DNA of 64,000 nucleotides from Candidatus Heimdallarchaeota archaeon (GTDB lineage: Archaea; Asgardarchaeota; Heimdallarchaeia; JABLTI01): positions 318,784-382,783 of the forward strand of contig JABCTZ010000046.1 of NCBI GenBank assembly GCA_018238155.1. The letters are read 5' to 3'. Position numbers and translations under genes: made by a program. Every line of letters starts with the position of its first letter. Positions within the stretch are counted from its first letter, which is position 1. The notes beneath the pieces are model-generated. The model searched no databases, was not told where the DNA came from, and worked only from the letters and a program-made list of their open reading frames with translations. This document shows, in pieces, positions 1-64,000 of the stretch.

Positions 1-1094
1 ATGATTTTAGAATTATTACAAATTTAGGAAGTAATTTATTCGCACAAAATAGTAATAATGCAATCGAATCAGAAAAATTGTTTCGAAAAGCTTTAGAGAT
101 TAATCCAAAGTATAACACTGCTTGGATTAAATTGAGTTCAATTTTGAGAACAAAAAAACAGTTGGAAGAAGCAGAAAAAGCTTGTTTACAAGCAATTCAA
201 AATGATCAAGAGGATTATTTTGCATGGAATGAATTGGGAAGAGTATACAAAACCTATTATGATCAATACAGGAAAAAAAGAAATGATGAAACTAGCAAAG
301 AAAAAGTAAAGCAGTATCAAGAGAAATTTATGGATGCATTTTGGAAATCCTTGAAAATCAAACCAGATAACCCTCAAGCATTAGCGAATATTGCTCACAT
401 ACATAGTTCAAGTAATGAATTTGCCAAAGCAATTAAACTTTATAAAAAGATATTGAAAGTTCAACCTCAAAATTATGGAGCATTGATGAGCCTTTCTATT
501 ATCTATATTCAAAAGAATGAATTCGATAATGCAGCAACAATGTGTGATGAAGCATTAAAAATTAGACCTGATACAAAGAAAAATCCAATCGTACATCTAC
601 TCTTTAGGCAAGGGTATGTATTTGAGCCCTTAAAAGAAAATGAGCTAGGTGAATATCACAATATTAAGTTAGCTAAAAATGAAATTCAAAAACTGACTGA
701 TATAGAAGAAGTGATAGGAGAACCACTTGTTAGAAAAATTTGTGATAGATGGGATTTTACTCGAGTAAAAAAACACTTCTTTGAACGAATAATGGGATCA
801 CCCCAAAATGCATCTCAAGGAAAATTTGTTGAAGGACCAAATTTTGATCTAGAAGATTTTCGTATTAGCTCACTTGATTTGGGTTATTGTAATTTGAGTG
901 ATCTACCAGCAAGTATCGGAAATCTCTATAATTTGAAAAGAATAAATTTAGAGCAGAATAAACTAAAGACCTTACCTAAATCATTTTTCCATATGGAAAA
1001 ATTGCAAGTTATTCGTTTAACAAACAATCCTGATTTTATTTTTGATAAGAAAACTAAAAAATTGGAACAAAAGGGATGTGAAATAATAAAATGA
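1..1094 (+). CDS. TPR-repeat protein with C-terminal leucine-rich repeats (5' end lies outside the window)
   Basis: Frame is open from position 3 (DFRIITNLGSNLF...), so TTG at 78 is probably internal. TPR repeats (ALEINPKYNTAW, ALANIAHIH, ALMSLSIIY) and LRRs (LDLGYCNLSDLPASIGNL). Confidence 0.85.
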   Translation, partial: DFRIITNLGSNLFAQNSNNAIESEKLFRKALEINPKYNTAWIKLSSILRTKKQLEEAEKACLQAIQNDQEDYFAWNELGRVYKTYYDQYRKKRNDETSKEKVKQYQEKFMDAFWKSLKIKPDNPQALANIAHIHSSSNEFAKAIKLYKKILKVQPQNYGALMSLSIIYIQKNEFDNAATMCDEALKIRPDTKKNPIVHLLFRQGYVFEPLKENELGEYHNIKLAKNEIQKLTDIEEVIGEPLVRKICDRWDFTRVKKHFFERIMGSPQNASQGKFVEGPNFDLEDFRISSLDLGYCNLSDLPASIGNLYNLKRINLEQNKLKTLPKSFFHMEKLQVIRLTNNPDFIFDKKTKKLEQKGCEIIK

Positions 1095-2041
1095 ATAATG
1101 ACTACGATCTAATAGATGAAAGCAAAATCGATTCTGTAGATTATCATTTCATTCAAGATTTTAAACTCTATTTAGGAGAAAATCTACAAAAAAGGCAAAT
1201 CAAAATTCAGAATGGGAGAATTGTTAAGATAGATTTATGGCATGAGAAAAAAAGAGGAAATTTTCCGGAAAATATTGGAGATCTAACTGAACTTCTCATT
1301 CTAAATTTAGTAAACATAGACTTGAAGAATCTACCAGATTCGATTGGAAAATTACTTAATCTTGAGGAAATGAATATCTCATCCAATCATCATATTAGAT
1401 TATTAGATTCAATTGGAAATCTAACAAGATTAAAAAAACTCAATATGAGTAGATGTAATCTAACTGAATTACCAAAATCATTTGGAAATTTACTAAATTT
1501 AGAATGTCTTAATTTAGAATTTAATAATTTAAATCAGCTACCAAATAATTTTGGCAATCTACAAAAGTTAGAAATTTTGGATTGTGAAAATAATAAACTA
1601 ACAACACTCCCTGATTCATTTTTTCGATTAAAGAATCTATCACGGTTGAATTTAAGAAATAATCCGTTAAAGGTTCTTTCAAACGAGATTATCAATTTTA
1701 TAAATTATCGAAAATCATTGAACCCAGAGAAATGGATGATTTGTCAATATTGTAAAAGAACAATAACTAATTTTGAAAGAAAAGGTTCAGAACCATGGTG
1801 TATTTCGTGTGGCTTGGATGATGTCAATGTTTATAACGAATATGGATTCAATCTTCCACCCAATTTACTGAAAGACGAGAATTCCTTGAGTACTAAAGGT
1901 ATAAAAATTTGCATGTATTGTGGAGGTCCTGCAGATTATTTCTGCCCAAAATGTCAAAAAAATGCGATTTGTGAATTTGAGGGTGATTCCTATTGTCCCT
2001 ACTGTGGAACAGAAGGGCAATGGGAAGAAATAATCAAGTGA
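1091..2041 (+). CDS. Leucine-rich repeat protein with C-terminal Cys-rich Zn ribbons
   Basis: Six or more LxxLxLxxNxLxxLPxxFG repeats; CQYC, CISC, CMYC, CPKC, CPYC at the C-terminus; ATGA overlap with the upstream gene. Confidence 0.85.
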   Translation: MNNDYDLIDESKIDSVDYHFIQDFKLYLGENLQKRQIKIQNGRIVKIDLWHEKKRGNFPENIGDLTELLILNLVNIDLKNLPDSIGKLLNLEEMNISSNHHIRLLDSIGNLTRLKKLNMSRCNLTELPKSFGNLLNLECLNLEFNNLNQLPNNFGNLQKLEILDCENNKLTTLPDSFFRLKNLSRLNLRNNPLKVLSNEIINFINYRKSLNPEKWMICQYCKRTITNFERKGSEPWCISCGLDDVNVYNEYGFNLPPNLLKDENSLSTKGIKICMYCGGPADYFCPKCQKNAICEFEGDSYCPYCGTEGQWEEIIK

Positions 2042-2204
2042 ATGGGATTTGCATATATCATTGATTTCAAAAAAAATACTTTATTTGATAAAAAAAGAAC
2101 ATTTAATTTCAAAATTAACATTTGTCTAAAAGCAATTTAATACTTGATTAACTTGATTTAAAAAAAATATTTTTTGTAGAAACAATGGATTAATTTTGTA
2201 GGAA

Positions 2205-2759
2205 TTGGAATCAATGGCAGATAATGAAATGAAGAGATTTATTATTATGTTATTAGGTGATAAGTTTGAAGGAGAAAGATCACTTCGAGAGAGAATTGGT
2301 GTATCTAATCCTCTCGATCAAATAATGTGTGTGGGCGGTTTTTCAACAGCAATTAATATCTTTAAAATCAATAATGAAAAAATCAAATTTGAAATACGAA
2401 CTGTAAATAGTTCGAAGTCATTCGAGACTATGAGAAAGACATATTATCCTGGAGCAACTGGAGCAATTCTAGTCTTTGATAATACAAATCAAAACTATAC
2501 TAGTAACGTACTTGAAATGTGGTTAAAAGAACTAAGGGTAGTTAATAGAAAAATGGCTGTAGTTCTTGTTAACAATTTAATAGATAGAGAAGGTAAGGAG
2601 TTAATTGTAGATGTTGAAGAAATGGTTGAGAGACTTTCAATGAAATACAAATTAGAAATTACTGCTTTTGAAATTAAAGCAATCACAACAGAATTTATTG
2701 ATAAAATATTGCTAACTCTTGGTGAAAAAATTATTCTACGACAAGAAAAAACCATTTGA
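2205..2759 (+). CDS. Rab/Ras-like small GTPase-fold protein with degenerate G motifs
   Basis: Ras-family scaffold (YYPGATGAILVFD, WLKEL, VVLV), but G1 = GDKFEGERS, G3 = TVNS and G4 = NNLID. Confidence 0.75.
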   Translation: MESMADNEMKRFIIMLLGDKFEGERSLRERIGVSNPLDQIMCVGGFSTAINIFKINNEKIKFEIRTVNSSKSFETMRKTYYPGATGAILVFDNTNQNYTSNVLEMWLKELRVVNRKMAVVLVNNLIDREGKELIVDVEEMVERLSMKYKLEITAFEIKAITTEFIDKILLTLGEKIILRQEKTI

Positions 2760-2852
2760 ATCTAAAGGTAAACAAATTATTCTTTTATCGAAAAAAGAGA
2801 AATGCTTAAAACTGAATAGGTTAAGAAAAAACCATAACCTCTAGGCAACAAT

Positions 2853-3025
2853 GTCGAGGTAGCTTAGCTTGGTTACGGATGTCCACGCGTGCACGTTCGC
2901 CAGAATGGGCGCCTGACTCATAATCGAAATCTCACAGTGGCCAGATTTGATGGGACATCAGGAGGTCGCGGGATCGAAAATCCATTAACATTTTTAATGG
3001 TTCGGTTTGCCCGCCCTCGACACCA
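2853..3025 (+). tRNA. Elongator tRNA-Met (CAU) with three introns (about 2875-2905, 2923-2956, 2979-3008) and encoded CCA
   Basis: Acceptor GTCGAGG/CCTCGAC-A-CCA; anticodon arm CCTGA-CT-CAT-A|A-TCAGG; T arm GCGGG/CCCGC. Each insert is flanked by a 4-bp helix with 3-nt bulges. Removing all three leaves 78 nt. Confidence 0.9.
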
Positions 3026-3139
3026 ATTTTCAACTATCTTTTATTATGATTTTCAATGTGTTTACGATTTGAAATTTAAAATCTATTATGTAACATTTTC
3101 AAATTCAGCTACCATTTGGCAAAAAAATCGTATTGTTAG

Positions 3140-4255
3140 CTAATTGAAGAACTCGCATATATCTCTAGTTTTAGTTATACTATCATAAGTTTCATCTAAA
3201 TCCTCAACGGAGCTTTGATAAACATTCTTAGGTAAGATGAAAAATGTATCTTCATTATTTTCAATAATCTGCAATACATAAGAAATCAATTTATCTACTT
3301 CAATATTATACATAGATCCTCGAGCACCGTAAAAACTACAATTGATAGCACTAAGAGCTTGACCAAACTTTAGAGCATTATCGATTAGGTTTTTGTCAAG
3401 ATTCTGAATTCCTGCTAGACCTTTTCTCGCTAATTGATTGATAATTCCAGCAGTACACCAATCTCCAGCACCTGCTGTATCATGTATGTTAGCGATTGGA
3501 AAGGACTTAACAAATTGCCAATTAGAATCTTTTCTTCTATACTTTAAACCATCTGCTCCAAGGGTAACAATTTCGAGATCGGGCAGAGATTTTAGTTCAA
3601 TTATATCCTCAATAACTAAATTGGTATCATTTCTCTGATTTGAGTATTTCAGAACATTGCTGAGCTCAATTGCTTTCCTCATTTTTTTTGTATCTTTAAC
3701 GACTTGAGGTTCAAATATTATTAGAGTACCCTCACCAGCAAATTTCTCCGCCATTTTGAGTATACTAGGAGCAATACGATCAAAGTAAAAAACATCGGGA
3801 ATAGTTTTAATTTTGGGTAATAAATCACTATATTGTTTTAGCGTTATAGGTTGAAATCTTGGTAAATAATCACCACAAGTTGGACATCTAAAGCTAAAGG
3901 AGTGAGTTGGCGGATTTTTATTTAGATTTATTTTTTCTATCACAACAGGTATTGAGTTTGAATCTGTTCTAACAAGGAAATCCGTTTTCACATTCCATTT
4001 TTCTAAATCTTCGAGCATTATTTCTACTAAAGGACCTTTACCTAATCTTGCTAACGGATAAGTGTTCCAACCCAAATAGGATAAGATTGTTAGGATATTA
4101 CCACATGAACCACCAGCTGCGGTAGAGAATTGTTCTAATGTGGAACCATTCCTCTTATAGATGATATCTAATGCTACTAAACCACTACCATAGATTATTG
4201 GTTTTTTTAGTATAGTTGAATCATCTTGTAAATCATTATTCATAATAACATTCAC
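3140..4255 (-). CDS. PfkB/ribokinase-family carbohydrate or nucleoside kinase with a CxxC insert
   Basis: AGGSCGN and DTAGAGD PfkB signatures; CPTCG insert. Confidence 0.85.
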   Translation of the reverse strand: MNVIMNNDLQDDSTILKKPIIYGSGLVALDIIYKRNGSTLEQFSTAAGGSCGNILTILSYLGWNTYPLARLGKGPLVEIMLEDLEKWNVKTDFLVRTDSNSIPVVIEKINLNKNPPTHSFSFRCPTCGDYLPRFQPITLKQYSDLLPKIKTIPDVFYFDRIAPSILKMAEKFAGEGTLIIFEPQVVKDTKKMRKAIELSNVLKYSNQRNDTNLVIEDIIELKSLPDLEIVTLGADGLKYRRKDSNWQFVKSFPIANIHDTAGAGDWCTAGIINQLARKGLAGIQNLDKNLIDNALKFGQALSAINCSFYGARGSMYNIEVDKLISYVLQIIENNEDTFFILPKNVYQSSVEDLDETYDSITKTRDICEFFN

Positions 4256-5390
4256 CCTCTAACCAAATTGCAAAGTGCTCACTTTCAATTTGATTATGAT
4301 TATCCAGATCTTTGTCTGTAATATTATAACCTTTTGCTTCAGTATAAGCTATACCAACATTACTTTTATTATTTTCGTGACAAGAGTAAACTGCAAGTAG
4401 TGCTCCTAGTGATAAGATTTTACTGGATAATGGTGAAATAACAAACTGACAACCTTCTAATAAAGCCAATGTCTTTTCATATTTTCTAATTGTAGCTAAA
4501 ATTATTCTATATACATCAAAAGGATCTTGCTCAGCTGCATAGAGAATCTGATCTTTGCTTTTAATTACTTCTTTAAATTCTTTGTAAATATCATCACCTC
4601 TTCTTGGGTTTTTAGAAGGAAAAGGGAGAATATAACAAATATCTTTTGGTGTTATCAGAGAGCTAATTTCATTGTACTGTTCAGTTTTTTGTTCTCCTAA
4701 AATTGGAATCCAAATTTTTGGAATATGATCTTTAGATTGATTTTTCAAATCTCCTTCTAATCCCAACATATATTGAGCTTTTACTACTTCTTTTGGGTGA
4801 ACACTAATATCATATTTTGAGCTTTCTGTGATTAGCACAAATAAGTTCTTTTTACTCACATTGTTATTATTGAAATTTTCAACATATTTAAGTAAAATTT
4901 GTATTATCGGAAAGTATAAAGAATATGGTATTGCACTTATATCAATTAGAATGTCAGAATAATCTTGGTATAAAGTAGGATTAGTAAATAAATTCCTTAT
5001 ATTTTGAGGTCCTGTTCTTTTTTTCCCAAGATCATCTATTACCATTTCAATTTTCTCTTCTTTTATTTGAATTTCATTTTTCTTGATTAAATCAATTAAT
5101 CTGTTGTAATTATCAATAATTAAATCATCATGTTTATGAGATGGAGAATTAACCCCCTCGTTGTATTCAATTAATAAACATTCCAACTTTCCTTCAAAAT
5201 TTAAACCTAATATTTTTTCTAGACCTATGCACATTCTATGATCAAAACCTTTACCTAAAATGAAAAGTATTTTCCTATCATTCTTTTTAAGAAATTCTTC
5301 CCAGAAAATATTGAAATCTTTGTTTTTACAAATAAAATTGATTGATTCCCACTTATTATTACAGTTCAATATTTCCATTTTCTTAACCAC
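4236..5390 (-). CDS. Uncharacterised Rossmann-like (possibly tandem CARF-like) protein of the PRTase/ATPase island
   Basis: 384-aa ORF overlapping both neighbours; IDISAIP and SPLSSKILSLGALLA motifs resemble CARF-like nucleotide-binding folds. Confidence 0.5.
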   Translation of the reverse strand: MVKKMEILNCNNKWESINFICKNKDFNIFWEEFLKKNDRKILFILGKGFDHRMCIGLEKILGLNFEGKLECLLIEYNEGVNSPSHKHDDLIIDNYNRLIDLIKKNEIQIKEEKIEMVIDDLGKKRTGPQNIRNLFTNPTLYQDYSDILIDISAIPYSLYFPIIQILLKYVENFNNNNVSKKNLFVLITESSKYDISVHPKEVVKAQYMLGLEGDLKNQSKDHIPKIWIPILGEQKTEQYNEISSLITPKDICYILPFPSKNPRRGDDIYKEFKEVIKSKDQILYAAEQDPFDVYRIILATIRKYEKTLALLEGCQFVISPLSSKILSLGALLAVYSCHENNKSNVGIAYTEAKGYNITDKDLDNHNQIESEHFAIWLEGECYYE

Positions 5391-7320
5391 CTTTCGCTCT
5401 TACCGTATATCCATAATTTATCCAATTATGCAATGTTCTTAAAGAAACTTCACGATATCCCCCATATTCCAAAGGTAAACCATATTTAACACAAAGTAAA
5501 CGGTTAAGATATAGTACTAACCAATAAGTTCCTTTACACTTAACTTCTCTTTGTTCAAGAATATTACTAACTAAACAGTTATGTAGAACAGTATTTAATT
5601 TCTTATCTTCATTTGTAGAAAGAACATTGTTTCTATTAAGACGTATTGCATCTTTTGAAGAAATCGCAATTCCAGTAACTCCTGGAGCATATGGAGCATT
5701 AGGTTTATCTGTTTCATATTTCGATAATTTTCCAATTGCATCAATTAAATTTCGAATTTCTGTCTCAAATGATAAATTTTGAAAATTTCTTTCTAGAAAG
5801 TTATTTGATATACCTCTCAATAAGTTTTCTTGTGTTTTGGGAGAAAGTTTAGTGACCCTAGCTTTCATAAGATTATTTGTTAAAAATGTATCAAAGAGCT
5901 TCTCTGAGATATTTAAAAATTGTTCAATATTATTTGAAGCAACTTGAGATACTTTTTCCAATCCAAAATAATAAGGTATTTTCTCTTCAATTGAAATTTT
6001 AAAAGCAGCAGCTTTCCTAATTGCAGATGATATTTTTCTCATTGGTTTTTCTTCAACTTGAGAATCTATTAAAGTAGTTTGAATTGAACCTCTTATTTTA
6101 CGATCATATAGAATTTGAATAGATCTTAATAATATAATTTTCTCAATTAAAGTATCCAAATTATTTTGTTTGTATTTTTTATCTATTAAAGAAATTTGTT
6201 CTTTATAAAAATTCATTAAAGAATCTATGTTTTCAACTTTTGGAAGTATTCGTTTTTTCAAGTTACTAATTATTTCCTTCCATTTTTCTATTGGTAAATT
6301 TTCTTGTAAACTTTCTGAAAATCGAGAAACCAATATGTGTGAAGATTCATTGATTCTTCTATTAGCTATAGATTTTACTAATTTAATAAATGATGACTTA
6401 TTATTATACCAGTATTCATCTAGATTAATTTCAACAAAATCTCTTTCCATTCTTGAATTTCTATTTCGTGTTGATTTGAAAATTTCATCTTTCTGTAATG
6501 ATTCTATTCTGCTAGATAGCCACCAATTACTTGCTCTATTTTTGAGTAGGAAATTTGATAAATTATTGATTTGATTTTTTGATAATGTATCTACTTCGTC
6601 TAACATTATTAATACTGATTCATATAATTGGTTGCCATTATAAAGAAAGCATTTGGGATTAAATAGGTGAAAAATCTCATGGAAATTTGGTAGATTTATA
6701 TTTCCGTTCTTTTCATTATATCCATAGATGTTTAGATCCAATGTTTGTTTTTCTAATTGTGAGGCCCATGAAAACAATTCTTTACCAGTACAGTTTGTGG
6801 GTATTTCACTTTCAGGATTCAATTCTGGAATTTTTAAAATCTTAATTTCAGATAAATCATTAGGGTATAATATACCAGCAAATACAGTTAATCCTTTTAG
6901 AAAACTAATTACCAATCTAGCCATTAATAAACTATAAAAAGCACTTATTTTCATATTTTCAGCAAGAATTTGGTTGGTATCAAAAAGATAATAATCAACC
7001 ATGGATGTGTATATACCAAGTTTACTAGGTTTGTTATCAAAGATTTGAAAACTATTAACTTTTACATAGAGTTCATTATGAACTTCATTGTGTCTATTTT
7101 CAAATAATGTCATTAAGCTCTCAGGAGTAAACAGCCTTAGAAAAGTTGTTTTCCCGGAACCAGGAAGACTAAGCATTTTTACAGGACTATTCCATAAATG
7201 ATTTCGATATTTTAATAGTAAATCTAATGCTTTTGGTTCAAACAAACTTAGAAAAATACTATCATTTATTTTTTTTTCAGATGCTCTATAAGAGAATGGA
7301 TTTCTTTCATAAACACTCAT
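5383..7320 (-). CDS. STAND/ORC-CDC6-like P-loop ATPase
   Basis: N-terminal NPF motif, Walker A SLPGSGKT, Walker B VLIMLDE, C-terminal YLNRLLC..YGLP segment. Confidence 0.75.
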   Translation of the reverse strand: MSVYERNPFSYRASEKKINDSIFLSLFEPKALDLLLKYRNHLWNSPVKMLSLPGSGKTTFLRLFTPESLMTLFENRHNEVHNELYVKVNSFQIFDNKPSKLGIYTSMVDYYLFDTNQILAENMKISAFYSLLMARLVISFLKGLTVFAGILYPNDLSEIKILKIPELNPESEIPTNCTGKELFSWASQLEKQTLDLNIYGYNEKNGNINLPNFHEIFHLFNPKCFLYNGNQLYESVLIMLDEVDTLSKNQINNLSNFLLKNRASNWWLSSRIESLQKDEIFKSTRNRNSRMERDFVEINLDEYWYNNKSSFIKLVKSIANRRINESSHILVSRFSESLQENLPIEKWKEIISNLKKRILPKVENIDSLMNFYKEQISLIDKKYKQNNLDTLIEKIILLRSIQILYDRKIRGSIQTTLIDSQVEEKPMRKISSAIRKAAAFKISIEEKIPYYFGLEKVSQVASNNIEQFLNISEKLFDTFLTNNLMKARVTKLSPKTQENLLRGISNNFLERNFQNLSFETEIRNLIDAIGKLSKYETDKPNAPYAPGVTGIAISSKDAIRLNRNNVLSTNEDKKLNTVLHNCLVSNILEQREVKCKGTYWLVLYLNRLLCVKYGLPLEYGGYREVSLRTLHNWINYGYTVRAKGG

Positions 7321-7335
7321 AACTTATTACACCTA

Positions 7336-8463
7336 TCAACCATGTCTAGTAATTCTTGGAAATAATCCTTTAAATTTCAGATAATCATAACTCCAAAGAA
7401 TAAATATTGAATTGTTCGGAGTATTGTGATTTAAAATAACAGGTATCGCACATTCAGCAAAACCCAATTTCAGAATTTGCGATCCACCTTTATCTGTATG
7501 TTCACTTTGAACAGCTGGATCATAATAATCATCTTTTAAAATTAAATCATATATTTTTTCCGAATCAGTTATTGTTATATTATCCTCTAAAATCTGAAGT
7601 ACTTCAATTCTATATTCGACATTTGGCTTTCTTTTTAACAGCTCTCTCATATATTTGTCTATATGTCTACGTGCTTTATTCGTTGCGATGCACAAAACAA
7701 TAACTACTAAATATTTTCTTTGAAAAAAACCCTTGTTCTTTTCTATTACTTTTATTGATTTGGCAATTTTTCCTTTGAATCTTCTTTTTTTCTTGTCAAT
7801 AAAACTTTTGCCACTTGCAGTGAAATCATCAAGTAAAAACAGCACTTCAAATCTATTACGTTTTTTTTCCCTTTTAAGCTTCAAATCATTTTCCTCCACA
7901 GGAATCTCTAGTAAACCTTTTTTCAATTCCTTTTGTAAATCTAGACGTTTATCTCTATTGATATAATATATTGAACAAATTTGCTCGTGACTTATTGAAT
8001 TTTTCTTATTCTCTCTCCTAAAATCACCCATCATTGATCCATCACTTAGACCCATGAATAAACATTTTCTAAGGAGAATTTTAAAGTAGGGATCACTAAT
8101 GTGCTGATTAATTAGATACTTGGGTTTTTTATTTCTATCAGCAACAATATCAATTAGTACTGGTAAAATTGACTTGTAGTAAATTAGCGAAACAAGGTGC
8201 AATATTTCTTGACGAGATATATAGATTAGTTTACTAGTAATGAAGTCATATGAAATCTTCTTATCATTATCATTATTGAACTGATCCAACCAAATTACAA
8301 AACTTTCTAAAAATCGCATTCCAATTGAGAAGTTTTGATAATTATCATATTTATATTGTGCAATAGCTCTTAATTCTTTAAGCTCATTTGCTATAGAGCT
8401 TTCATTCATCCATAAGAGAGTTTGCTTTAATATTGCTTCTGCGATTTCTTCGTTTATGTTCAA
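7336..8463 (-). CDS. Type I phosphoribosyltransferase-fold protein (conflict-system type)
   Basis: PRPP-binding loop LFLLDDFTASGKS; C-terminal HNTPNNS...LFPR motif. Confidence 0.75.
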   Translation of the reverse strand: MNINEEIAEAILKQTLLWMNESSIANELKELRAIAQYKYDNYQNFSIGMRFLESFVIWLDQFNNDNDKKISYDFITSKLIYISRQEILHLVSLIYYKSILPVLIDIVADRNKKPKYLINQHISDPYFKILLRKCLFMGLSDGSMMGDFRRENKKNSISHEQICSIYYINRDKRLDLQKELKKGLLEIPVEENDLKLKREKKRNRFEVLFLLDDFTASGKSFIDKKKRRFKGKIAKSIKVIEKNKGFFQRKYLVVIVLCIATNKARRHIDKYMRELLKRKPNVEYRIEVLQILEDNITITDSEKIYDLILKDDYYDPAVQSEHTDKGGSQILKLGFAECAIPVILNHNTPNNSIFILWSYDYLKFKGLFPRITRHG

Positions 8464-8467
8464 TCCC

Positions 8468-10429
8468 TCACTCCATTTTCAAGTTTAAATGAAATGTATT
8501 TTCACCGAATATTATTCTATTTAAGTAAAATAAAGTTATCGGAACTCCTCTATAACCCATTGGTCCCAAATTCCAACAATTGAAAGGGTTTGAAGAAACC
8601 TCATCTACACTTAATGATAAGTTTCGATTTAATAAATCAAAATCGTTACCATCTATTGAACCTTTATCACCTATGGTCAAAACAGAATGATTTTTAGCCA
8701 ATGAATTTTGTATTAAATCTATAACCACTGTTTTTGTTACAGTTTTTGGTATTATATCTATAGAATGATCTGAAAGTACCATTTTCACTTCTTTATTTTG
8801 TCCAAGTTTTGTATTTAAGTATGAAAATATCGATAACAAATCACTATTTGGAGCTATTATTGTGAGTTGAGTAGGTTTATGTCTTATATCTTTTTCAAAT
8901 AGACTAAGATATTTATCATCACAAAGTAGTTCATTAATTTCATTAACATATGCATTTATTGAAATGTTATCGAAATCAATCTTTTCTGAAAGAAAACCAC
9001 AAATACTCCCATTATGATAACCAACAAAAATTTTCTCATGATATTCCTTTGGAATTTTCTCTATCAAGTCGCGGTTTAGAGAACCTCCTCTACCTGAAGC
9101 AATTCCTATCTTGATATTATGATCTATTAAATGTAGAAGATTGCTAACAACATCATCAGCGATACCAATTTTTCTTCTTTCAGAGGGACATAATGTGCCA
9201 TCAAAATCAAAAACTATTCCACCGAATTTTTCTTCTGTAAAACTGGCTTGGTAATCATCGAATGATTTTTTCCAAAAATTTCGAACTTGTTTAGTTGAAA
9301 AATCAAAATTTGGGAATTTTCTTAAAATATATGCTCTATTTGGTTCTTTTCTCCATAATTGATATTTGCTCAATTCTGAAGTTGTTACTGACATTCGATA
9401 TAGTTTCCTACCAAATTCAGGAATACCTTGACTTGAAGGGTCAATATTTCTATAAACACCTGCAAGATTTACTAAAAAATATGTTTTTATAAGTAAATCA
9501 ATAGCTGATAATGGACCTTCAGAATATTTGGACTTAAAAATGTATTTTGGAATTTTCTCAGGAATTAATGAGAAAGTTCGTTTGAGATTTTTTTCCGATT
9601 TTCTATCAGCAAATGCTAACAAAGAAGATATTTGCCATTTTTTATCAATCCAATTATGTCTTCCATGTCCAAAATTACGATAATCGCTCAGACTAACATT
9701 TCCTAATGCTGATTCACTATATTTTGATTCCAAATCAATTGCAGCAAATCTACCCCAATTCCCAAATAATACAATAATTGTATCTTTACAAATAATATGC
9801 TTCAAATTATTTCTTAGTGTGTTTTCAAATTCATCAAAATCTTTTGAATCCAAAGCAAACTCATCAAATTCCTTTGGTAGGAAAAGTATTTTCTTATTTG
9901 ATTTGTAATAAGCTCGTAGAAATAAAATACTAAATATTAATATAGAATTAACAGCTAGAAAACCATCTTTTTTTGTAGGTAATTTGAAATTAAAATAAGA
10001 AATAATTGTGTAATTAGAGAATTTGGTTATAATAGGTGCATTTGGATTTGCACACACTACAATAATGTGTTTATGCTCTCTTGCTACTGCTTCATTCAAA
10101 ACGTTAATTATATCAGTATTTTTACCAGAAGTTGTAATTAAGATAACAGCTGAATTTGAGGAAGTATTGGTACTAATATAATCCAAAGGTGTCATTGCTT
10201 TGGCAATTTGACTTGTAAATTCACTATGTAATGAAGAAATATAGCTGGCAACTGAATAAGAACCACCAGAACCAATAACAATTAAAGATTCCTCTTTAAT
10301 CTTCTTAAGATACTTTATCAAATTATCAATAGGGTATTTTGTTGCCCAATTATATGCTTTATCCATTTCCTGTAATCTCGTTCTATATTTAGACATTATT
10401 AGCACCAAATTTTTTCTCTCTTCTAGCAC
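8468..10429 (-). CDS. Double-SIS sugar isomerase domain fused to a Cof-type HAD phosphatase
   Basis: SIS motifs VIGSGGS, ITTSGKNTD, DLESKYSE..NFGHGRH; HAD motifs DFDGTL, ASGRG, GDKG..GND. Real start may be the ATG at 10396. Confidence 0.8.
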   Translation of the reverse strand: MLEERKNLVLIMSKYRTRLQEMDKAYNWATKYPIDNLIKYLKKIKEESLIVIGSGGSYSVASYISSLHSEFTSQIAKAMTPLDYISTNTSSNSAVILITTSGKNTDIINVLNEAVAREHKHIIVVCANPNAPIITKFSNYTIISYFNFKLPTKKDGFLAVNSILIFSILFLRAYYKSNKKILFLPKEFDEFALDSKDFDEFENTLRNNLKHIICKDTIIVLFGNWGRFAAIDLESKYSESALGNVSLSDYRNFGHGRHNWIDKKWQISSLLAFADRKSEKNLKRTFSLIPEKIPKYIFKSKYSEGPLSAIDLLIKTYFLVNLAGVYRNIDPSSQGIPEFGRKLYRMSVTTSELSKYQLWRKEPNRAYILRKFPNFDFSTKQVRNFWKKSFDDYQASFTEEKFGGIVFDFDGTLCPSERRKIGIADDVVSNLLHLIDHNIKIGIASGRGGSLNRDLIEKIPKEYHEKIFVGYHNGSICGFLSEKIDFDNISINAYVNEINELLCDDKYLSLFEKDIRHKPTQLTIIAPNSDLLSIFSYLNTKLGQNKEVKMVLSDHSIDIIPKTVTKTVVIDLIQNSLAKNHSVLTIGDKGSIDGNDFDLLNRNLSLSVDEVSSNPFNCWNLGPMGYRGVPITLFYLNRIIFGENTFHLNLKME

Positions 10430-10516
10430 ATATATTTGATTGTTATTATTAAAACCAATCGAATGTATCCTTGTTTATTTTACTTAAATAGAGCTAATAA
10501 AAAATAAAATTAGTGA

Positions 10517-10843
10517 TTATTTGAAACATCTTTTGAGCTCATTTTCAAATTCACTTGATGATGAAATAATATGAAACATCTCTAATATCCAAGCAATTTC
10601 ATTTAAATCTTCAAAAGTGATTTTTTGAGATATCTTAGATAATTCTTCAGAATATTTTGTGAAATTGTTTACTCTAGTTGTTTGTATAGAGTCATAAATA
10701 GTTTCTATTAGTTTTATCAGACAATCAAAATCTACGTTAGTTTTATTTCGCTGTTTACCGATTATTGATCCTACTGTTTGCCAAATTTCATTGTCTTCAA
10801 AAACAGGTTTCTTGTTTTTGGTTTTGCTGCACCTCTTTCCTTC
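10517..10843 (-). pseudogene. About 108-codon open frame with no ATG/GTG/TTG start near its 5' end (remnant or non-canonical start)
   Basis: Manual translation ...KKPVFEDNEIWQTVGSIIGKQRNKTNVDFDCLIKLIETIYDS...ELKRCFK*; a GAGGTG SD-like sequence lies near its 5' end. Confidence 0.4.
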
Positions 10844-10882
10844 TCAATTGAAGATGTAGAGCAAAAACCAGTTTCTGGTTCA

Positions 10883-12247
10883 TTAGAATAAACAATTATG
10901 AATAGCTTTCACTGTTTCTTTAACATCTTTTCTTCTAACAATAAAATAGTAAGCGATTTCAGATGCTCCTGCGGAAATCATTTCGATATTAATCCCTTTT
11001 TGTGCAACTGCTGTAAACACATTGGCAGCCATTCCTGAAGTTTTCATTAAGCCCTCTCCAACAATACCAATTAAGCTAATATCCTCCTCCAAAGTGATAT
11101 TTTGAATAGTATCACCAATTAAATCAGTAATAACCTTGTAGCTCTTCTGTGAATCATTTGGATTGATGAGCAAATTAATGCATGTTTGTGAAGTAATAAT
11201 TGAATAAATATTAACATCAATTTTTGCTAATAGATTACCAATATCACCTATGATACCGGGTTTGAATCCAACACCTGGACCTTGAATTCGCAAAACGGCT
11301 ATATTGTTATTATATGTTACACTTTTGATAGAAGGTTTGCTCTTTTCAAATTTTGATAATATTATTGTTCCTTCGTTTTGTGGTTGAGAGAAATTACGAA
11401 TAGTAACATTTATCTTTGAGTCTATTAAAGGCTCTAAAGCTCTTGGGTGAAGTATTTTCGCTCCAAAATATGCAAGTTCAGCTGCTTCATAATATGATAA
11501 TTGATTGATTTTCTTTGCTGTTTTTACTATCGTAGGATCAGCACTCATAAATCCATCAACATTTTTCCAAAGAATGATTGTTTCAGCCTCTAATCCACAT
11601 GCTACTACTGTGGCACTATAATCTGAACCATTTCTACCGAAAGTGGTAATTTTATTATTTTCAGAACAACCAAAATATCCTGTTATAATCGGTGTAATTC
11701 CTTTTTGGATTTTAGGTAGAAGCTTTTGCTTCAAATTCTTCTTTACAACTGAAATATTAGCTGTTGCATTTTCAAAACAGGAATCTGTTATTATTCCTAT
11801 TGTATCTGCTTCAAAAGCAAGAGCAACATGATTTTTATCATTTAAAACCCCTGCTAAAAGTATAGCTGCAAGTCTTTCACCAAAACTCAAAATATGCATT
11901 TTAACTGAATCTGTCACTTCTTCTGTAAATGCTATTCCATAAAGTAATCGCTCTAATTTTACTATTTTGATATCTAAAGTATCAATTACTTCTTGTCTTA
12001 TGATATCATTAGTGATTATTTCATCAGCAAACTCCCTATGCTTTTTTCGGATGTTTTGAATAATTGGTTCAATATTACTTTCAGATTTTTGTGCGAACTC
12101 GATACCATTTAGCAATTCATTTGTAATGCCATTTACTGCAGAGACGACTAACACACAATCATCTTTCTCATTTTTAACTATCTCAACAACTTTCAGGAAA
12201 TCTGAAACAGAGCATAAACACCCACCACCGAATTTCATAACTTTCAA
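10883..12247 (-). CDS. lysC: Aspartate kinase
   Basis: VMKFGG, VVSAV, TFGRNGSDYSA, ELAYFGAKILHP; two C-terminal ACT domains. Confidence 0.95.
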   Translation of the reverse strand: MKVMKFGGGCLCSVSDFLKVVEIVKNEKDDCVLVVSAVNGITNELLNGIEFAQKSESNIEPIIQNIRKKHREFADEIITNDIIRQEVIDTLDIKIVKLERLLYGIAFTEEVTDSVKMHILSFGERLAAILLAGVLNDKNHVALAFEADTIGIITDSCFENATANISVVKKNLKQKLLPKIQKGITPIITGYFGCSENNKITTFGRNGSDYSATVVACGLEAETIILWKNVDGFMSADPTIVKTAKKINQLSYYEAAELAYFGAKILHPRALEPLIDSKINVTIRNFSQPQNEGTIILSKFEKSKPSIKSVTYNNNIAVLRIQGPGVGFKPGIIGDIGNLLAKIDVNIYSIITSQTCINLLINPNDSQKSYKVITDLIGDTIQNITLEEDISLIGIVGEGLMKTSGMAANVFTAVAQKGINIEMISAGASEIAYYFIVRRKDVKETVKAIHNCLF

Positions 12248-12285
12248 TCTAAATCCACCTCTGAAAAACTCAACCCTCTTGTAAT

Positions 12286-13335
12286 TTACTTAAGAAACCC
12301 CTCTTGTAAAGCATATTCAGCATTTAGAATAGATGCTCCCGCAGCACCTCTTAGAGTGTTATGTACTAGCAAGAAGAAATTCACACTAGTACCTTTTCTA
12401 CGAACACGACCAATTGTAATTGCCATGCCCAAATTTTTCTCTGTAAGTAAATCACGAGTGGGTTGTGGTCGATCATCCTCAAGTGTGAGTATTATTGGAT
12501 TCATGGGGGCAGTAGGGAATGTGTTAGTATCTAATCCATTAAATGATTTGAAGGATTGATTAATTTCTTCCAAAGAAACATCTTCATTAAAATTTACTAC
12601 AATACTCTCGAGATGACCTTCTAAGACAGGAACTCTTGCACAACTTGCATTGATATCAAAATCAGCATCTTGTATCTGCTCACCATCAAATGTTCCAAGT
12701 ATCTTCTTTGTTTCTAACTCCATTTTCTCTTCTTCACCAGATATGAATGGTATGACATTACCTAAAATATCCATGGAAGCAACACCTTTTTTCCCTGCTC
12801 CTGAAATAGATTGATAGGTTGTAACATAAACTTCTCTAATGTTAAATTTTTGAAGTGGACGCAAACCGAATACTAAACCAGAAGTAGAGCAATTTGAATT
12901 AGTAACAATGAACCCGGTACCAAATTTTTGCTTGCCTACTAATTGTAAATGATTGGCATTTATTTCAGGTATCAAAATTGGAACATCAATATCCATTCTG
13001 TGAGCATTTGTATTGGAAAAAACTGCTATGCCTTCTTTTGCCAGATCTATTTCTATATCATAAGCTAATTTGCTAGGAAGTGCACTAAAAACAATATCAA
13101 GATTCTCTCGAGATATTTCTTTGTCCGTATTGTTAACGATAATAGTTTCTCTGACATTTTCAGGAATATCATTTCTCATATACCAATCAACAATCTCACT
13201 ATACTTTCTCCCGGCAGATTTCTTGGAAGCAGTTAAACTAACGATTTCAAAGTGAGGGTGTGAACCTAATAAGCTCACAAATCTTTGACCGACTATTCCG
13301 GTAGCACCAAGTATTCCAATACGATATTTCTTCAT
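12286..13335 (-). CDS. asd: Aspartate-semialdehyde dehydrogenase
   Basis: ILGATGIVGQRF, NSNCST, QSISGAG, RVPVLEGH, HNTLRGAAGA. Confidence 0.95.
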   Translation of the reverse strand: MKKYRIGILGATGIVGQRFVSLLGSHPHFEIVSLTASKKSAGRKYSEIVDWYMRNDIPENVRETIIVNNTDKEISRENLDIVFSALPSKLAYDIEIDLAKEGIAVFSNTNAHRMDIDVPILIPEINANHLQLVGKQKFGTGFIVTNSNCSTSGLVFGLRPLQKFNIREVYVTTYQSISGAGKKGVASMDILGNVIPFISGEEEKMELETKKILGTFDGEQIQDADFDINASCARVPVLEGHLESIVVNFNEDVSLEEINQSFKSFNGLDTNTFPTAPMNPIILTLEDDRPQPTRDLLTEKNLGMAITIGRVRRKGTSVNFFLLVHNTLRGAAGASILNAEYALQEGFLK

Positions 13336-13352
13336 TTTGTTTACTTTTCTCC

Positions 13353-14069
13353 TTAATTTTTTGTTATCTTTTCATAGTCCTCTTTAGCCAGAATAATAGG
13401 AGGAATGTTTCCCCATGAACAAAGGATATCATCATAAATGACCATCATGCCATCAATTCCATCGGTCATTTTTTGTTGCATAATTGAGAGAATGACTGTT
13501 TGGCTCTTTTCCATTATCTCATTTCCTAAAGCAGTAGCCATAGCATCAGCAAGAATAACATCATCACAAACAACTATTGCTGCATCTGCATTTCCCAGAC
13601 TAATAGAAGGTCCCACTGTTGCAGAAGAGGTACAGATTCCCATTATCTTTTCACTTGGTTCTATTTTGAATCCAAGATTATTGAATTCGTTATTCAATCC
13701 AGAATATATCCCAACTGTAATTGGTGCATCAATATGACAAGCAATATCTCCCCCATTATCTACTACAATATAATCTGCTCCAGCATCTTTTACTGCTTTC
13801 ACAGCAAAATACGCAATTGCTCCTGCAACACAAGCCATAGGACCAACATCTGCAATCGCACTTGCAGTGAACATTCTATCTATGATTTCTGGCACATTGT
13901 TATTTGGTTTATACGATAGAAAAGTTGTACCAAATAAAGCATCTCTCAAAATATACTCTTTAAGAACATCCCTTTGGAAAAGGATCTCATCTTTTACTAC
14001 TTTCAGATACTTGTCTTCAGCCAGAATAGTAACAATTGTTTCCTCAATTCGTAAATGATGTCTTTTCAA
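13353..14069 (-). CDS. UPF0280/ApbE-like protein linked to sulfide assimilation
   Basis: VGPMACVAGAIA, VDNGGDI, GICTSSATVGPSISLGNAD. Confidence 0.85.
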   Translation of the reverse strand: MKRHHLRIEETIVTILAEDKYLKVVKDEILFQRDVLKEYILRDALFGTTFLSYKPNNNVPEIIDRMFTASAIADVGPMACVAGAIAYFAVKAVKDAGADYIVVDNGGDIACHIDAPITVGIYSGLNNEFNNLGFKIEPSEKIMGICTSSATVGPSISLGNADAAIVVCDDVILADAMATALGNEIMEKSQTVILSIMQQKMTDGIDGMMVIYDDILCSWGNIPPIILAKEDYEKITKN

Positions 14070-14082
14070 GTTCTCATCTCAT

Positions 14083-15435
14083 TCAATAGTGTAAAATAGC
14101 TTGTTGTGGACAAACAGCATCACATTGATGACAAGCTGTACATTTTGTTGTGTCAGCGCTAATTTTCCAATCAGACATTCGTACAAAAACATTTGATGGG
14201 CAATAAGCAATACAAAGACCACAATGGATACATCGTTTTTCGTCTCTGAAAACAACTGCATTTTGCACTTGTCGTTTAGGAAAGCTAAACGTTTTCTCTT
14301 TCATTTCAAGCTTTTTCTCTTTCATTGGATTACATCCACCACTAGTTTGCAATGGCTGAACAGCTTGACTAAGAAAGAATTTTCTCTGAGCAATTCTATT
14401 CTTCAAAATTGATGCAATTTCTTTTGCTTTTACGAGACTTGAAATTGAAGCAGTTTTTACATCCTTACCTGATAGTTCTACAATACCAGATTGTAAGTCA
14501 GCATAGCTTGTTGTTTTCATCGAGGGTCTATCTCGAGACTGTATAGAATAATCAATAATATCAGTCAAAATTTGTTCATTTCTCTTAGCTGTACTTTGAG
14601 CAAGTGAAGCATTCAAAATTGGTATGGGAACACCTATCCCCACATATAATGAACAACCGTAGCCTTGAATTGAAGCACCACGTATAAATTCTGGAGTCAT
14701 TTCCTTTAGATTACCTTGTACCATAAGGGTGCTGAAATGAGCATCAGGACTATGCTGCGTGCCATTTCCAGTAATATGACCGGTTCCTCCACCTAGAAAA
14801 ATCCGTGTCCCAAGACCAATTGTTTGTAGAGATGGGTCATTGTTTATTGGAGAAAGTTCACCTGCACCTGAATAGTTAACATTTCCGTGATTCGGTAACA
14901 ACTGACCCATATAAGTAAACAAAGTTTTATTTCCAGAATTTGTTGCAGCATTGTATCGTTCATAGCAATTTCTAGGATTGCTCATAACTGCTTGATTGAG
15001 GTCTGCAAGGGTTATTTCTGTCTCTAACCTTTCTCGAGGATAACAGTCAGTTTTAGATCCTGTTGCTTTTAAGTAGATTGTTTTACCTCGAACAAGATCC
15101 TCTATTACATGTCCTCCACCGTATTTATCACCCAATATTGTTGAAGTTTGTGTTGCACCAATATAAGCATCTACAGCAGCAACGCCTGAATATGCTTCAA
15201 CATCATTTAACCAAGTTTGAGTCATTTTTATAGGAGGATCTGCATGACCAAAGTTTAACCAAACTCCAGAAGAACACATTGCCCCAAAAGTTCCGGTAGT
15301 AACAACATCAACTTCTTGGGCTGCTTTTTCTGCTCCGATTTCTGATACAATATCTTTCATTTCTTCAGCAGTAATAACCACTGCATTTCCTTCAGCAATC
15401 TTCTGGTTGATTTCAGCTATTGTTTTATCTGTCAA
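14083..15435 (-). CDS. L-aspartate-semialdehyde sulfurtransferase (DUF39 homocysteine synthase) fused to a 2x[4Fe-4S] ferredoxin
   Basis: VDVVTTGTFGAMCSSG, YGGGHVIEDLV, NPRNCY; C-terminal CIHCGLCIAYCP and CTACHQCDAVCP. Confidence 0.9.
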   Translation of the reverse strand: MTDKTIAEINQKIAEGNAVVITAEEMKDIVSEIGAEKAAQEVDVVTTGTFGAMCSSGVWLNFGHADPPIKMTQTWLNDVEAYSGVAAVDAYIGATQTSTILGDKYGGGHVIEDLVRGKTIYLKATGSKTDCYPRERLETEITLADLNQAVMSNPRNCYERYNAATNSGNKTLFTYMGQLLPNHGNVNYSGAGELSPINNDPSLQTIGLGTRIFLGGGTGHITGNGTQHSPDAHFSTLMVQGNLKEMTPEFIRGASIQGYGCSLYVGIGVPIPILNASLAQSTAKRNEQILTDIIDYSIQSRDRPSMKTTSYADLQSGIVELSGKDVKTASISSLVKAKEIASILKNRIAQRKFFLSQAVQPLQTSGGCNPMKEKKLEMKEKTFSFPKRQVQNAVVFRDEKRCIHCGLCIAYCPSNVFVRMSDWKISADTTKCTACHQCDAVCPQQAILHY

Positions 15436-15441
15436 AAAAAA

Positions 15442-16242
15442 TCACCCTCGCGGAATATTTGAATTCACCATTTGTTCGGAGGGAGTGTTATTCTCATTTT
15501 GAATCTGTTTTGCAAAATCTACAATTGCCATTTTCAATGGAGAGGTCTCAGGGAGGTCAACTAAGGGTGTCCCTTCTTCATCATAAATCGTTGCTTGGTC
15601 ATCTTGAGGTAAAGCTAAGATATTGTTAAAACCTAACGTCCTTGCATTTGTTATTATCTTTTCAGTATTCTCCTTACGAAGTTTGTTTATAACAAGAAGC
15701 TGTTTTTTAATGGGAATGTTAAGTTCAATAACAAGGGAATGAATCCTTTTTGCAGTCAATAATCCTCGTTTGCTGGGATCTGAAATAATTATCAGCAAGT
15801 CAACATCTCGAGTTGTCATTCTACTAAGATGTTCCATACCCGCTTCATTATCAATTACAACATACTTGTATTGTTCAGAAAGCACATCTAAATGCCTACG
15901 TAAGAGATTGTTCACGAAGCAATAACAGCGCTTGCCTTCTGGTCTTCCCATTGCAAGGAGGTCAAATGAGTCTGTCTCAATTAGTGTTTGATGAAGCAAG
16001 TATTCAATTAGTCTGTCTTTTGGCATAGAATCGAATTTAGGATTTCTTTTCAGCGCTTCCTCTCGAATATCGGCAATGCTACTTACAACTGAAATACCTA
16101 GAACTTCATTCAAATTCATACTTGGATCTGCATCTACAGCTAATAATGCTTCTTTCTCATTTATTAAAGAATCAATTAATAAACCCGTAAAGGTCGTTTT
16201 ACCTGTTCCTCCTTTTCCTGCGACCGCTATTGTATAAGTCAA
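15442..16242 (-). CDS. acsF: CooC/AcsF-type nickel-insertion ATPase
   Basis: GKGGTGKT, VDADP, GRPEGKRCYC, DNEAGMEHLSR. Confidence 0.9.
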   Translation of the reverse strand: MTYTIAVAGKGGTGKTTFTGLLIDSLINEKEALLAVDADPSMNLNEVLGISVVSSIADIREEALKRNPKFDSMPKDRLIEYLLHQTLIETDSFDLLAMGRPEGKRCYCFVNNLLRRHLDVLSEQYKYVVIDNEAGMEHLSRMTTRDVDLLIIISDPSKRGLLTAKRIHSLVIELNIPIKKQLLVINKLRKENTEKIITNARTLGFNNILALPQDDQATIYDEEGTPLVDLPETSPLKMAIVDFAKQIQNENNTPSEQMVNSNIPRG

Positions 16243-16251
16243 TTTTTCTAA

Positions 16252-17271
16252 TCACCTCAATGAATAATTTTCTCTTATTTTATCGGATAAACCTCTAGTC
16301 ATTTGGAATACTGCTAATGCGGTATCTTCATCTCTAGCTCCTAATCCACAAGCAGGAGTTATCAATGATGATTGAATGATCTTCTCTTGAGAGATATTGA
16401 TACTATTTTCAAGTGTAGCTAACAGCTCCTCGAATTTTGAGAAAAGAGATTCGACTGTTTCTCTCTCAATTTGATCTTTTGCTGTAGGAACTAATCCCCA
16501 AGCGATTACACCATCTCTTTTGAGGAAATTTGACAATTCTTTTCGATATAAAAGAAAATTATCACTGTATTCGTAAGCATCAAAAGATATGATTTGGATA
16601 TCGGTTTCTAACAAGAAAGACCAATCTGTATTTGCACAACAATGAACACCTATTTTGCTTTTTGAACTAGAGAGAAGTTCATTTAATGCGTTCTTTATTT
16701 TTTGTTGATCTAGAGAAACAATTGTTGTGCCCATCAAAGACATATAAGGTTCATCAATAAGGATCAACGTTTCTTTTCCGGCTTGAGAAAGAAATCTCTC
16801 TTGCCATCGAATAATACTCGAGAGAGTTTTTACGGTAACATCCATTAATAATTCATTATAGATTATTGGTTTGCCATTTTCATCATTAAGATGCAAACCA
16901 AAACTTACTGGTCCTGTTACATGCCCTTTAATTGCTAAACAGTCTTGAAGATCTAATTCGAGAAAATCATAGATTGATGCAGAATATTCTTTACTTATAG
17001 CAAGTTCCCTTTCAGAGTTAAGCACATATTCAGAGTAAAAAGATTCTATGGATTCAATTTGTGTAGAATCGATATTTACACTTCCATTATTATCTACAAA
17101 ACCAGGGAAGTGTTCAGTAAACATTGTATACATGTTTTCTTTTGAATTTCTATTTGGCAGCTGTGGCCAGAAAGGTAATTCTTTACAGTAATTCTTCACA
17201 AATTCACATGCTTTTTTTGAATCTTTGAATGGTAAACTTCCAATGCCCGTTGGGAGACAGTTAAACTTAAT
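16252..17271 (-). CDS. Core (folate-independent, methyl-corrinoid-dependent, MesB-like) methionine synthase; probable ATT start at 17271
   Basis: Frame extends 5' of the ORF-track start to IKFNCLPTGIGSLP; WPQLP, KGHVTGP, DEPY, Zn ligands GVHCC and TPACGL; no N-terminal folate-binding half. Confidence 0.85.
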   Translation of the reverse strand: MKFNCLPTGIGSLPFKDSKKACEFVKNYCKELPFWPQLPNRNSKENMYTMFTEHFPGFVDNNGSVNIDSTQIESIESFYSEYVLNSERELAISKEYSASIYDFLELDLQDCLAIKGHVTGPVSFGLHLNDENGKPIIYNELLMDVTVKTLSSIIRWQERFLSQAGKETLILIDEPYMSLMGTTIVSLDQQKIKNALNELLSSSKSKIGVHCCANTDWSFLLETDIQIISFDAYEYSDNFLLYRKELSNFLKRDGVIAWGLVPTAKDQIERETVESLFSKFEELLATLENSINISQEKIIQSSLITPACGLGARDEDTALAVFQMTRGLSDKIRENYSLR

Positions 17272-19162
17272 TTTTGATTCCTCCTTTCTTAACTAATAAT
17301 TCAATTGTTGGGAATAGTTCAAGATTTGTATGTGGAATAAAAGAAGCAAGTGTATACTCATCCATGAACTCATAATTGTTGGATAATTCGATATTTGTAA
17401 CAGTTCGAGATAGCTCTTCAGCTTCTATCTGTTTCTCTCTGGATAGAAGAGCAATTCTGGCACCTCCAAGTGAGCCATTTCCAAGGAATTTGATCCGTTC
17501 ATGAGGGATATCCGGAAATAGTCCAATTGTTATCGAAGCTTTGATATTTAGATTGTTGCCAAACCCTCCAGAAACATAGAAGGAATCAAGATCATCAAAG
17601 GATAGACCAAATGATTTTAGCAAGATTAAATAACCTGCATAAAATGCCCCTTTAGTTTTCAAAAGATTTGAGATATCATATTCTGTTAATATAATGTCTT
17701 TTCCTGTTTGAGTTTCCGAACCTTCTAAGAGTAGATATTCTAAACCATGTTCTCCCTTTCGAATACGTCTATTCCCACCCATCTTCAATCTCCCTGCTTT
17801 AGTAAGAACATTGGCTCTGAATAATTCAGCAAGAATATCTACTAAACCTGAACCGCATATGCCTGTTGGTTTCCCTTCACCTATGACAGAAAAAACAGGA
17901 TCCAATGATAGGTAATCTAGAGATACCTTTTCGATTGCACCTACTGCAGCTCTCATACCACACTGTACTTCTGCTCCTTCGAGAGCAGGTCCCGCGGGTA
18001 CGGAACATGATAGAATCCAAGAGCTACATCCAAGAACTATTTCTCCATTTGTTCCAATATCAACTAACATGCTTGGTTTTTCTTTCAGATGTAATTCAGA
18101 GAGGAGCATATTAGATACGATATCCCCACCAACATAGCTTGAAACACAAGGAAGAATGTAAACAAATGCTGAAGAAGCAATATTTAAACCTAATTTACTA
18201 GCTTTGATTTTTGGCAGATGTCTAAAAACCGGAGTATACGGTTCCTTCCAGATATAGGAAGGATTTACTTTGAGTAATAAATGACTCATAACAGTATTTC
18301 CCGAGATAGAGACAGCTTTGATATCATTAGAATCCACTGAGAAACCTTTGATAAGGTTATTAATATCGTTTATAAGAAGCTCTTGAATTTTCTTCAGATT
18401 TTGTTCTGAAGAAGATGCAAAATGTATTCGAGTGATCACATCTTCACCGTAAATCATCTGACTATTGATTGCTGTAGTTGTATCAATGATTTCTCCTGTA
18501 GATAGTTTCAGAAGATTGATTGCTATTGTTGTGGTACCAATATCAATTGCTAAACCTAACAATTCTTGGTTTTTCACTTTAGATATTTCAGATACTTCTA
18601 CGAATCCTTGAACAATACTCTCGAGAGTAACTTCTACTTTCCAATTATTTTCTCTCAATAATTGAGGAAGTTTTTGAAGCAAAGCAAAGGGTATAGATAT
18701 CTTACTTTCAGAGTAATGTTTATTTAATTCTGCTAGAAGCCTGTCCATATCAGAGAGATTGCTGTAATTTTTTGGTGGAGCGATATTAACAATAATTTGT
18801 TTGATTGAAGGATTTATTTTTATTTCAGAGCCAACACACTTCACGAGTATTTTTTGATTTGTAACAATACTTTCATTTGGAACGTAGACTTTCGCATTCC
18901 CTTTCACTTTTGTTTGGCAAGCTAAACAATAACCTTGATCTAGTTCTTCTTGAGTGAATATTTTCTCATGAAAAATGCCTTTTTTGGTTATTTTTCCTGA
19001 TAATACCAGTACAACACATTTTCCACACTTTCCATGTTCACCACAGGGAATATTAAGAATAATACCTGCTTTCTTTGCAGCTGTTAGGATGGTCTCTCCC
19101 AAAGGTATTTCTATACTTTGATTATTGGGTTGAAATATAACTGAAACCATTTTATCAACCAT
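17267..19162 (-). CDS. acsV: Reductive activator of corrinoid protein (RACo/AcsV; [2Fe-2S] plus ASKHA ATPase)
   Basis: CGEHGKCGKC..LACQ, DIGTTT, DIGTNGE, AGPALEG, GICGSG. Start placed at the TAATG overlap with the upstream stop. Confidence 0.88.
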   Translation of the reverse strand: MVDKMVSVIFQPNNQSIEIPLGETILTAAKKAGIILNIPCGEHGKCGKCVVLVLSGKITKKGIFHEKIFTQEELDQGYCLACQTKVKGNAKVYVPNESIVTNQKILVKCVGSEIKINPSIKQIIVNIAPPKNYSNLSDMDRLLAELNKHYSESKISIPFALLQKLPQLLRENNWKVEVTLESIVQGFVEVSEISKVKNQELLGLAIDIGTTTIAINLLKLSTGEIIDTTTAINSQMIYGEDVITRIHFASSSEQNLKKIQELLINDINNLIKGFSVDSNDIKAVSISGNTVMSHLLLKVNPSYIWKEPYTPVFRHLPKIKASKLGLNIASSAFVYILPCVSSYVGGDIVSNMLLSELHLKEKPSMLVDIGTNGEIVLGCSSWILSCSVPAGPALEGAEVQCGMRAAVGAIEKVSLDYLSLDPVFSVIGEGKPTGICGSGLVDILAELFRANVLTKAGRLKMGGNRRIRKGEHGLEYLLLEGSETQTGKDIILTEYDISNLLKTKGAFYAGYLILLKSFGLSFDDLDSFYVSGGFGNNLNIKASITIGLFPDIPHERIKFLGNGSLGGARIALLSREKQIEAEELSRTVTNIELSNNYEFMDEYTLASFIPHTNLELFPTIELLVKKGGIKN

Positions 19163-20511
19163 TATTTTTTCCTCCAAATTTTGTTCAAATAATAAGCAAT
19201 ATCTGCTGAATCTGCAGGTCCAACAAGAACTTTCCATGAAGACGCATCCTCAATTTCTGAGGACATTGGAGAAAGAAAACCAGGGATGATGATTGTATTA
19301 TGGTCTACTTTTGAAGTAAGGTTCTCAGAATTTATTGCCTCAGCAATCTTCTCTGCTGATAATTTATCTGCAGCATAAGCTGTTAGAACAGATGTACCTT
19401 CTGTATCTAAAACAAGTAAATAGCTAGGGTAACCACATGATTCGATATCATTTGAAACGGTGAAATAAGTCAATGAAAAATTAGTTGTAAGAAATACAGG
19501 TGAATTCTTATCAACTTCACCAAAGGTGTATACTCCAGGATCTACTTGTATTGGTTTTTGAGGGTCTGTAAAGATGTTTTGACGTAAAACTAATAGAGGT
19601 GCCAATTGATTGAGTGCATTATCACTCAGCACCATTATTGAAGAATATTTTATTGATAATAGACCCGCAAGTAATATTTCTTGTGCAAACTCTTCTTGGG
19701 AGTGTTTAAACGGAAAACTAATAATTGGATAACCAAAATCACGTTTTTTGTTGTAAACAGCATTCCATCGTATCAAAATTTGATTTTCTATTGTCTCTTG
19801 AATATTACTTCCTGTACAATCCAACACTAGATCTTTAATTCCTTGTTTTTTAGCTAATGAAACTAACTGTACTAATCCATCAATCCCTTTTTGTGAGGAT
19901 AGAATAACTGATGTTTGATATTTTTCCGCTAATCGCAAAATCTCCTGCAGATTGTCCTCTCTTCCAAAACCAATTAACACTTGAGAATTACTAAGTAATT
20001 GTAGAGCCTCTTCTAATACTTCTGCTCTAACACTAAGAAGACAAATTGGTAATCCAGTTGCATTCTGAACATTTTTCACCAATTTGACGAATGGTTCTTT
20101 TTTCTTGGAATCATTAGATAAAGCAATCATATTTGTTGAAAGTTGATCTGCAAGGCGCTCTATTGATTTCTTCTTAATTTTCCTCTTAATGGATTCTTCT
20201 GAATCTAAATCTGAAATCATTATACAAAGAACTGTTTCGTTAAAGAATTTCTTTTCGTGACGATAGAATACAGTTTCACCACCAAAATGTATTTCTTCGT
20301 TCCCTCTTTTTGTAGTAATTTCTTTAACAGGAGGTAAAGTTGCTTCATCTAATTGAGTTTTAATTTCATCTGCTAAATACGGGCATTCAGATGCTTTTGC
20401 ATTTTTTTGTGCTAATCTCATTGCAAATGCTAAACATGTAGGCAGTCCACATTCTCCACAATTTGTTTTCGGAAGCAATTTATAGTAATCGAGTGTATTA
20501 GACATTCTCAA
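19162..20511 (-). CDS. acsC: Corrinoid iron-sulfur protein large (gamma) subunit
   Basis: LPKTNCGECGLPTCLAFAM..CP, IFTDPQKP, TTNFSLTYF, SVLTAYAA. Confidence 0.93.
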   Translation of the reverse strand: MRMSNTLDYYKLLPKTNCGECGLPTCLAFAMRLAQKNAKASECPYLADEIKTQLDEATLPPVKEITTKRGNEEIHFGGETVFYRHEKKFFNETVLCIMISDLDSEESIKRKIKKKSIERLADQLSTNMIALSNDSKKKEPFVKLVKNVQNATGLPICLLSVRAEVLEEALQLLSNSQVLIGFGREDNLQEILRLAEKYQTSVILSSQKGIDGLVQLVSLAKKQGIKDLVLDCTGSNIQETIENQILIRWNAVYNKKRDFGYPIISFPFKHSQEEFAQEILLAGLLSIKYSSIMVLSDNALNQLAPLLVLRQNIFTDPQKPIQVDPGVYTFGEVDKNSPVFLTTNFSLTYFTVSNDIESCGYPSYLLVLDTEGTSVLTAYAADKLSAEKIAEAINSENLTSKVDHNTIIIPGFLSPMSSEIEDASSWKVLVGPADSADIAYYLNKIWRKK

Positions 20512-21384
20512 TCATACTCCAATTGTTTTTCGGAAAAGAGCCAACGATTCTGGATGTCTAAAAACAAGCAAATCGCCTCCAGCAGCATAGAGAGATGCAG
20601 CTGTTGATGCTTCCCATAAAAATCCTCGAGGAGCAATAGGGCCCCAATCGGGATATTCAAATGCTGTTTCTCTTGCCCGCCATGCATCTTGCACGAAACA
20701 AATCATTGGTGAGGAAAGCATTTCATCCCCAGATAATGCTAAGGCTCGGATTCGTTCCATCGCAGAGAAAGTATATTCCAATCCATAACCTAAACAAGCA
20801 ACCATCGGATCGATTACAATTCTCTTTAGTGGTAGACCAAAATCAGATAGCAGTATATTCAATTGCTTTGCAATATTCACATCAATTGGAGATAAAGCTA
20901 CAATACAATGATTATATGCAAGAGCTATAGCTGTAATTGACTTGTATGTCTCAAGCTCAGCAGCACATAGTAGTAAATTGTATCCCTGCCCTAATTCCCC
21001 ACAAAGGTTAAGTATTGGTTGATCTTTTCCTACTTCGCCTGGACCGGAAATAATTAATGGGATAGAAATCTCTTGTAAAATATCCGGAAGATAATTGGTG
21101 ACATTAGATTCAGTAGAGAAATTTATGTGTAATGCATCTATCTTGAATTTTCTTTCACATAATTTTGCCCATTCAACCAGATTATCATATTGATCTTTGT
21201 ATGGATCATTTACTGTATTAGGGAATGCTAATCCACTATCTGAGATATGTAATGCTAATTTGGGTTTGTAATTTGGATCGAGAAATGGAAGGGTGGTTTG
21301 TCCACCTAAACTAATAGAGTTATTTTTTGAACCAAGAGTAACTTTGGCTATATTCCCATTAAAGGATAACTTTTCAAGACTCAT
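20512..21384 (-). CDS. acsD: Corrinoid iron-sulfur protein small (delta) subunit
   Basis: SPIDVNIAKQLN, LGYGLEYTFSAMERIR. Confidence 0.92.
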   Translation of the reverse strand: MSLEKLSFNGNIAKVTLGSKNNSISLGGQTTLPFLDPNYKPKLALHISDSGLAFPNTVNDPYKDQYDNLVEWAKLCERKFKIDALHINFSTESNVTNYLPDILQEISIPLIISGPGEVGKDQPILNLCGELGQGYNLLLCAAELETYKSITAIALAYNHCIVALSPIDVNIAKQLNILLSDFGLPLKRIVIDPMVACLGYGLEYTFSAMERIRALALSGDEMLSSPMICFVQDAWRARETAFEYPDWGPIAPRGFLWEASTAASLYAAGGDLLVFRHPESLALFRKTIGV

Positions 21385-21395
21385 TTCATATCCTC

Positions 21396-23474
21396 CTAAA
21401 AAATTGAATCCATTTTCAATGCCGGATGTTTTACTCGGTCAAGGAAACTCATTAGATCATCTAAAGATTGGACTAAGTCTTCATCAGCTATTTTCTCAAT
21501 CAACCCTGGAGCAAGATCTTCAACTCGATCGTGTAGAAACGATTTGAGTTCTTTAGGCATCCAAACTATGCGCTGTATTCCCCCCTCCGCTAACAGGAAT
21601 TTCTCAGAAACAATATAGTTTTTCCCTATACCAATAAATCCTGGAGATTGTACTCCTCCGCCCACAGTTCCTGCAAGAGTGCTAAAGGTAATACCTAGTG
21701 GTGTTGTTCCTGAGTATTCTCGAGGAACAATCATTATTCCATTTGCTTCAGGTATCACTGCAGCTATACATTCAAAACAACCACAAGATGTGAGAGGATT
21801 ATTCATAATACTATAAAGACAAATATCATCTATTGCTCCATGAGATTCTTTGCGAACGTATTGATTCACTCCTGCCCATCTACCTAGTTTAGCATCTAGT
21901 TGTTCACCAACAGAAACGGGTTGATTACCACCTGTAGGATTAATTTCAAAACTAGTTTTAGCATCTAACCAATTGACTGCTCCACATAAGCCAGTTCTTT
22001 CGGGAGAAATAATGCAAACATGATTTGGTGCGAAAGATTGACAGAGAAGACAAGAATAGAAAGTTGATACAGATTCATCCACTAAATTCTTCAGACGGTT
22101 ATCTCTTAAAAGATAGCTTTCTTTCGCTGTTGGTAAAAGCTCCTCAACTTTTGGCAGGGTAGTATAAAGCTTGACTTGAACTTTATCAACAATGCTAGAA
22201 AATAGGGAATGGATTTTGGAATAAATTATTACCCCTAGATGTCTAATTTGGAATCCTTTAGCAACAGCTTCTTTACTTATTCGGAACCAAATGAGATCAC
22301 GTTGAGCATTGTGCCATAACCCATCGGCGAAGTTAATGAAATGATGGATTTGTCTTTCAAAAACAGGCTCGAAATCTGATTGCATTTTTTTACCGGCAAC
22401 TTCTACAATAATTGCGATAGGAAGACTGGTACCTTCCTGAATATCTTTTATCTCAGGACCAATAACAGATATTTCTCCATCGTTTACTTCATCCAAAGGT
22501 TTTGTTTGTAGAAATTCAAAGGCAAGAGTTCGTCCTCCACCAAATTCAACATAAGTGTCTGGTTTTCGAATTGCTTGCCCTTCAAAAGCAAAACTATAAT
22601 TAATTGGGATGGGAATATCGTCAATAATTGGTTTAATATCTCTTAGAGCAAGACTCTGATCCACTAATTCCTTTCGCTCTTGATCTGTAAAAGTAGGTGA
22701 CAAGTAATCGATAAATGGAATGCCTGTTGCTTTTAATCCTGCAGAAATCGTCTGTAATAGATTTGTTTTCTCGCCCATAAATATAACAAATGCAGGTATT
22801 TTTTCTCCCAAATAAGCTATTAATGCTTCACTATCGCCGGGTTTCACTCCTCCAAATGATAAAGCTAAACGAATAGCAAGGTTTACTGCATGAGTAAATG
22901 CATAAAATTCATCTCCTAAGGGAACAACTAAACATTCTAAACCTGAATGTACTTTAGCTTCAAATAATTGTTTGGCTATCCCTCCAACAAATAGTGAAAG
23001 AATATTTCTCTTTTGAAAATCACTGACTAAATTCTTAACATCCTCGTTTGAATTTGCTTTACCAACAACAATTGCTAATCCGGCTATTGAACCATCAACA
23101 AGAGGAACGCCTAGCTTTCGAAAAATAGCATCAGGAATGAATCCGGTAAATGGTTGAGTGAATTTTTGATTTTTACTAAATTGTACACTCTCAATTATCT
23201 CAATAAAAACTAATGAGAACAAACCCATTTGTGTAACAGTAATTTCAACAGTATTATTTATTTCTTTTATTAGTGAATTTAGAAATGTCTTTAGGTGATC
23301 AGCAGTAGCTATTTTCTCGTTGAAAATGCTATAAATTGTTGGAAGATAATAGCCTGTTTCAGGGAAGGAAATGGTCATTTCCCCCTCTAGTTGATTCACA
23401 ACAGTTTTTGCATTCTCAAACAATTCCGTAAACCCTAGCTTGATTTGTTCTTGGTACAATTTGCGATTATTCAT
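21396..23474 (-). CDS. acsB: Acetyl-CoA synthase, bacterial-type long form
   Basis: A-cluster ligands FYSCLLCQSFAPNHVC..LCG and TSCGCFE intact; N-terminal domain FPETGYYLP / GVPLVDG, which short archaeal CdhC lacks. Confidence 0.93.
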   Translation of the reverse strand: MNNRKLYQEQIKLGFTELFENAKTVVNQLEGEMTISFPETGYYLPTIYSIFNEKIATADHLKTFLNSLIKEINNTVEITVTQMGLFSLVFIEIIESVQFSKNQKFTQPFTGFIPDAIFRKLGVPLVDGSIAGLAIVVGKANSNEDVKNLVSDFQKRNILSLFVGGIAKQLFEAKVHSGLECLVVPLGDEFYAFTHAVNLAIRLALSFGGVKPGDSEALIAYLGEKIPAFVIFMGEKTNLLQTISAGLKATGIPFIDYLSPTFTDQERKELVDQSLALRDIKPIIDDIPIPINYSFAFEGQAIRKPDTYVEFGGGRTLAFEFLQTKPLDEVNDGEISVIGPEIKDIQEGTSLPIAIIVEVAGKKMQSDFEPVFERQIHHFINFADGLWHNAQRDLIWFRISKEAVAKGFQIRHLGVIIYSKIHSLFSSIVDKVQVKLYTTLPKVEELLPTAKESYLLRDNRLKNLVDESVSTFYSCLLCQSFAPNHVCIISPERTGLCGAVNWLDAKTSFEINPTGGNQPVSVGEQLDAKLGRWAGVNQYVRKESHGAIDDICLYSIMNNPLTSCGCFECIAAVIPEANGIMIVPREYSGTTPLGITFSTLAGTVGGGVQSPGFIGIGKNYIVSEKFLLAEGGIQRIVWMPKELKSFLHDRVEDLAPGLIEKIADEDLVQSLDDLMSFLDRVKHPALKMDSIF

Positions 23475-23520
23475 AGAAGCGTTTTTATTGGATTCTATTT
23501 ATAATATTTTGTGAGAGTAT

Positions 23521-23536
23521 TATTCCAATTGGAATA
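23521..23536. promoter_or_regulatory. Perfect 16-bp palindrome, putative operator of the HTH-CBS regulator
   Basis: TATTCCAATTGGAATA in the 80-bp divergent intergenic region, next to a TATA-like ATTTATAA (23497-23504). Confidence 0.65.
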
Positions 23537-23554
23537 TTTGGGATATGGCAAAAA

Positions 23555-24130
23555 ATGTTTCCAGATTTGTCTGAAATTAAACGAAGAAGGAAAATATTGG
23601 GACTAACTCAAAAAGAATTAGCTGAAATTGCTGATGTTAGTCAATCTCTGATAACAAAAATCGAAAAAGAGATGATTAGTCCTTCGTATCACTTGGTTAT
23701 TAAAATCTTTGAGAGTATTAGAGATTTGGAGAACGAAACTAATCAAAAAGCAAAGGATATTATGTCTTATCCAATTGTTACAGTATCTCCTGATGATACT
23801 TTGGAGAATGTTACGATGGTAATGCGAAAACATGCTTTCTCTCAATTACCAGTTTTAAACTCAAAAGATTCATGTATCGGAAGTATCAGCGACCGAATAA
23901 TAATTAGTCTTGTATCAAAGTCACTTGATGAGAAATTTGATTTTGATTCGGTAGCAGATCTTAAAGTAAAAGAAGTAATGGGTGATTCTTTTCCAGTTAT
24001 ACCATCAAAAACACCTCTAAACGCAATTTCTACATTATTGCAAACAGTGCCTGCAGTTTTAGTGATGGAAGGTAGAGAAATAATGGGAATTATAACACGA
24101 GCAGACATGTTCGAGATCTTCATAAAATAA
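23555..24130 (+). CDS. XRE-HTH plus CBS-pair transcriptional regulator
   Basis: RRKILGLTQKELAEIADVSQSLITKIE followed by two CBS domains. Confidence 0.9.
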   Translation: MFPDLSEIKRRRKILGLTQKELAEIADVSQSLITKIEKEMISPSYHLVIKIFESIRDLENETNQKAKDIMSYPIVTVSPDDTLENVTMVMRKHAFSQLPVLNSKDSCIGSISDRIIISLVSKSLDEKFDFDSVADLKVKEVMGDSFPVIPSKTPLNAISTLLQTVPAVLVMEGREIMGIITRADMFEIFIK

Positions 24131-24197
24131 TCTATTGTTGGTATTCATTCAAAGCTATTTTTCTTATTTATTATTCTTAACTAGGTAAAAAAATGAG

Positions 24198-24286
24198 TGT
24201 GTCTCCGAGTAACTATGATCAGTCCTTATCGGGTGCTAGCCAAGCATTGGTCCCGACTCAACTTGTCGGATTTCTTCACAGACACA
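24198..24286 (-). ncRNA. Probable box C/D guide sRNA targeting 23S rRNA (H69 and H70-71 region)
   Basis: Terminal stem TGTGTC/GACACA; k-turn GTGAAGA/TCGGA; guides antisense to CTTGTCGG and GTAACTATGA, which I recall as conserved 23S segments; internal stem GTCGGG/CCCGAT. Confidence 0.65.
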
Positions 24287-24439
24287 TATAACCTTTCAAG
24301 CTAATCTCTCAAAAGCTTTTCTAAACATATACATTAAATATTAAAGAAAAAAAGACTTTAGATTTAATTTAACTAGGACAAGCTATAATAACGTGTATTG
24401 CTATATTTCATGTAATGAACAAAGGAGCTGAATTTCATA

Positions 24440-25081
24440 ATGACCAATGATACAAACAACGATTCAAAAGTTCATATGGAAATATCTGAAGTAATGACTT
24501 CAACTGTTCATACTATTTCTCCTAGTGAATCTGTAGAAGCAGCTGCAAAGAAAATGCTAGAACATAAAGTTGGTAGCATAATAATACAATCAAAAGAAGT
24601 TAAACCGAAACCTTTGGGTATTATAACAGAACGTGATATTGTTACTCGAGTAGTCGCCATTGGAAAGAATCCTGCAAAAATACCTGTTGATGAAATAGCT
24701 ACTCGTCCTGTTATCACAGCTCCTCCATCCCTAGATGTTGCTGAAGCAATGTCATTAATGGCTCGTTTAAATATTAGAAGATTAATTGTTGTTGAAGGAA
24801 ACAATGTTAGTGGTATTTGTACCTATCGAGATCTATTAAGAGTTGCTCCAAGTTTAATTGAAGTAGCATTTGAATATGAAAAAATTGGTTTTAGAAAAAA
24901 ACAACATCCAAATGAAATCGACACTGTATATGAAGATTATGACAAAGATTCAGAGCTAAATAATCAAGATTTAACTCTTGGATTCTATTGTACGATGTGT
25001 GGTGACAGGTTTGATGACGCTCCTTTTGGAGATGACGATCAACCATTATGTAGTGATTGCTTTGCTTCTCGAGACAATTAA
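24440..25081 (+). CDS. CBS-pair protein with C-terminal Zn ribbon
   Basis: Two CBS domains (GIITERDIV); CTMC..CSDC. Confidence 0.85.
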   Translation: MTNDTNNDSKVHMEISEVMTSTVHTISPSESVEAAAKKMLEHKVGSIIIQSKEVKPKPLGIITERDIVTRVVAIGKNPAKIPVDEIATRPVITAPPSLDVAEAMSLMARLNIRRLIVVEGNNVSGICTYRDLLRVAPSLIEVAFEYEKIGFRKKQHPNEIDTVYEDYDKDSELNNQDLTLGFYCTMCGDRFDDAPFGDDDQPLCSDCFASRDN

Positions 25082-25198
25082 CTTTTGAGTAAGTAATAGC
25101 AATGAATAAAAAAGTGATTATTAAATCACAACACAAGATAATCATAAAGTTGAAAGAAGGAAATTAAAAGAAAAAAAGTATTATTTTGGAGGAATTTT

Positions 25199-25999
25199 AT
25201 GAAAGTTTCAGAAGTAATGTCAATAAACTATGGTACTATCGATAAAGAACAAATGCTCTCCAATGCACTTACCGTTATGCGAAAGAAAAAACATATTTCG
25301 CGATTGGTTGTGCTAGACAAAGATAAACCAGTAGGAGTCATCTCTTTTAGAGATGTCGCTGATCGGTTAGGAACATATAAAACAGACGGCATTTCTCCAA
25401 CAAGCCTTAGAGTTTCAAGTGCAATGTCCTTCCCTATTATCTCTATTGAATCAGATACTGAACTAATAGATGCAGCTAAAATGATGACAGAGCAGAATAT
25501 TTCATCACTTCTAGTTATAGATGAAGAAGAATTGAAAGGATTATTAACAAAGCACAATCTTTTAACAATTGCTCTTCGTTGCAAGAAGATTAAAGTTAAA
25601 GATATGATGACTCCCGAACCAAAGCAAATAAGCTCTAGTGAAAGAGTTATGGCAGCACGAAATATTATGTTTACTAATAATTTCAGCGCTTTGCCAGTTG
25701 TTGACGAAGATAAATTAGTCGGTATTGTAGATGATCAAATAATTGCAGATGCATTAGCAAAACTTCGTGAAAAAGTACCTAGAAAACACCAAAAGCATCG
25801 TTTAGATGAATATTATATTGGACAAGTAATGAGATTGTTACCTCCAACTATTGATGAAAATGCTCCACTATGTGATTTAATTCAAGTATTCATCAATACA
25901 CATGCGAAAGCCGTTTTTGTTATAAACAAAGATGAACAATTGGTTGGAATATTATCTGTAACAGATATTGCCCATGCAATTGCAGAAGAAAGAATTTAA
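25199..25999 (+). CDS. Four-CBS-domain protein
   Basis: Repeated VxxVM...LxVxD..LxGI motifs. Confidence 0.85.
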   Translation: MKVSEVMSINYGTIDKEQMLSNALTVMRKKKHISRLVVLDKDKPVGVISFRDVADRLGTYKTDGISPTSLRVSSAMSFPIISIESDTELIDAAKMMTEQNISSLLVIDEEELKGLLTKHNLLTIALRCKKIKVKDMMTPEPKQISSSERVMAARNIMFTNNFSALPVVDEDKLVGIVDDQIIADALAKLREKVPRKHQKHRLDEYYIGQVMRLLPPTIDENAPLCDLIQVFINTHAKAVFVINKDEQLVGILSVTDIAHAIAEERI

Positions 26000-26005
26000 T
26001 TTTAA

Positions 26006-27370
26006 ATGAATTTGGAGTTCTTCCCATTGACAATCGATCTCAATATTGTTAATGGAAATCTCTTCCTTGGCTCTGAATTTCGACAAGGAGGAATTTCCAT
26101 TGAAGGTGAACGTATAATTAAGATTGGGAAAGAACCTTCCCTACCTAAAGCGTCTCAAAAAATTGATGCTAAAGGAGCAATTGTTATTCCGGGGATAATA
26201 GATATCCATGTTCATTTTCGTGATTTACAACAAAAGTATAAAGAAACCTTAGTAACAGGAACGAAGTCCGCTCTCGCGGGTGGAATAACAACAGTTTTGG
26301 ATATGCCAAATAACAAACCCCCCACAGATTCTGTTAGAAAACTACAAGAAAAAAAAGCTCTCATTCAAAACAAAGCAGCAGTAAATATTGGATTTTATAG
26401 TTTATTCCCAAAAAATAATTCAGAAATTGCAAGGTTAGCAAATGAAGGAATATTTGGATTTAAAATATATCCCGCAGATAAAAATTATCCACCAAAAGAT
26501 TTTGATTCCTTAAATATAGCATTAAAGGAAATTGCTAGCACAAAACTACCTGTTATCATTCATCCCGACAATGGATTTGCAGGTGAAACTGAAGAACAAT
26601 TATTTGCTACTGATTTGCCACTAATTGATGGTTTTATTAAAGCTCATAATCAACTGGAAGAAGCACAAGCACTCAAGACTTTTATTGATTTATCAAACAA
26701 AGTAGATGGAAAACTACATTGTGCTCATGTAACAGCCAAAGAAACTGTTGAGATAATTACTAAAAATAAAGAACTTCAAATGCTCTCAAGTGAAGTATGT
26801 CCCCATCATCTAATTCTAAGTGTAAAGGAATTACATAAATTAAAGTCCCAAGCGAAGTGCTTACCACCTCTAAGAACAAAGCAAGATCAAGATGCTCTTT
26901 GGGATGCATTGAATAATGATTTGATTAATATTATTTCAACAGATCATGCTCCTCACTCATATGAAGAAAAGCATTGCGAGTTTGAAGTTGCTGCATCTGG
27001 TATCCACGGTCTTGAAACACTGCTGCCAATCATGTTCACACAAGCATTAAGAGGTATGATTTCTTTTGAGAAACTAATACCAAAAATGACGACAAATCCT
27101 GCAAAATTAATGGGTATTACTCAGAGAGGAGAATTATTGGAAGGCAACTTTGCTGACATTGTTATTCTCAAAAAGAAGAAATACCAAATTGTTTCAGATG
27201 AATTTGAATCTAAAGCAAAATGGTCCCCCTTTGATGGATTTACAGTTAATTTTCTTCCGGATTATGTACTAGTTAACGGAGCTGTATCAAAAGAAGATGA
27301 ATACATCTGTTCTAAAGTTTCTTCTGGAAAAATAATTAATAATTCAAACGAAAAATTAATTATTGAATAA
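26006..27370 (+). CDS. pyrC: Dihydroorotase (amidohydrolase family)
   Basis: IDIHVHFRD, AGGITTVLDMPN, EVCPHHL, TDHAPH. Confidence 0.85.
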   Translation: MNLEFFPLTIDLNIVNGNLFLGSEFRQGGISIEGERIIKIGKEPSLPKASQKIDAKGAIVIPGIIDIHVHFRDLQQKYKETLVTGTKSALAGGITTVLDMPNNKPPTDSVRKLQEKKALIQNKAAVNIGFYSLFPKNNSEIARLANEGIFGFKIYPADKNYPPKDFDSLNIALKEIASTKLPVIIHPDNGFAGETEEQLFATDLPLIDGFIKAHNQLEEAQALKTFIDLSNKVDGKLHCAHVTAKETVEIITKNKELQMLSSEVCPHHLILSVKELHKLKSQAKCLPPLRTKQDQDALWDALNNDLINIISTDHAPHSYEEKHCEFEVAASGIHGLETLLPIMFTQALRGMISFEKLIPKMTTNPAKLMGITQRGELLEGNFADIVILKKKKYQIVSDEFESKAKWSPFDGFTVNFLPDYVLVNGAVSKEDEYICSKVSSGKIINNSNEKLIIE

Positions 27371-27397
27371 TCAAATAAAAGTAGATTTAATCAGTAG

Positions 27398-27913
27398 GTG
27401 AAGGTTATTAGTAACGAAAGTCTTAGGAAACAAAAATTCATTGTTGATAAAATGTATCGTAAATTATCAAGGTGGTTACGAATTTTAGGGTATGATACGA
27501 TTTTTGTTTCACTTCTTAATGATAATGAAGTTCTAAATTTAGCAAGTTCAGAGAACAGGTTTCTGATTACTCGAGATGAAGATTTAGAACAAAAAGCAAA
27601 AAAGTTGAAAATTAAAACATTCAATGTAAATGGAAAAACAATTGAAGAGAGATTGGTTAAATTGCAAAAAACAACAGGAATAGAGTTAACTATGCCAAGT
27701 GAAATAATCTCTCGTTGTTCAAAATGTAACAGTAAAATTGAATCTATTAATAAAGAAAAAATTCTTGACCGAATTTTGGACGGAACAGAAAAACAATTTG
27801 ATGCTTTCTGGATATGTACAAATGATAAATGTAAACATATATTTTGGAAAGGACATCATTGGGAAGAAATCGCTAACTCCCTTAAAATTTGTCAAGAATT
27901 GATAGATTCATGA
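27398..27913 (+). CDS. Mut7-C family PIN RNase
   Basis: FIVDKM..LSRWLRILGYD, ITRD, RCSKCN, FWKGHHW. Confidence 0.85.
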   Translation: MKVISNESLRKQKFIVDKMYRKLSRWLRILGYDTIFVSLLNDNEVLNLASSENRFLITRDEDLEQKAKKLKIKTFNVNGKTIEERLVKLQKTTGIELTMPSEIISRCSKCNSKIESINKEKILDRILDGTEKQFDAFWICTNDKCKHIFWKGHHWEEIANSLKICQELIDS

Positions 27914-27977
27914 AAAGATGTTTGCTGAAAAGTAAAAATATAATTGAAAAGTATGTAATCGATATTGCATAATTTAT

Positions 27978-28625
27978 TTGGTGAGTAAAATGTCAAACGA
28001 AAACACTGATCAAGAATATAGCTTAGAGGATGGTCAATTTCTTGTTAAGTTAGCAAGAAATTCAATAATCCATTACTTGACATTTGATGAACTGATAGAA
28101 CAACCAAAAAAAACTCCAGAGAAGTTCTTACAAGATTCAGGTGTTTTTGTTACACTAAATAAATTAGAGCAAAATAAGTCCAAAAGTCTTAGAGGATGTA
28201 TTGGATTTCCATTACCAGTTTATCCCTTAGTAACTGCTATAATTCAAGCATCAAAAAGTGCTGCTATTGGAGATCCGAGATTTCCCATAGTAACTATTGA
28301 GGAATTGAAGAACATCGTTGTAGAAGTTACCGTTTTAACCCCCCCTCAAGAATTGAAGGTAAATGATCCAAAGGAATACCTTCAGAAAATCAAAATAGGT
28401 CGAGATGGTCTTATCGTTCGGAACGGTATAAGAAGTGGTTTGCTTTTACCCCAAGTTCCAATAGATTGGGGATGGAATGTAAAAGAGTTCCTAGAACATA
28501 CTTGTAATAAAGCTGATCTGCCAAAAGATTGCTGGAAAGACTCCAAAACAACTATTAAATCTTTCAGTGGAATTATTTTCCAAGAAGAAGAACCAAATGG
28601 TAAAGTTGTTCAAGAGGAAATATGA
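27978..28625 (+). CDS. AMMECR1 family protein
   Basis: LRGCIG, DPRF, GLLLPQVP. Confidence 0.92.
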   Translation: MVSKMSNENTDQEYSLEDGQFLVKLARNSIIHYLTFDELIEQPKKTPEKFLQDSGVFVTLNKLEQNKSKSLRGCIGFPLPVYPLVTAIIQASKSAAIGDPRFPIVTIEELKNIVVEVTVLTPPQELKVNDPKEYLQKIKIGRDGLIVRNGIRSGLLLPQVPIDWGWNVKEFLEHTCNKADLPKDCWKDSKTTIKSFSGIIFQEEEPNGKVVQEEI

Positions 28626-28825
28626 ATAAAATAAGAATAGTTTCTAATGAATTTTCATATCGCTAGATGTACCTGATATGAAATTCAATGTAAAAAAGAG
28701 AGAACTTAAAACGATATTTTGAGTATATTAGACATAATCCCCATCTAATTAATTAAACAAAATATTAATAAAATATTCTTTCTAAGCATATAATGAAGAA
28801 ACAATCGCTTTGATTTTTTAAAAAT

Positions 28826-29827
28826 TTGAAGAATGGTGGAAATTATATGGAATATCAAAAGTTAGGCAATACAGGCTTAAAGATTTCAAAAATGGTTTTA
28901 GGAACAATGCAAATGGGATGGAGAATAGATGAAGAAACTTCATTTCAAATAATGGATAGAGCGATAGAGCTCGGAATAAACATGTTTGACACCGCAGACA
29001 TTTACAGCAAATGGTCAGATGATAGTTATCCCGGAAAAACAGAAGAAATAATCGGCAAATGGTTAAAAGACAGAGAAACTCGAGACGATCTAATATTAGC
29101 AACAAAATTGTACGGAGAAATGGGTGAAGATGTTAATAATCGAGGATTATCTAGAAGGCACATCCACCAAGCAGTTATTGCTAGCCTAAAGAGATTGCAA
29201 ACAGATTGGATAGATATCTACTTCACACATACTTTTGATGAAGATACACCTGCAGAGGAAACATTACGAACATTTACTTCACTAATTGAAAAAGGAAAAA
29301 TAAACTATATTGGAGCCTCGAATCACCCTGCTTGGAGAATTATGCAATCATTATGGATAAGTGATAAATATAATTTAGCAAGATACGAACTATTACAACC
29401 AGTCTACAATATTGCCAGAAGAAAAACATTCGAACAAGAAATAGAACCAATTGTACAAGAATATAATCTAGGAGTAACTACATATAGTCCATTAGGAGGA
29501 GGGTTTCTAACAGGAAAATATTCACCAACAAAAAAAGTGGAGACACCAAGATATGATAATGTTAAGAAAAGATACTTCAAAGATAAGAATTTTGAGATTC
29601 TCAAAACGATAAAGAAAATGGCTACAGAAAAGGATGCTTCAATGGCTCAAATTGCTTTGCTGTGGGTTATTCATAAAGAGAATATTACCGCGCCAATTAT
29701 TGGAGCAAACTCAATAGAACAGCTGGAAGAAAATATTGGCGCAATGGATATAAAACTCTCAAAAGACAATTTGAAAGAATTAGAAGAAGCCTCTGAATGG
29801 GTGACTTTAGATCAATTAACTCGGTAA
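28826..29827 (+). CDS. Aldo/keto reductase
   Basis: FDTADIY, ILATK, SLKRLQTDWID, YSPLGGGFLTGKY. Confidence 0.92.
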   Translation: MKNGGNYMEYQKLGNTGLKISKMVLGTMQMGWRIDEETSFQIMDRAIELGINMFDTADIYSKWSDDSYPGKTEEIIGKWLKDRETRDDLILATKLYGEMGEDVNNRGLSRRHIHQAVIASLKRLQTDWIDIYFTHTFDEDTPAEETLRTFTSLIEKGKINYIGASNHPAWRIMQSLWISDKYNLARYELLQPVYNIARRKTFEQEIEPIVQEYNLGVTTYSPLGGGFLTGKYSPTKKVETPRYDNVKKRYFKDKNFEILKTIKKMATEKDASMAQIALLWVIHKENITAPIIGANSIEQLEENIGAMDIKLSKDNLKELEEASEWVTLDQLTR

Positions 29828-29838
29828 AGGGGCATAAA

Positions 29839-30028
29839 TTACAGTTTAGAATTTACGATTAAGAAGAATCCGTACCTTTGTTTCTAAACTGTAAATTTAA
29901 TATAAGATTAAGACTAATGATAACTTGGAGAGTAAAAATATATTTTTAATTTACTCTCCGAATCCCATAAACCTCTCTCCCCAATAAATAACTCCCTTTT
30001 CCTGTGACGGGGGATTAAATCCCTCGTC
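29839..30028. repeat. Cluster of three inverted repeats
   Basis: 13-bp IR 29839-29851/29882-29894; 10-bp IR 29927-29936/29950-29959; 11-bp near-palindrome 30006-30016/30018-30028. Confidence 0.6.
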
Positions 30029-30127
30029 CTTAAATTACCTTCAAACGATTTTGATGTAACCAAAAAAATTATCCAGCGGTTCATGTCATTTTAAATACTC
30101 TAATAAATAATAAGAAAATAATAGCTT

Positions 30128-30868
30128 ATGAATTTCCCTCACGTTATAGTTCCTCATTCTAAAACATGCCTTAATCGACTATCACCCAATATGCTATATG
30201 GTTTATTTGTGAAGGAATTTATATATCAAGCTAAATTTAGAAAATTACTAACACAAAAGAATTGGACTGACCTTAAAATAGAACCACGAGGTTACGCAGC
30301 CAATTGCTCACTTCTTTATTTTCTTATTAAATTTCTTGATGAAAAAAAACCAAACAAAGTCCTTGAGCTTGGTTCTGGACAAACAACAAAATTGTTGTTT
30401 AGATATGTTAAAGAAAACAGCAATAGTTATGTTCTCGTATTAGAAGACAATATTGAGTGGTTCAATAATATCAAAAGAAATTTCATTTCTGAAAGATTTA
30501 GCTATCTCCATAAACCTTTGGAGGAGCTAGAAGTAAATGATAGAATGTGTAATTGGTATTCATATGATTTCGCGAATATAAATCAACAAGAGAAAAAATT
30601 CAACTTAGTTCTAATAGATGGGCCCAAAGGTATTAGACGATTCTCTAGGTTAGGAATTACTAAATTTCTTCTTGAAATCATTGATCAAAATAATTTCGTC
30701 ATTATTTTTGATGATTCATCCAGAAAAGGTGAAGAAGATACCATTAAGATTCTTCTAGAAAAATTCGATTCTATTGGTTTAGATTACATCAAATTTAATC
30801 TCTATGGTTCTAAAAAACAGACATGTTTTGCATCCAATAATCATCAGATTTTTTTTGATAATTTATGA
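30128..30868 (+). CDS. Class I SAM-dependent methyltransferase-like protein
   Basis: VLELGSG, LVLIDGP, IIFDD. Confidence 0.75.
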   Translation: MNFPHVIVPHSKTCLNRLSPNMLYGLFVKEFIYQAKFRKLLTQKNWTDLKIEPRGYAANCSLLYFLIKFLDEKKPNKVLELGSGQTTKLLFRYVKENSNSYVLVLEDNIEWFNNIKRNFISERFSYLHKPLEELEVNDRMCNWYSYDFANINQQEKKFNLVLIDGPKGIRRFSRLGITKFLLEIIDQNNFVIIFDDSSRKGEEDTIKILLEKFDSIGLDYIKFNLYGSKKQTCFASNNHQIFFDNL

Positions 30869-31202
30869 ATAACATTTCCTGCTCTCTTAATAATACACAT
30901 AATTACTTTAGTATACTTGGTTCCAAAACCAAATGGATTTATAGGTCCTGAGAAACATTTCTTAGAGCCAAGAAAAAAAATCATTTTCAATTATAATTCT
31001 AGTAATTTTCTCTTGTAAATCTAAAAGACAAAAGTAGTTCTTCAAAACTAGAAGAGAAGAACGATGGTATTTATCGTTCTCCTCATTTGAAGGCAGTAGA
31101 ATCTATCCCCCGAAAAAATTCGGGTTTTAGAATCAGCGTGTACAATTGATGTTTGATACAAGTGTCTAACTTGCAGTATCTATTATATAATGAAATATTT
31201 GA

Positions 31203-31304
31203 TCAGCGGAATATGATAATTGATTGAGTTGTTTTCTTTCTAAACTCATCGACATCAATATATTCTCGCTTTTTGAATCGCTTTTTTTCTTTGTAACCTT
31301 TCAT
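31203..31304 (-). CDS. Unannotated 33-aa basic small protein
   Basis: MKGYKEKKRFKKREYIDVDEFRKKTTQSIIIFR; GAGGT SD and a TTAAATA box upstream. Confidence 0.45.
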   Translation of the reverse strand: MKGYKEKKRFKKREYIDVDEFRKKTTQSIIIFR

Positions 31305-31481
31305 CGTTTCAACCTCGTTTTTGTTCTAGCTATATCTATAGCTGGGCACTCTATTTAACAAAAGTGAGTAAAAATGACCATATAGATTTAAATCAGAAGC
31401 TTATGAAAAAACGAAAAAAGAGAAATAAAATGCTCATATTATAACAAAACAAATATGAGAATAATAGGAAAAAAAGTCAAA

Positions 31482-32342
31482 CTAGTCGGTTTCTTCAGTT
31501 GCTGTAGTCCTTTCCAATTCTTCAACTAACGACCTGATTTCATTTATGCTTTCTCTTTCATGCTCAATGAATCTGCGAATAATTTTCTTTATTGTCCATT
31601 GCTCTTTTGGGTACTCTGGAAGTTTTTCAGAAATTAATATCTCATTTGCATGATTTGCATATTTAGATCGTAGTAAAGCAATTGCTCCAAGTTGGACTTT
31701 GAAAATTCGTTCGTAAAGTGATAGTGATTCAAGTTCATCTGTTGTTAAATTTATTACACCAAAAAATTTCTCTTCTAGCTCTGCTCCAAAACGAGAAATA
31801 TAAAACAGTTGCGATTTGTATATCTTCGCAAGTAATTGGTTTATTGTTGGTTTTTCTTCTAAGATTTTTAGTTCTCTTTGTTCTTTCGAAAATTGAAAGA
31901 CTATTCTCATCAGTGCTTCTGGAAGGGATTTTATTACTTCTAAATAGAATTCAAAATCTTCTTCACATATTTCTTCATGATCCGTTTTGAATAATGCCAA
32001 TTTATTAGTTGATGCATTTTGCTGTGTTATGTTAGTGATTTCTTCGACTACTTCTAATTCGTTGATTCCTGCAAGAAAACCTTTTGATTTTAGTATGTAA
32101 TCATTTTTTGAAAAATCCTTTGAAAGCAGCCATTCACTATATTTCCTTACATCTTTGAGCAATGCTTCAATTGCAGCCTCTTTTGTTGATGCTCTTGCAC
32201 AGCATCCAAGAAATTCTGCCGCATGGGCATAGAAAATCTCTTTCCCTTCTTCTAGGTTAATTTTTAGTTCAGCCAAATTGTTTAACGACCATCTGAATAC
32301 TTTAGTTTTCTTCTTTCTTTTCTCTCTAAAATTTTCTGTCAA
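31482..32342 (-). CDS. HicB-like N-terminal plus DinB-like protein
   Basis: AHAAEFLGCCARASTKEAA and WTIKKIIRRFIEHE. Confidence 0.55.
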   Translation of the reverse strand: MTENFREKRKKKTKVFRWSLNNLAELKINLEEGKEIFYAHAAEFLGCCARASTKEAAIEALLKDVRKYSEWLLSKDFSKNDYILKSKGFLAGINELEVVEEITNITQQNASTNKLALFKTDHEEICEEDFEFYLEVIKSLPEALMRIVFQFSKEQRELKILEEKPTINQLLAKIYKSQLFYISRFGAELEEKFFGVINLTTDELESLSLYERIFKVQLGAIALLRSKYANHANEILISEKLPEYPKEQWTIKKIIRRFIEHERESINEIRSLVEELERTTATEETD

Positions 32343-32428
32343 AGTACGTTATTATAGACTAATTTCTCCTCTATTAGTATTTTAACATTTGTTATTGAGA
32401 TAATTATGACAATTTTGGGTTTTTGAGC

Positions 32429-34297
32429 TCATTCTTCGTCTCTTTCTATCCATGAGAACTTATTTTGCAATGTTTTTGAGTAATAATTTCTCCAGTCATA
32501 GTCTACTTCTTTCCCCCAAGCATGATATACTCTTGGATCAATGTATGATTTCAAGCTAGTTCCTAAATTCCACTCCTTAGTTTTCTTGGAAATTCGCTCT
32601 TGTGATTCTATTTTCTTAAATGCTTCTTTTGCCTTGTAAACACGTTCCTTTGCAGTACCTACGCTATTCTTTCCTCTAACGATTTGACTTTGAGCGGTTT
32701 CTATACGTTTCTTAGCTGTGCCAATGCGTTTCCTTTGTGTTTGTACTTTCTTTTTTTGTTTCAAACTTGCTCGAATGAGTTTCTCTTTCTCCTTTGAATT
32801 TTGCTCAGAAGTAGAAAGATCATCTAGCTCAAGTAAATCAGCTTTCTTTTGCTCGAGAATTTTTTGTTGAGTTTTTTCTTGTTTTCGTCTTTCTTTTAGG
32901 TTCTTCTTAAGCTCTTCAAGACGTTCTTCTCTACCACTTTGATTTAGTTTTGCTTTTTCAATACGTTCAGTTGATTTAACCTTACGTTCTCTAAATCGTT
33001 GAATTCTATTATCCCAATTTTTGGGTACTTGTTTCATATGAGTACATACAACTGCTGCCTCTCTATTGGCCATCGTTGCAGCTTCTTTCTTTTTATACTC
33101 TGGATCATCTGCAGAAGTATCAGATTCTTCTAAATGAGCTGAAACGATATTTGTTGCATGAAACGTTCTAAATACTTTTGCTGTAAGACCGGGTACAATA
33201 TTACTGAAGAATTCATTTACATGAGTACTTCCTATTTTCGAGAAAATCTGAGGTTTATCTTGTAAACTCTTTTCAGCTTCATCAATTAGAAATTGCAATT
33301 CTTTCACAATATATAATGGAAAAGTAGTATTTTTATTCCATTCCACAGAATCTTTTCCAAGAAAATTAAAATTAACTTTTTCACCATCAATTGTTATATG
33401 TTCAGGTCTTAAAGTAGTTGCACCAACGGTATCTGCTTCATCTTCGTCCTTTTCATCACCGACTCTTAAAATTAATTGATCAATGATGTAACAAGCAAGA
33501 GCAATTTTCCTTGTGCGGGAATTATCACTTCTAATACCATTTTCTATTTCTAATCGAATTTTCTCTAAATGATTGTTAATTTTCCGGGCTTTGTTGAATT
33601 TTTCAATTTCTCTATCTTGTTTTATTGGTGTGTTATCGGATAACCACACATATTTTGTTCTTTTAGAAAGTTTATCTTCCCATTTTGCAACCCAAAGACA
33701 TTCTGGTTCCCATACTATCTCTTTCCATTTTTCATTCCAATTCTTTTCCTTTTGTTTTTCTGATAACTCACTTAAATTAAGAATTATATCTTTTGAACAA
33801 GGACCTTCTTTCCATTTACCTCTCATTGGATGTTCTCCCCGACCCATAAATATACTACTTGGTTCAGCGGTCCAAGCTCCAATTTCTACTTTCATTCCAT
33901 CTAAAGAAGCTGTGCCATAATATTCTTTTAACTCTTCTCGAACAATCTTTCGGTCTTCTCTTGCTTGCTTCTTTTGTTCTTTAGTTAAGCTTTCTCTCTT
34001 AGCTCTTTCAGATTCAATATGATCGATTACTTCAGAAAAATCAATATCTTCATCTGTGAGATTTTCATGCCCTAATTTTCTGCTGAAGTCAGCAAAGAAA
34101 TTCTTGCAAAAAACAGGATCATCTACATAGACTGTAGAAAGTTTTCTCACCCAGGCAATAGCCATTTGTTCTTGCATGGGATCGAGTTCTATCCTAGAAT
34201 CTTTTAGTCCGATTGTCAACCCAAGATGAGGAATATCTGAAATCATGATTCCGTTGTGAATTAATTTATTTATTTTTGCCAAGGGACTGAACCTCAC
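32429..34297 (-). CDS. Eukaryote-like DNA topoisomerase IB
   Basis: FMGRGEHPMRG, LRVGDEKD, ADTVG, FLGKDS, TAKVFRT, VCTH, long coiled-coil linker, catalytic Tyr in SLKSYIDPR. Confidence 0.95.
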   Translation of the reverse strand: MRFSPLAKINKLIHNGIMISDIPHLGLTIGLKDSRIELDPMQEQMAIAWVRKLSTVYVDDPVFCKNFFADFSRKLGHENLTDEDIDFSEVIDHIESERAKRESLTKEQKKQAREDRKIVREELKEYYGTASLDGMKVEIGAWTAEPSSIFMGRGEHPMRGKWKEGPCSKDIILNLSELSEKQKEKNWNEKWKEIVWEPECLWVAKWEDKLSKRTKYVWLSDNTPIKQDREIEKFNKARKINNHLEKIRLEIENGIRSDNSRTRKIALACYIIDQLILRVGDEKDEDEADTVGATTLRPEHITIDGEKVNFNFLGKDSVEWNKNTTFPLYIVKELQFLIDEAEKSLQDKPQIFSKIGSTHVNEFFSNIVPGLTAKVFRTFHATNIVSAHLEESDTSADDPEYKKKEAATMANREAAVVCTHMKQVPKNWDNRIQRFRERKVKSTERIEKAKLNQSGREERLEELKKNLKERRKQEKTQQKILEQKKADLLELDDLSTSEQNSKEKEKLIRASLKQKKKVQTQRKRIGTAKKRIETAQSQIVRGKNSVGTAKERVYKAKEAFKKIESQERISKKTKEWNLGTSLKSYIDPRVYHAWGKEVDYDWRNYYSKTLQNKFSWIERDEE

Positions 34298-34378
34298 ATT
34301 TCTTCATTCTATGGTATTTTTAAAAGCTGTGAATAGTCCATTTAAATGAATTAAAGAAAGACTAGATAAAAGATGGTA

Positions 34379-35083
34379 TTATCTTACCTCACATACTTTA
34401 AAATTAGCTTTAATTTTTTCACAAGCATCTTCAAGAATACCTAATCGATATGGTTGAAGTTTTTCAAATTCCTTATCATAACACTTCAGAGGTCTAAATT
34501 GTTGTATATATAACCTCTTTGCTCCTTTAATCATCTCAGCAATGATTGGTATGTCATGTTCTGGATCAATTATTGTAGGAACAATTGTTGTTCTAAATTC
34601 ATAATCAATATCAGAATTAATTATTATTTTAATAGACCTTAGAATATTTTTGATGTTAACTTTTTTACCTGCAGCGAGATGATATTTCTCTGGAATAGCT
34701 TTAACGTCCATTGCAATATAATCAAGCAATTTGTCATCTATAAGTTTCTGAATTACAGCAGGATGATTACCATTGGTGTCAATTTTTGTTTTTAGACCCA
34801 TTCCTTTGATAATTTTCAGAAATTCAGGCAATCTTTTACTGATCGAAGGTTCTCCTCCTGTAATAGATACTCCATCCAACCATTTGCTTTTTGATCTCTT
34901 TTCAATTTCTGCAAGAATTTCATCAATATCAAAACTTTTTACTGCATCTAAAGGAATTAAATCCGGATTATGGCAGAATGGGCATCGAAAATCACATCCT
35001 GCAAGAAAGATACTATCTACGATTAGACCAGACCACTCAATAATTGAACCTTGCTTATACCCCTTAATTTCAAGTCCCGGCAA
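34379..35083 (-). CDS. nrdG: Anaerobic ribonucleotide reductase activating enzyme (radical SAM)
   Basis: GCDFRCPFCHN, ITGGEP, DTNG, YEFRTT. Confidence 0.92.
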   Translation of the reverse strand: MPGLEIKGYKQGSIIEWSGLIVDSIFLAGCDFRCPFCHNPDLIPLDAVKSFDIDEILAEIEKRSKSKWLDGVSITGGEPSISKRLPEFLKIIKGMGLKTKIDTNGNHPAVIQKLIDDKLLDYIAMDVKAIPEKYHLAAGKKVNIKNILRSIKIIINSDIDYEFRTTIVPTIIDPEHDIPIIAEMIKGAKRLYIQQFRPLKCYDKEFEKLQPYRLGILEDACEKIKANFKVCEVR

Positions 35084-35102
35084 TTGTTATTTCATCTCGA
35101 TT

Positions 35103-35363
35103 TTATTTTGCTTGAAGCTCTTTTTGTACAAGATCTATTGGAGGTACTTCGCCTCTCCAAGCTTTGACTTCACTATCAGCTTCATCAACGATAATCATTG
35201 AAGGGGTTGAAAGAACATCAAAATAAACTGATTCTGATAAACCTTCTTCATCATCTAAATTAAACCACTCTACAGTAGTGCCTTTTTCTTCAAGTTTTTT
35301 TGCTAAATCTTTTGCTTGTGGGCATTTTGGACAATCTATTTTTGTAAATACTTTTAGTTTCAT
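35103..35363 (-). CDS. nrdH: NrdH-like thioredoxin/glutaredoxin
   Basis: CPKC redox motif, VLSTP cis-Pro; located in the nrd cluster. Confidence 0.8.
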   Translation of the reverse strand: MKLKVFTKIDCPKCPQAKDLAKKLEEKGTTVEWFNLDDEEGLSESVYFDVLSTPSMIIVDEADSEVKAWRGEVPPIDLVQKELQAK

Positions 35364-35478
35364 TTTCTGTCTATCCTCAAATTTTTTTCTGTCTATTATA
35401 CTATTAATCTAAAAAATAAATATAAAAAGATAAAGAAAGAGAAGGGGCGGACATGGTGGTCCGACTTGATTAAGCACC

Positions 35479-35712
35479 CTATACGTCATCAGACCAATAA
35501 TTGCCTTTTTGTCTTCTCTTTAACTCTGATTTCTTAGAGTTGTTCCAATTATCAATTATACTAAAGTATCCTACTACTCTGCTTATACCGTAAACATTGT
35601 CGCTGTTACAGTATGGGCAATTAGGAGTAGAACACGTTTCACCTACATGTTCTATATTTTGTTCTGTTCTTACAGTGGTTATTTTTGTTATAGTTGTTTT
35701 TGCCTGTTCCAT
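35479..35712 (-). CDS. Stand-alone glycyl-radical domain of class III RNR
   Basis: CPYCNSDNVYGISRVVGYFS..NWNNSKKSELKRR; own SD (GAGG) and TATAAAT box (35753-35759). Confidence 0.85.
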   Translation of the reverse strand: MEQAKTTITKITTVRTEQNIEHVGETCSTPNCPYCNSDNVYGISRVVGYFSIIDNWNNSKKSELKRRQKGNYWSDDV

Positions 35713-35792
35713 ACGATTTTTCCTCTATAGTTGATTTTTTCTTTTTTAAGCCATTTATACTGTTTTTTTTATTATTTCTTTTTTTTAGCCCA

Positions 35793-38213
35793 CTATTGAC
35801 TTTGTGCAGAAGAGCTTGTTGATCTACCAAAGCCCCTACTAACTTGTCCACAATCTCTACAGACTGTAAACTCTGGGGAAAACACTATTTGTGCGCTCTG
35901 GGTATTATCCCATGTTTTCTTAACCAGATTCATAATTGATTCCGCCGAAGGCTTTTGCTCACCGACGAAAATATGTGTGATAGAACCGCTTTCAATAAGA
36001 GTATTGAATTTTCCTTGTTTAGAAATTCTATCAATGATATCAATAGGTGCATCAGCTGCGAAGTGTGCACTATTGGTATAGTAAATTGATCCTTCGTTAA
36101 TATCACCTTTGACATAATGAATACTGTCAGGATATTCCTTTAGATCAGTTCTCGCGAATTTAAATGGAGCACTTTCTCCTGGTGTTTCTTCAAGAGTAAC
36201 TGTCAAACCATGAAGCTTTTGGAGAGCTTTTGCTTTCAGGTTCATTCCAGCGATAACTTTCAAACCTAATTTGTAGGCTTTTTCACTGTCATGTAATTCT
36301 TCATCAATGAGATATTGCACACATTCATTTAATCCAATAACGCCAATGATGTAAGTTGCTTTTTCCAAATCAACATAGGGTCGTCCATCTTCAGCATTCA
36401 TACCAATTTGCCAAAGGGTGCCATTTTCTTGAGTCATAAGTTGAGTAATGAATGCCTTCTTCTCAAGATGAGCTTCCATCGCTAAATCCATTGCTCGTCT
36501 AATTTCTTCGATTGTCTTCTTTACGTTGCCTTTTCCAGCACGATATGCTGCTTGTGGTAAATTAATGCTTACATTTTGGAATCCACAATAGCGCATGCTT
36601 TCAGGATGTTCAATCATGTACATGTCAGTGATTGTTGTTTTTAGTCGACAACACATTGAAAGATTGATTTCATCACGATCAAATATGAAATAAGTTGAGC
36701 CATTCTCAGAAGATATCTTACAAGCCAGTTGTAACAATTTGTACTGTTTTGGGTCATCAAAGGAGCTTTGATCAACGTGTAAATCGAATTTTGGAAAGGG
36801 GAAAACTTTCGATTCAGAATCTCCTTCTAACCAAACTTCCATTAATGCTTTAGCAAACAATTGAGTTTCTTTTTCGTACTCGCCATAATTTTTTCCAGTG
36901 TATTTACCACCAGGACCAATTGCGGGAATATTTTTGAGATATCTAGGAATGCCTAGATGAATATTAAAATCTACAAAAAGGGTTTGTCCCCCTCTTGAGA
37001 ACGCATTTTGACTACAAGAATAAATCAATCGTTGTGCTTCTTGTTTAATTTGTTTATATGGGACACCAACAAAATATGGGGCATAAAAGATATTCAGATA
37101 AGCTAATCCTAAAGCACCGGCATAGTATGCTTGCATTGAAGCTAAGAATGTATTAAGATGCCCAGTAAGAGTATCTGCATGATTTGCTGGGTTTGAAACG
37201 GTTGAGAGATTTAACAAGTTCAGACCATATTTTTTGATATATTCCAAGCTATGTGCAGAGCAATATACCCTTACAGGGAAACCCAAATCATGCAGGTAAA
37301 TCATTCCTTTTCTATGTGCATTTGCTACTTCTGGAGAGAAAAGCTCCTGAAGAGCATATTTTTTCAAAACTGCTTCTGCAATAGCAAGGTTCACCGCCTC
37401 TGGATTATTGGCGACTACATTACTATTTTCTTTGCTTTTTGAATGAATAAGTTGTTTAAGATCGAAAATAGGCATACCAACAGATTTCTGTTGAGTTAAT
37501 TTTGATTTATACCCACGAATAAATAATTCATTATCAACTAAACTTCTGATAAGGTCAACCGAAATTACATCATAACCTGAAGCGAAAATCTTTCGCTCTA
37601 CTTCTGTAGAAACAGAATCGGCATCAGCTTGATCTAAACCAGCTTCTTTGACCAAAGCAGCAGAAATTTTCACTCGATCCCAGCTAGAAATTTCTTCACG
37701 AGTATCACCTGAAACCATTAAAAGAAGTTCAGTAGAATCACGACTTTTTACATCTACTTCTTTTACTACTTTTAGCTTCTCCAACTCACGTTCAAATGAA
37801 GCGATATCAGTGAATCGTCTATAAACTGAAGCATAACGAATATAGGCGACTTCGTCGAGTCCTCTGAGTTTTTTCATAACTAACTCTCCTACGATATTAG
37901 CTTCGATTTCCAATTCTTCGTTTTTTCTCAATTCACTTTCTATTTCATCAATAACTTCTTCAATTTCCTCAGAAGAAATAGGTCTTTTTTCGCAAGCCTT
38001 TACTATTCCTCTTTTAACTTTCTCACGATCAAATGGTTCCCTACGTTTATCCTTCTTTACAATAGTAAGCTTCACTTGTTCTATTCGTTCATAAGTTGAA
38101 AATCGCTTCTTACATTGAAGACATTCTCTTCTTCGTCTATTTGCTTTCATGTCTTCTGATGATCGTTTATCAACGACTCTTGTATTGGGCGATTGACAGT
38201 AAGGACATTTCAT
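35793..38213 (-). CDS. nrdD: NrdR-NrdD fusion: NrdR repressor plus second ATP cone plus class III RNR core, lacking the glycyl-radical loop
   Basis: MKCPYC..RRRRECLQC..RFSTYE and VAYIRYASVY (NrdR); YLHDL, VYCS, FPFP, SMCCRL, ETPGES, YYTNS (NrdD); ends shortly after TVCRDCG. Confidence 0.92.
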   Translation of the reverse strand: MKCPYCQSPNTRVVDKRSSEDMKANRRRRECLQCKKRFSTYERIEQVKLTIVKKDKRREPFDREKVKRGIVKACEKRPISSEEIEEVIDEIESELRKNEELEIEANIVGELVMKKLRGLDEVAYIRYASVYRRFTDIASFERELEKLKVVKEVDVKSRDSTELLLMVSGDTREEISSWDRVKISAALVKEAGLDQADADSVSTEVERKIFASGYDVISVDLIRSLVDNELFIRGYKSKLTQQKSVGMPIFDLKQLIHSKSKENSNVVANNPEAVNLAIAEAVLKKYALQELFSPEVANAHRKGMIYLHDLGFPVRVYCSAHSLEYIKKYGLNLLNLSTVSNPANHADTLTGHLNTFLASMQAYYAGALGLAYLNIFYAPYFVGVPYKQIKQEAQRLIYSCSQNAFSRGGQTLFVDFNIHLGIPRYLKNIPAIGPGGKYTGKNYGEYEKETQLFAKALMEVWLEGDSESKVFPFPKFDLHVDQSSFDDPKQYKLLQLACKISSENGSTYFIFDRDEINLSMCCRLKTTITDMYMIEHPESMRYCGFQNVSINLPQAAYRAGKGNVKKTIEEIRRAMDLAMEAHLEKKAFITQLMTQENGTLWQIGMNAEDGRPYVDLEKATYIIGVIGLNECVQYLIDEELHDSEKAYKLGLKVIAGMNLKAKALQKLHGLTVTLEETPGESAPFKFARTDLKEYPDSIHYVKGDINEGSIYYTNSAHFAADAPIDIIDRISKQGKFNTLIESGSITHIFVGEQKPSAESIMNLVKKTWDNTQSAQIVFSPEFTVCRDCGQVSRGFGRSTSSSAQSQ

Positions 38214-38342
38214 TATTCTAGTTCACTCGTTTTTTCTTAGGCACTATTTTCTTGCACCGAATTTTCCTTAGGGGTTTTATGTCGGGTTTAGGAGACGGTC
38301 TCGCCTCTGAGCGAGTTTGTTTCCATTGGAATGCACCAGAGA

Positions 38343-38389
38343 ATACCACATCTGGTGGTTTGTGTTCCCTCAAACACAACATATTGTAT
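38343..38389. promoter_or_regulatory. Tandem NrdR boxes
   Basis: ATACCACATCTGGTGG (38343-38358) and ACACAACATATTGTAT (38374-38389), 31 bp start-to-start, just downstream of a minus-strand TTTAAATA box (38415-38422). Confidence 0.8.
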
Positions 38390-38553
38390 ATAATACTGTG
38401 TTCTGAATCAATTGTATTTAAAGGTTATGAGAATAAAGTCATTTAAAAAAAGGAGTAATTGTCTATTATAATCGATAAAGAATTCAGTAAAGAGTTTTTC
38501 ACTTGAACAATTTGTAAAATAAAAAAAGAGAAATTGTCCTATAAATATTTCAT

Positions 38554-40320
38554 CTACAAGACAGTAACAGATTTGGCCAAGTTACGAGGGAAATCAGGAT
38601 CATTTCCACGAAGTACTGAAAGATGATAAGCAATTAACTGCAAAATTGGGATCATAGCAATTGGTTCAAGAGCAACTTTTCCAAGAGAGATATAATGATC
38701 AAAGATGTCTAACTTTTCAGAGGATATTCCAGTGATAATTCCACCACGAGCTTTAATTTGCATGATATTATTAATCATATCATCTTTGGTTTCATCATTT
38801 GGAACAAGTGCAATACAAGATATGCCGGGTTCAATGAGTGCAAGGGTATGATGTTTTAATTCACCACCTGCTAAAGCATCAGCGTGAATATAGGCAATTT
38901 CTTTGATCTTAAGTTCGCCTTCCATTGCAACAGGAAAAGCAACACCACGCCCAATTAAAAATAAGTTTTGTTTATTCAGTACTTTTTTAGATAACTCCTT
39001 GATGAAATCAGATTGTTTAATAATAATTTCAAATTGGTCGATGACTTCATTGAGTTGATCTTTACCCTCAGAAAGTTGATTGTTTAAGGCAAATGCTAAC
39101 AATACTAGTATAATCACTTGAGAAGTGAATGCTTTTGTGGAAGCAACTGCAATTTCGGGTCCGGCATTTAATGTAAGATATTGATCAGACTCGCGCATTA
39201 TAGTACTGCCCATTACATTTACTAAGGAAATAACCTTTGATCCTTTGCTTTTAGCAATTCTAATTCCTTCTAAAACATCAGCTGTTTCTCCGGATTGACT
39301 AATAGCAAAAAGAACAGTTTCATTATCAAACAAGTTTTGATAGGTTTTAAATTCAGACCCTAAAATTGGCATGAAATTCCGATGAGTAAATTTAGCAAAA
39401 TAAATCGATGCAATTAGACATGCACGATAAGAAGTTCCCGAACCGAGGAAATAAACATTTTTTGCTTGATGTAACAATTTCACAATGCCGGCTAATTTTA
39501 TAGGATCCTGGTCTAATGCATGCTTTGATACTTCAACTTCTTCTACAATTTCTTTTAACATGAAATGTGGATAGCCGGTTTTTGTAGCTTGTTCAGCAGT
39601 CCATTCGATTATAGAAATGTCCTTTTCAATTTCTTTTTCAGCTACTAAATCATAGATTTTACATTCATCATTAAGGATTGCTAATTCATAATTCTCTAAA
39701 ATAATTGCTTTATTGGTATATTCTAAAAAAGAAGTTATATCAGAAGAAGCAAAGAATTCATTGTTGCCTACGCCTATGATTAATGGGGAATCCTTTCTAA
39801 AACAATAAATTTCGCCCGAGTCTTGACTTAACAACAAAAAAGTGAAAGCTCCTTCTGCTTGTTCAGAAGTTTTCTTAATAGCGTCAATAAGATCTTTAGC
39901 TTGTTTCATATTTTCTTCTATTAAATGAACTAATACTTCAGTATCAGTTGTTGAATTGAAATGGTGCCCCTTTTCAATTAATTGCTTTTTTAATTCGACA
40001 TAATTTTCTAAGATACCATTGTGTATAAGAGCATATTTCTGGTCACATGAAGTAAAAGGATGAGCATTTTCCATAGTAACATTGCCATGTGTTGCCCAAC
40101 GAGTATGGGCGATACCTACTTTACCTGATAAAGATAAGAAATCTACTTTACCATTTACTTCCTCGATTCGACCTGTCCCTTTCTTAACATCAATAACTTT
40201 ATTTCCGTTTAATAATGCCATACCACAGGAATCATAACCACGATATTCTAATCGTTTCAATGAAGCTAGTAATATTGGTGAGGCTTGTCTTGTTCCAGAA
40301 TAACCTATAATTCCACACAT
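38554..40320 (-). CDS. glmS: Glutamine-fructose-6-phosphate transaminase
   Basis: MCGIIG, LEYRGYDS, HTRWATHG, SQSGETAD, PRNLAKSVTV. Confidence 0.97.
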   Translation of the reverse strand: MCGIIGYSGTRQASPILLASLKRLEYRGYDSCGMALLNGNKVIDVKKGTGRIEEVNGKVDFLSLSGKVGIAHTRWATHGNVTMENAHPFTSCDQKYALIHNGILENYVELKKQLIEKGHHFNSTTDTEVLVHLIEENMKQAKDLIDAIKKTSEQAEGAFTFLLLSQDSGEIYCFRKDSPLIIGVGNNEFFASSDITSFLEYTNKAIILENYELAILNDECKIYDLVAEKEIEKDISIIEWTAEQATKTGYPHFMLKEIVEEVEVSKHALDQDPIKLAGIVKLLHQAKNVYFLGSGTSYRACLIASIYFAKFTHRNFMPILGSEFKTYQNLFDNETVLFAISQSGETADVLEGIRIAKSKGSKVISLVNVMGSTIMRESDQYLTLNAGPEIAVASTKAFTSQVIILVLLAFALNNQLSEGKDQLNEVIDQFEIIIKQSDFIKELSKKVLNKQNLFLIGRGVAFPVAMEGELKIKEIAYIHADALAGGELKHHTLALIEPGISCIALVPNDETKDDMINNIMQIKARGGIITGISSEKLDIFDHYISLGKVALEPIAMIPILQLIAYHLSVLRGNDPDFPRNLAKSVTVL

Positions 40321-40542
40321 AATTGATCCTCAAAGTAATACTTGCCATTTAGGATTCTATCTCGCAATTAAAGAAAAGAGATTGTTTAATAAAAGCAATT
40401 CTAAAATTATTTTTAGACCATTATGACTTTTTTAGTAATGGTTAATATTATAAATGAAGGCTTTGGCTTTAATATAGAGACAACCATTATGAAATAAATG
40501 TTAGTGGTAGCTGATAGACAAGAAATAATGTGAGATTGTAAA

Positions 40543-41511
40543 ATGCAAAGAAAACTTCTTACTGAAACCTCCAAAGGATTAACAGCAAAAGATATTCATA
40601 TTTTCACAGATCCGGAAAAAATGAAACCAATTCTGAATAAAATTCGATGGGAGATATTACAACGATTATCAAAAGAGCCAAGGTTTCCGGCTGATCTTGC
40701 AAGGGAAATGGATGTCCATGAACAAAAAATCTACTACCATATTCGGCAATTAATTCAAAATGGTTTAGTAACTGTTGCATTTGAAAAGGAAATTCGAGGA
40801 GCAATTGCAAAATATTATACGGTAACAGAGAAAGCTTATGGTATTGAGTTACACCCAGAGAAGAAAGGACTACAGTTCAAATCAATGGAAACAACAAATG
40901 AATTATTGATACGATTCTTCAGTGAGTTTTCTGACAATTCAAAATATGATGGGTTAATAGTAGTTGGCTCTCCTGAAGCTCATGGTCCCCACAAAACTTG
41001 GGCTCGAGATGGACACTACGCAATTTATTTAGGGATGTTCATTGGTCAATTTCTCCCACCTAAGAAAGAGCTTTACGTAAAATTAGATGTTGAAGTTCGT
41101 GCGGAAAAAGTTTATGATCAAAATATGATTCTAATTGGCGGACCTGCGGTCAATTTGGTTACTAAAGACATCAATTCAAAAATGAAAAAACCAGCATTTG
41201 ACAATCACATTCAAGGTATCGCACCTGATGCGAGATTCGGTCGAGGAATAACCTCTGTACAATCAAATACTTACTTTTCTCAAAATAACGCAGGGATAAT
41301 TTTCAAAATACCTAATCCATTCAATGCTGATAAAACAATAGTAGCATTTGCGGGTCAAGGAAGAAGAGGTACAAAAGCAACGATTATTGCCTTGACACAA
41401 CGTTGGGAAGAGATTTTGAATGGATACAAAGGTGGAAATTTTAGAAAAGTGGTCGAAGGGTATGACCTCGATGGAGATGGAACAATTGATTCAGTGGAAA
41501 TACTTGAATAA
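40543..41511 (+). CDS. ArsR-like wHTH transcriptional regulator with C-terminal domain
   Basis: IRWEILQRL..ADLAREM..KIYYHIRQL; NMILIGGPAVN; divergent from glmS. Confidence 0.75.
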   Translation: MQRKLLTETSKGLTAKDIHIFTDPEKMKPILNKIRWEILQRLSKEPRFPADLAREMDVHEQKIYYHIRQLIQNGLVTVAFEKEIRGAIAKYYTVTEKAYGIELHPEKKGLQFKSMETTNELLIRFFSEFSDNSKYDGLIVVGSPEAHGPHKTWARDGHYAIYLGMFIGQFLPPKKELYVKLDVEVRAEKVYDQNMILIGGPAVNLVTKDINSKMKKPAFDNHIQGIAPDARFGRGITSVQSNTYFSQNNAGIIFKIPNPFNADKTIVAFAGQGRRGTKATIIALTQRWEEILNGYKGGNFRKVVEGYDLDGDGTIDSVEILE

Positions 41512-41566
41512 AGAAAAAATAGAAAGAAAGGCTTCTTTCTAAACTTAATGACAAAGAAAAACCAAA

Positions 41567-42334
41567 TTAGCTTTCCTTTGATTTCTCATCTTCTTTCGAT
41601 TTTTCCTGTTCAGCAGGTTCATCTTTTGATTTGTTAATCAATGCATCCAATTTCTTTTGATCTTCTTCTGAAAGACGGCTGACAGATTCTTGAGATTGTT
41701 TCATAAAGTGACGAATAAACATTCCTTGCAATGGAACCATTGAAAGAGTTGTTTCTGCACGTTGATTATAATCAGTTATTGCTGTTCCACGTAATTCTAA
41801 AAGTGCTTCTTTTGTCATTGAACCTTTACCGAGTCCCTCACAAGTTGAGTCAGATACATAGAATTTTTGACCATTATATGAAAGTGGAAATGTTTTACAA
41901 AAAATGGGCATTGTGAAATAAATGTTGCAGATTTTATTATCAATATCATAAAATGGACAAATACCTTTTCCATGTTCATCAACATCCTTCATCTTGATAA
42001 AAGGAATAATCGCTATTTTGGAAAGTTCATCTACATCGCTCATGCTTTCAAGTTCTAAATGAGGGAGAATTATTTGAATGAAACTACCTTGCTTAGTCCA
42101 TCGAGCAAGATCAGTGAAGGTAATTGGAATTGAGGTTCGATTCTGGCAGCACGTACCACATTTCGTACATTCAAACTTAAACTTGGTTGTTTCTTTTGGC
42201 TTTTCTTTTGACTTGCCTTTTGACTTGCCTTTTGACTTGCCTTTTGGCTTTTCTTCGACTTTTTCTTCGGGTTTATCTTCAACAGGTTGTTCTGTTTTTT
42301 TTGTTTCCTTTTTATCAGACATAGTAAAATGCAC
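41567..42334 (-). CDS. YkgJ-family Cys-cluster (Zn/Fe-S) protein
   Basis: FECTKCGTCC, CPFY, CNIY..P..CKTFP; N-terminal KGKS tandem repeat. Confidence 0.85.
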   Translation of the reverse strand: MHFTMSDKKETKKTEQPVEDKPEEKVEEKPKGKSKGKSKGKSKEKPKETTKFKFECTKCGTCCQNRTSIPITFTDLARWTKQGSFIQIILPHLELESMSDVDELSKIAIIPFIKMKDVDEHGKGICPFYDIDNKICNIYFTMPIFCKTFPLSYNGQKFYVSDSTCEGLGKGSMTKEALLELRGTAITDYNQRAETTLSMVPLQGMFIRHFMKQSQESVSRLSEEDQKKLDALINKSKDEPAEQEKSKEDEKSKES

Positions 42335-42494
42335 CTATAGTATGTATGACAACCAGAAAAAACAAAAGAAAAAACTTGCTATTCAACCGAAATTAATGCT
42401 TAATAGGAAAATATTTTGAAAGGAAAGAAACCATTAAAACAAAAAGTCTTTTAACTTCAACAATTGGCAACAAATATGTGATTACAATAAATCG

Positions 42495-44075
42495 ATGAGC
42501 GATTTTTTGATTATAACTGAATTGGAGGAATTAGAAGTTTCAAATAAAGAAAACAAACCGTTATTAGATAAAATTCAAGATGTATCATTCCGAAGAGGAA
42601 TTATTTTTCCAACAGCAGATATTTACGGAGGAATAGCAGGTGCATTTGATTATGGACCAATTGGTACTCTGATGAGACAAAAACTAATCAATTTCTGGCG
42701 TGATTATTTCGTAAAGAGCGAAGGACATTATGAGATAGAAGGTTCGCTCATCTTGCCACCAAAAGTTTTCGAGGCATCAGGACATTTAGCATTATTCTGT
42801 GACCCTCTTGTTCAGTGTAAAGAATGTAAATCAATGTTTAGAGCAGATAAAATAATCGAAGATAAAATAGAGCAAAATGCAGATGGGCTTTCTCCAAAAG
42901 AACTTGATGAGAAGATAACTAAAAATAAAATCACATGTCCAAATTGTGATGGGGATTTTATGAAGGCTCGAGAGTTCAATTTGATGCTTAAAACTCAAGT
43001 TGGTTCAGTGGAAGGCAATGTCGCCTATCTCAGACCGGAAACAGCACAGAATATTTTCATTAATTTCAAAAGAGTTGCTCATTCAATGAGAGCCAAACTA
43101 CCTTTCGGAATTGCTCAAGTAGGGAAAGTTTATCGAAATGAAATCTCTCCAAGACAATTCATTATTCGAGTTAGAGAATTTGAGCAAATGGAAGTGGAAG
43201 TGTTTTTTGCAAAAGAACAATTAGACAATCCACCTCACTTCGAAGAATTAGCAGATGAAATATTACCTCTACTCACTCGAGAGATGCAAGCAAAAGGCAT
43301 AATAAAAGGCAAGAATATTACAGTAGCAGAAGCAGTGGAAAAGAAATTAATTCCAAATGCTGCTATGGGTTATTATCTTGTAAAAGAAAAAATTCTCTTT
43401 GAAGAAGTGGGAATAAATCCAGAATTAATCAGATTCAGACATATGCTACCAAAAGAAACTCCTCATTATAGTGGAGGAAATTTCGATCTTGAAATAGAAT
43501 TATCAATTGGTTGGACTGAAATTGTAGGAAACGCTTTCAGACAACAACATGATCTAATCAATCATGAGAAATATAGTGGAACAAAAATGGCTGTGCAACA
43601 CACAGATGGGAATGTTATCCCCTATGTCATCGAACCTTCGATTGGTGTTGGGAGAACTCTTTATTGTATTTTAGAAAGCTGTTATAGAGAAACAGAAGAT
43701 AGAGAATGGACATGGTTCCAATTTCCACCAACAATCTCACCTTATGACGTACATGTTTACCCCTTAATGAAAAAAGACGGACTAGAAGAAAAAGCACAAG
43801 AAATATTCGAAGAATTAAAGGGAGAAGGACTTGAAGTAGTATTCGATACTTCTGGAAAAATTGGTAAAAGATATGCTCGAGCAGATGAAATTGGTACACC
43901 ATATTGTGTAACTGTTGATTACGATTCATTAAAAGATGAAACAGTAACCATCCGAGATAGAGATACAATGAAACAAATAAGAGTTCATTTGGATGACCTT
44001 AATGATGTACTTGTTCTGTTACTCTCGAGTGAATATGAGTTCAATGAAATAGAAAATATCATCGCAGAACAATAA
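42495..44075 (+). CDS. glyS: Glycine-tRNA ligase (alpha2 type)
   Basis: YLRPETAQ, RNEISPR, REFEQME, VIEPSIG, GKRYARADEIG. Confidence 0.96.
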   Translation: MSDFLIITELEELEVSNKENKPLLDKIQDVSFRRGIIFPTADIYGGIAGAFDYGPIGTLMRQKLINFWRDYFVKSEGHYEIEGSLILPPKVFEASGHLALFCDPLVQCKECKSMFRADKIIEDKIEQNADGLSPKELDEKITKNKITCPNCDGDFMKAREFNLMLKTQVGSVEGNVAYLRPETAQNIFINFKRVAHSMRAKLPFGIAQVGKVYRNEISPRQFIIRVREFEQMEVEVFFAKEQLDNPPHFEELADEILPLLTREMQAKGIIKGKNITVAEAVEKKLIPNAAMGYYLVKEKILFEEVGINPELIRFRHMLPKETPHYSGGNFDLEIELSIGWTEIVGNAFRQQHDLINHEKYSGTKMAVQHTDGNVIPYVIEPSIGVGRTLYCILESCYRETEDREWTWFQFPPTISPYDVHVYPLMKKDGLEEKAQEIFEELKGEGLEVVFDTSGKIGKRYARADEIGTPYCVTVDYDSLKDETVTIRDRDTMKQIRVHLDDLNDVLVLLLSSEYEFNEIENIIAEQ

Positions 44076-44135
44076 AGGAATAAAAATGGATTTTTCCTAA
44101 AATGGAAAAATTCTCACTTACTTTTTTTAGTAATC

Positions 44136-44282
44136 TTAACGAGCTTTTAATTTCTTGATAATGGGGGGTCTGGTTTTCATAAGGATTCTATGACCACAAT
44201 CAGGACATTTGGAACCTGGCATAAGATTTAACGATTCTGGAGAAATTAATTTACCACATCGGTGACATACGTATTTTGTCAT
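44136..44282 (-). CDS. rpo12: RNA polymerase subunit Rpo12 (P); below the ORF-track length cutoff
   Basis: MTKYVCHRCGK...KCPDCGHRILMKTRPPIIKKLKAR. Confidence 0.9.
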   Translation of the reverse strand: MTKYVCHRCGKLISPESLNLMPGSKCPDCGHRILMKTRPPIIKKLKAR

Positions 44283-44641
44283 TATAATTTAACCTCTGAT
44301 AACTTTTCGATTTTTTCCTTTTAAAACCTTATTCACTGTTACCGTTTTTTAATGTATTTGTTGACTTTTGGATAATTGATTGTAAGCTCTTTACCATACT
44401 CCTAATTGAATTGTTATGATAACAGAACTAACTAGATAGAGACTAAAAATACTAAATGAGAAAATCTCCCAAGTAGATTCCGAGATCAATATTTGAAAAC
44501 AATCAATGGTAACCAACATCAATTAATAGACTACGAAAGATATAAGATATTAGAATAGTTGGACCATTAAAATAGTCTTTCTTCTGATTATTGTTTCGCT
44601 CTAAAAGATATGAACGAAATTTGTTGAATTTCAAGAAATTG

Positions 44642-44907
44642 TTATACAGATGATAAAAATAGATAGATAAAACCACCAATGCCTAAAATGAAAAAGGAAA
44701 TCAGAAACCATTTGAGAAAACTACGAGGCTCCAAAGAGCTTAAATATGGTTCTCGATGTGATTCATTTCCTATAGCAGTCTCACTCTGTTCAAATTTTTG
44801 GAATAGATTATCTTTTTCCCACAATGTGGACAGAAAATCTCATTCCGTTGAACAGGTTGATTACATTCAGAACAAACAAAATCATGTAGCAGTGATCTCT
44901 TTCTCAT
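44642..44907 (-). pseudogene. Zn-ribbon plus TM protein split by a -1 frameshift at an A5 run
   Basis: Frame 0 gives MRKRSLLHDFVCSEC...FCPHCGKK; the -1 frame continues DNLFQK... to a TM helix; junction GGGAAAAAG at 44812-44820. Confidence 0.6.
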
Positions 44908-45111
44908 CAAAGAGAAAAACATCAATTAGTTATATATACAAATCAAATTTGAGCTGTGACAATCATTTTCTTTCATAAATAGTATTTAAAAAACAATCTC
45001 ACTTCGAAAGTAATATCTCTAAGGAGTATAAACTTAAGCGAAAGCTTATAAATCTAAAGTCTAAAAAAAGACAGTAGAAAAACGCCTAAACGCGTTTTAA
45101 AAAGAAGCCAA

Positions 45112-45190
45112 AGCGCGGTGGGGTAGCTAGGTTGTGCCCACAGGGCTCATAACCCTGGGATCGGTGGTTCGAATCCACCCCGCGCTACCA
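45112..45190 (+). tRNA. Initiator tRNA-Met (CAU)
   Basis: A1-U72 AGCGCGG/CCGCGCT, GGG/CCC in the anticodon stem, TTCGAAT T loop, encoded CCA. Confidence 0.96.
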
Positions 45191-45237
45191 ATTCTTCTTA
45201 ACTGTTTTCCACTCAAGTAAATAATGTTTTTTTCAAA

Positions 45238-45726
45238 TCAAGAAGTGTGAATATGTTTAGGATGTTCAGGAATTTTCTTTAATGCATCTTTAAGGAATTT
45301 CGGTTTGAGAACAATGTCATCTAGTTGTTCCATAGTAAACCACCGGAAGATGAGTTTGAATTTCCCATATTTTTCTGTATTGAAATATTCTTCTATTCCA
45401 ATAAATTCGTCTTGTAGCAATTTTTCTTCCGAATCTAGTGGTTCTACTAAAAAATATAATCCAATTTCATGACATTTCTCTTTATTGTATTCAAAGAAAT
45501 TTTCTACCACCCAGAGAAGCCTTTCCACTTCAATTGCTATACCAGATTCTTCGAGAAATTCTCTTTTTATTACTTCTTCTGACGTTTCAAATAGTTCTGC
45601 ACTACCACCAGGAAGCGCTCAGAAGTCATCAAATTCAGATCTATGTAAGAGTACTTTATTATCTTTAAGTACTACTCCTGCAACTCGATAAGCAAAAAGT
45701 CCTTTAGGTGTTTTGAAAACAGTCAT
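45238..45726 (-). pseudogene. NUDIX hydrolase with an in-frame TGA at codon 36
   Basis: MTVF..AYRVAGVVL..DDF*ALPGG..E...VIKREFLEESG; the stop (45619-45621) sits at the Trp usually found before LPGG. Confidence 0.8.
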
Positions 45727-45787
45727 TTGAATCTCATTACTTTTCTAATTTTATAAGCTTTTATCTTTTCTTTGGATTAATTGTGAT

Positions 45788-47293
45788 TCACTTAAGGTTT
45801 GTTTGTTTCTTCCTTTTCTTGTTTCCAATAATTGAAAATAATGTAACCCCAAGAATAACAAGTCCTGTTGTAGGCAAGATTATCAAAATTGCTAATTTCC
45901 AACCGGATAATGAGTTCATTTCTGTTTCCTTTAGAATTCCATGACTATAATAAATATCCATTTCATTATCTCGTCCATCTGTCCAAACAACATGAGGGAT
46001 ATCACTAGAATCTACTCTAACGGTAAAGTAATCTCCTGGTCTTGGGAAAATGTTAGAAGTGTTTACTAAAGTAATAGGAATTGCATCACTAAGAATCAGT
46101 TCATCTGTTGTTTCATTGATATCAAATAATGTTCTATAATAAGGTCTGAAAGTGTCTCCTCTTTCATCATAATAAGTAATATGAACTCTTCCTTGAGAAT
46201 CTATATCCATATCTGGTTGCCATTGATTTCCTTCAACTATAGGATTGATTTGATATTTCCTACTCCAAGTGACACCATAATCATCTGAATAGCGTAAGAA
46301 TATTCCAAATGATTCATCTGAATCTATTAGATCTGACCATAGACAAAAGAGACGATCATTTTGATCAAATCTAATCACAGGTAAAGTAACTCTTTCTGGT
46401 CCATCATAAATACTCGTTGTGAATGTTGAATTCTCACTTTCGGAGTTTATATCAATAGGTGTAGTGAAAGTTACGCCGTGATCATATGAGCTTGTAAAAT
46501 AAACATCACCCCAATTATCACCTGTAAGCCATGTCCATGCAACATGAACATTATTATTATTATCAGTTGTAACATAAGGACCAACGTGATTTACGGGATT
46601 GTCAGCTGAATTAGCTATTTCACCCATCTCTACAAAAGTTGTAGCATTGTTTATTGATCTTGTTAATCGAACAGCTACTTCTGTTCCAACATCATCGTAA
46701 GCAATGTAAATAATGCCATTATTTCCTATGGTCATTGTTTCTTTATCTGCAAATCTGGTTCCCCAGGTTCCAGTTGAAATAGACCAAGTTTTCCCCTCAT
46801 CAGCACTTTTAGCTACAGTTATCTGTGAAAGAAAAGGACTTCCACCTCCCATTGAGTATTCTAAATAAGCATAATATAAAACACCATTATGATAAACCAT
46901 CCAAGGATCGGATTGCCCGGTGTATTGTCCATTAAACATTGGCATATAGATTGGAGATGACCAAGTAAGTCCATTATCCAATGATTTAGAGAAGCCTACT
47001 CTTACTCCACCAGATTCATTGCCATAGGCATTTTTCCACCCAACAAAGATAGTTTTTTCTTCACCCATTGCGATTGTAGGTTCTACATGATGGGGATAAC
47101 TTAAATCGTCCGTAGATATAAGAAATGCTTCTGAAAAGTTTGATATTAAATATGACTCCACAGATTCATTCAATAAAGATAATTTAGCATTAGACTCCAC
47201 TGAAGATTTCTTAACAATTATCCCTGAGAAACTTACAATTGGTAATAAAATAATAATGAAAAATATTTTTCTTTGAGGTATCATATCAACCAA
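45788..47293 (-). CDS. Membrane-anchored BNR/Asp-box (sialidase-like) beta-propeller surface protein
   Basis: Signal-like N-terminus, repeated SxDxGxTW boxes, C-terminal TM plus basic tail. Confidence 0.8.
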   Translation of the reverse strand: MVDMIPQRKIFFIIILLPIVSFSGIIVKKSSVESNAKLSLLNESVESYLISNFSEAFLISTDDLSYPHHVEPTIAMGEEKTIFVGWKNAYGNESGGVRVGFSKSLDNGLTWSSPIYMPMFNGQYTGQSDPWMVYHNGVLYYAYLEYSMGGGSPFLSQITVAKSADEGKTWSISTGTWGTRFADKETMTIGNNGIIYIAYDDVGTEVAVRLTRSINNATTFVEMGEIANSADNPVNHVGPYVTTDNNNNVHVAWTWLTGDNWGDVYFTSSYDHGVTFTTPIDINSESENSTFTTSIYDGPERVTLPVIRFDQNDRLFCLWSDLIDSDESFGIFLRYSDDYGVTWSRKYQINPIVEGNQWQPDMDIDSQGRVHITYYDERGDTFRPYYRTLFDINETTDELILSDAIPITLVNTSNIFPRPGDYFTVRVDSSDIPHVVWTDGRDNEMDIYYSHGILKETEMNSLSGWKLAILIILPTTGLVILGVTLFSIIGNKKRKKQTNLK

Positions 47294-47445
47294 CCATCAA
47301 CGATAGTTATTTAGTAGCATTTCGATGTTTATTACTTTCTTGTAATTCTTGTTATTCCCTTAAAATTTTTAAACAAATGTGTTCGTTGATAATAGTTAAG
47401 AACAAAATTATCATATAAATTGAATAATTACTTTGAGGTTTACTA

Positions 47446-48633
47446 ATGTCTGAAGATATGAAAACACCCATTTATAATTGGCATAAAGATCATGGTGATA
47501 TGGCTTCTTTTGGAGGATGGGCTCTCCCGATGCAATTTTCATCCATTAAAGAAGAACATATGGCTGTTAGAGAGAACGCGGGATTATTTGATGTAAGTCA
47601 TATGGGCAGATTTCGCTTCACAGGTAAAGATGCCTTCCCTATTTTGGACAAGATCCTCCCTCGTAATTTAATGAAACTTGCAGATGGACGCTGTGGATAT
47701 AGTTTCTTACTTGATGAGAACGGAGGTATGATTGACGATTGTGTAACCATGCGAAAGAAAGAGGATTATGCTATTTTTGTTTGTAATGCAGGACCACGAG
47801 TAAAAGATTGGAACTGGATGATTAAATTCATTGATTCTGAAAAGCAAAAGAACTCCAAACTTGATATCAACTATTATGATTTTACACTTGAGTCTGCAAT
47901 GTTTGCTCTTCAAGGTCCAAAAGCAATCAAAATTATGGAATCAATGACAGATGTTGAAATTCCAAGAGGGTGGGGTTATTTTGAAACAACTTTAGCAGGT
48001 TTTGAAGTCTTCGCTTCAAGAACAGGTTACACCGGAGAAGACGGATTTGAAATTACTGTTATAGCTACTAAAGATACCATTAGTGAAAAAGCAATAAAAC
48101 TTTGGGAAGCTATTTTAGAAGCAGGCAAACCTTTTGGATTGCTGCCATGTGGTTTAGGCGCTCGAGATACTTTGCGCTTGGGTGGTGGTTTACCACTATC
48201 AGGTCAGGATTTCAATCCAGAATTCGATCCATTTGAAATGGATTTAGGCATTCAAGGAATTTTCATTGACTTAAACAAACCATTCTTTATTGGTATGGAA
48301 GCCCTTAAAGCAAAATATCCTTCAATTAACGAAGAGAAGAAACGCACTCTAAAAGAGTTGACTCGAAAGAGAGTAGGTATCGAGCTTCTCAAGAAAGGCA
48401 TTCCAAGACATGGTTATACCATCGAAAAGGATAATAAGAAAATTGGTGAAGTAGCTAGCGGTTCTATTTCTCCACTTACAAATAAGGGAATTGCTATGGC
48501 TATTTTACCTCTTGAATACACCGATCTTGATACAGAATTAACAATTATCATTCGTGATAAACCCTATCAAGCAAAAGTAGTAAAATATCCATTCTTTGAT
48601 ACAACAAAATATGGCAGAAGAAGAACTCAATAA
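47446..48633 (+). CDS. gcvT: Glycine cleavage system T protein
   Basis: LFDVSHMG, ALQGP, SRTGYTGEDGFE, GLGARDTLR. Confidence 0.95.
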   Translation: MSEDMKTPIYNWHKDHGDMASFGGWALPMQFSSIKEEHMAVRENAGLFDVSHMGRFRFTGKDAFPILDKILPRNLMKLADGRCGYSFLLDENGGMIDDCVTMRKKEDYAIFVCNAGPRVKDWNWMIKFIDSEKQKNSKLDINYYDFTLESAMFALQGPKAIKIMESMTDVEIPRGWGYFETTLAGFEVFASRTGYTGEDGFEITVIATKDTISEKAIKLWEAILEAGKPFGLLPCGLGARDTLRLGGGLPLSGQDFNPEFDPFEMDLGIQGIFIDLNKPFFIGMEALKAKYPSINEEKKRTLKELTRKRVGIELLKKGIPRHGYTIEKDNKKIGEVASGSISPLTNKGIAMAILPLEYTDLDTELTIIIRDKPYQAKVVKYPFFDTTKYGRRRTQ

Positions 48634-48697
48634 AGGTCCTACAAAAATAAATAACGATGATTAATTTCATCGTATAGTTTTTTTTATTAGAAATCAA

Positions 48698-48931
48698 TTA
48701 AATTTCTTCTACTGTTGCGCTATAAATTGCATCTCCATCGCACATGCCGCTTGCTCTTACTTTTTTGCCAACAAAAACAGCGAATTTACCAGTATCAAAA
48801 TCTGGTGAAACAGCTTCCATTGGGCGTATTGAAAATAATTGGAATTCTTTACCAATTTCAGTTTTAACTATAAATCCATTTGAACGTTCTTCAAGAACAC
48901 CTACAATTGTTATGTCTTTCACAATTATCAC
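48698..48931 (-). CDS. Small hypothetical protein (OB-fold-like)
   Basis: 77-aa ORF with an AGGTG SD-like signal at its start. Confidence 0.55.
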   Translation of the reverse strand: MIIVKDITIVGVLEERSNGFIVKTEIGKEFQLFSIRPMEAVSPDFDTGKFAVFVGKKVRASGMCDGDAIYSATVEEI

Positions 48932-48966
48932 CTTTCTTTATTAATTAGTTTATGTTCTAAAGTTTA

Positions 48967-49845
48967 CTATTCTAGCAACTCATTAACCATTTGATCGAAT
49001 TCCTTCTCTTCTTTTGCTTTTAAATCAGCAATTTCTTTGTGAGAGAGATTTTTGAATTCCTTCATTTGTTCTTCCGTGAGGATCATCACAGGTTTTTCTT
49101 TTTTAAGACTAGAAAGAATCATTTTAAGAGATTTTCTAACAGCTTTTCTTTGGTCAATAAAAAGACCTTTTATGGTTTTTTTATCTTTCCCATCTTGCAT
49201 TAATTTCTTTATTTCCCCTTCAAGTTTAAAAACCTCACTTATAGCTCTCTCAAGACTTCCTCTTAAATCATAGAGAAGAAACTTAGACATTAAATCATCC
49301 ATTGGATTAGTATCTTCCTCGAATTCTTTTAGCAAATCTCTAACACTATCACCAAAAGTTTGTGCTTCGTTTAAATCGTCTTTTATTGCTTGAAGACTAA
49401 AATCTTCTGCAGAGGCTTCAAAAGCTAACGTCATTTCATCTGCTGTTTCAAGATCCATATCCATCTCAAGCATTTCCATCTCAAGTTCAATTATTTCATT
49501 TGTACCTTCTTCTGAAGCTAGACTCTTTTCACTTTGTTTTTCAAGCCAAATTATCTTTCCGTCAAGAAGAATTAATCTTTGCTTGATCTCTTTTGTTTTC
49601 AATAGGTTGATTTCTTTCGAAAATAGATTCACTTCATCAAACAATTGATTATAGACATTCAAATCTATTTTAGCTTGTTTTTTGGATTTTTGTTTTTTCT
49701 CTTCTTTTTCTTTTTTCTGTTTCTTTCTTCGGAGCTCTTTCTTTTCTCGTACTTTTCTTATTCGTTTATTTTTTACTTTCTTTTCTCGTTTCTGTGATTC
49801 TTTATTTTCTGTTTGATTATTTTTATCCTTCTTCTTTCGAGCCAT
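48967..49845 (-). CDS. Hypothetical coiled-coil protein with Lys/Arg-rich N-terminus
   Basis: Long ORF, highly charged, helical pattern. Confidence 0.65.
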   Translation of the reverse strand: MARKKKDKNNQTENKESQKREKKVKNKRIRKVREKKELRRKKQKKEKEEKKQKSKKQAKIDLNVYNQLFDEVNLFSKEINLLKTKEIKQRLILLDGKIIWLEKQSEKSLASEEGTNEIIELEMEMLEMDMDLETADEMTLAFEASAEDFSLQAIKDDLNEAQTFGDSVRDLLKEFEEDTNPMDDLMSKFLLYDLRGSLERAISEVFKLEGEIKKLMQDGKDKKTIKGLFIDQRKAVRKSLKMILSSLKKEKPVMILTEEQMKEFKNLSHKEIADLKAKEEKEFDQMVNELLE

Positions 49846-50028
49846 AAGTAAAACTCCAGCAACAAGTCTTTCGAGTTGAGAGTGGTAACTCCTACTTTCA
49901 GATAGCTTTTCTCTATACTAAAATCTTTTCAAATCTAGAAGAAAATGATTAGATAGCACGTTGAGGAGAAAAATTTAAGTTTACAAATAATTATATTTGC
50001 AGAAACAGATATAATCAGGAGAAACAAA

Positions 50029-50925
50029 ATGGTAATTTATCAAGTTGATGCATTTTCGGACACTCCCTTCTTTGGTAATCCAACGGTCATTGTACTTGAT
50101 GCAGAAGATTACACGGATATATTGAGACAGTATATAGCAAGTGAGATGAACGTCCCTGTAACCTCTTTTGTTACAAAATCAGAAAAAGCAGATTATAAAG
50201 TGGAGTTCTATACACCCAAAAAGAGAATTCCCCTTGGTGGTCATGCCTCAATTGCAACATTTTGGTTATTAGCAGAAATAGGCAGAATTAAACCTGAGAA
50301 CGATTTTGCAAAAGTTACTCAAGAAACTGAGAAGGGAATTTTCACAATGGAAATTTTCTGGAAAGATGGAGAACTTGACAAAGTTGTTATGATTCAAGAA
50401 AAGCCAATTTTCAAAGAAATAGATATAACAAAAGACAAACTTGCAAATATATTGGGTATTAGGTCTGATAAAATAGAAACAAACGAACAGCTTCCAATAA
50501 CTATTGCTTCAACTGGGAGTCCAAAATTACTTGTTCTTATCACTAGTAAAGAAATGACAGATGCCTTAGTTCCAAAATATGATGATATTGAACGTTTATG
50601 TTTACGACTAAATGTTTCAGGCATTCATCTGTACACTTTTGATACCTATTTCGAAGGCTCCACGTGCTATACAAGGCATTTTGAGCCGTTCAGAGGTGCA
50701 CCTGAAACAGCAGTTTCTGGATTAGCAAATGGAGCATTGGGTGCCTTCTTAGTTGCGAGAGGTTTTGCTCAATCGAGTAAAATGATTATTGAACAAGGCG
50801 AATCTATGGATAGAGCTGGAATTGTTGAAGTTGAAATCAAAGCAACAAAAAAAGGCGTAAAAGAAGTCAGGGTGGGCGGAAAAGCAAAAACAGTTTTTGA
50901 GATACAATTTAAAGAGAAAGTCTAA
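50029..50925 (+). CDS. PhzF/DapF-family isomerase-like protein with divergent active site
   Basis: YQVDAF..FGNP, FYTP..E-less, GHASIA, IEQG..MDR, VRVGG. Confidence 0.85.
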   Translation: MVIYQVDAFSDTPFFGNPTVIVLDAEDYTDILRQYIASEMNVPVTSFVTKSEKADYKVEFYTPKKRIPLGGHASIATFWLLAEIGRIKPENDFAKVTQETEKGIFTMEIFWKDGELDKVVMIQEKPIFKEIDITKDKLANILGIRSDKIETNEQLPITIASTGSPKLLVLITSKEMTDALVPKYDDIERLCLRLNVSGIHLYTFDTYFEGSTCYTRHFEPFRGAPETAVSGLANGALGAFLVARGFAQSSKMIIEQGESMDRAGIVEVEIKATKKGVKEVRVGGKAKTVFEIQFKEKV

Positions 50926-51002
50926 AATTTTCTCTTTAAGAATTCAGATAACAATATTTAATAATAGATTCTTTTGTTTGAAAGATATTGATCTCAAAAA
51001 GA

Positions 51003-51119
51003 GACCAAGGTAGCTGAGATGCTATCTGTTCGCAGTCGGATCACTTTTTCCTAAGGATGCCAAATCCGTTTGAAGGAAAAGAAATGGAGTTCAGATGCGA
51101 AACATCAGCAGTAACTGGT
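51003..51119 (+). promoter_or_regulatory. Structured 5' leader upstream of uS15 (candidate ribosomal protein leader)
   Basis: Nested helices GCTGA/TCAGC, TGTTCGCA/TGCGAAACA, TTTTCCT/AGGAAAA, GGAT/ATCC. Confidence 0.5.
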
Positions 51120-51582
51120 GAATACTATGGCAAGAATGCATACAAGAAAGAAAGGCAAATCAAGTTCAAAGCGACCTCCTCATGCAACAATTCCAGAGTG
51201 GGTCAATCAAACTCCAGAGGAAATTGAATCAAAAATTGTAGAACTTGCAAAACAAGGATTAACTTCTGCAATGATTGGTAATATTTTAAGAGATACATAC
51301 AGTATTCCTTCTACAAAACTTGTAATCAAGCAACAAATTACAGAAGTTATGAAACGTGAAGGAGTCTATCCTGAGTATCCTGAAGATTTTAGAAATTTAG
51401 TTAGAAGAGCAATAGCTTTGCGAAGACATTTAGATGGCCATCCAAAGGATCTTCATTCAAAATATGGCTTACAGAAAATGGAATCAAAAATCAGACGCCT
51501 TATGAGATATTATCAGAAGAAGGGTGTCATTCCAAAGAGTTTCAATTACATTCCAAAATCTGCTGCAACAATCGTAAGATAA
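51118..51582 (+). CDS. rps15: 30S ribosomal protein uS15 (S13e-like); likely start at ATG 51127
   Basis: MARMHTRKKGKSSSKRP, HPKDLHSKYGL..ESKIRRL..YY. Confidence 0.97.
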   Translation: MNTMARMHTRKKGKSSSKRPPHATIPEWVNQTPEEIESKIVELAKQGLTSAMIGNILRDTYSIPSTKLVIKQQITEVMKREGVYPEYPEDFRNLVRRAIALRRHLDGHPKDLHSKYGLQKMESKIRRLMRYYQKKGVIPKSFNYIPKSAATIVR

Positions 51583-51744
51583 ATCAGTGGATTAAAGCAA
51601 AATATCTCTTCATTTTTGAAGAGAACTCTTTTCTTTTATTTTTACTTTATCATTATTGATACTCATTTAAAAATGGGTTATTATGGGTCCTTTTTAAAGA
51701 TAAATTAACAAAAGTAATTATATAGCAAGTTAAATTATACCAAC

Positions 51745-53313
51745 GTGGTGTTGTCTTTGTCCGCCGATTCAGAAAAACCAGATTTCAAAGGATTTATTGC
51801 CAAAATAAAAAAGGGAATTGATTCTGTAAAGGATGCAAAAGGTACTGTACTTTGTATTAGTCACATTGATGCAGATGGACTTACATCTGCAGGAATCATT
51901 GGGAAAGCACTTCATAGAGCCAATATTCAATATCAGGTTCGAGGTGTTCGTCAATTGGAACTCCCAATTATCAGTGAATTATCAATGATGAAGAATATCA
52001 AGAATATTATTTTCTCCGATTTGGGTGGTGGACAAATTGAAGGAATAAATAAATATCTAATTGATAGGAACATATTGATTTTAGATCATCACCCAGTTAT
52101 TACCCCTCCGAAATCAGAATCAATAATTAATGTAAGTCCTTTTTCATATAATTACGATGGTGCACATCAAATAAGTGGTGCGGGAATCAGTTACTTTTTT
52201 GCTAAAACGTTAGATCCAAAAAATATTGATTCTGCAGCTATTGCTGTTGTTGGTGCATTAGCGGACCGTCAGGATAAAGGTGAGAAAAATGCTCTCACAT
52301 CGTTAAATCAGAAAATAGTTAAAGATGGCATTAAAGCGGGTGTTTTGGAAGAGAATATGGACATTCGATTATTTGGAAGAGAAACTAGAAGAATATATCA
52401 AGCATTAGAATATACCACAGACCCATTTTATCCCGGATTAACAGGAGATGGAGATATGTGTATTCGCTTCATGAGAGATACAGGTATTCCTCAACAGAAG
52501 GGAGATAAATGGCGAACAATTCAAGATTTATCTGAAGATGAAAGAAGATCCTTAGTTCAAGCACTTTTAACATATGGATTGCAAATGGGCATGACTGCTG
52601 AAGATGCTCAAAGTATTCTTGGGAAGGTGTATACACTTACACATGAAGAGCCAGGAACACTACTGAGAGATGCAAGAGAATTTGGTTCATTATTGAACTC
52701 ATGTGGGCGTTTAGGTGCTACAGGTATAGCAATAGGAATTTGTATGGGAGAAAGGAAGTATCTTTTAGAAGAAGCAGAAACCATCATGCGGGAATACCGG
52801 AAGAAAATTTCCCAATACTTGGAACTTGTTAGCCTTGAAAGTGAGCATGTAAAAGAATATAATAACCTCATTGTTTTTGATGGAAAAGATGTAATTGATG
52901 ATACGATGATTGGAACAATTATTTCAATAGCAATTTCCACAAGAAGTTTTGCAGATAAGAAGAAACCACTGATTGGATTAGCAGAATCTAACGATGGTAC
53001 CGTTAAAATTAGTTGTAGAGGAACAGGACCATTGGTGACAATGGGTTTAGACCTCGGTTTAGCATTGAGAAGTGCAGTGGAATCAATTGGTTCAAATGCA
53101 GAAGGTGGTGGACACAATATTGCTGCAGGAGCACGTATACCGCAAGGAACAGAGCAATTACTAATTGAAAGTTTGAATATTGCTATCGAGAAACAATTGA
53201 AAAAGGATAATCCAAAACCAAAAAAACAAAGTAGTGCTAAAAAAACAACGGAAAAAACGACGACTACATCTAAAACAAAAACTACTTCGAAGAAAAGCAC
53301 ATCAAAAAAATAG
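51745..53313 (+). CDS. RecJ-like DHH phosphoesterase
   Basis: HIDADG, SDLG, DHH, GGGHNIAAG; conserved archaeal rps15-DHH-pcc1-rps3ae context. Confidence 0.9.
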   Translation: MVLSLSADSEKPDFKGFIAKIKKGIDSVKDAKGTVLCISHIDADGLTSAGIIGKALHRANIQYQVRGVRQLELPIISELSMMKNIKNIIFSDLGGGQIEGINKYLIDRNILILDHHPVITPPKSESIINVSPFSYNYDGAHQISGAGISYFFAKTLDPKNIDSAAIAVVGALADRQDKGEKNALTSLNQKIVKDGIKAGVLEENMDIRLFGRETRRIYQALEYTTDPFYPGLTGDGDMCIRFMRDTGIPQQKGDKWRTIQDLSEDERRSLVQALLTYGLQMGMTAEDAQSILGKVYTLTHEEPGTLLRDAREFGSLLNSCGRLGATGIAIGICMGERKYLLEEAETIMREYRKKISQYLELVSLESEHVKEYNNLIVFDGKDVIDDTMIGTIISIAISTRSFADKKKPLIGLAESNDGTVKISCRGTGPLVTMGLDLGLALRSAVESIGSNAEGGGHNIAAGARIPQGTEQLLIESLNIAIEKQLKKDNPKPKKQSSAKKTTEKTTTTSKTKTTSKKSTSKK

Positions 53314-53357
53314 CGCAACAATAGAATTGAAATTTAGAAGTTTGAGATGATATCGAA

Positions 53358-53624
53358 ATGAATAAAAAGAAAAAAATCATTGAAGCTGAAATCAAGATAC
53401 AATTATCTTTTGCTAACGATAAAGTAGCTGAAAGTATCTGCTCAGCAACTGCTCCTGAAAATCTGGAAACCCCAGATGGAGTAATAGCTAAATCAAATCT
53501 ACAAGATTCAGTAATTTATTTTACAGTAGATTTAAAGGCACCTTTTTGGGATTTAGTTGCTACAACAGAAGATTTTTTTGAAAAAGTATCTATTTCAATG
53601 AAAACAGTAGAAGCTCTCAAATAG
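53358..53624 (+). CDS. pcc1: KEOPS complex subunit Pcc1
   Basis: Size, APEN motif and conserved gene context. Confidence 0.75.
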   Translation: MNKKKKIIEAEIKIQLSFANDKVAESICSATAPENLETPDGVIAKSNLQDSVIYFTVDLKAPFWDLVATTEDFFEKVSISMKTVEALK

Positions 53625-53781
53625 AGAGAGATGAAGAACCTAAATTATTCTTCGATAATAAGGAAAATATTTTAAAAGAGTTGAATGATTTCCGATATAG
53701 CGCGTATATAGAGCATAATTACAGATTCTCTAATATACAGCAAAACTAATAAAGTGATTTAAAAATCAAAACTTTATACTT

Positions 53782-54504
53782 GTGTTATGTAACAATGGAG
53801 AAAACAAAATGAGTAGTAAAAAAAAGAAAGAATCTCAAAGTAGAAGGGTAATAGACAAATTTAGTTTAAAAACATGGTACACTGTTCATGCTCCAGAATT
53901 ATTTGGAGGAGATGAACTCGCTGAAACACCATCTGCAGAAGAAGAATACCTTATAGGTAGAACTCTCAGCACAACCATGATGGATTTAACTGGCGATTAT
54001 AAGAAAATGCATGTCAAGCTTACTTTTAAAATTAGAGGCTCAAAAGGTGATCATTGTTATTCAGACTTTTATGGCCATGAGTATACTCGTGATTATCTGC
54101 GATCAATGATCCGAAGAAGAAGAACAAGAATTGATGGTATCTTTAATATTACAACTAAAGATGGAGCCAGATTACGTTTAAGTGTCATCGCTTTAACACC
54201 ATTCCGATGTAAAGCAAGTCATGAAAGAGGTATCAGAAAAGCAATGTTGGAAGTTATTAATAATAGAGCAGCTAGAACACCATTTGATGTTTTTGTCAAA
54301 GATTTAGTTAGTGGTAGAGTTGCTACAGAAGTCTATAAAGCTTCCAAGAAAATTCATCCAACACAAAATGTTGATGTCTGGAAATCAAGAGTACTAAATC
54401 AACCAACAATGAAACTTGAACCAGAGAAACCTAAAGCTGATAAACCTGAAGATGCAAAAAAGGAAGAAGCAGCACCAGTTGAAGTTAAACCAACAGAAGC
54501 ATAA
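53782..54504 (+). CDS. rps3ae: 30S ribosomal protein eS1 (S3Ae)
   Basis: KTWYTVHAP, LIGRT, DYLRSMIRRR. Confidence 0.95.
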   Translation: MLCNNGENKMSSKKKKESQSRRVIDKFSLKTWYTVHAPELFGGDELAETPSAEEEYLIGRTLSTTMMDLTGDYKKMHVKLTFKIRGSKGDHCYSDFYGHEYTRDYLRSMIRRRRTRIDGIFNITTKDGARLRLSVIALTPFRCKASHERGIRKAMLEVINNRAARTPFDVFVKDLVSGRVATEVYKASKKIHPTQNVDVWKSRVLNQPTMKLEPEKPKADKPEDAKKEEAAPVEVKPTEA

Positions 54505-54692
54505 GTGATTCTTATCAACAGTTTCCAGAAGTATTCTGGAAATATTCTCTCTTTTTATAACTCTTATTTCACTGCAAGCTAATGAAATTTGTTTACTTTT
54601 TACTTTTGATTTTAATATTTTATAAATCAAAAAAACAATAAGAAGTCCATTACATTGTCAATTAAACCAATAATTTTGAGAGTACGTTAACT

Positions 54693-55739
54693 ATGACCTT
54701 GGAAAATAATAGGAACAAATCATTGCCACAAAAAAAAGATAAAATGAAAAGTTCAATAACCGCCTTTGGTGAATGTTTTAGAAGTTGGGAACCGTATCAA
54801 AAGAAGGGATCGGATCCAAATGAAGTTAGGATGCTAGATATTCTTGAATGTTGGACAGGCGAATTAGGACCGGCAATTGGACTTGTTGGTATACCTTTTG
54901 ATGCAGCGGTTTTGGGACGAAAAGGCGCTAAGGCGGGTCCAAAGAAAATTCGTGATTCGATCAGATATTTCAAAGCATATAGTTGGGATTTAGATTATTG
55001 GTTTGGTGATAAAAAAGTATATGATTTTGGAGATATTGTTACAGAAGGGAATTCAGTAACAGAAGCTCATGAAAATATTGCAGAAATTATTCGCAAAATA
55101 GCCGAGAAGGGATTTACTACTTTGACACTTGGAGGGGATCATTCAATAGGGTATCCAATTTTAAAGGGATTACAAAATGCCCACAAATCAAAAAAAATAG
55201 GTCTCATTAATATTGATGCTCATTTGGATGTTCGGGAAGTCATTGATGGGAAAATAACCAGTGGTACTCCATTTCGAAGAGTATTAGATAATAATATTGT
55301 TAATGGAGAAAATTTCGTAGAAATAGGAATTAGAGATTTTACGAATGCCAGAACATATAGACATTATTTAGAAGAAAAAGGTGCTACAATTTTTACTATG
55401 AATAACATCCGAAAAAGAGGTTTAGAGAATATCATCCAAGAAGCAATAACCATTGTCGGGCGAAAAACTGATGTAACCTATTTATCAATTGATATGGACA
55501 GCCTTGATCAGATATATGCACCAGGTGTTAGTGCACCAACACCAGATGGATTATCTCCACATCAAATAAATCAAATTATTCATGAAATAGTAGTCAATAC
55601 AAATATCATTGGAATGGATATTGTAGAGCTAAATCCTCTTTTTGATACTGCAGACACAACAGCTATCAATGCAGCAAATTTCCTCGTGCAATTCGTAGCA
55701 TCCATTTATTGGAAAATGGATAAAGACAAAACAGAATAA
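54693..55739 (+). CDS. hutG: Ureohydrolase, probably formimidoylglutamase
   Basis: GGDHS, DAHLD, SGTPF, SIDMD, APGVSAP. Confidence 0.75.
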   Translation: MTLENNRNKSLPQKKDKMKSSITAFGECFRSWEPYQKKGSDPNEVRMLDILECWTGELGPAIGLVGIPFDAAVLGRKGAKAGPKKIRDSIRYFKAYSWDLDYWFGDKKVYDFGDIVTEGNSVTEAHENIAEIIRKIAEKGFTTLTLGGDHSIGYPILKGLQNAHKSKKIGLINIDAHLDVREVIDGKITSGTPFRRVLDNNIVNGENFVEIGIRDFTNARTYRHYLEEKGATIFTMNNIRKRGLENIIQEAITIVGRKTDVTYLSIDMDSLDQIYAPGVSAPTPDGLSPHQINQIIHEIVVNTNIIGMDIVELNPLFDTADTTAINAANFLVQFVASIYWKMDKDKTE

Positions 55740-55740
55740 C

Positions 55741-56817
55741 TTAGCGCCTTCTATTTCTGATGAAAAATATTCCATAAACCGAAACAGCGATGAACCCCAA
55801 ACCTCCGAGAGTGGATCCTGCAATAATGAGTGCAAGTTCCCATTTCAAATATTTTGGCTTAAAATAGAGATCATTTACCACTTCTTGAATAGCATCCAAA
55901 CATTTAGCGAATTGTTCAGGTCGAATGAAATAATCCATTGATTCTTCTGCCTCTCGCCAAACGTCTACATTATCTGAATCAATAGATATTTGATAATACG
56001 ATTGCACTAAATAATCATAACTTGGAGCTAAGTAAGCATCATCCATTTGGAAATAACCTAAGGAGATTAACTCACCAATCAAAGTTTGTGCATCTATAGC
56101 AGATAAATCACTATTAGAATATAACTCTCTATCACCATATTTGAACTCTATATATCCATCTTGGTAAATTTTAAAATGGTAATAAGGATTCGCTGCAGTT
56201 GGATTATAATCTAAATAATAACCGCTGGAATAATATGAACCAGGCCAGTGAAATAAATTAATAGAAAAATCGTCAAAATTAATTATTGGTGTCGTTCTAA
56301 TGGTATCAATTGTAATTCCAATTGAAGCAGAATGATTTAAACTTGAATCAGATTCTTGATAGAAAAATACTGTAATATTCAAATTTGTTCCAAGAGTGTA
56401 GTGACTTACATTCCAATCATAACCTATTTCCCAAAAATAAGCATTATATTGTGAATATTCGTAACTGGAATTAAAAATAGTACTTTCATTAACAAACATT
56501 TCGAAAATATATTCTTCATTTGAATCGTAAAATGATAACTCATCCCAATAATTGTGATTAACATAAAGAGAAACAGGACTATAATCTATAATGTCTCCAT
56601 CTTTTATATTCCAGAATATTGGTTTATCTGTAACAAAACTAGAGAAACTATTTCCATCATCGAATTTATTTATTATTTCTCGACCTGTTAATTCGCTTGC
56701 ATTCAAGTCATTGAATGTTTTTGCATGAACGTTAGCCACTTGATTTAATACAACTAACGTTGATGAAAGAATGGAAAGTATAAAGAAGCTTACATAGATA
56801 TTTCTAGATTTTAGCAA
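55741..56817 (-). CDS. Hypothetical membrane-anchored surface protein
   Basis: Signal peptide, Tyr/Asn-rich body, C-terminal TM plus RNRRR. Confidence 0.7.
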   Translation of the reverse strand: MLKSRNIYVSFFILSILSSTLVVLNQVANVHAKTFNDLNASELTGREIINKFDDGNSFSSFVTDKPIFWNIKDGDIIDYSPVSLYVNHNYWDELSFYDSNEEYIFEMFVNESTIFNSSYEYSQYNAYFWEIGYDWNVSHYTLGTNLNITVFFYQESDSSLNHSASIGITIDTIRTTPIINFDDFSINLFHWPGSYYSSGYYLDYNPTAANPYYHFKIYQDGYIEFKYGDRELYSNSDLSAIDAQTLIGELISLGYFQMDDAYLAPSYDYLVQSYYQISIDSDNVDVWREAEESMDYFIRPEQFAKCLDAIQEVVNDLYFKPKYLKWELALIIAGSTLGGLGFIAVSVYGIFFIRNRRR

Positions 56818-56894
56818 TAAGGGAACCTCAGCATTATAAACGATTTTTCAATGTATAAATATAGATTAACTGTATCAAATGTCTATTTTTTCAA

Positions 56895-57740
56895 TTATTC
56901 ATTCAAATTTAACTTTTGATACACATTGCGTGCTCTTCTAGTTCTTCGTTGTTTTCTCTTTTTTGCAGGTAAATCATAGTGCCAAGCAATATGTTCATTA
57001 AAGACTTCTTGCCAACTCCTTTCCAACATGATTAAAACAATGCCTGAAAGTATTGCTAAGGTAAATACTGTTGCTGCAACCAAAAAGAAAACTGCGGTAA
57101 TACTTGCGGTATTAAATTCAAAAAACCAGTCAGCAATTATTGAGCTTAAACCAAAAAACAACATCGTTCCAGTTCCTAAGAAGAAAAAATCATATACAAC
57201 ATAAATCCAGAATATTTTGGTTCCATTAATGGGTATATTTTGATTTTCCATCTGGGGAGCTTTAAGTAAATGATTTCGAAGTTTCTCATATCGAATATAT
57301 TGAATAAAGGGTACACTAACAAAAGTCGTTAGAGTTAAAGCTACTAATAGAATAAAAGTATCATTTTTTGTTGTTACCTCATATCTACCATGAGGATGAC
57401 ACCAATGATCATTCAAATCTTGTAGAGTAAGCAGAAGATAATAAAAATAATAAAGACCCAATGTGAGAATGCTCAATACAAGAATTTTTTCATAATCTCT
57501 TTGTTTAATTTCAATTTTTGTTGAAATAAATTGTTTTTTTTCAACAGGTTTGGTTGGAAAATATTGTTCAAGATAACCAAAAAGATCATTTCGACTATAA
57601 GATTTTCTTTGAACAGCAAAACAATATGGGCAAATGGGTTTTCCAATAATTAATGTTTTTTGACAATTAAAACATGTACTGTTCAAGATATTTTTCATCC
57701 CATAAGTATTAATCTCTATTAGGGTTAATTGACTACACAT
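56895..57740 (-). CDS. Zn-ribbon plus multi-TM protein (DUF4234-like)
   Basis: CFNC..CPYC; LSILTLGLY; WQ..FN.H. Confidence 0.6.
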   Translation of the reverse strand: MCSQLTLIEINTYGMKNILNSTCFNCQKTLIIGKPICPYCFAVQRKSYSRNDLFGYLEQYFPTKPVEKKQFISTKIEIKQRDYEKILVLSILTLGLYYFYYLLLTLQDLNDHWCHPHGRYEVTTKNDTFILLVALTLTTFVSVPFIQYIRYEKLRNHLLKAPQMENQNIPINGTKIFWIYVVYDFFFLGTGTMLFFGLSSIIADWFFEFNTASITAVFFLVAATVFTLAILSGIVLIMLERSWQEVFNEHIAWHYDLPAKKRKQRRTRRARNVYQKLNLNE

Positions 57741-57754
57741 TTAAAATTAACCCA

Positions 57755-58207
57755 ATGAACTATAGATTAAAACAAGATTTCGTAACAATAAATGAAAGAA
57801 ATAACACCGTGCAAAAAATGAAGACTATTAATGACTCAGGACGAGGACCAAAGATTAAGATTAAGAAATCAATTTTTATCACAACTATTTTTCATATTAG
57901 TTCTCAAGATGAAGCACAACAGCATCTTATAAAAATACAAGAGGAATTTAGAAAAGCAACTCACAATGCATATGCCTTTAGATTAGGCAACCCAATTTCA
58001 TGGGAAGAAAGCTCAGATGACGGAGAAGTGAAAGGTTGTGCCGGAAAACCGATAATGAATATTTTGCAGAAACAAGAATTAACGAATATTCTAGTAGTAG
58101 TTACAAGATTTTATGGTGGAGTAAAATTAGGTCCCGGAGGGTTAATTCGCGCTTATTCCAAGTCTGCAGCAGGTTTAATTAAAATTATTGGTTTAAAAGA
58201 GCTCTAG
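57755..58207 (+). CDS. YigZ/IMPACT family protein
   Basis: ATHNAYAFR, SDDGE, VVTRFYGGVKLG.GGLIRAY. Confidence 0.92.
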   Translation: MNYRLKQDFVTINERNNTVQKMKTINDSGRGPKIKIKKSIFITTIFHISSQDEAQQHLIKIQEEFRKATHNAYAFRLGNPISWEESSDDGEVKGCAGKPIMNILQKQELTNILVVVTRFYGGVKLGPGGLIRAYSKSAAGLIKIIGLKEL

Positions 58208-58351
58208 TTTCTTAGATGGCAAAGAAAGAAATCTTTTTAGCGAATGTGGTACTCATATGATATTTATTCGTAAAACACTCAAAATATATCTTAAGTATAT
58301 TTAAACAAAGAACAAATATTAAATGAAAGAGTTATTGGGAAAGTAACTACA

Positions 58352-59479
58352 TTGGTCAACATTAAACTTATTATCGATGGAATTGCAATTCCATTTGGTA
58401 TAATCGCATCGACTGTTATTATTTCCCGCAACAAACGTAACATAGCAAATATTTTGATAGGATTAATTGCTTTTCTTGCAGGAGTAGTTTCTGTTACATT
58501 TGGATTGTTGAAAGAAATATTTTTTCCGATCAATGTTGAAATTGCTATGATTTTTGTAAAATTAGCCTTTTTATCTATGTTTCTAATGACAATTCCAGCA
58601 TTGAGTTTTTCGATTTTTTTCTGGAAAGCTAAATATAAGAAAATACCTAATTTCCTCCATATTGGATCATTTATTCCTTCAATAATTCTTGCTATTTGGT
58701 TATTTGCAGAAGCGAATTGTATTCAATTTATTGAAACAGATTATGGTATAAACAATTTTTTAACAGAGCCCCTGATTATCTATAGCCTTGTTATAATTTT
58801 GTCAACATTGCTTCTTACAGTAATTGAATTACGATTTATGGCAAAAAATGCTAAATCTTTTCCACAACTAAGAAGAAGAATGAATTTATTTACTTTAGGT
58901 TTCGCAGTAGGTTTTGGTGGTTCTTTCGTTTCTCTATATCTTCTTGAATACCTTTTTCAAGATATTATACAACCTTATGCTCTCTTTGTTATTTTTACAA
59001 CCATTAGCTTAACACTAGCCTTTTCCACTTCCTTAAGTGAAGAGGAAGTAACATTATGGCACGGTTGTCCAAAGCTACTGCATAACAATGGGAACTCAAC
59101 TATGTGCATAAATACTGATGATGGTCTTCCTATAGATGTGAAATTACTCGATATTGGGAATATAATTGAAAGAATACAAATTGATACTGAAGTATTGAAA
59201 ACAGGATCAGGAAATTGTACCAATACCGTTTTTTCTGATGAAGATAATATTGTTCGATGTTTAACAACACATAGACCAATCAAAGTATTAGATGAGCAAG
59301 TTACGAGAGAGGAAATGGAGCTTGCACGCCAAATGGATATTATGAATGGAAATGAATTATGTTCAGATTGTCTACATAAAATCATTAGTTATAGAAAAGA
59401 GCATAAAAACAAAACGGATTCAGAAATTAAAATGCTCTTTCTTGGGATACGAGCCGAAGAATTCTTTGGTATTTGTTAG
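58352..59479 (+). CDS. Seven-TM membrane protein with Cys-rich cytoplasmic domain
   Basis: About seven hydrophobic segments, then GCP, MC, GNC, RC, LCSDC. Confidence 0.65.
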   Translation: MVNIKLIIDGIAIPFGIIASTVIISRNKRNIANILIGLIAFLAGVVSVTFGLLKEIFFPINVEIAMIFVKLAFLSMFLMTIPALSFSIFFWKAKYKKIPNFLHIGSFIPSIILAIWLFAEANCIQFIETDYGINNFLTEPLIIYSLVIILSTLLLTVIELRFMAKNAKSFPQLRRRMNLFTLGFAVGFGGSFVSLYLLEYLFQDIIQPYALFVIFTTISLTLAFSTSLSEEEVTLWHGCPKLLHNNGNSTMCINTDDGLPIDVKLLDIGNIIERIQIDTEVLKTGSGNCTNTVFSDEDNIVRCLTTHRPIKVLDEQVTREEMELARQMDIMNGNELCSDCLHKIISYRKEHKNKTDSEIKMLFLGIRAEEFFGIC

Positions 59480-59491
59480 CGAATATTTTTA

Positions 59492-59995
59492 CTATGTTTT
59501 CCAACTTGTAGAATGGTAAGATCGAACAATAGGATCAAAATTAATTAACAATTCTAAATCTTCAAAATCTACTTGACCTATTTTAAATCCCTTTATACCA
59601 CATTGGTTCATTTTCTTTGAAAGCTTTCCCTCATCAATAAGTGAATGAATATGATTTAGAGAATACCCACGACTTAATTTTGTATGGATTCTTAAAACAA
59701 TTTGATTCCCGAGTTTACTTACTACTTTGAAAATAAATTTGATTTGATTTGGGGAATGAGGTACCAATGAATTACAATAGACAATAAAATAATCATTTAT
59801 TTTCACTTTCTCATAATCTTGATTGTTCTTCATTGATTCAGCATCAATTTTAAATCGATTGTGAAGTAAAACATCTTCAGCGAAGATTGGCTTACCAAGG
59901 GTTTCGTTAAACTTGCTAGGCACATAATTTTTACGTGTGCTATCAACTTGGATTAAAAACGCATTCGTTCTCTTCAGTAAGTTCATCTTAATCAC
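59492..59995 (-). CDS. Hypothetical protein, possibly EVE/PUA-like
   Basis: KVKINDYFIVYC...IKFIFKV pattern. Confidence 0.5.
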   Translation of the reverse strand: MIKMNLLKRTNAFLIQVDSTRKNYVPSKFNETLGKPIFAEDVLLHNRFKIDAESMKNNQDYEKVKINDYFIVYCNSLVPHSPNQIKFIFKVVSKLGNQIVLRIHTKLSRGYSLNHIHSLIDEGKLSKKMNQCGIKGFKIGQVDFEDLELLINFDPIVRSYHSTSWKT

Positions 59996-60152
59996 TAACT
60001 ATGTCCAAATGAAGGAGCTATTAATATTCTCCGATACTCTTCGTATTGTTTGGATAGTAGAGGAATACTTACAGAACCAATATTCATATTTAAAAGGAAA
60101 ATTAAAAAAATAGAAAAGGAATAAACTAGCTATTAGTTAGGATTGAAGAACA

Positions 60153-61082
60153 ATGAGCGATGATCTAATACCAATCTATTACTCAGATATGGCTGATGCA
60201 TTATATTTCTTTGAATATCATGGTCCTCTTTACAAAAAGATAAATTGGAAAGAACGAGATAGCCACGTGAAAGAGCTTTACAAAATTATCAGACAAATCA
60301 AATTTCCAAGATTGAAAATGCTTTTACCTTGGGCGAGAACACAAGCAGTTCTTCATGATTTAACAACACCAAAGAGCTTGACAAAATATATTAAAAACAA
60401 CCCACCAAAAGGGAAATTCGCAGAAAAATGGTTAGCTGAAATTGGAAAAATGACTGATATTTTTCAAGAAATCTTAAACATCTATACTAAGAAAATATTG
60501 ACTCGAGAGAAAAGAAAGGAGCTAGAACATAACAGAAAAATGATTGTAAAAAAATATTCTAAGACATGGGACAAATTAAAAAGAGAGACTGAAAAAATTC
60601 ACGGATTTACTTGGAAAAGAAAGGAACCAATGATCTGTTTGTTGTATCCAATAGATGGCAGATTATCTCATAAATTGAAATTTGCTGATATTGCATTTAT
60701 TGAAACTTCTGATAAAATGTTAAAAAATAAGAGTATGTTTTTACATGAAGTAGTTAAGCTTCTAAATTACACTAAAACGATTTTTGCTTGGGTGAAACAA
60801 GATAGAAGAGGAATACGTGCAATTGCTTATGAATTATTCACAGAAATGCAAACAATGCTTTTAGTTGAAAAAATATTCAAAAAGAAACCTAATTTTCAAG
60901 TAATGTTAGAAAAACTAGACACTCTTTGGATTCCATTTATTCGCTCAGGAACATCTTTTGATGATGATGAACTAGAAAGAATTTTAGAAAATAGCTACGA
61001 ATTAATACCAAATACAGAATATGAACCTCTTTATCAATTAGGTGAACTCTATACTGAAATGAATATTATTTTACTTGAATAA
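60153..61082 (+). CDS. Hypothetical protein
   Basis: 309-aa ORF; FLHE resembles a partial zincin motif only. Confidence 0.65.
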   Translation: MSDDLIPIYYSDMADALYFFEYHGPLYKKINWKERDSHVKELYKIIRQIKFPRLKMLLPWARTQAVLHDLTTPKSLTKYIKNNPPKGKFAEKWLAEIGKMTDIFQEILNIYTKKILTREKRKELEHNRKMIVKKYSKTWDKLKRETEKIHGFTWKRKEPMICLLYPIDGRLSHKLKFADIAFIETSDKMLKNKSMFLHEVVKLLNYTKTIFAWVKQDRRGIRAIAYELFTEMQTMLLVEKIFKKKPNFQVMLEKLDTLWIPFIRSGTSFDDDELERILENSYELIPNTEYEPLYQLGELYTEMNIILLE

Positions 61083-61206
61083 TGCAAAAAAAAGTAACCC
61101 TCATTTGGTTTACTTTCTTTTATTCATTATCAATTAAAGTAAGTATCTTTTTGGAAATAATTTGTAATGGTTTTTATAGTTATACAGACTAGATAATATT
61201 AGATAA

Positions 61207-61737
61207 TTGGTAAAGAGGGAAATGAAATTGAACAAATTTAATTCACTTTATTGTCCGTATTGTGGTTCAGATCAAGAGAATGAAAACCGTTTTTGTATTG
61301 CGTGTGGTGCAGATATAAGTGAAACTGCAGAGGAAAAATCAACTAATATTCGGATTATTACTGAACGCCCTATGAATTCTAATGATTACCAAAGATTAAA
61401 TGCATCATCAGCTACTTTGGGAAGTTTTGCAATACAACAGGCTTCAAGTACAGCATCAGGTAGTTCTCCTGTTTATAGCTCAACACCTAAACGAACTTCA
61501 AATACAAGCAATGCTACAATTGCTATTATCCTAGGAATCATTGGATACTCTATCAGCTGTTTTATTGTTCCACTTGTTGGACTCCTTTTCGTTAGAAAAG
61601 CAGAAGAACAGCACGAAGATCCGTCAACAATAAAAATAGCCAAAGTATTGAATTGGGTTCAATTGATTTTGGTTCTAATAGGTACAGTATCAGTATTCGT
61701 CTATTATACGGTTTATTTTGGATTCAGGTTTTTGTAA
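61207..61737 (+). CDS. Zn-ribbon plus Ser-rich linker plus 2-TM protein (paralog 1)
   Basis: CPYCG..FCIACG; two C-terminal TM segments. Confidence 0.75.
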   Translation: MVKREMKLNKFNSLYCPYCGSDQENENRFCIACGADISETAEEKSTNIRIITERPMNSNDYQRLNASSATLGSFAIQQASSTASGSSPVYSSTPKRTSNTSNATIAIILGIIGYSISCFIVPLVGLLFVRKAEEQHEDPSTIKIAKVLNWVQLILVLIGTVSVFVYYTVYFGFRFL

Positions 61738-61836
61738 TTTAAATTACAAAACCAAAATTTTTTTCAAAAAAATTCTAATCGTTTATATACTAGTAAATTA
61801 ATTATAAATCAAAATAATGGAAAGAGTGTATTAAGA

Positions 61837-62334
61837 GTGAGTAATTCTGAATCCACAATTTGTTCTAAATGTGGGAAAAAACAGGAAGAAGAAAGCATAA
61901 TCTGCAGTTCATGTGGTGCAGATTTAAGAATGAAAACAGAAGTACGTTCAATTGATAATCGAACTCTAACTCATAGACCAGTAGAAGAAGAGAAATTCAA
62001 TTGGAAGAGTACAACTTCTAAAAAAATCGGTAGGTTTACTCCGGGCAGTCAAGAATCTGGAGAATTTAGCTCATCATCTTTTGCTAAAGCAAGCTATATT
62101 CCATCGAGAGATAATGCACAAAGAGCATTAATTTTAGGCTTCATTGGTCTCATCATTAACTTCCTCTACATATTTACAATTATTGGTTTACAATTCGTAA
62201 AAAACGCAGAATTAGATAATGAGGATCCAAAAATGATTGGCATTGCCAAAATCCTTCTTTGGTTGCAAGTCTTTGGTTGGTCAATTATTTATATTGGATT
62301 AATCATTTGGGGATTAATTGCGTCAGGAAAATAA
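61837..62334 (+). CDS. Zn-ribbon plus 2-TM protein (paralog 2)
   Basis: CSKCG..CSSCG; shares FVxxAE..EDP..I.IAK with paralog 1. Confidence 0.75.
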   Translation: MSNSESTICSKCGKKQEEESIICSSCGADLRMKTEVRSIDNRTLTHRPVEEEKFNWKSTTSKKIGRFTPGSQESGEFSSSSFAKASYIPSRDNAQRALILGFIGLIINFLYIFTIIGLQFVKNAELDNEDPKMIGIAKILLWLQVFGWSIIYIGLIIWGLIASGK

Positions 62335-62902
62335 AACGACTGGAAATAATTGTATTAGTGATTTCGATTTTATTAAATATAACGGAAAAAAATTACTAAT
62401 AATTATCAAGGAGAAAAAATCATTGAGAGAAAATGCAAGCCATTGTCCATTCTGTGGTTCTTTAATAGAACCAGACAGTGAATTTTGTAATAATTGTGGT
62501 GCATCTTTAAATGGATCACACAAAACTGAAAGGCAAAGTACTGTTTACAGAACTACAGGAACACCTACCGAGTCTACAAATGAAAATTTCTCTAGTAGCG
62601 TTCCTCCTTCACATCAATATGGAGCTACATATTCAAAATACCCAAATTCACAAACAGTTTATGTACCTCAAGAATCAAATAGCAGCTCAGCAGGGTTAAT
62701 TGCTCTAATCTTTGGTATATTAGGGTGTATAGGATGTTTACCAGGTATTGGAAGTGTGGTTGCAATTTTTGCTGGAACCTTAGCAAGAAAAGAAGATACA
62801 TCAGACAATATAGGGTTTTTACTTGGTTGGCTTGGATTATGTTCTTTCATACTTTTAGTTGTAGCAGCTTGTATTTTAATTCCGATATTTTTACGTATGT
62901 AA
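62318..62902 (+). CDS. Zn-ribbon plus TM protein (paralog 3); true start uncertain, probably downstream
   Basis: CPFCG..FCNNCG; ALIFGILG TM motif. Confidence 0.7.
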   Translation: MRQENKTTGNNCISDFDFIKYNGKKLLIIIKEKKSLRENASHCPFCGSLIEPDSEFCNNCGASLNGSHKTERQSTVYRTTGTPTESTNENFSSSVPPSHQYGATYSKYPNSQTVYVPQESNSSSAGLIALIFGILGCIGCLPGIGSVVAIFAGTLARKEDTSDNIGFLLGWLGLCSFILLVVAACILIPIFLRM

Positions 62903-62948
62903 TAAATTTGAGGAGAACAATTAATTAATTAACTCCTCAGAATTTTTA

Positions 62949-63596
62949 TTAAAAGGCACTTTTAATTACAGGGAATAACTCAAATTGTTCAGAACCATCA
63001 GGAAATTCTACTCTCATTATATGTTTTCGCTGCTCTAATATTTGTACAGTATCATTAGCTTCTTCATCAGATATTCTGAGATATTGAACAATATCATTTA
63101 TTGAAACCTTACGTTTGTATCTAATAAATGAGACCAACCTTGATTCATGTGAATCAAAACCAAATTTTTTCTGTTGTTGTATCTGAACAGAGGGATTTTG
63201 TAATGAATTATCTGGTAAAGCAAATAATCTGTTAACTGTTGGAGCAATTTTTCTGAAATTATCAATAGGTATTGGACTATTTTCAGATTCAAACAGCTTC
63301 TTTTCAAACATTATATTGAAATGCTCTGAGATTCTCACCAACCTCTTATAAGTTAAGTTTGGATTTGCATCTGTCGAAGTACTCGCTACAAAAATCAATT
63401 GATCACTGATATTAAATACAAAACGACTTTTGTTTGTTTCAATCCATTTCATTTCAGCACCAAATGAACCTACAAAAGAGTTAACAGCGCTAAGAAATCC
63501 ACTTATCAAATTTTCATCATTAGTATTGTTATCATATTTTTTATGAAATATACAAGTACCTGATATTTGCATTATCCATATTTGTTGCAAACTCAC
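62949..63596 (-). CDS. Longin-like domain plus C-terminal wHTH protein
   Basis: IWIMQISGTCIF..DENLISGFLSAVNSF longin pattern; wHTH-like C-terminus. Confidence 0.7.
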   Translation of the reverse strand: MSLQQIWIMQISGTCIFHKKYDNNTNDENLISGFLSAVNSFVGSFGAEMKWIETNKSRFVFNISDQLIFVASTSTDANPNLTYKRLVRISEHFNIMFEKKLFESENSPIPIDNFRKIAPTVNRLFALPDNSLQNPSVQIQQQKKFGFDSHESRLVSFIRYKRKVSINDIVQYLRISDEEANDTVQILEQRKHIMRVEFPDGSEQFELFPVIKSAF

Positions 63597-63873
63597 TATT
63601 TTTTCACCTTCACTATTACTACAATCCGATGAATTGATAATATTCGATATAAGATTAAAATCAACGTAACATCTACATTATCTTAAAATAATATGGTCCT
63701 TCCTTTGCTACCTCATCTTGGTTTTTCATTTCATTTATTAGCATTTTAGAGCTTTCAGAACAATTATATATTGTTGAGCCGATATATTGTGTTAACAATA
63801 TGTGTATTAGACGATATATTGGGCTTTAGTAACAGAAGATGAAAAAAGAAAAAATTACCAAGGTGATTAAAAG

Positions 63874-64000
63874 ATGTCTATGAGAAGCTATGCCATAAGG
63901 CGATTTCTATATATCATCCCAACCTTAATGGGTATATCAATATTCAGTTTCATATTAATTGCACTATCTCCAGGAGATCCAATTATGATTAGAATGGGGC
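63874..64000 (+). CDS. ABC peptide/nickel transporter permease (OppB/DppB-like), truncated by the window end
   Basis: MSMRSYAIRRFLYIIPTLMGISIFSFILIALSPGDP; AGGTGA SD. Confidence 0.85.
   Translation, partial: MSMRSYAIRRFLYIIPTLMGISIFSFILIALSPGDPIMIRMG

Follow-up and report, generated by a model that had tools for sequence, protein, structure and literature searches.

The window analysed here, the whole stretch of 64,000 nucleotides, comes from the genome of a Heimdall-type (Asgard) archaeon (4.08 Mb, 90.7% complete). Its minus strand carries an operon with the gene order nrdR::nrdD(core) - nrdD(glycyl-radical mini-subunit) - thioredoxin-like gene - nrdG. The first gene, an open reading frame (ORF) of 806 amino acids that is free of internal stops (35793..38213, minus strand), encodes a full-length NrdR and a class III ribonucleotide reductase (RNR) in one reading frame. 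Its parts and the genes that follow it are, in the direction of reading:

37770..38213, minus strand: NrdR module, residues 1-148 (TIGR00244, PF22811, PF03477 and solved structures)
38088-38213, minus strand: zinc ribbon, residues 1-42 (Pfam Zn_ribbon_NrdR, PF22811, E 3e-17)
37806-38066, minus strand: NrdR-type ATP-cone, residues 50-136 (PF03477)
37503..37691, minus strand: second, weak ATP-cone, about residues 175-237 (PF03477, E 1.9e-5, model positions 10-74 of 88)
35841..37430, minus strand: class III RNR core, residues 262-791 (PF13597, NRDD, model positions 1-517 of 562, E 7.5e-113)
36645-36656, minus strand: finger loop MCCR (C521, C522, R523) within the RNR core
35850-35861, minus strand: first CxxC of the zinc site, CRDC, within the RNR core
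35793..35795, minus strand: TAG stop of the 806-aa chain, 18 residues past the first CxxC
35713..35792, minus strand: A-rich spacer of 80 nt, with GAGG 9 nt upstream of the ATG of the small gene
35479..35712, minus strand: glycyl-radical subunit, 77 aa (PF13597, model positions 518-561 of 562), with CPYC and then VYGISRVVGYFS
35103..35363, minus strand: thioredoxin/glutaredoxin-like protein, 86 aa (PF13192, PF00462)
34379..35083, minus strand: NrdG2, radical-SAM activase of the anaerobic RNR (TIGR02495; Radical_SAM, Fer4_12)

A preliminary description of this DNA had claimed that NrdR is joined to NrdD in frame and without a stop. This is indeed the case: within the 806-aa ORF, both protein families are recognised above the cut-offs of their models, NrdR by NCBIfam TIGR00244 (197 bits, cut-off 124.65, covering positions 1-147 of 147) and NrdD by TIGR02487 (350 bits, cut-off 326). 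Moreover, residues 1-148 match the solved NrdR structures 9FZF and 9FVR end to end (E 1e-40), and both the four-cysteine zinc ribbon (C3, C6, C31 and C34) and the arginine cluster R26-R29 are present. The residues by which the NrdR of S. coelicolor contacts DNA are R12, D15, R17, R26-29 and R37 (PMC9110341), and every one of them is retained in the fused protein, with identical numbering. A comparison of 14 fused proteins from several phyla showed no variation at C3, C6, C31, C34, R17, R27-29 and R37, and at least 90% of these proteins have D15. The module departs in one point from what defines an NrdR: it is not a free-standing protein of about 150-180 amino acids but is fused in frame to NrdD. 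Residues 119-300 of the fused protein are colinear with residues 86-264 of an unfused bacterial NrdD, and the NrdR cone is therefore found in the place of the regulatory cone that belongs to the enzyme itself. As read from this alignment, the N-terminal allosteric ATP-cone of NrdD is replaced by a whole NrdR, i. e. by a zinc ribbon and an NrdR-type ATP-cone. The second ATP-cone is colinear with the matching segment of an unfused bacterial NrdD; as it has lost the K-R motif, it probably does not bind nucleotides.

The region upstream of the fused gene contains the following elements:

38415..38422, minus strand: archaeal TATA box TTTAAATA (TTTAWATA in nine relatives)
38374..38389: NrdR box 1, ATACAATATGTTGTGT in minus-strand reading, 14 of 16 positions identical to the bacterial consensus ACACWATATATWGTGT
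38359-38373: inter-box spacer of 15 bp, with the box centres 31 bp apart
38343..38358: NrdR box 2, CCACCAGATGTGGTAT, 10 of 16 positions identical to the same bacterial consensus
38214..38342, minus strand: remaining 5' leader after box 2, 129 nt, unconserved

The centre of an archaeal TATA box usually lies at about -26, and the position of the TATA box predicts a transcription start at about 38392. Counted from the first T of the TATA box, box 1 starts 33 nt further downstream, at about +4 of the predicted transcript. In the 4.08 Mb of the genome, sites with at most two mismatches to the bacterial consensus occur four times, box 1 included, and box 1 is the sole such match in the window. Box 2 matches the bacterial consensus weakly and is recognisable mainly by its conservation (the consensus of the relatives is MCACNAGNNNTRGTAT) and its spacing. 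With a weight matrix derived from relatives of at most 85% identity, from which this genome and its 95% relative had been left out, the two boxes rank first and second genome-wide, and the pair scores 37.1 as compared to 16.0 for the runner-up pair. The earlier assignment of two NrdR boxes 31 bp apart is thus confirmed. The arrangement is that of NrdR operators, with paired 16-bp boxes at integral helical turns, and the commonest spacer between the boxes in bacteria is 15-16 bp (PMC12051234).

Conservation of the boxes, which the preliminary description had proposed to examine, is evident among the relatives: the mean pairwise identity is 0.93 for the TATA box, 0.82 for box 1 and 0.72 for box 2, as compared to 0.44-0.45 for the flanks and 0.26 for the leader after box 2, the length of which varies from 51 to 136 nt. 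The boxes have thus been kept while the adjacent DNA diverged. Box pairs at a distance of 30-33 or 41-43 bp were also detected upstream of 24-25 of 28 fused genes; the median is 8 mismatches as compared to 13 in shuffles. Within the 250 nt scanned, a convincing pair is absent at three to four of these 28 loci (L048, L053, L055 and, marginally, L046). The distance of 33-34 nt between the TATA box and box 1 recurs at loci labelled as Nanohalarchaeota and Woesearchaeota. The locus had been described as a bacterial regulator placed on an archaeal TATA promoter. The promoter part of this statement stands, as both the TATA box and the boxes are conserved; what we see is, however, a widespread archaeal design rather than a one-off import. 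No other tandem box pair was found in the 4.08-Mb genome, including the two other genes for radical subunits; the idea of a wider NrdR regulon was dropped since the pair described here is the only one, and the regulon appears to be a single operon. A vague likeness of the leader of about 180 nt to a cobalamin riboswitch was not followed further: Rfam gave no match at E up to 1 between positions 30000 and 45000, and past box 2 the leader is only 0.26 identical among the relatives.

A search of 41 genomes, this one (90.7% complete) and 40 related ones, did not detect any nrdR that stands alone. Each of the 10 genomes of the family has a single NrdR zinc ribbon, which is always that of the fusion, and none was found in 31 other genomes of the class. 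Since the boxes are conserved and recurrent, and since no free-standing nrdR was found, the best reading of the locus is in our opinion that the fused protein represses its own gene by a nucleotide-gated mechanism, and we regard this as quite probable. The earlier claim that the enzyme binds its own operator and represses its operon is upheld as far as the contact residues, the conserved boxes and the lack of a free NrdR are concerned; binding, repression and nucleotide dependence are what we infer from them. The proposed mechanism is as follows: At a rising ratio of dATP to ATP, both nucleotides would be loaded into the NrdR-type cones, and this would join two reductase dimers as a tetramer, as in the case of free NrdR. 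By means of its four zinc ribbons, the tetramer would then bind to the two 16-bp boxes, three helical turns apart. Archaeal repressors that are bound downstream of the TATA box block polymerase recruitment or promoter escape. Docking just past the TATA box, about 4 nt after the predicted start, would interfere with RNA polymerase at either of these steps. With ATP alone, the protein would leave the DNA and act as an enzyme. It is probable that the NrdR-type cone throttles catalysis as well. An enzyme is usually far more abundant than a single operator requires, and the design is therefore workable only under strict control of DNA binding by nucleotides, which we assume here. Moreover, the reductase of 650 residues that is attached to each NrdR module could obstruct the compact DNA-bound tetramer that is formed by free NrdR.

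Two alternative explanations for the presence of NrdR in this protein deserve consideration, and we regard each of them as improbable. (i) The NrdR module might be an allosteric or oligomerisation domain only, in which the ATP-cone switches catalysis and the zinc ribbon and the boxes are relics without any role in transcription. The location of the NrdR cone in the slot of the regulatory cone of the enzyme is in agreement with this idea, as is the control of activity via oligomers that has been described for class III ATP-cones (PMC11226230). However, a relic is unlikely to keep its DNA-contact residues invariant across phyla, and the box spacing and the distance to the TATA box are fixed while the nearby DNA drifts to 26-45% identity. 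(ii) The fusion might exist at the level of the gene only: cleavage by a protease within the linker (residues 148-165), or internal initiation, would yield NrdR and NrdD as two proteins, which would behave like their bacterial counterparts. The linker that follows residue 148 is indeed short and less conserved, and the bacterial relatives have two proteins that are encoded by adjacent genes. On the other hand, the preliminary description had seen no obvious internal Shine-Dalgarno sequence, and in agreement with this no conserved Shine-Dalgarno sequence with an in-frame start was found at the junction (11 of 12 loci). Moreover, Met166 is unconserved among the fused loci, and the fused frame has been retained in at least 28 species-level genomes from several archaeal phyla.

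Self-repression would concern an active enzyme. Judged by its sequence, the 806-aa chain contains a class III core that is catalytically intact, and the beta-A residue Cys318 as well as C521, C522 and R523 of the finger loop are invariant in 14 fused proteins. The NrdD core is single in this genome, no large subunit of a class I or class II RNR was found, and the fused enzyme is thus the sole ribonucleotide reductase found in the genome (90.7% complete). The 806-aa enzyme of the preliminary description turned out to be the large catalytic piece, whereas the radical loop is located on a separate protein of 77 amino acids. The match of the 806-aa ORF to the NRDD profile stops 45 positions before the end of the profile, and the missing part comprises the second CxxC and the glycyl-radical loop. 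The four-cysteine zinc site and the RVxGY loop, which in an NrdD are found on one chain, are therefore split here, and the two chains together carry every NrdD element. In the relatives, the stop codon of the core is found at the equivalent place, as TAG, TAA or TGA. The N-terminal third of the 77-aa subunit is variable and is followed by the second CxxC (CPYC) and the SRVVGY loop; 28 columns are invariant among 20 homologues. Two further copies of the gene are present elsewhere in the genome. The spacer between the core and the subunit gene measures 47-80 nt in the relatives, which retain the GAGG motif, and length differences among metagenome contigs are limited to this spacer (35713..35792). 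A frameshift or read-through at the stop codon of the core was considered and rejected: the small ORF occurs in all three relative frames and behind all three stop codons, it has its own GAGG and ATG or an ATGA overlap, and the length of the spacer varies.

The core and the 77-aa subunit are predicted to form a complex with an ipSAE of 0.89 (best control, 0.00); among solved complexes, 58 of 80 attain the ipSAE mark, and among mismatched pairs, 2 of 110. Contact agreement between runs was at least 66%, and the pLDDT of the partner at least 65. This prediction may reflect memory, as the intact form of the split protein has been solved. Enzyme activity would require the 77-aa radical subunit from its separate gene: the subunit would complete the zinc site with the CRDC motif of the core and place Gly48 at the finger loop. 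The downstream genes fit this picture of a functional reductase. The MCCR class of finger-loop motifs has been tied to thioredoxin-type reduction (PMC9669993), and the locus combines this motif with a nearby redoxin gene, as is typical of the thioredoxin-dependent NrdD subtype. The 86-aa redoxin, which matches the MJ0307-family thioredoxin model below its cut-off, is likely to reduce this type of NrdD with two cysteines in its finger loop (MCCR). The cognate activase that accompanies an NrdD is encoded in the operon as well (NrdG2, TIGR02495, 187.9 bits as compared to a cut-off of 131.15). That the reductase is catalytically dead and kept purely as a nucleotide-sensing regulator, as might be thought of an 806-aa chain without the glycyl-radical loop, is thus very unlikely: no other RNR was found in the genome, Cys318 and the MCCR loop are invariant, the genes for NrdG2 and the redoxin follow downstream, and a conserved neighbouring gene provides the radical loop, on a product that is predicted to dock on the core. 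It is tempting to speculate, even though we consider this rather less probable than not, that catalysis and operator binding are both controlled by the NrdR-type cone, as the only functional cone of the protein. The tetramer that is inhibited by dATP would then be the repressor, ATP would release and reactivate it, and the radical would be provided in trans by one of three interchangeable subunits of 75-80 amino acids.

An assembly or sequencing artefact, i. e. a missed stop or frameshift that merged two genes, has nothing in its favour and is already refuted by the recurrence of the in-frame fusion in the assemblies of eight relatives (804-808 aa), at 28 loci from other archaea and on metagenome contigs from four independent sediment studies. 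The preliminary description had called for reads across the junction and for a search for the fusion in relatives, and both gave a positive answer: the contigs span the junction with a net frame change of zero, although they are DNA contigs that contain a small share of the sequence words, and some bins are not covered in some runs. Among the public runs, none is listed as an RNA data set with this sequence. According to the ORFs parsed from tblastn matches at 80 loci, Asgard and DPANN-type archaea usually have NrdR and NrdD in the fused form. The NrdR modules of the fusions form a clade of their own, together with two CPR-like bacterial rows. Adjacent nrdR-nrdD gene pairs are found in Planctomycetota/Brocadiia, Clostridia, Omnitrophota, Nitrospirota and other bacteria, and in some Woesearchaeota. 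The pairs and the fusion share one NrdD subfamily (53-59% identity), the same gene order and related NrdR modules. In the pairs, however, nrdR is separate (148-182 aa) and NrdD has its own first ATP-cone, whereas the fusion is a single frame and has lost this cone. The comparison suggests that the fusion probably arose from an adjacent nrdR-nrdD gene pair, as present in the bacterial relatives.

The free NrdR proteins of E. coli (9FZF, 9FVR, 9FXK) and S. coelicolor (7P37, 7P3F) share with the fused protein the zinc ribbon and the ATP-cone over 148 residues, and with this locus the tandem 16-bp palindromic boxes with a 15-bp spacer in the promoter of an RNR operon. In contrast, free NrdR is a separate protein of about 150 amino acids, whereas here it forms the N-terminus of the enzyme that is under its predicted control. 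Moreover, the bacterial boxes lie over the -35 and -10 regions, whereas here the promoter is of the archaeal TATA type, with the boxes just past the predicted start. The combination of catalysis and operator binding on one polypeptide, switched by a metabolite, resembles PutA, BirA and NadR; the folds and metabolites of these proteins are unrelated, and in the present case a dedicated repressor was joined ready-made to its target as the DNA-binding part. The NrdD of Prevotella copri (8P23; PMC11226230) is likewise a glycyl-radical reductase with an N-terminal ATP-cone that senses ATP and dATP and changes the oligomeric state; unlike the fusion, it lacks a zinc ribbon, DNA binding has not been reported for it, and its radical domain belongs to the same chain. 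A small separate protein with the radical-glycine loop and a disordered N-terminal part is known for pyruvate formate-lyase (GrcA/YfiD), and such spare-part glycyl-radical proteins are, according to a review, known solely for formate lyases (PMC13450708). The enzyme that is rescued by GrcA/YfiD possesses a radical domain; the core described here does not. If the above speculation on a cone with two outputs and a radical provided in trans is true, the in-trans radical subunits would be the first spare-part-like system beyond formate lyases. The class II RNR NrdJa/NrdJb is split over two genes (PMC9669993), like this class III RNR; here, the cut passes through the zinc site.

In a literature search that included few subscription journals, we found no publication in which NrdR is fused to NrdD or in which a class III RNR is split. 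Recent papers describe NrdR as a free-standing bacterial repressor that is rare or absent in archaea, and a single mobile type of ATP-cone that governs RNR at the levels of both gene and enzyme, each time in a separate protein. The fusions of Asgard and DPANN-type archaea would unite these two levels of control in one polypeptide that is encoded behind a TATA promoter with a conserved operator. The fusion would thus provide a natural system for studying (i) the coupling of enzyme inhibition to gene repression by one nucleotide sensor, (ii) the action of a bacterial-type repressor on the archaeal transcription machinery, and (iii) the origin of enzyme-repressor fusions from neighbouring genes. 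In the databases, the fused proteins are named either 'anaerobic ribonucleoside-triphosphate reductase' or 'transcriptional regulator NrdR', and the 77-aa radical subunits are listed as 'hypothetical protein'. Surveys of NrdR or RNR that filter by length or name are thus bound to miss both the fusions and the small subunits.

The fused gene belongs to a compact operon on the minus strand (38422 down to 34379) and encodes P0001, a chain of 806 amino acids (ORF 35793-38213) that contains no internal stops. According to Pfam, it is built up as follows:

P0001 residues 1-42: NrdR zinc ribbon
P0001 residues 50-136: ATP-cone
P0001 residues ~175-237: second, weak ATP-cone
P0001 residues 262-791: NRDD domain

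This one chain exceeds the curated cut-offs of both NCBIfam equivalog models, TIGR00244 for NrdR (197 bits, cut-off 124.65, all 147 positions covered) and TIGR02487 for NrdD (350 bits, cut-off 326). Moreover, the solved NrdR structures 9FZF, 9FVR (E 1e-40) and 7P37 (E 4e-31) align end to end with residues 1-148, and all residues that contact DNA in the complex of S. coelicolor NrdR (R12, D15, R17, R26-29 and R37; PMC9110341) are found in P0001 with identical numbering. Across 14 aligned fused proteins, no variation is seen at the four zinc cysteines or at R17, R27-29 and R37, and D15 is retained in at least 90%. Since the domain matches and the DNA-contact residues are all present, the preliminary description of the protein as a complete NrdR joined to NrdD was correct.

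The fusion is real and conserved. A fused ORF of 804-808 amino acids is present in eight of the ten remaining genomes in the genus as well as in the sole genome of the sister genus, the nearest relatives being labelled Candidatus Heimdallarchaeota or Promethearchaeati; in a ninth genome of the genus only the end of the core is found, and the contig is cut there. The junction between NrdR and NrdD (~37720-37770) is bridged by contigs from four independent sediment metagenome studies without any net change of frame. The earlier remark that there is no obvious internal Shine-Dalgarno sequence extends to the relatives: a conserved Shine-Dalgarno sequence with an in-frame start at the junction is absent in 11 of 12 loci, and the position of Met166 is occupied by Leu in relatives.

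The fused chain of 806 amino acids stands as described, but does not make up the complete enzyme. Its match to the NRDD profile ends at position 517 of 562, and the chain stops 18 residues beyond the first CxxC (CRDC) of the zinc site, whereas the second CxxC (CPYC) and the radical loop SRVVGY reside in a separate ORF of 77 amino acids (35479-35712, minus strand), which follows after a TAG stop, an A-rich spacer of 80 nt and a GAGG ahead of the ATG. In relatives, the small ORF occurs in all three relative frames, after TAG, TAA or TGA and a spacer of 47-80 nt, and at DPANN-type loci an ATGA overlap with the core gene is common. Because of these varying frames, stops and spacers and the ATGA overlaps, the separation of core and radical loop is a true two-gene split. 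The genome contains three such mini-genes (75-81 amino acids, with a CxxC and a glycyl-radical loop):

window 35479-35712, minus strand: mini-gene of the operon
G000:C1:113059-113280 (L003 1465-1710, minus strand): mini-gene on contig C1
G000:C11:60693-60914 (L004 1477-1764, minus strand): mini-gene on contig C11

Three copies per genome are the rule in the genus, as compared to only one NrdD core, itself without the loop, in this genome. Among 20 homologues of the small protein, 28 columns are invariant in the C-terminal 45 residues, and the N-terminal third is variable. A model of core residues 255-806 with the 77-aa protein and zinc reached an ipSAE of 0.89 (best control 0.00), a level that 58 of 80 solved complexes and 2 of 110 mismatched pairs attain, with at least 66% contact agreement between runs and a partner pLDDT of at least 65. 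In this model, C785 and C788 of the core adjoin C32 and C35 of the small protein, which is also contacted by the finger loop. The model supports binding of the 77-aa protein by the core; the two are, however, halves of a protein that has been solved intact, and the pass may be memory of those structures. The three small stand-alone radical-loop proteins resemble the GrcA/YfiD spare parts; according to a 2026 review (PMC13450708), however, such parts are known only for formate lyases, and here the core itself lacks the loop.

The split occurs widely within this NrdD subfamily, namely at nearly all archaeal-labelled loci (L035-L055, L062-L065, L071, L088-L090, L097 and L103; L090 is labelled Saccharibacteria), where the ATGA start/stop overlap is frequent, and at a few bacterial ones (L058, L073, L093, L096 and L098); most bacterial homologues are contiguous.

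It might be argued that P0001 is a dead enzyme turned regulator. This is unlikely, since it carries the sole NrdD core, Cys318 of beta-A and the finger loop M-C521-C522-R523 are invariant, and genes for a thioredoxin-like protein and then NrdG2 (TIGR02495, 188 bits, cut-off 131) follow downstream in the operon. The MCCR motif is the mark of the thioredoxin-type NrdD subclass (PMC9669993), and no large subunit of a class I or II reductase was found in the genome. Directly downstream of nrdG, on the same strand, lies an ORF of 622 amino acids (32429-34297, minus strand) without an NCBIfam match. As for the regulator, the fused copy is the only NrdR zinc ribbon in this genome, which is 90.7% complete. 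Nine further genomes of the family likewise have the fused copy alone; of 31 others in the class, none has such a ribbon, and no free NrdR was present in the genomes searched.

An alignment of the upstream regions of nine relatives revealed three conserved islands amid diverged DNA (values are mean pairwise identities):

upstream of the TATA box: flanking DNA, 0.44
38415-38422, minus strand: TATA box, consensus TTTAWATA, 0.93
between TATA box and box 1: flanking DNA, 0.45
38374-38389: box 1, predicted NrdR box, ATACAAKATGTTGTGT, 0.82
38343-38358: box 2, predicted NrdR box, MCACNAGNNNTRGTAT, 0.72
38214-38342, minus strand: leader after box 2, 0.26

The two box matches 31 bp apart that had been noticed beforehand are conserved well above their flanks. 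With a spacer of 15 bp (16 bp in one relative), the box centres are 31 bp apart, as is most common in bacteria (PMC12051234). From the start of the TATA box it is 33-34 nt to box 1, which would therefore begin at about +4 as counted from an inferred transcription start. Box 1 matches the bacterial consensus ACACWATATATWGTGT at 14 and box 2 at 10 of 16 positions; 14/16 is attained at only 4 sites of the 4.08-Mb genome. A weight matrix from which this genome and its 95% relative had been left out placed the two boxes first and second genome-wide, with a pair score of 37.1 as compared to 16.0 for the next best pair. A small hairpin (CTCGC-TCAGAG-GCGAG, 38300-38315, minus strand) in the non-conserved part of the 5' leader is shared with the 95% relative only and has no Rfam match.

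A scan of species-representative genomes yielded 573 related loci. Among the best 80, which were parsed, the NrdR module is in frame with NrdD in 28, all archaeal-labelled (Heimdall, Nanohalarchaeota, Aenigmatarchaeota, Woesearchaeota, Nanoarchaeota, Micrarchaeia, Parvarchaeota and Norongarragalinales), and a separate nrdR gene (148-182 amino acids) immediately precedes nrdD in 44, mostly bacterial, with four labelled Woesearchaeota or Methanosarcinales. Box pairs at 30-33 or 41-43 bp recur upstream of 24-25 of the 28 fused genes; their median total of mismatches is 8, as compared to 13 in shuffled sequence, and totals of at most 7 occur in 25% of fused loci versus 0.07% of shuffles. Nanohalarchaeota- and Woesearchaeota-labelled loci likewise place box 1 at 33-34 nt from TATA. 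At one further archaeal locus, L051 (uncultured archaeon LFW-252_1), the fused-type frame stops after 519 amino acids, inside the core; gene breakage, a frameshift or misassembly may lie behind this. Six loci from other families of the class (L020-L022 and L024-L026; genomes G021, G023 and G035) lack the fusion and have very long open frames (1242-2466 amino acids, matching parts of the NrdD core at only 28-40% identity) that may be intein-laden or otherwise expanded NrdD-like genes. Three fused proteins (P0095, P0112 and P0113; 1323-1383 amino acids) carry intein/homing-endonuclease domains (PF14528, PF14890) within the reductase. The taxon labels of L032/P0012 (Candidatus Bathyarchaeia) and of L048, L050 and L088 (Methanosarcinales) conflict with the placement of the NrdR-NrdD sequences of these MAGs: one shares 83% identity with the Heimdall group, and the rest fall among DPANN rows; binning or labelling errors or recent transfer could account for this.

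Over residues 119-300 the fused protein runs colinear with an unfused bacterial homologue (its residues 86-264), so that the NrdR cone sits at the exact place of the homologue's first ATP-cone; behind it, both have the same degenerate second cone. Taken with the adjacent nrdR-nrdD pairs of bacteria, this speaks for a joining of neighbouring genes, with loss of the first cone of NrdD. A tree of 75 NrdR modules is divided by a supported split (97/88) into a clade of 39 bacterial rows, all separate genes, and a clade of 36 rows that comprises 29 fused, five unfused archaeal and two bacterial ones (one labelled Saccharibacteria, one only 'bacterium'). Three changes on this tree are needed to account for the fused state, and a single origin is still conceivable. 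With the Heimdall group placed inside the DPANN-type rows, the gene may have been transferred between archaeal lineages.

At the level of sequence, the picture is that of a complete NrdR fused to a live reductase core, with a conserved, genome-unique predicted tandem operator at an archaeal promoter. Judging by what NrdR (PMC9110341, PMC12051234) and class III ATP-cones (PMC11226230) are known to do, the most likely mechanism is that with ATP and dATP bound the NrdR cones would join two reductase dimers, that four zinc ribbons would then fill both boxes just past the predicted start site, and that this occupancy would keep the polymerase from being recruited or from escaping; when only ATP is bound, the protein would be off the DNA. 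The self-repression proposed earlier would take this form, and the same cone may throttle catalysis too. Recent papers regard NrdR as bacterial and rare or absent in archaea and make no mention of a fusion with a reductase, and the full-text literature searched holds no description of an NrdR-NrdD fusion or a split class III enzyme. The architecture is undescribed rather than unseen, since precomputed Pfam annotations display it in about 100 protein clusters among the best 120 matches.
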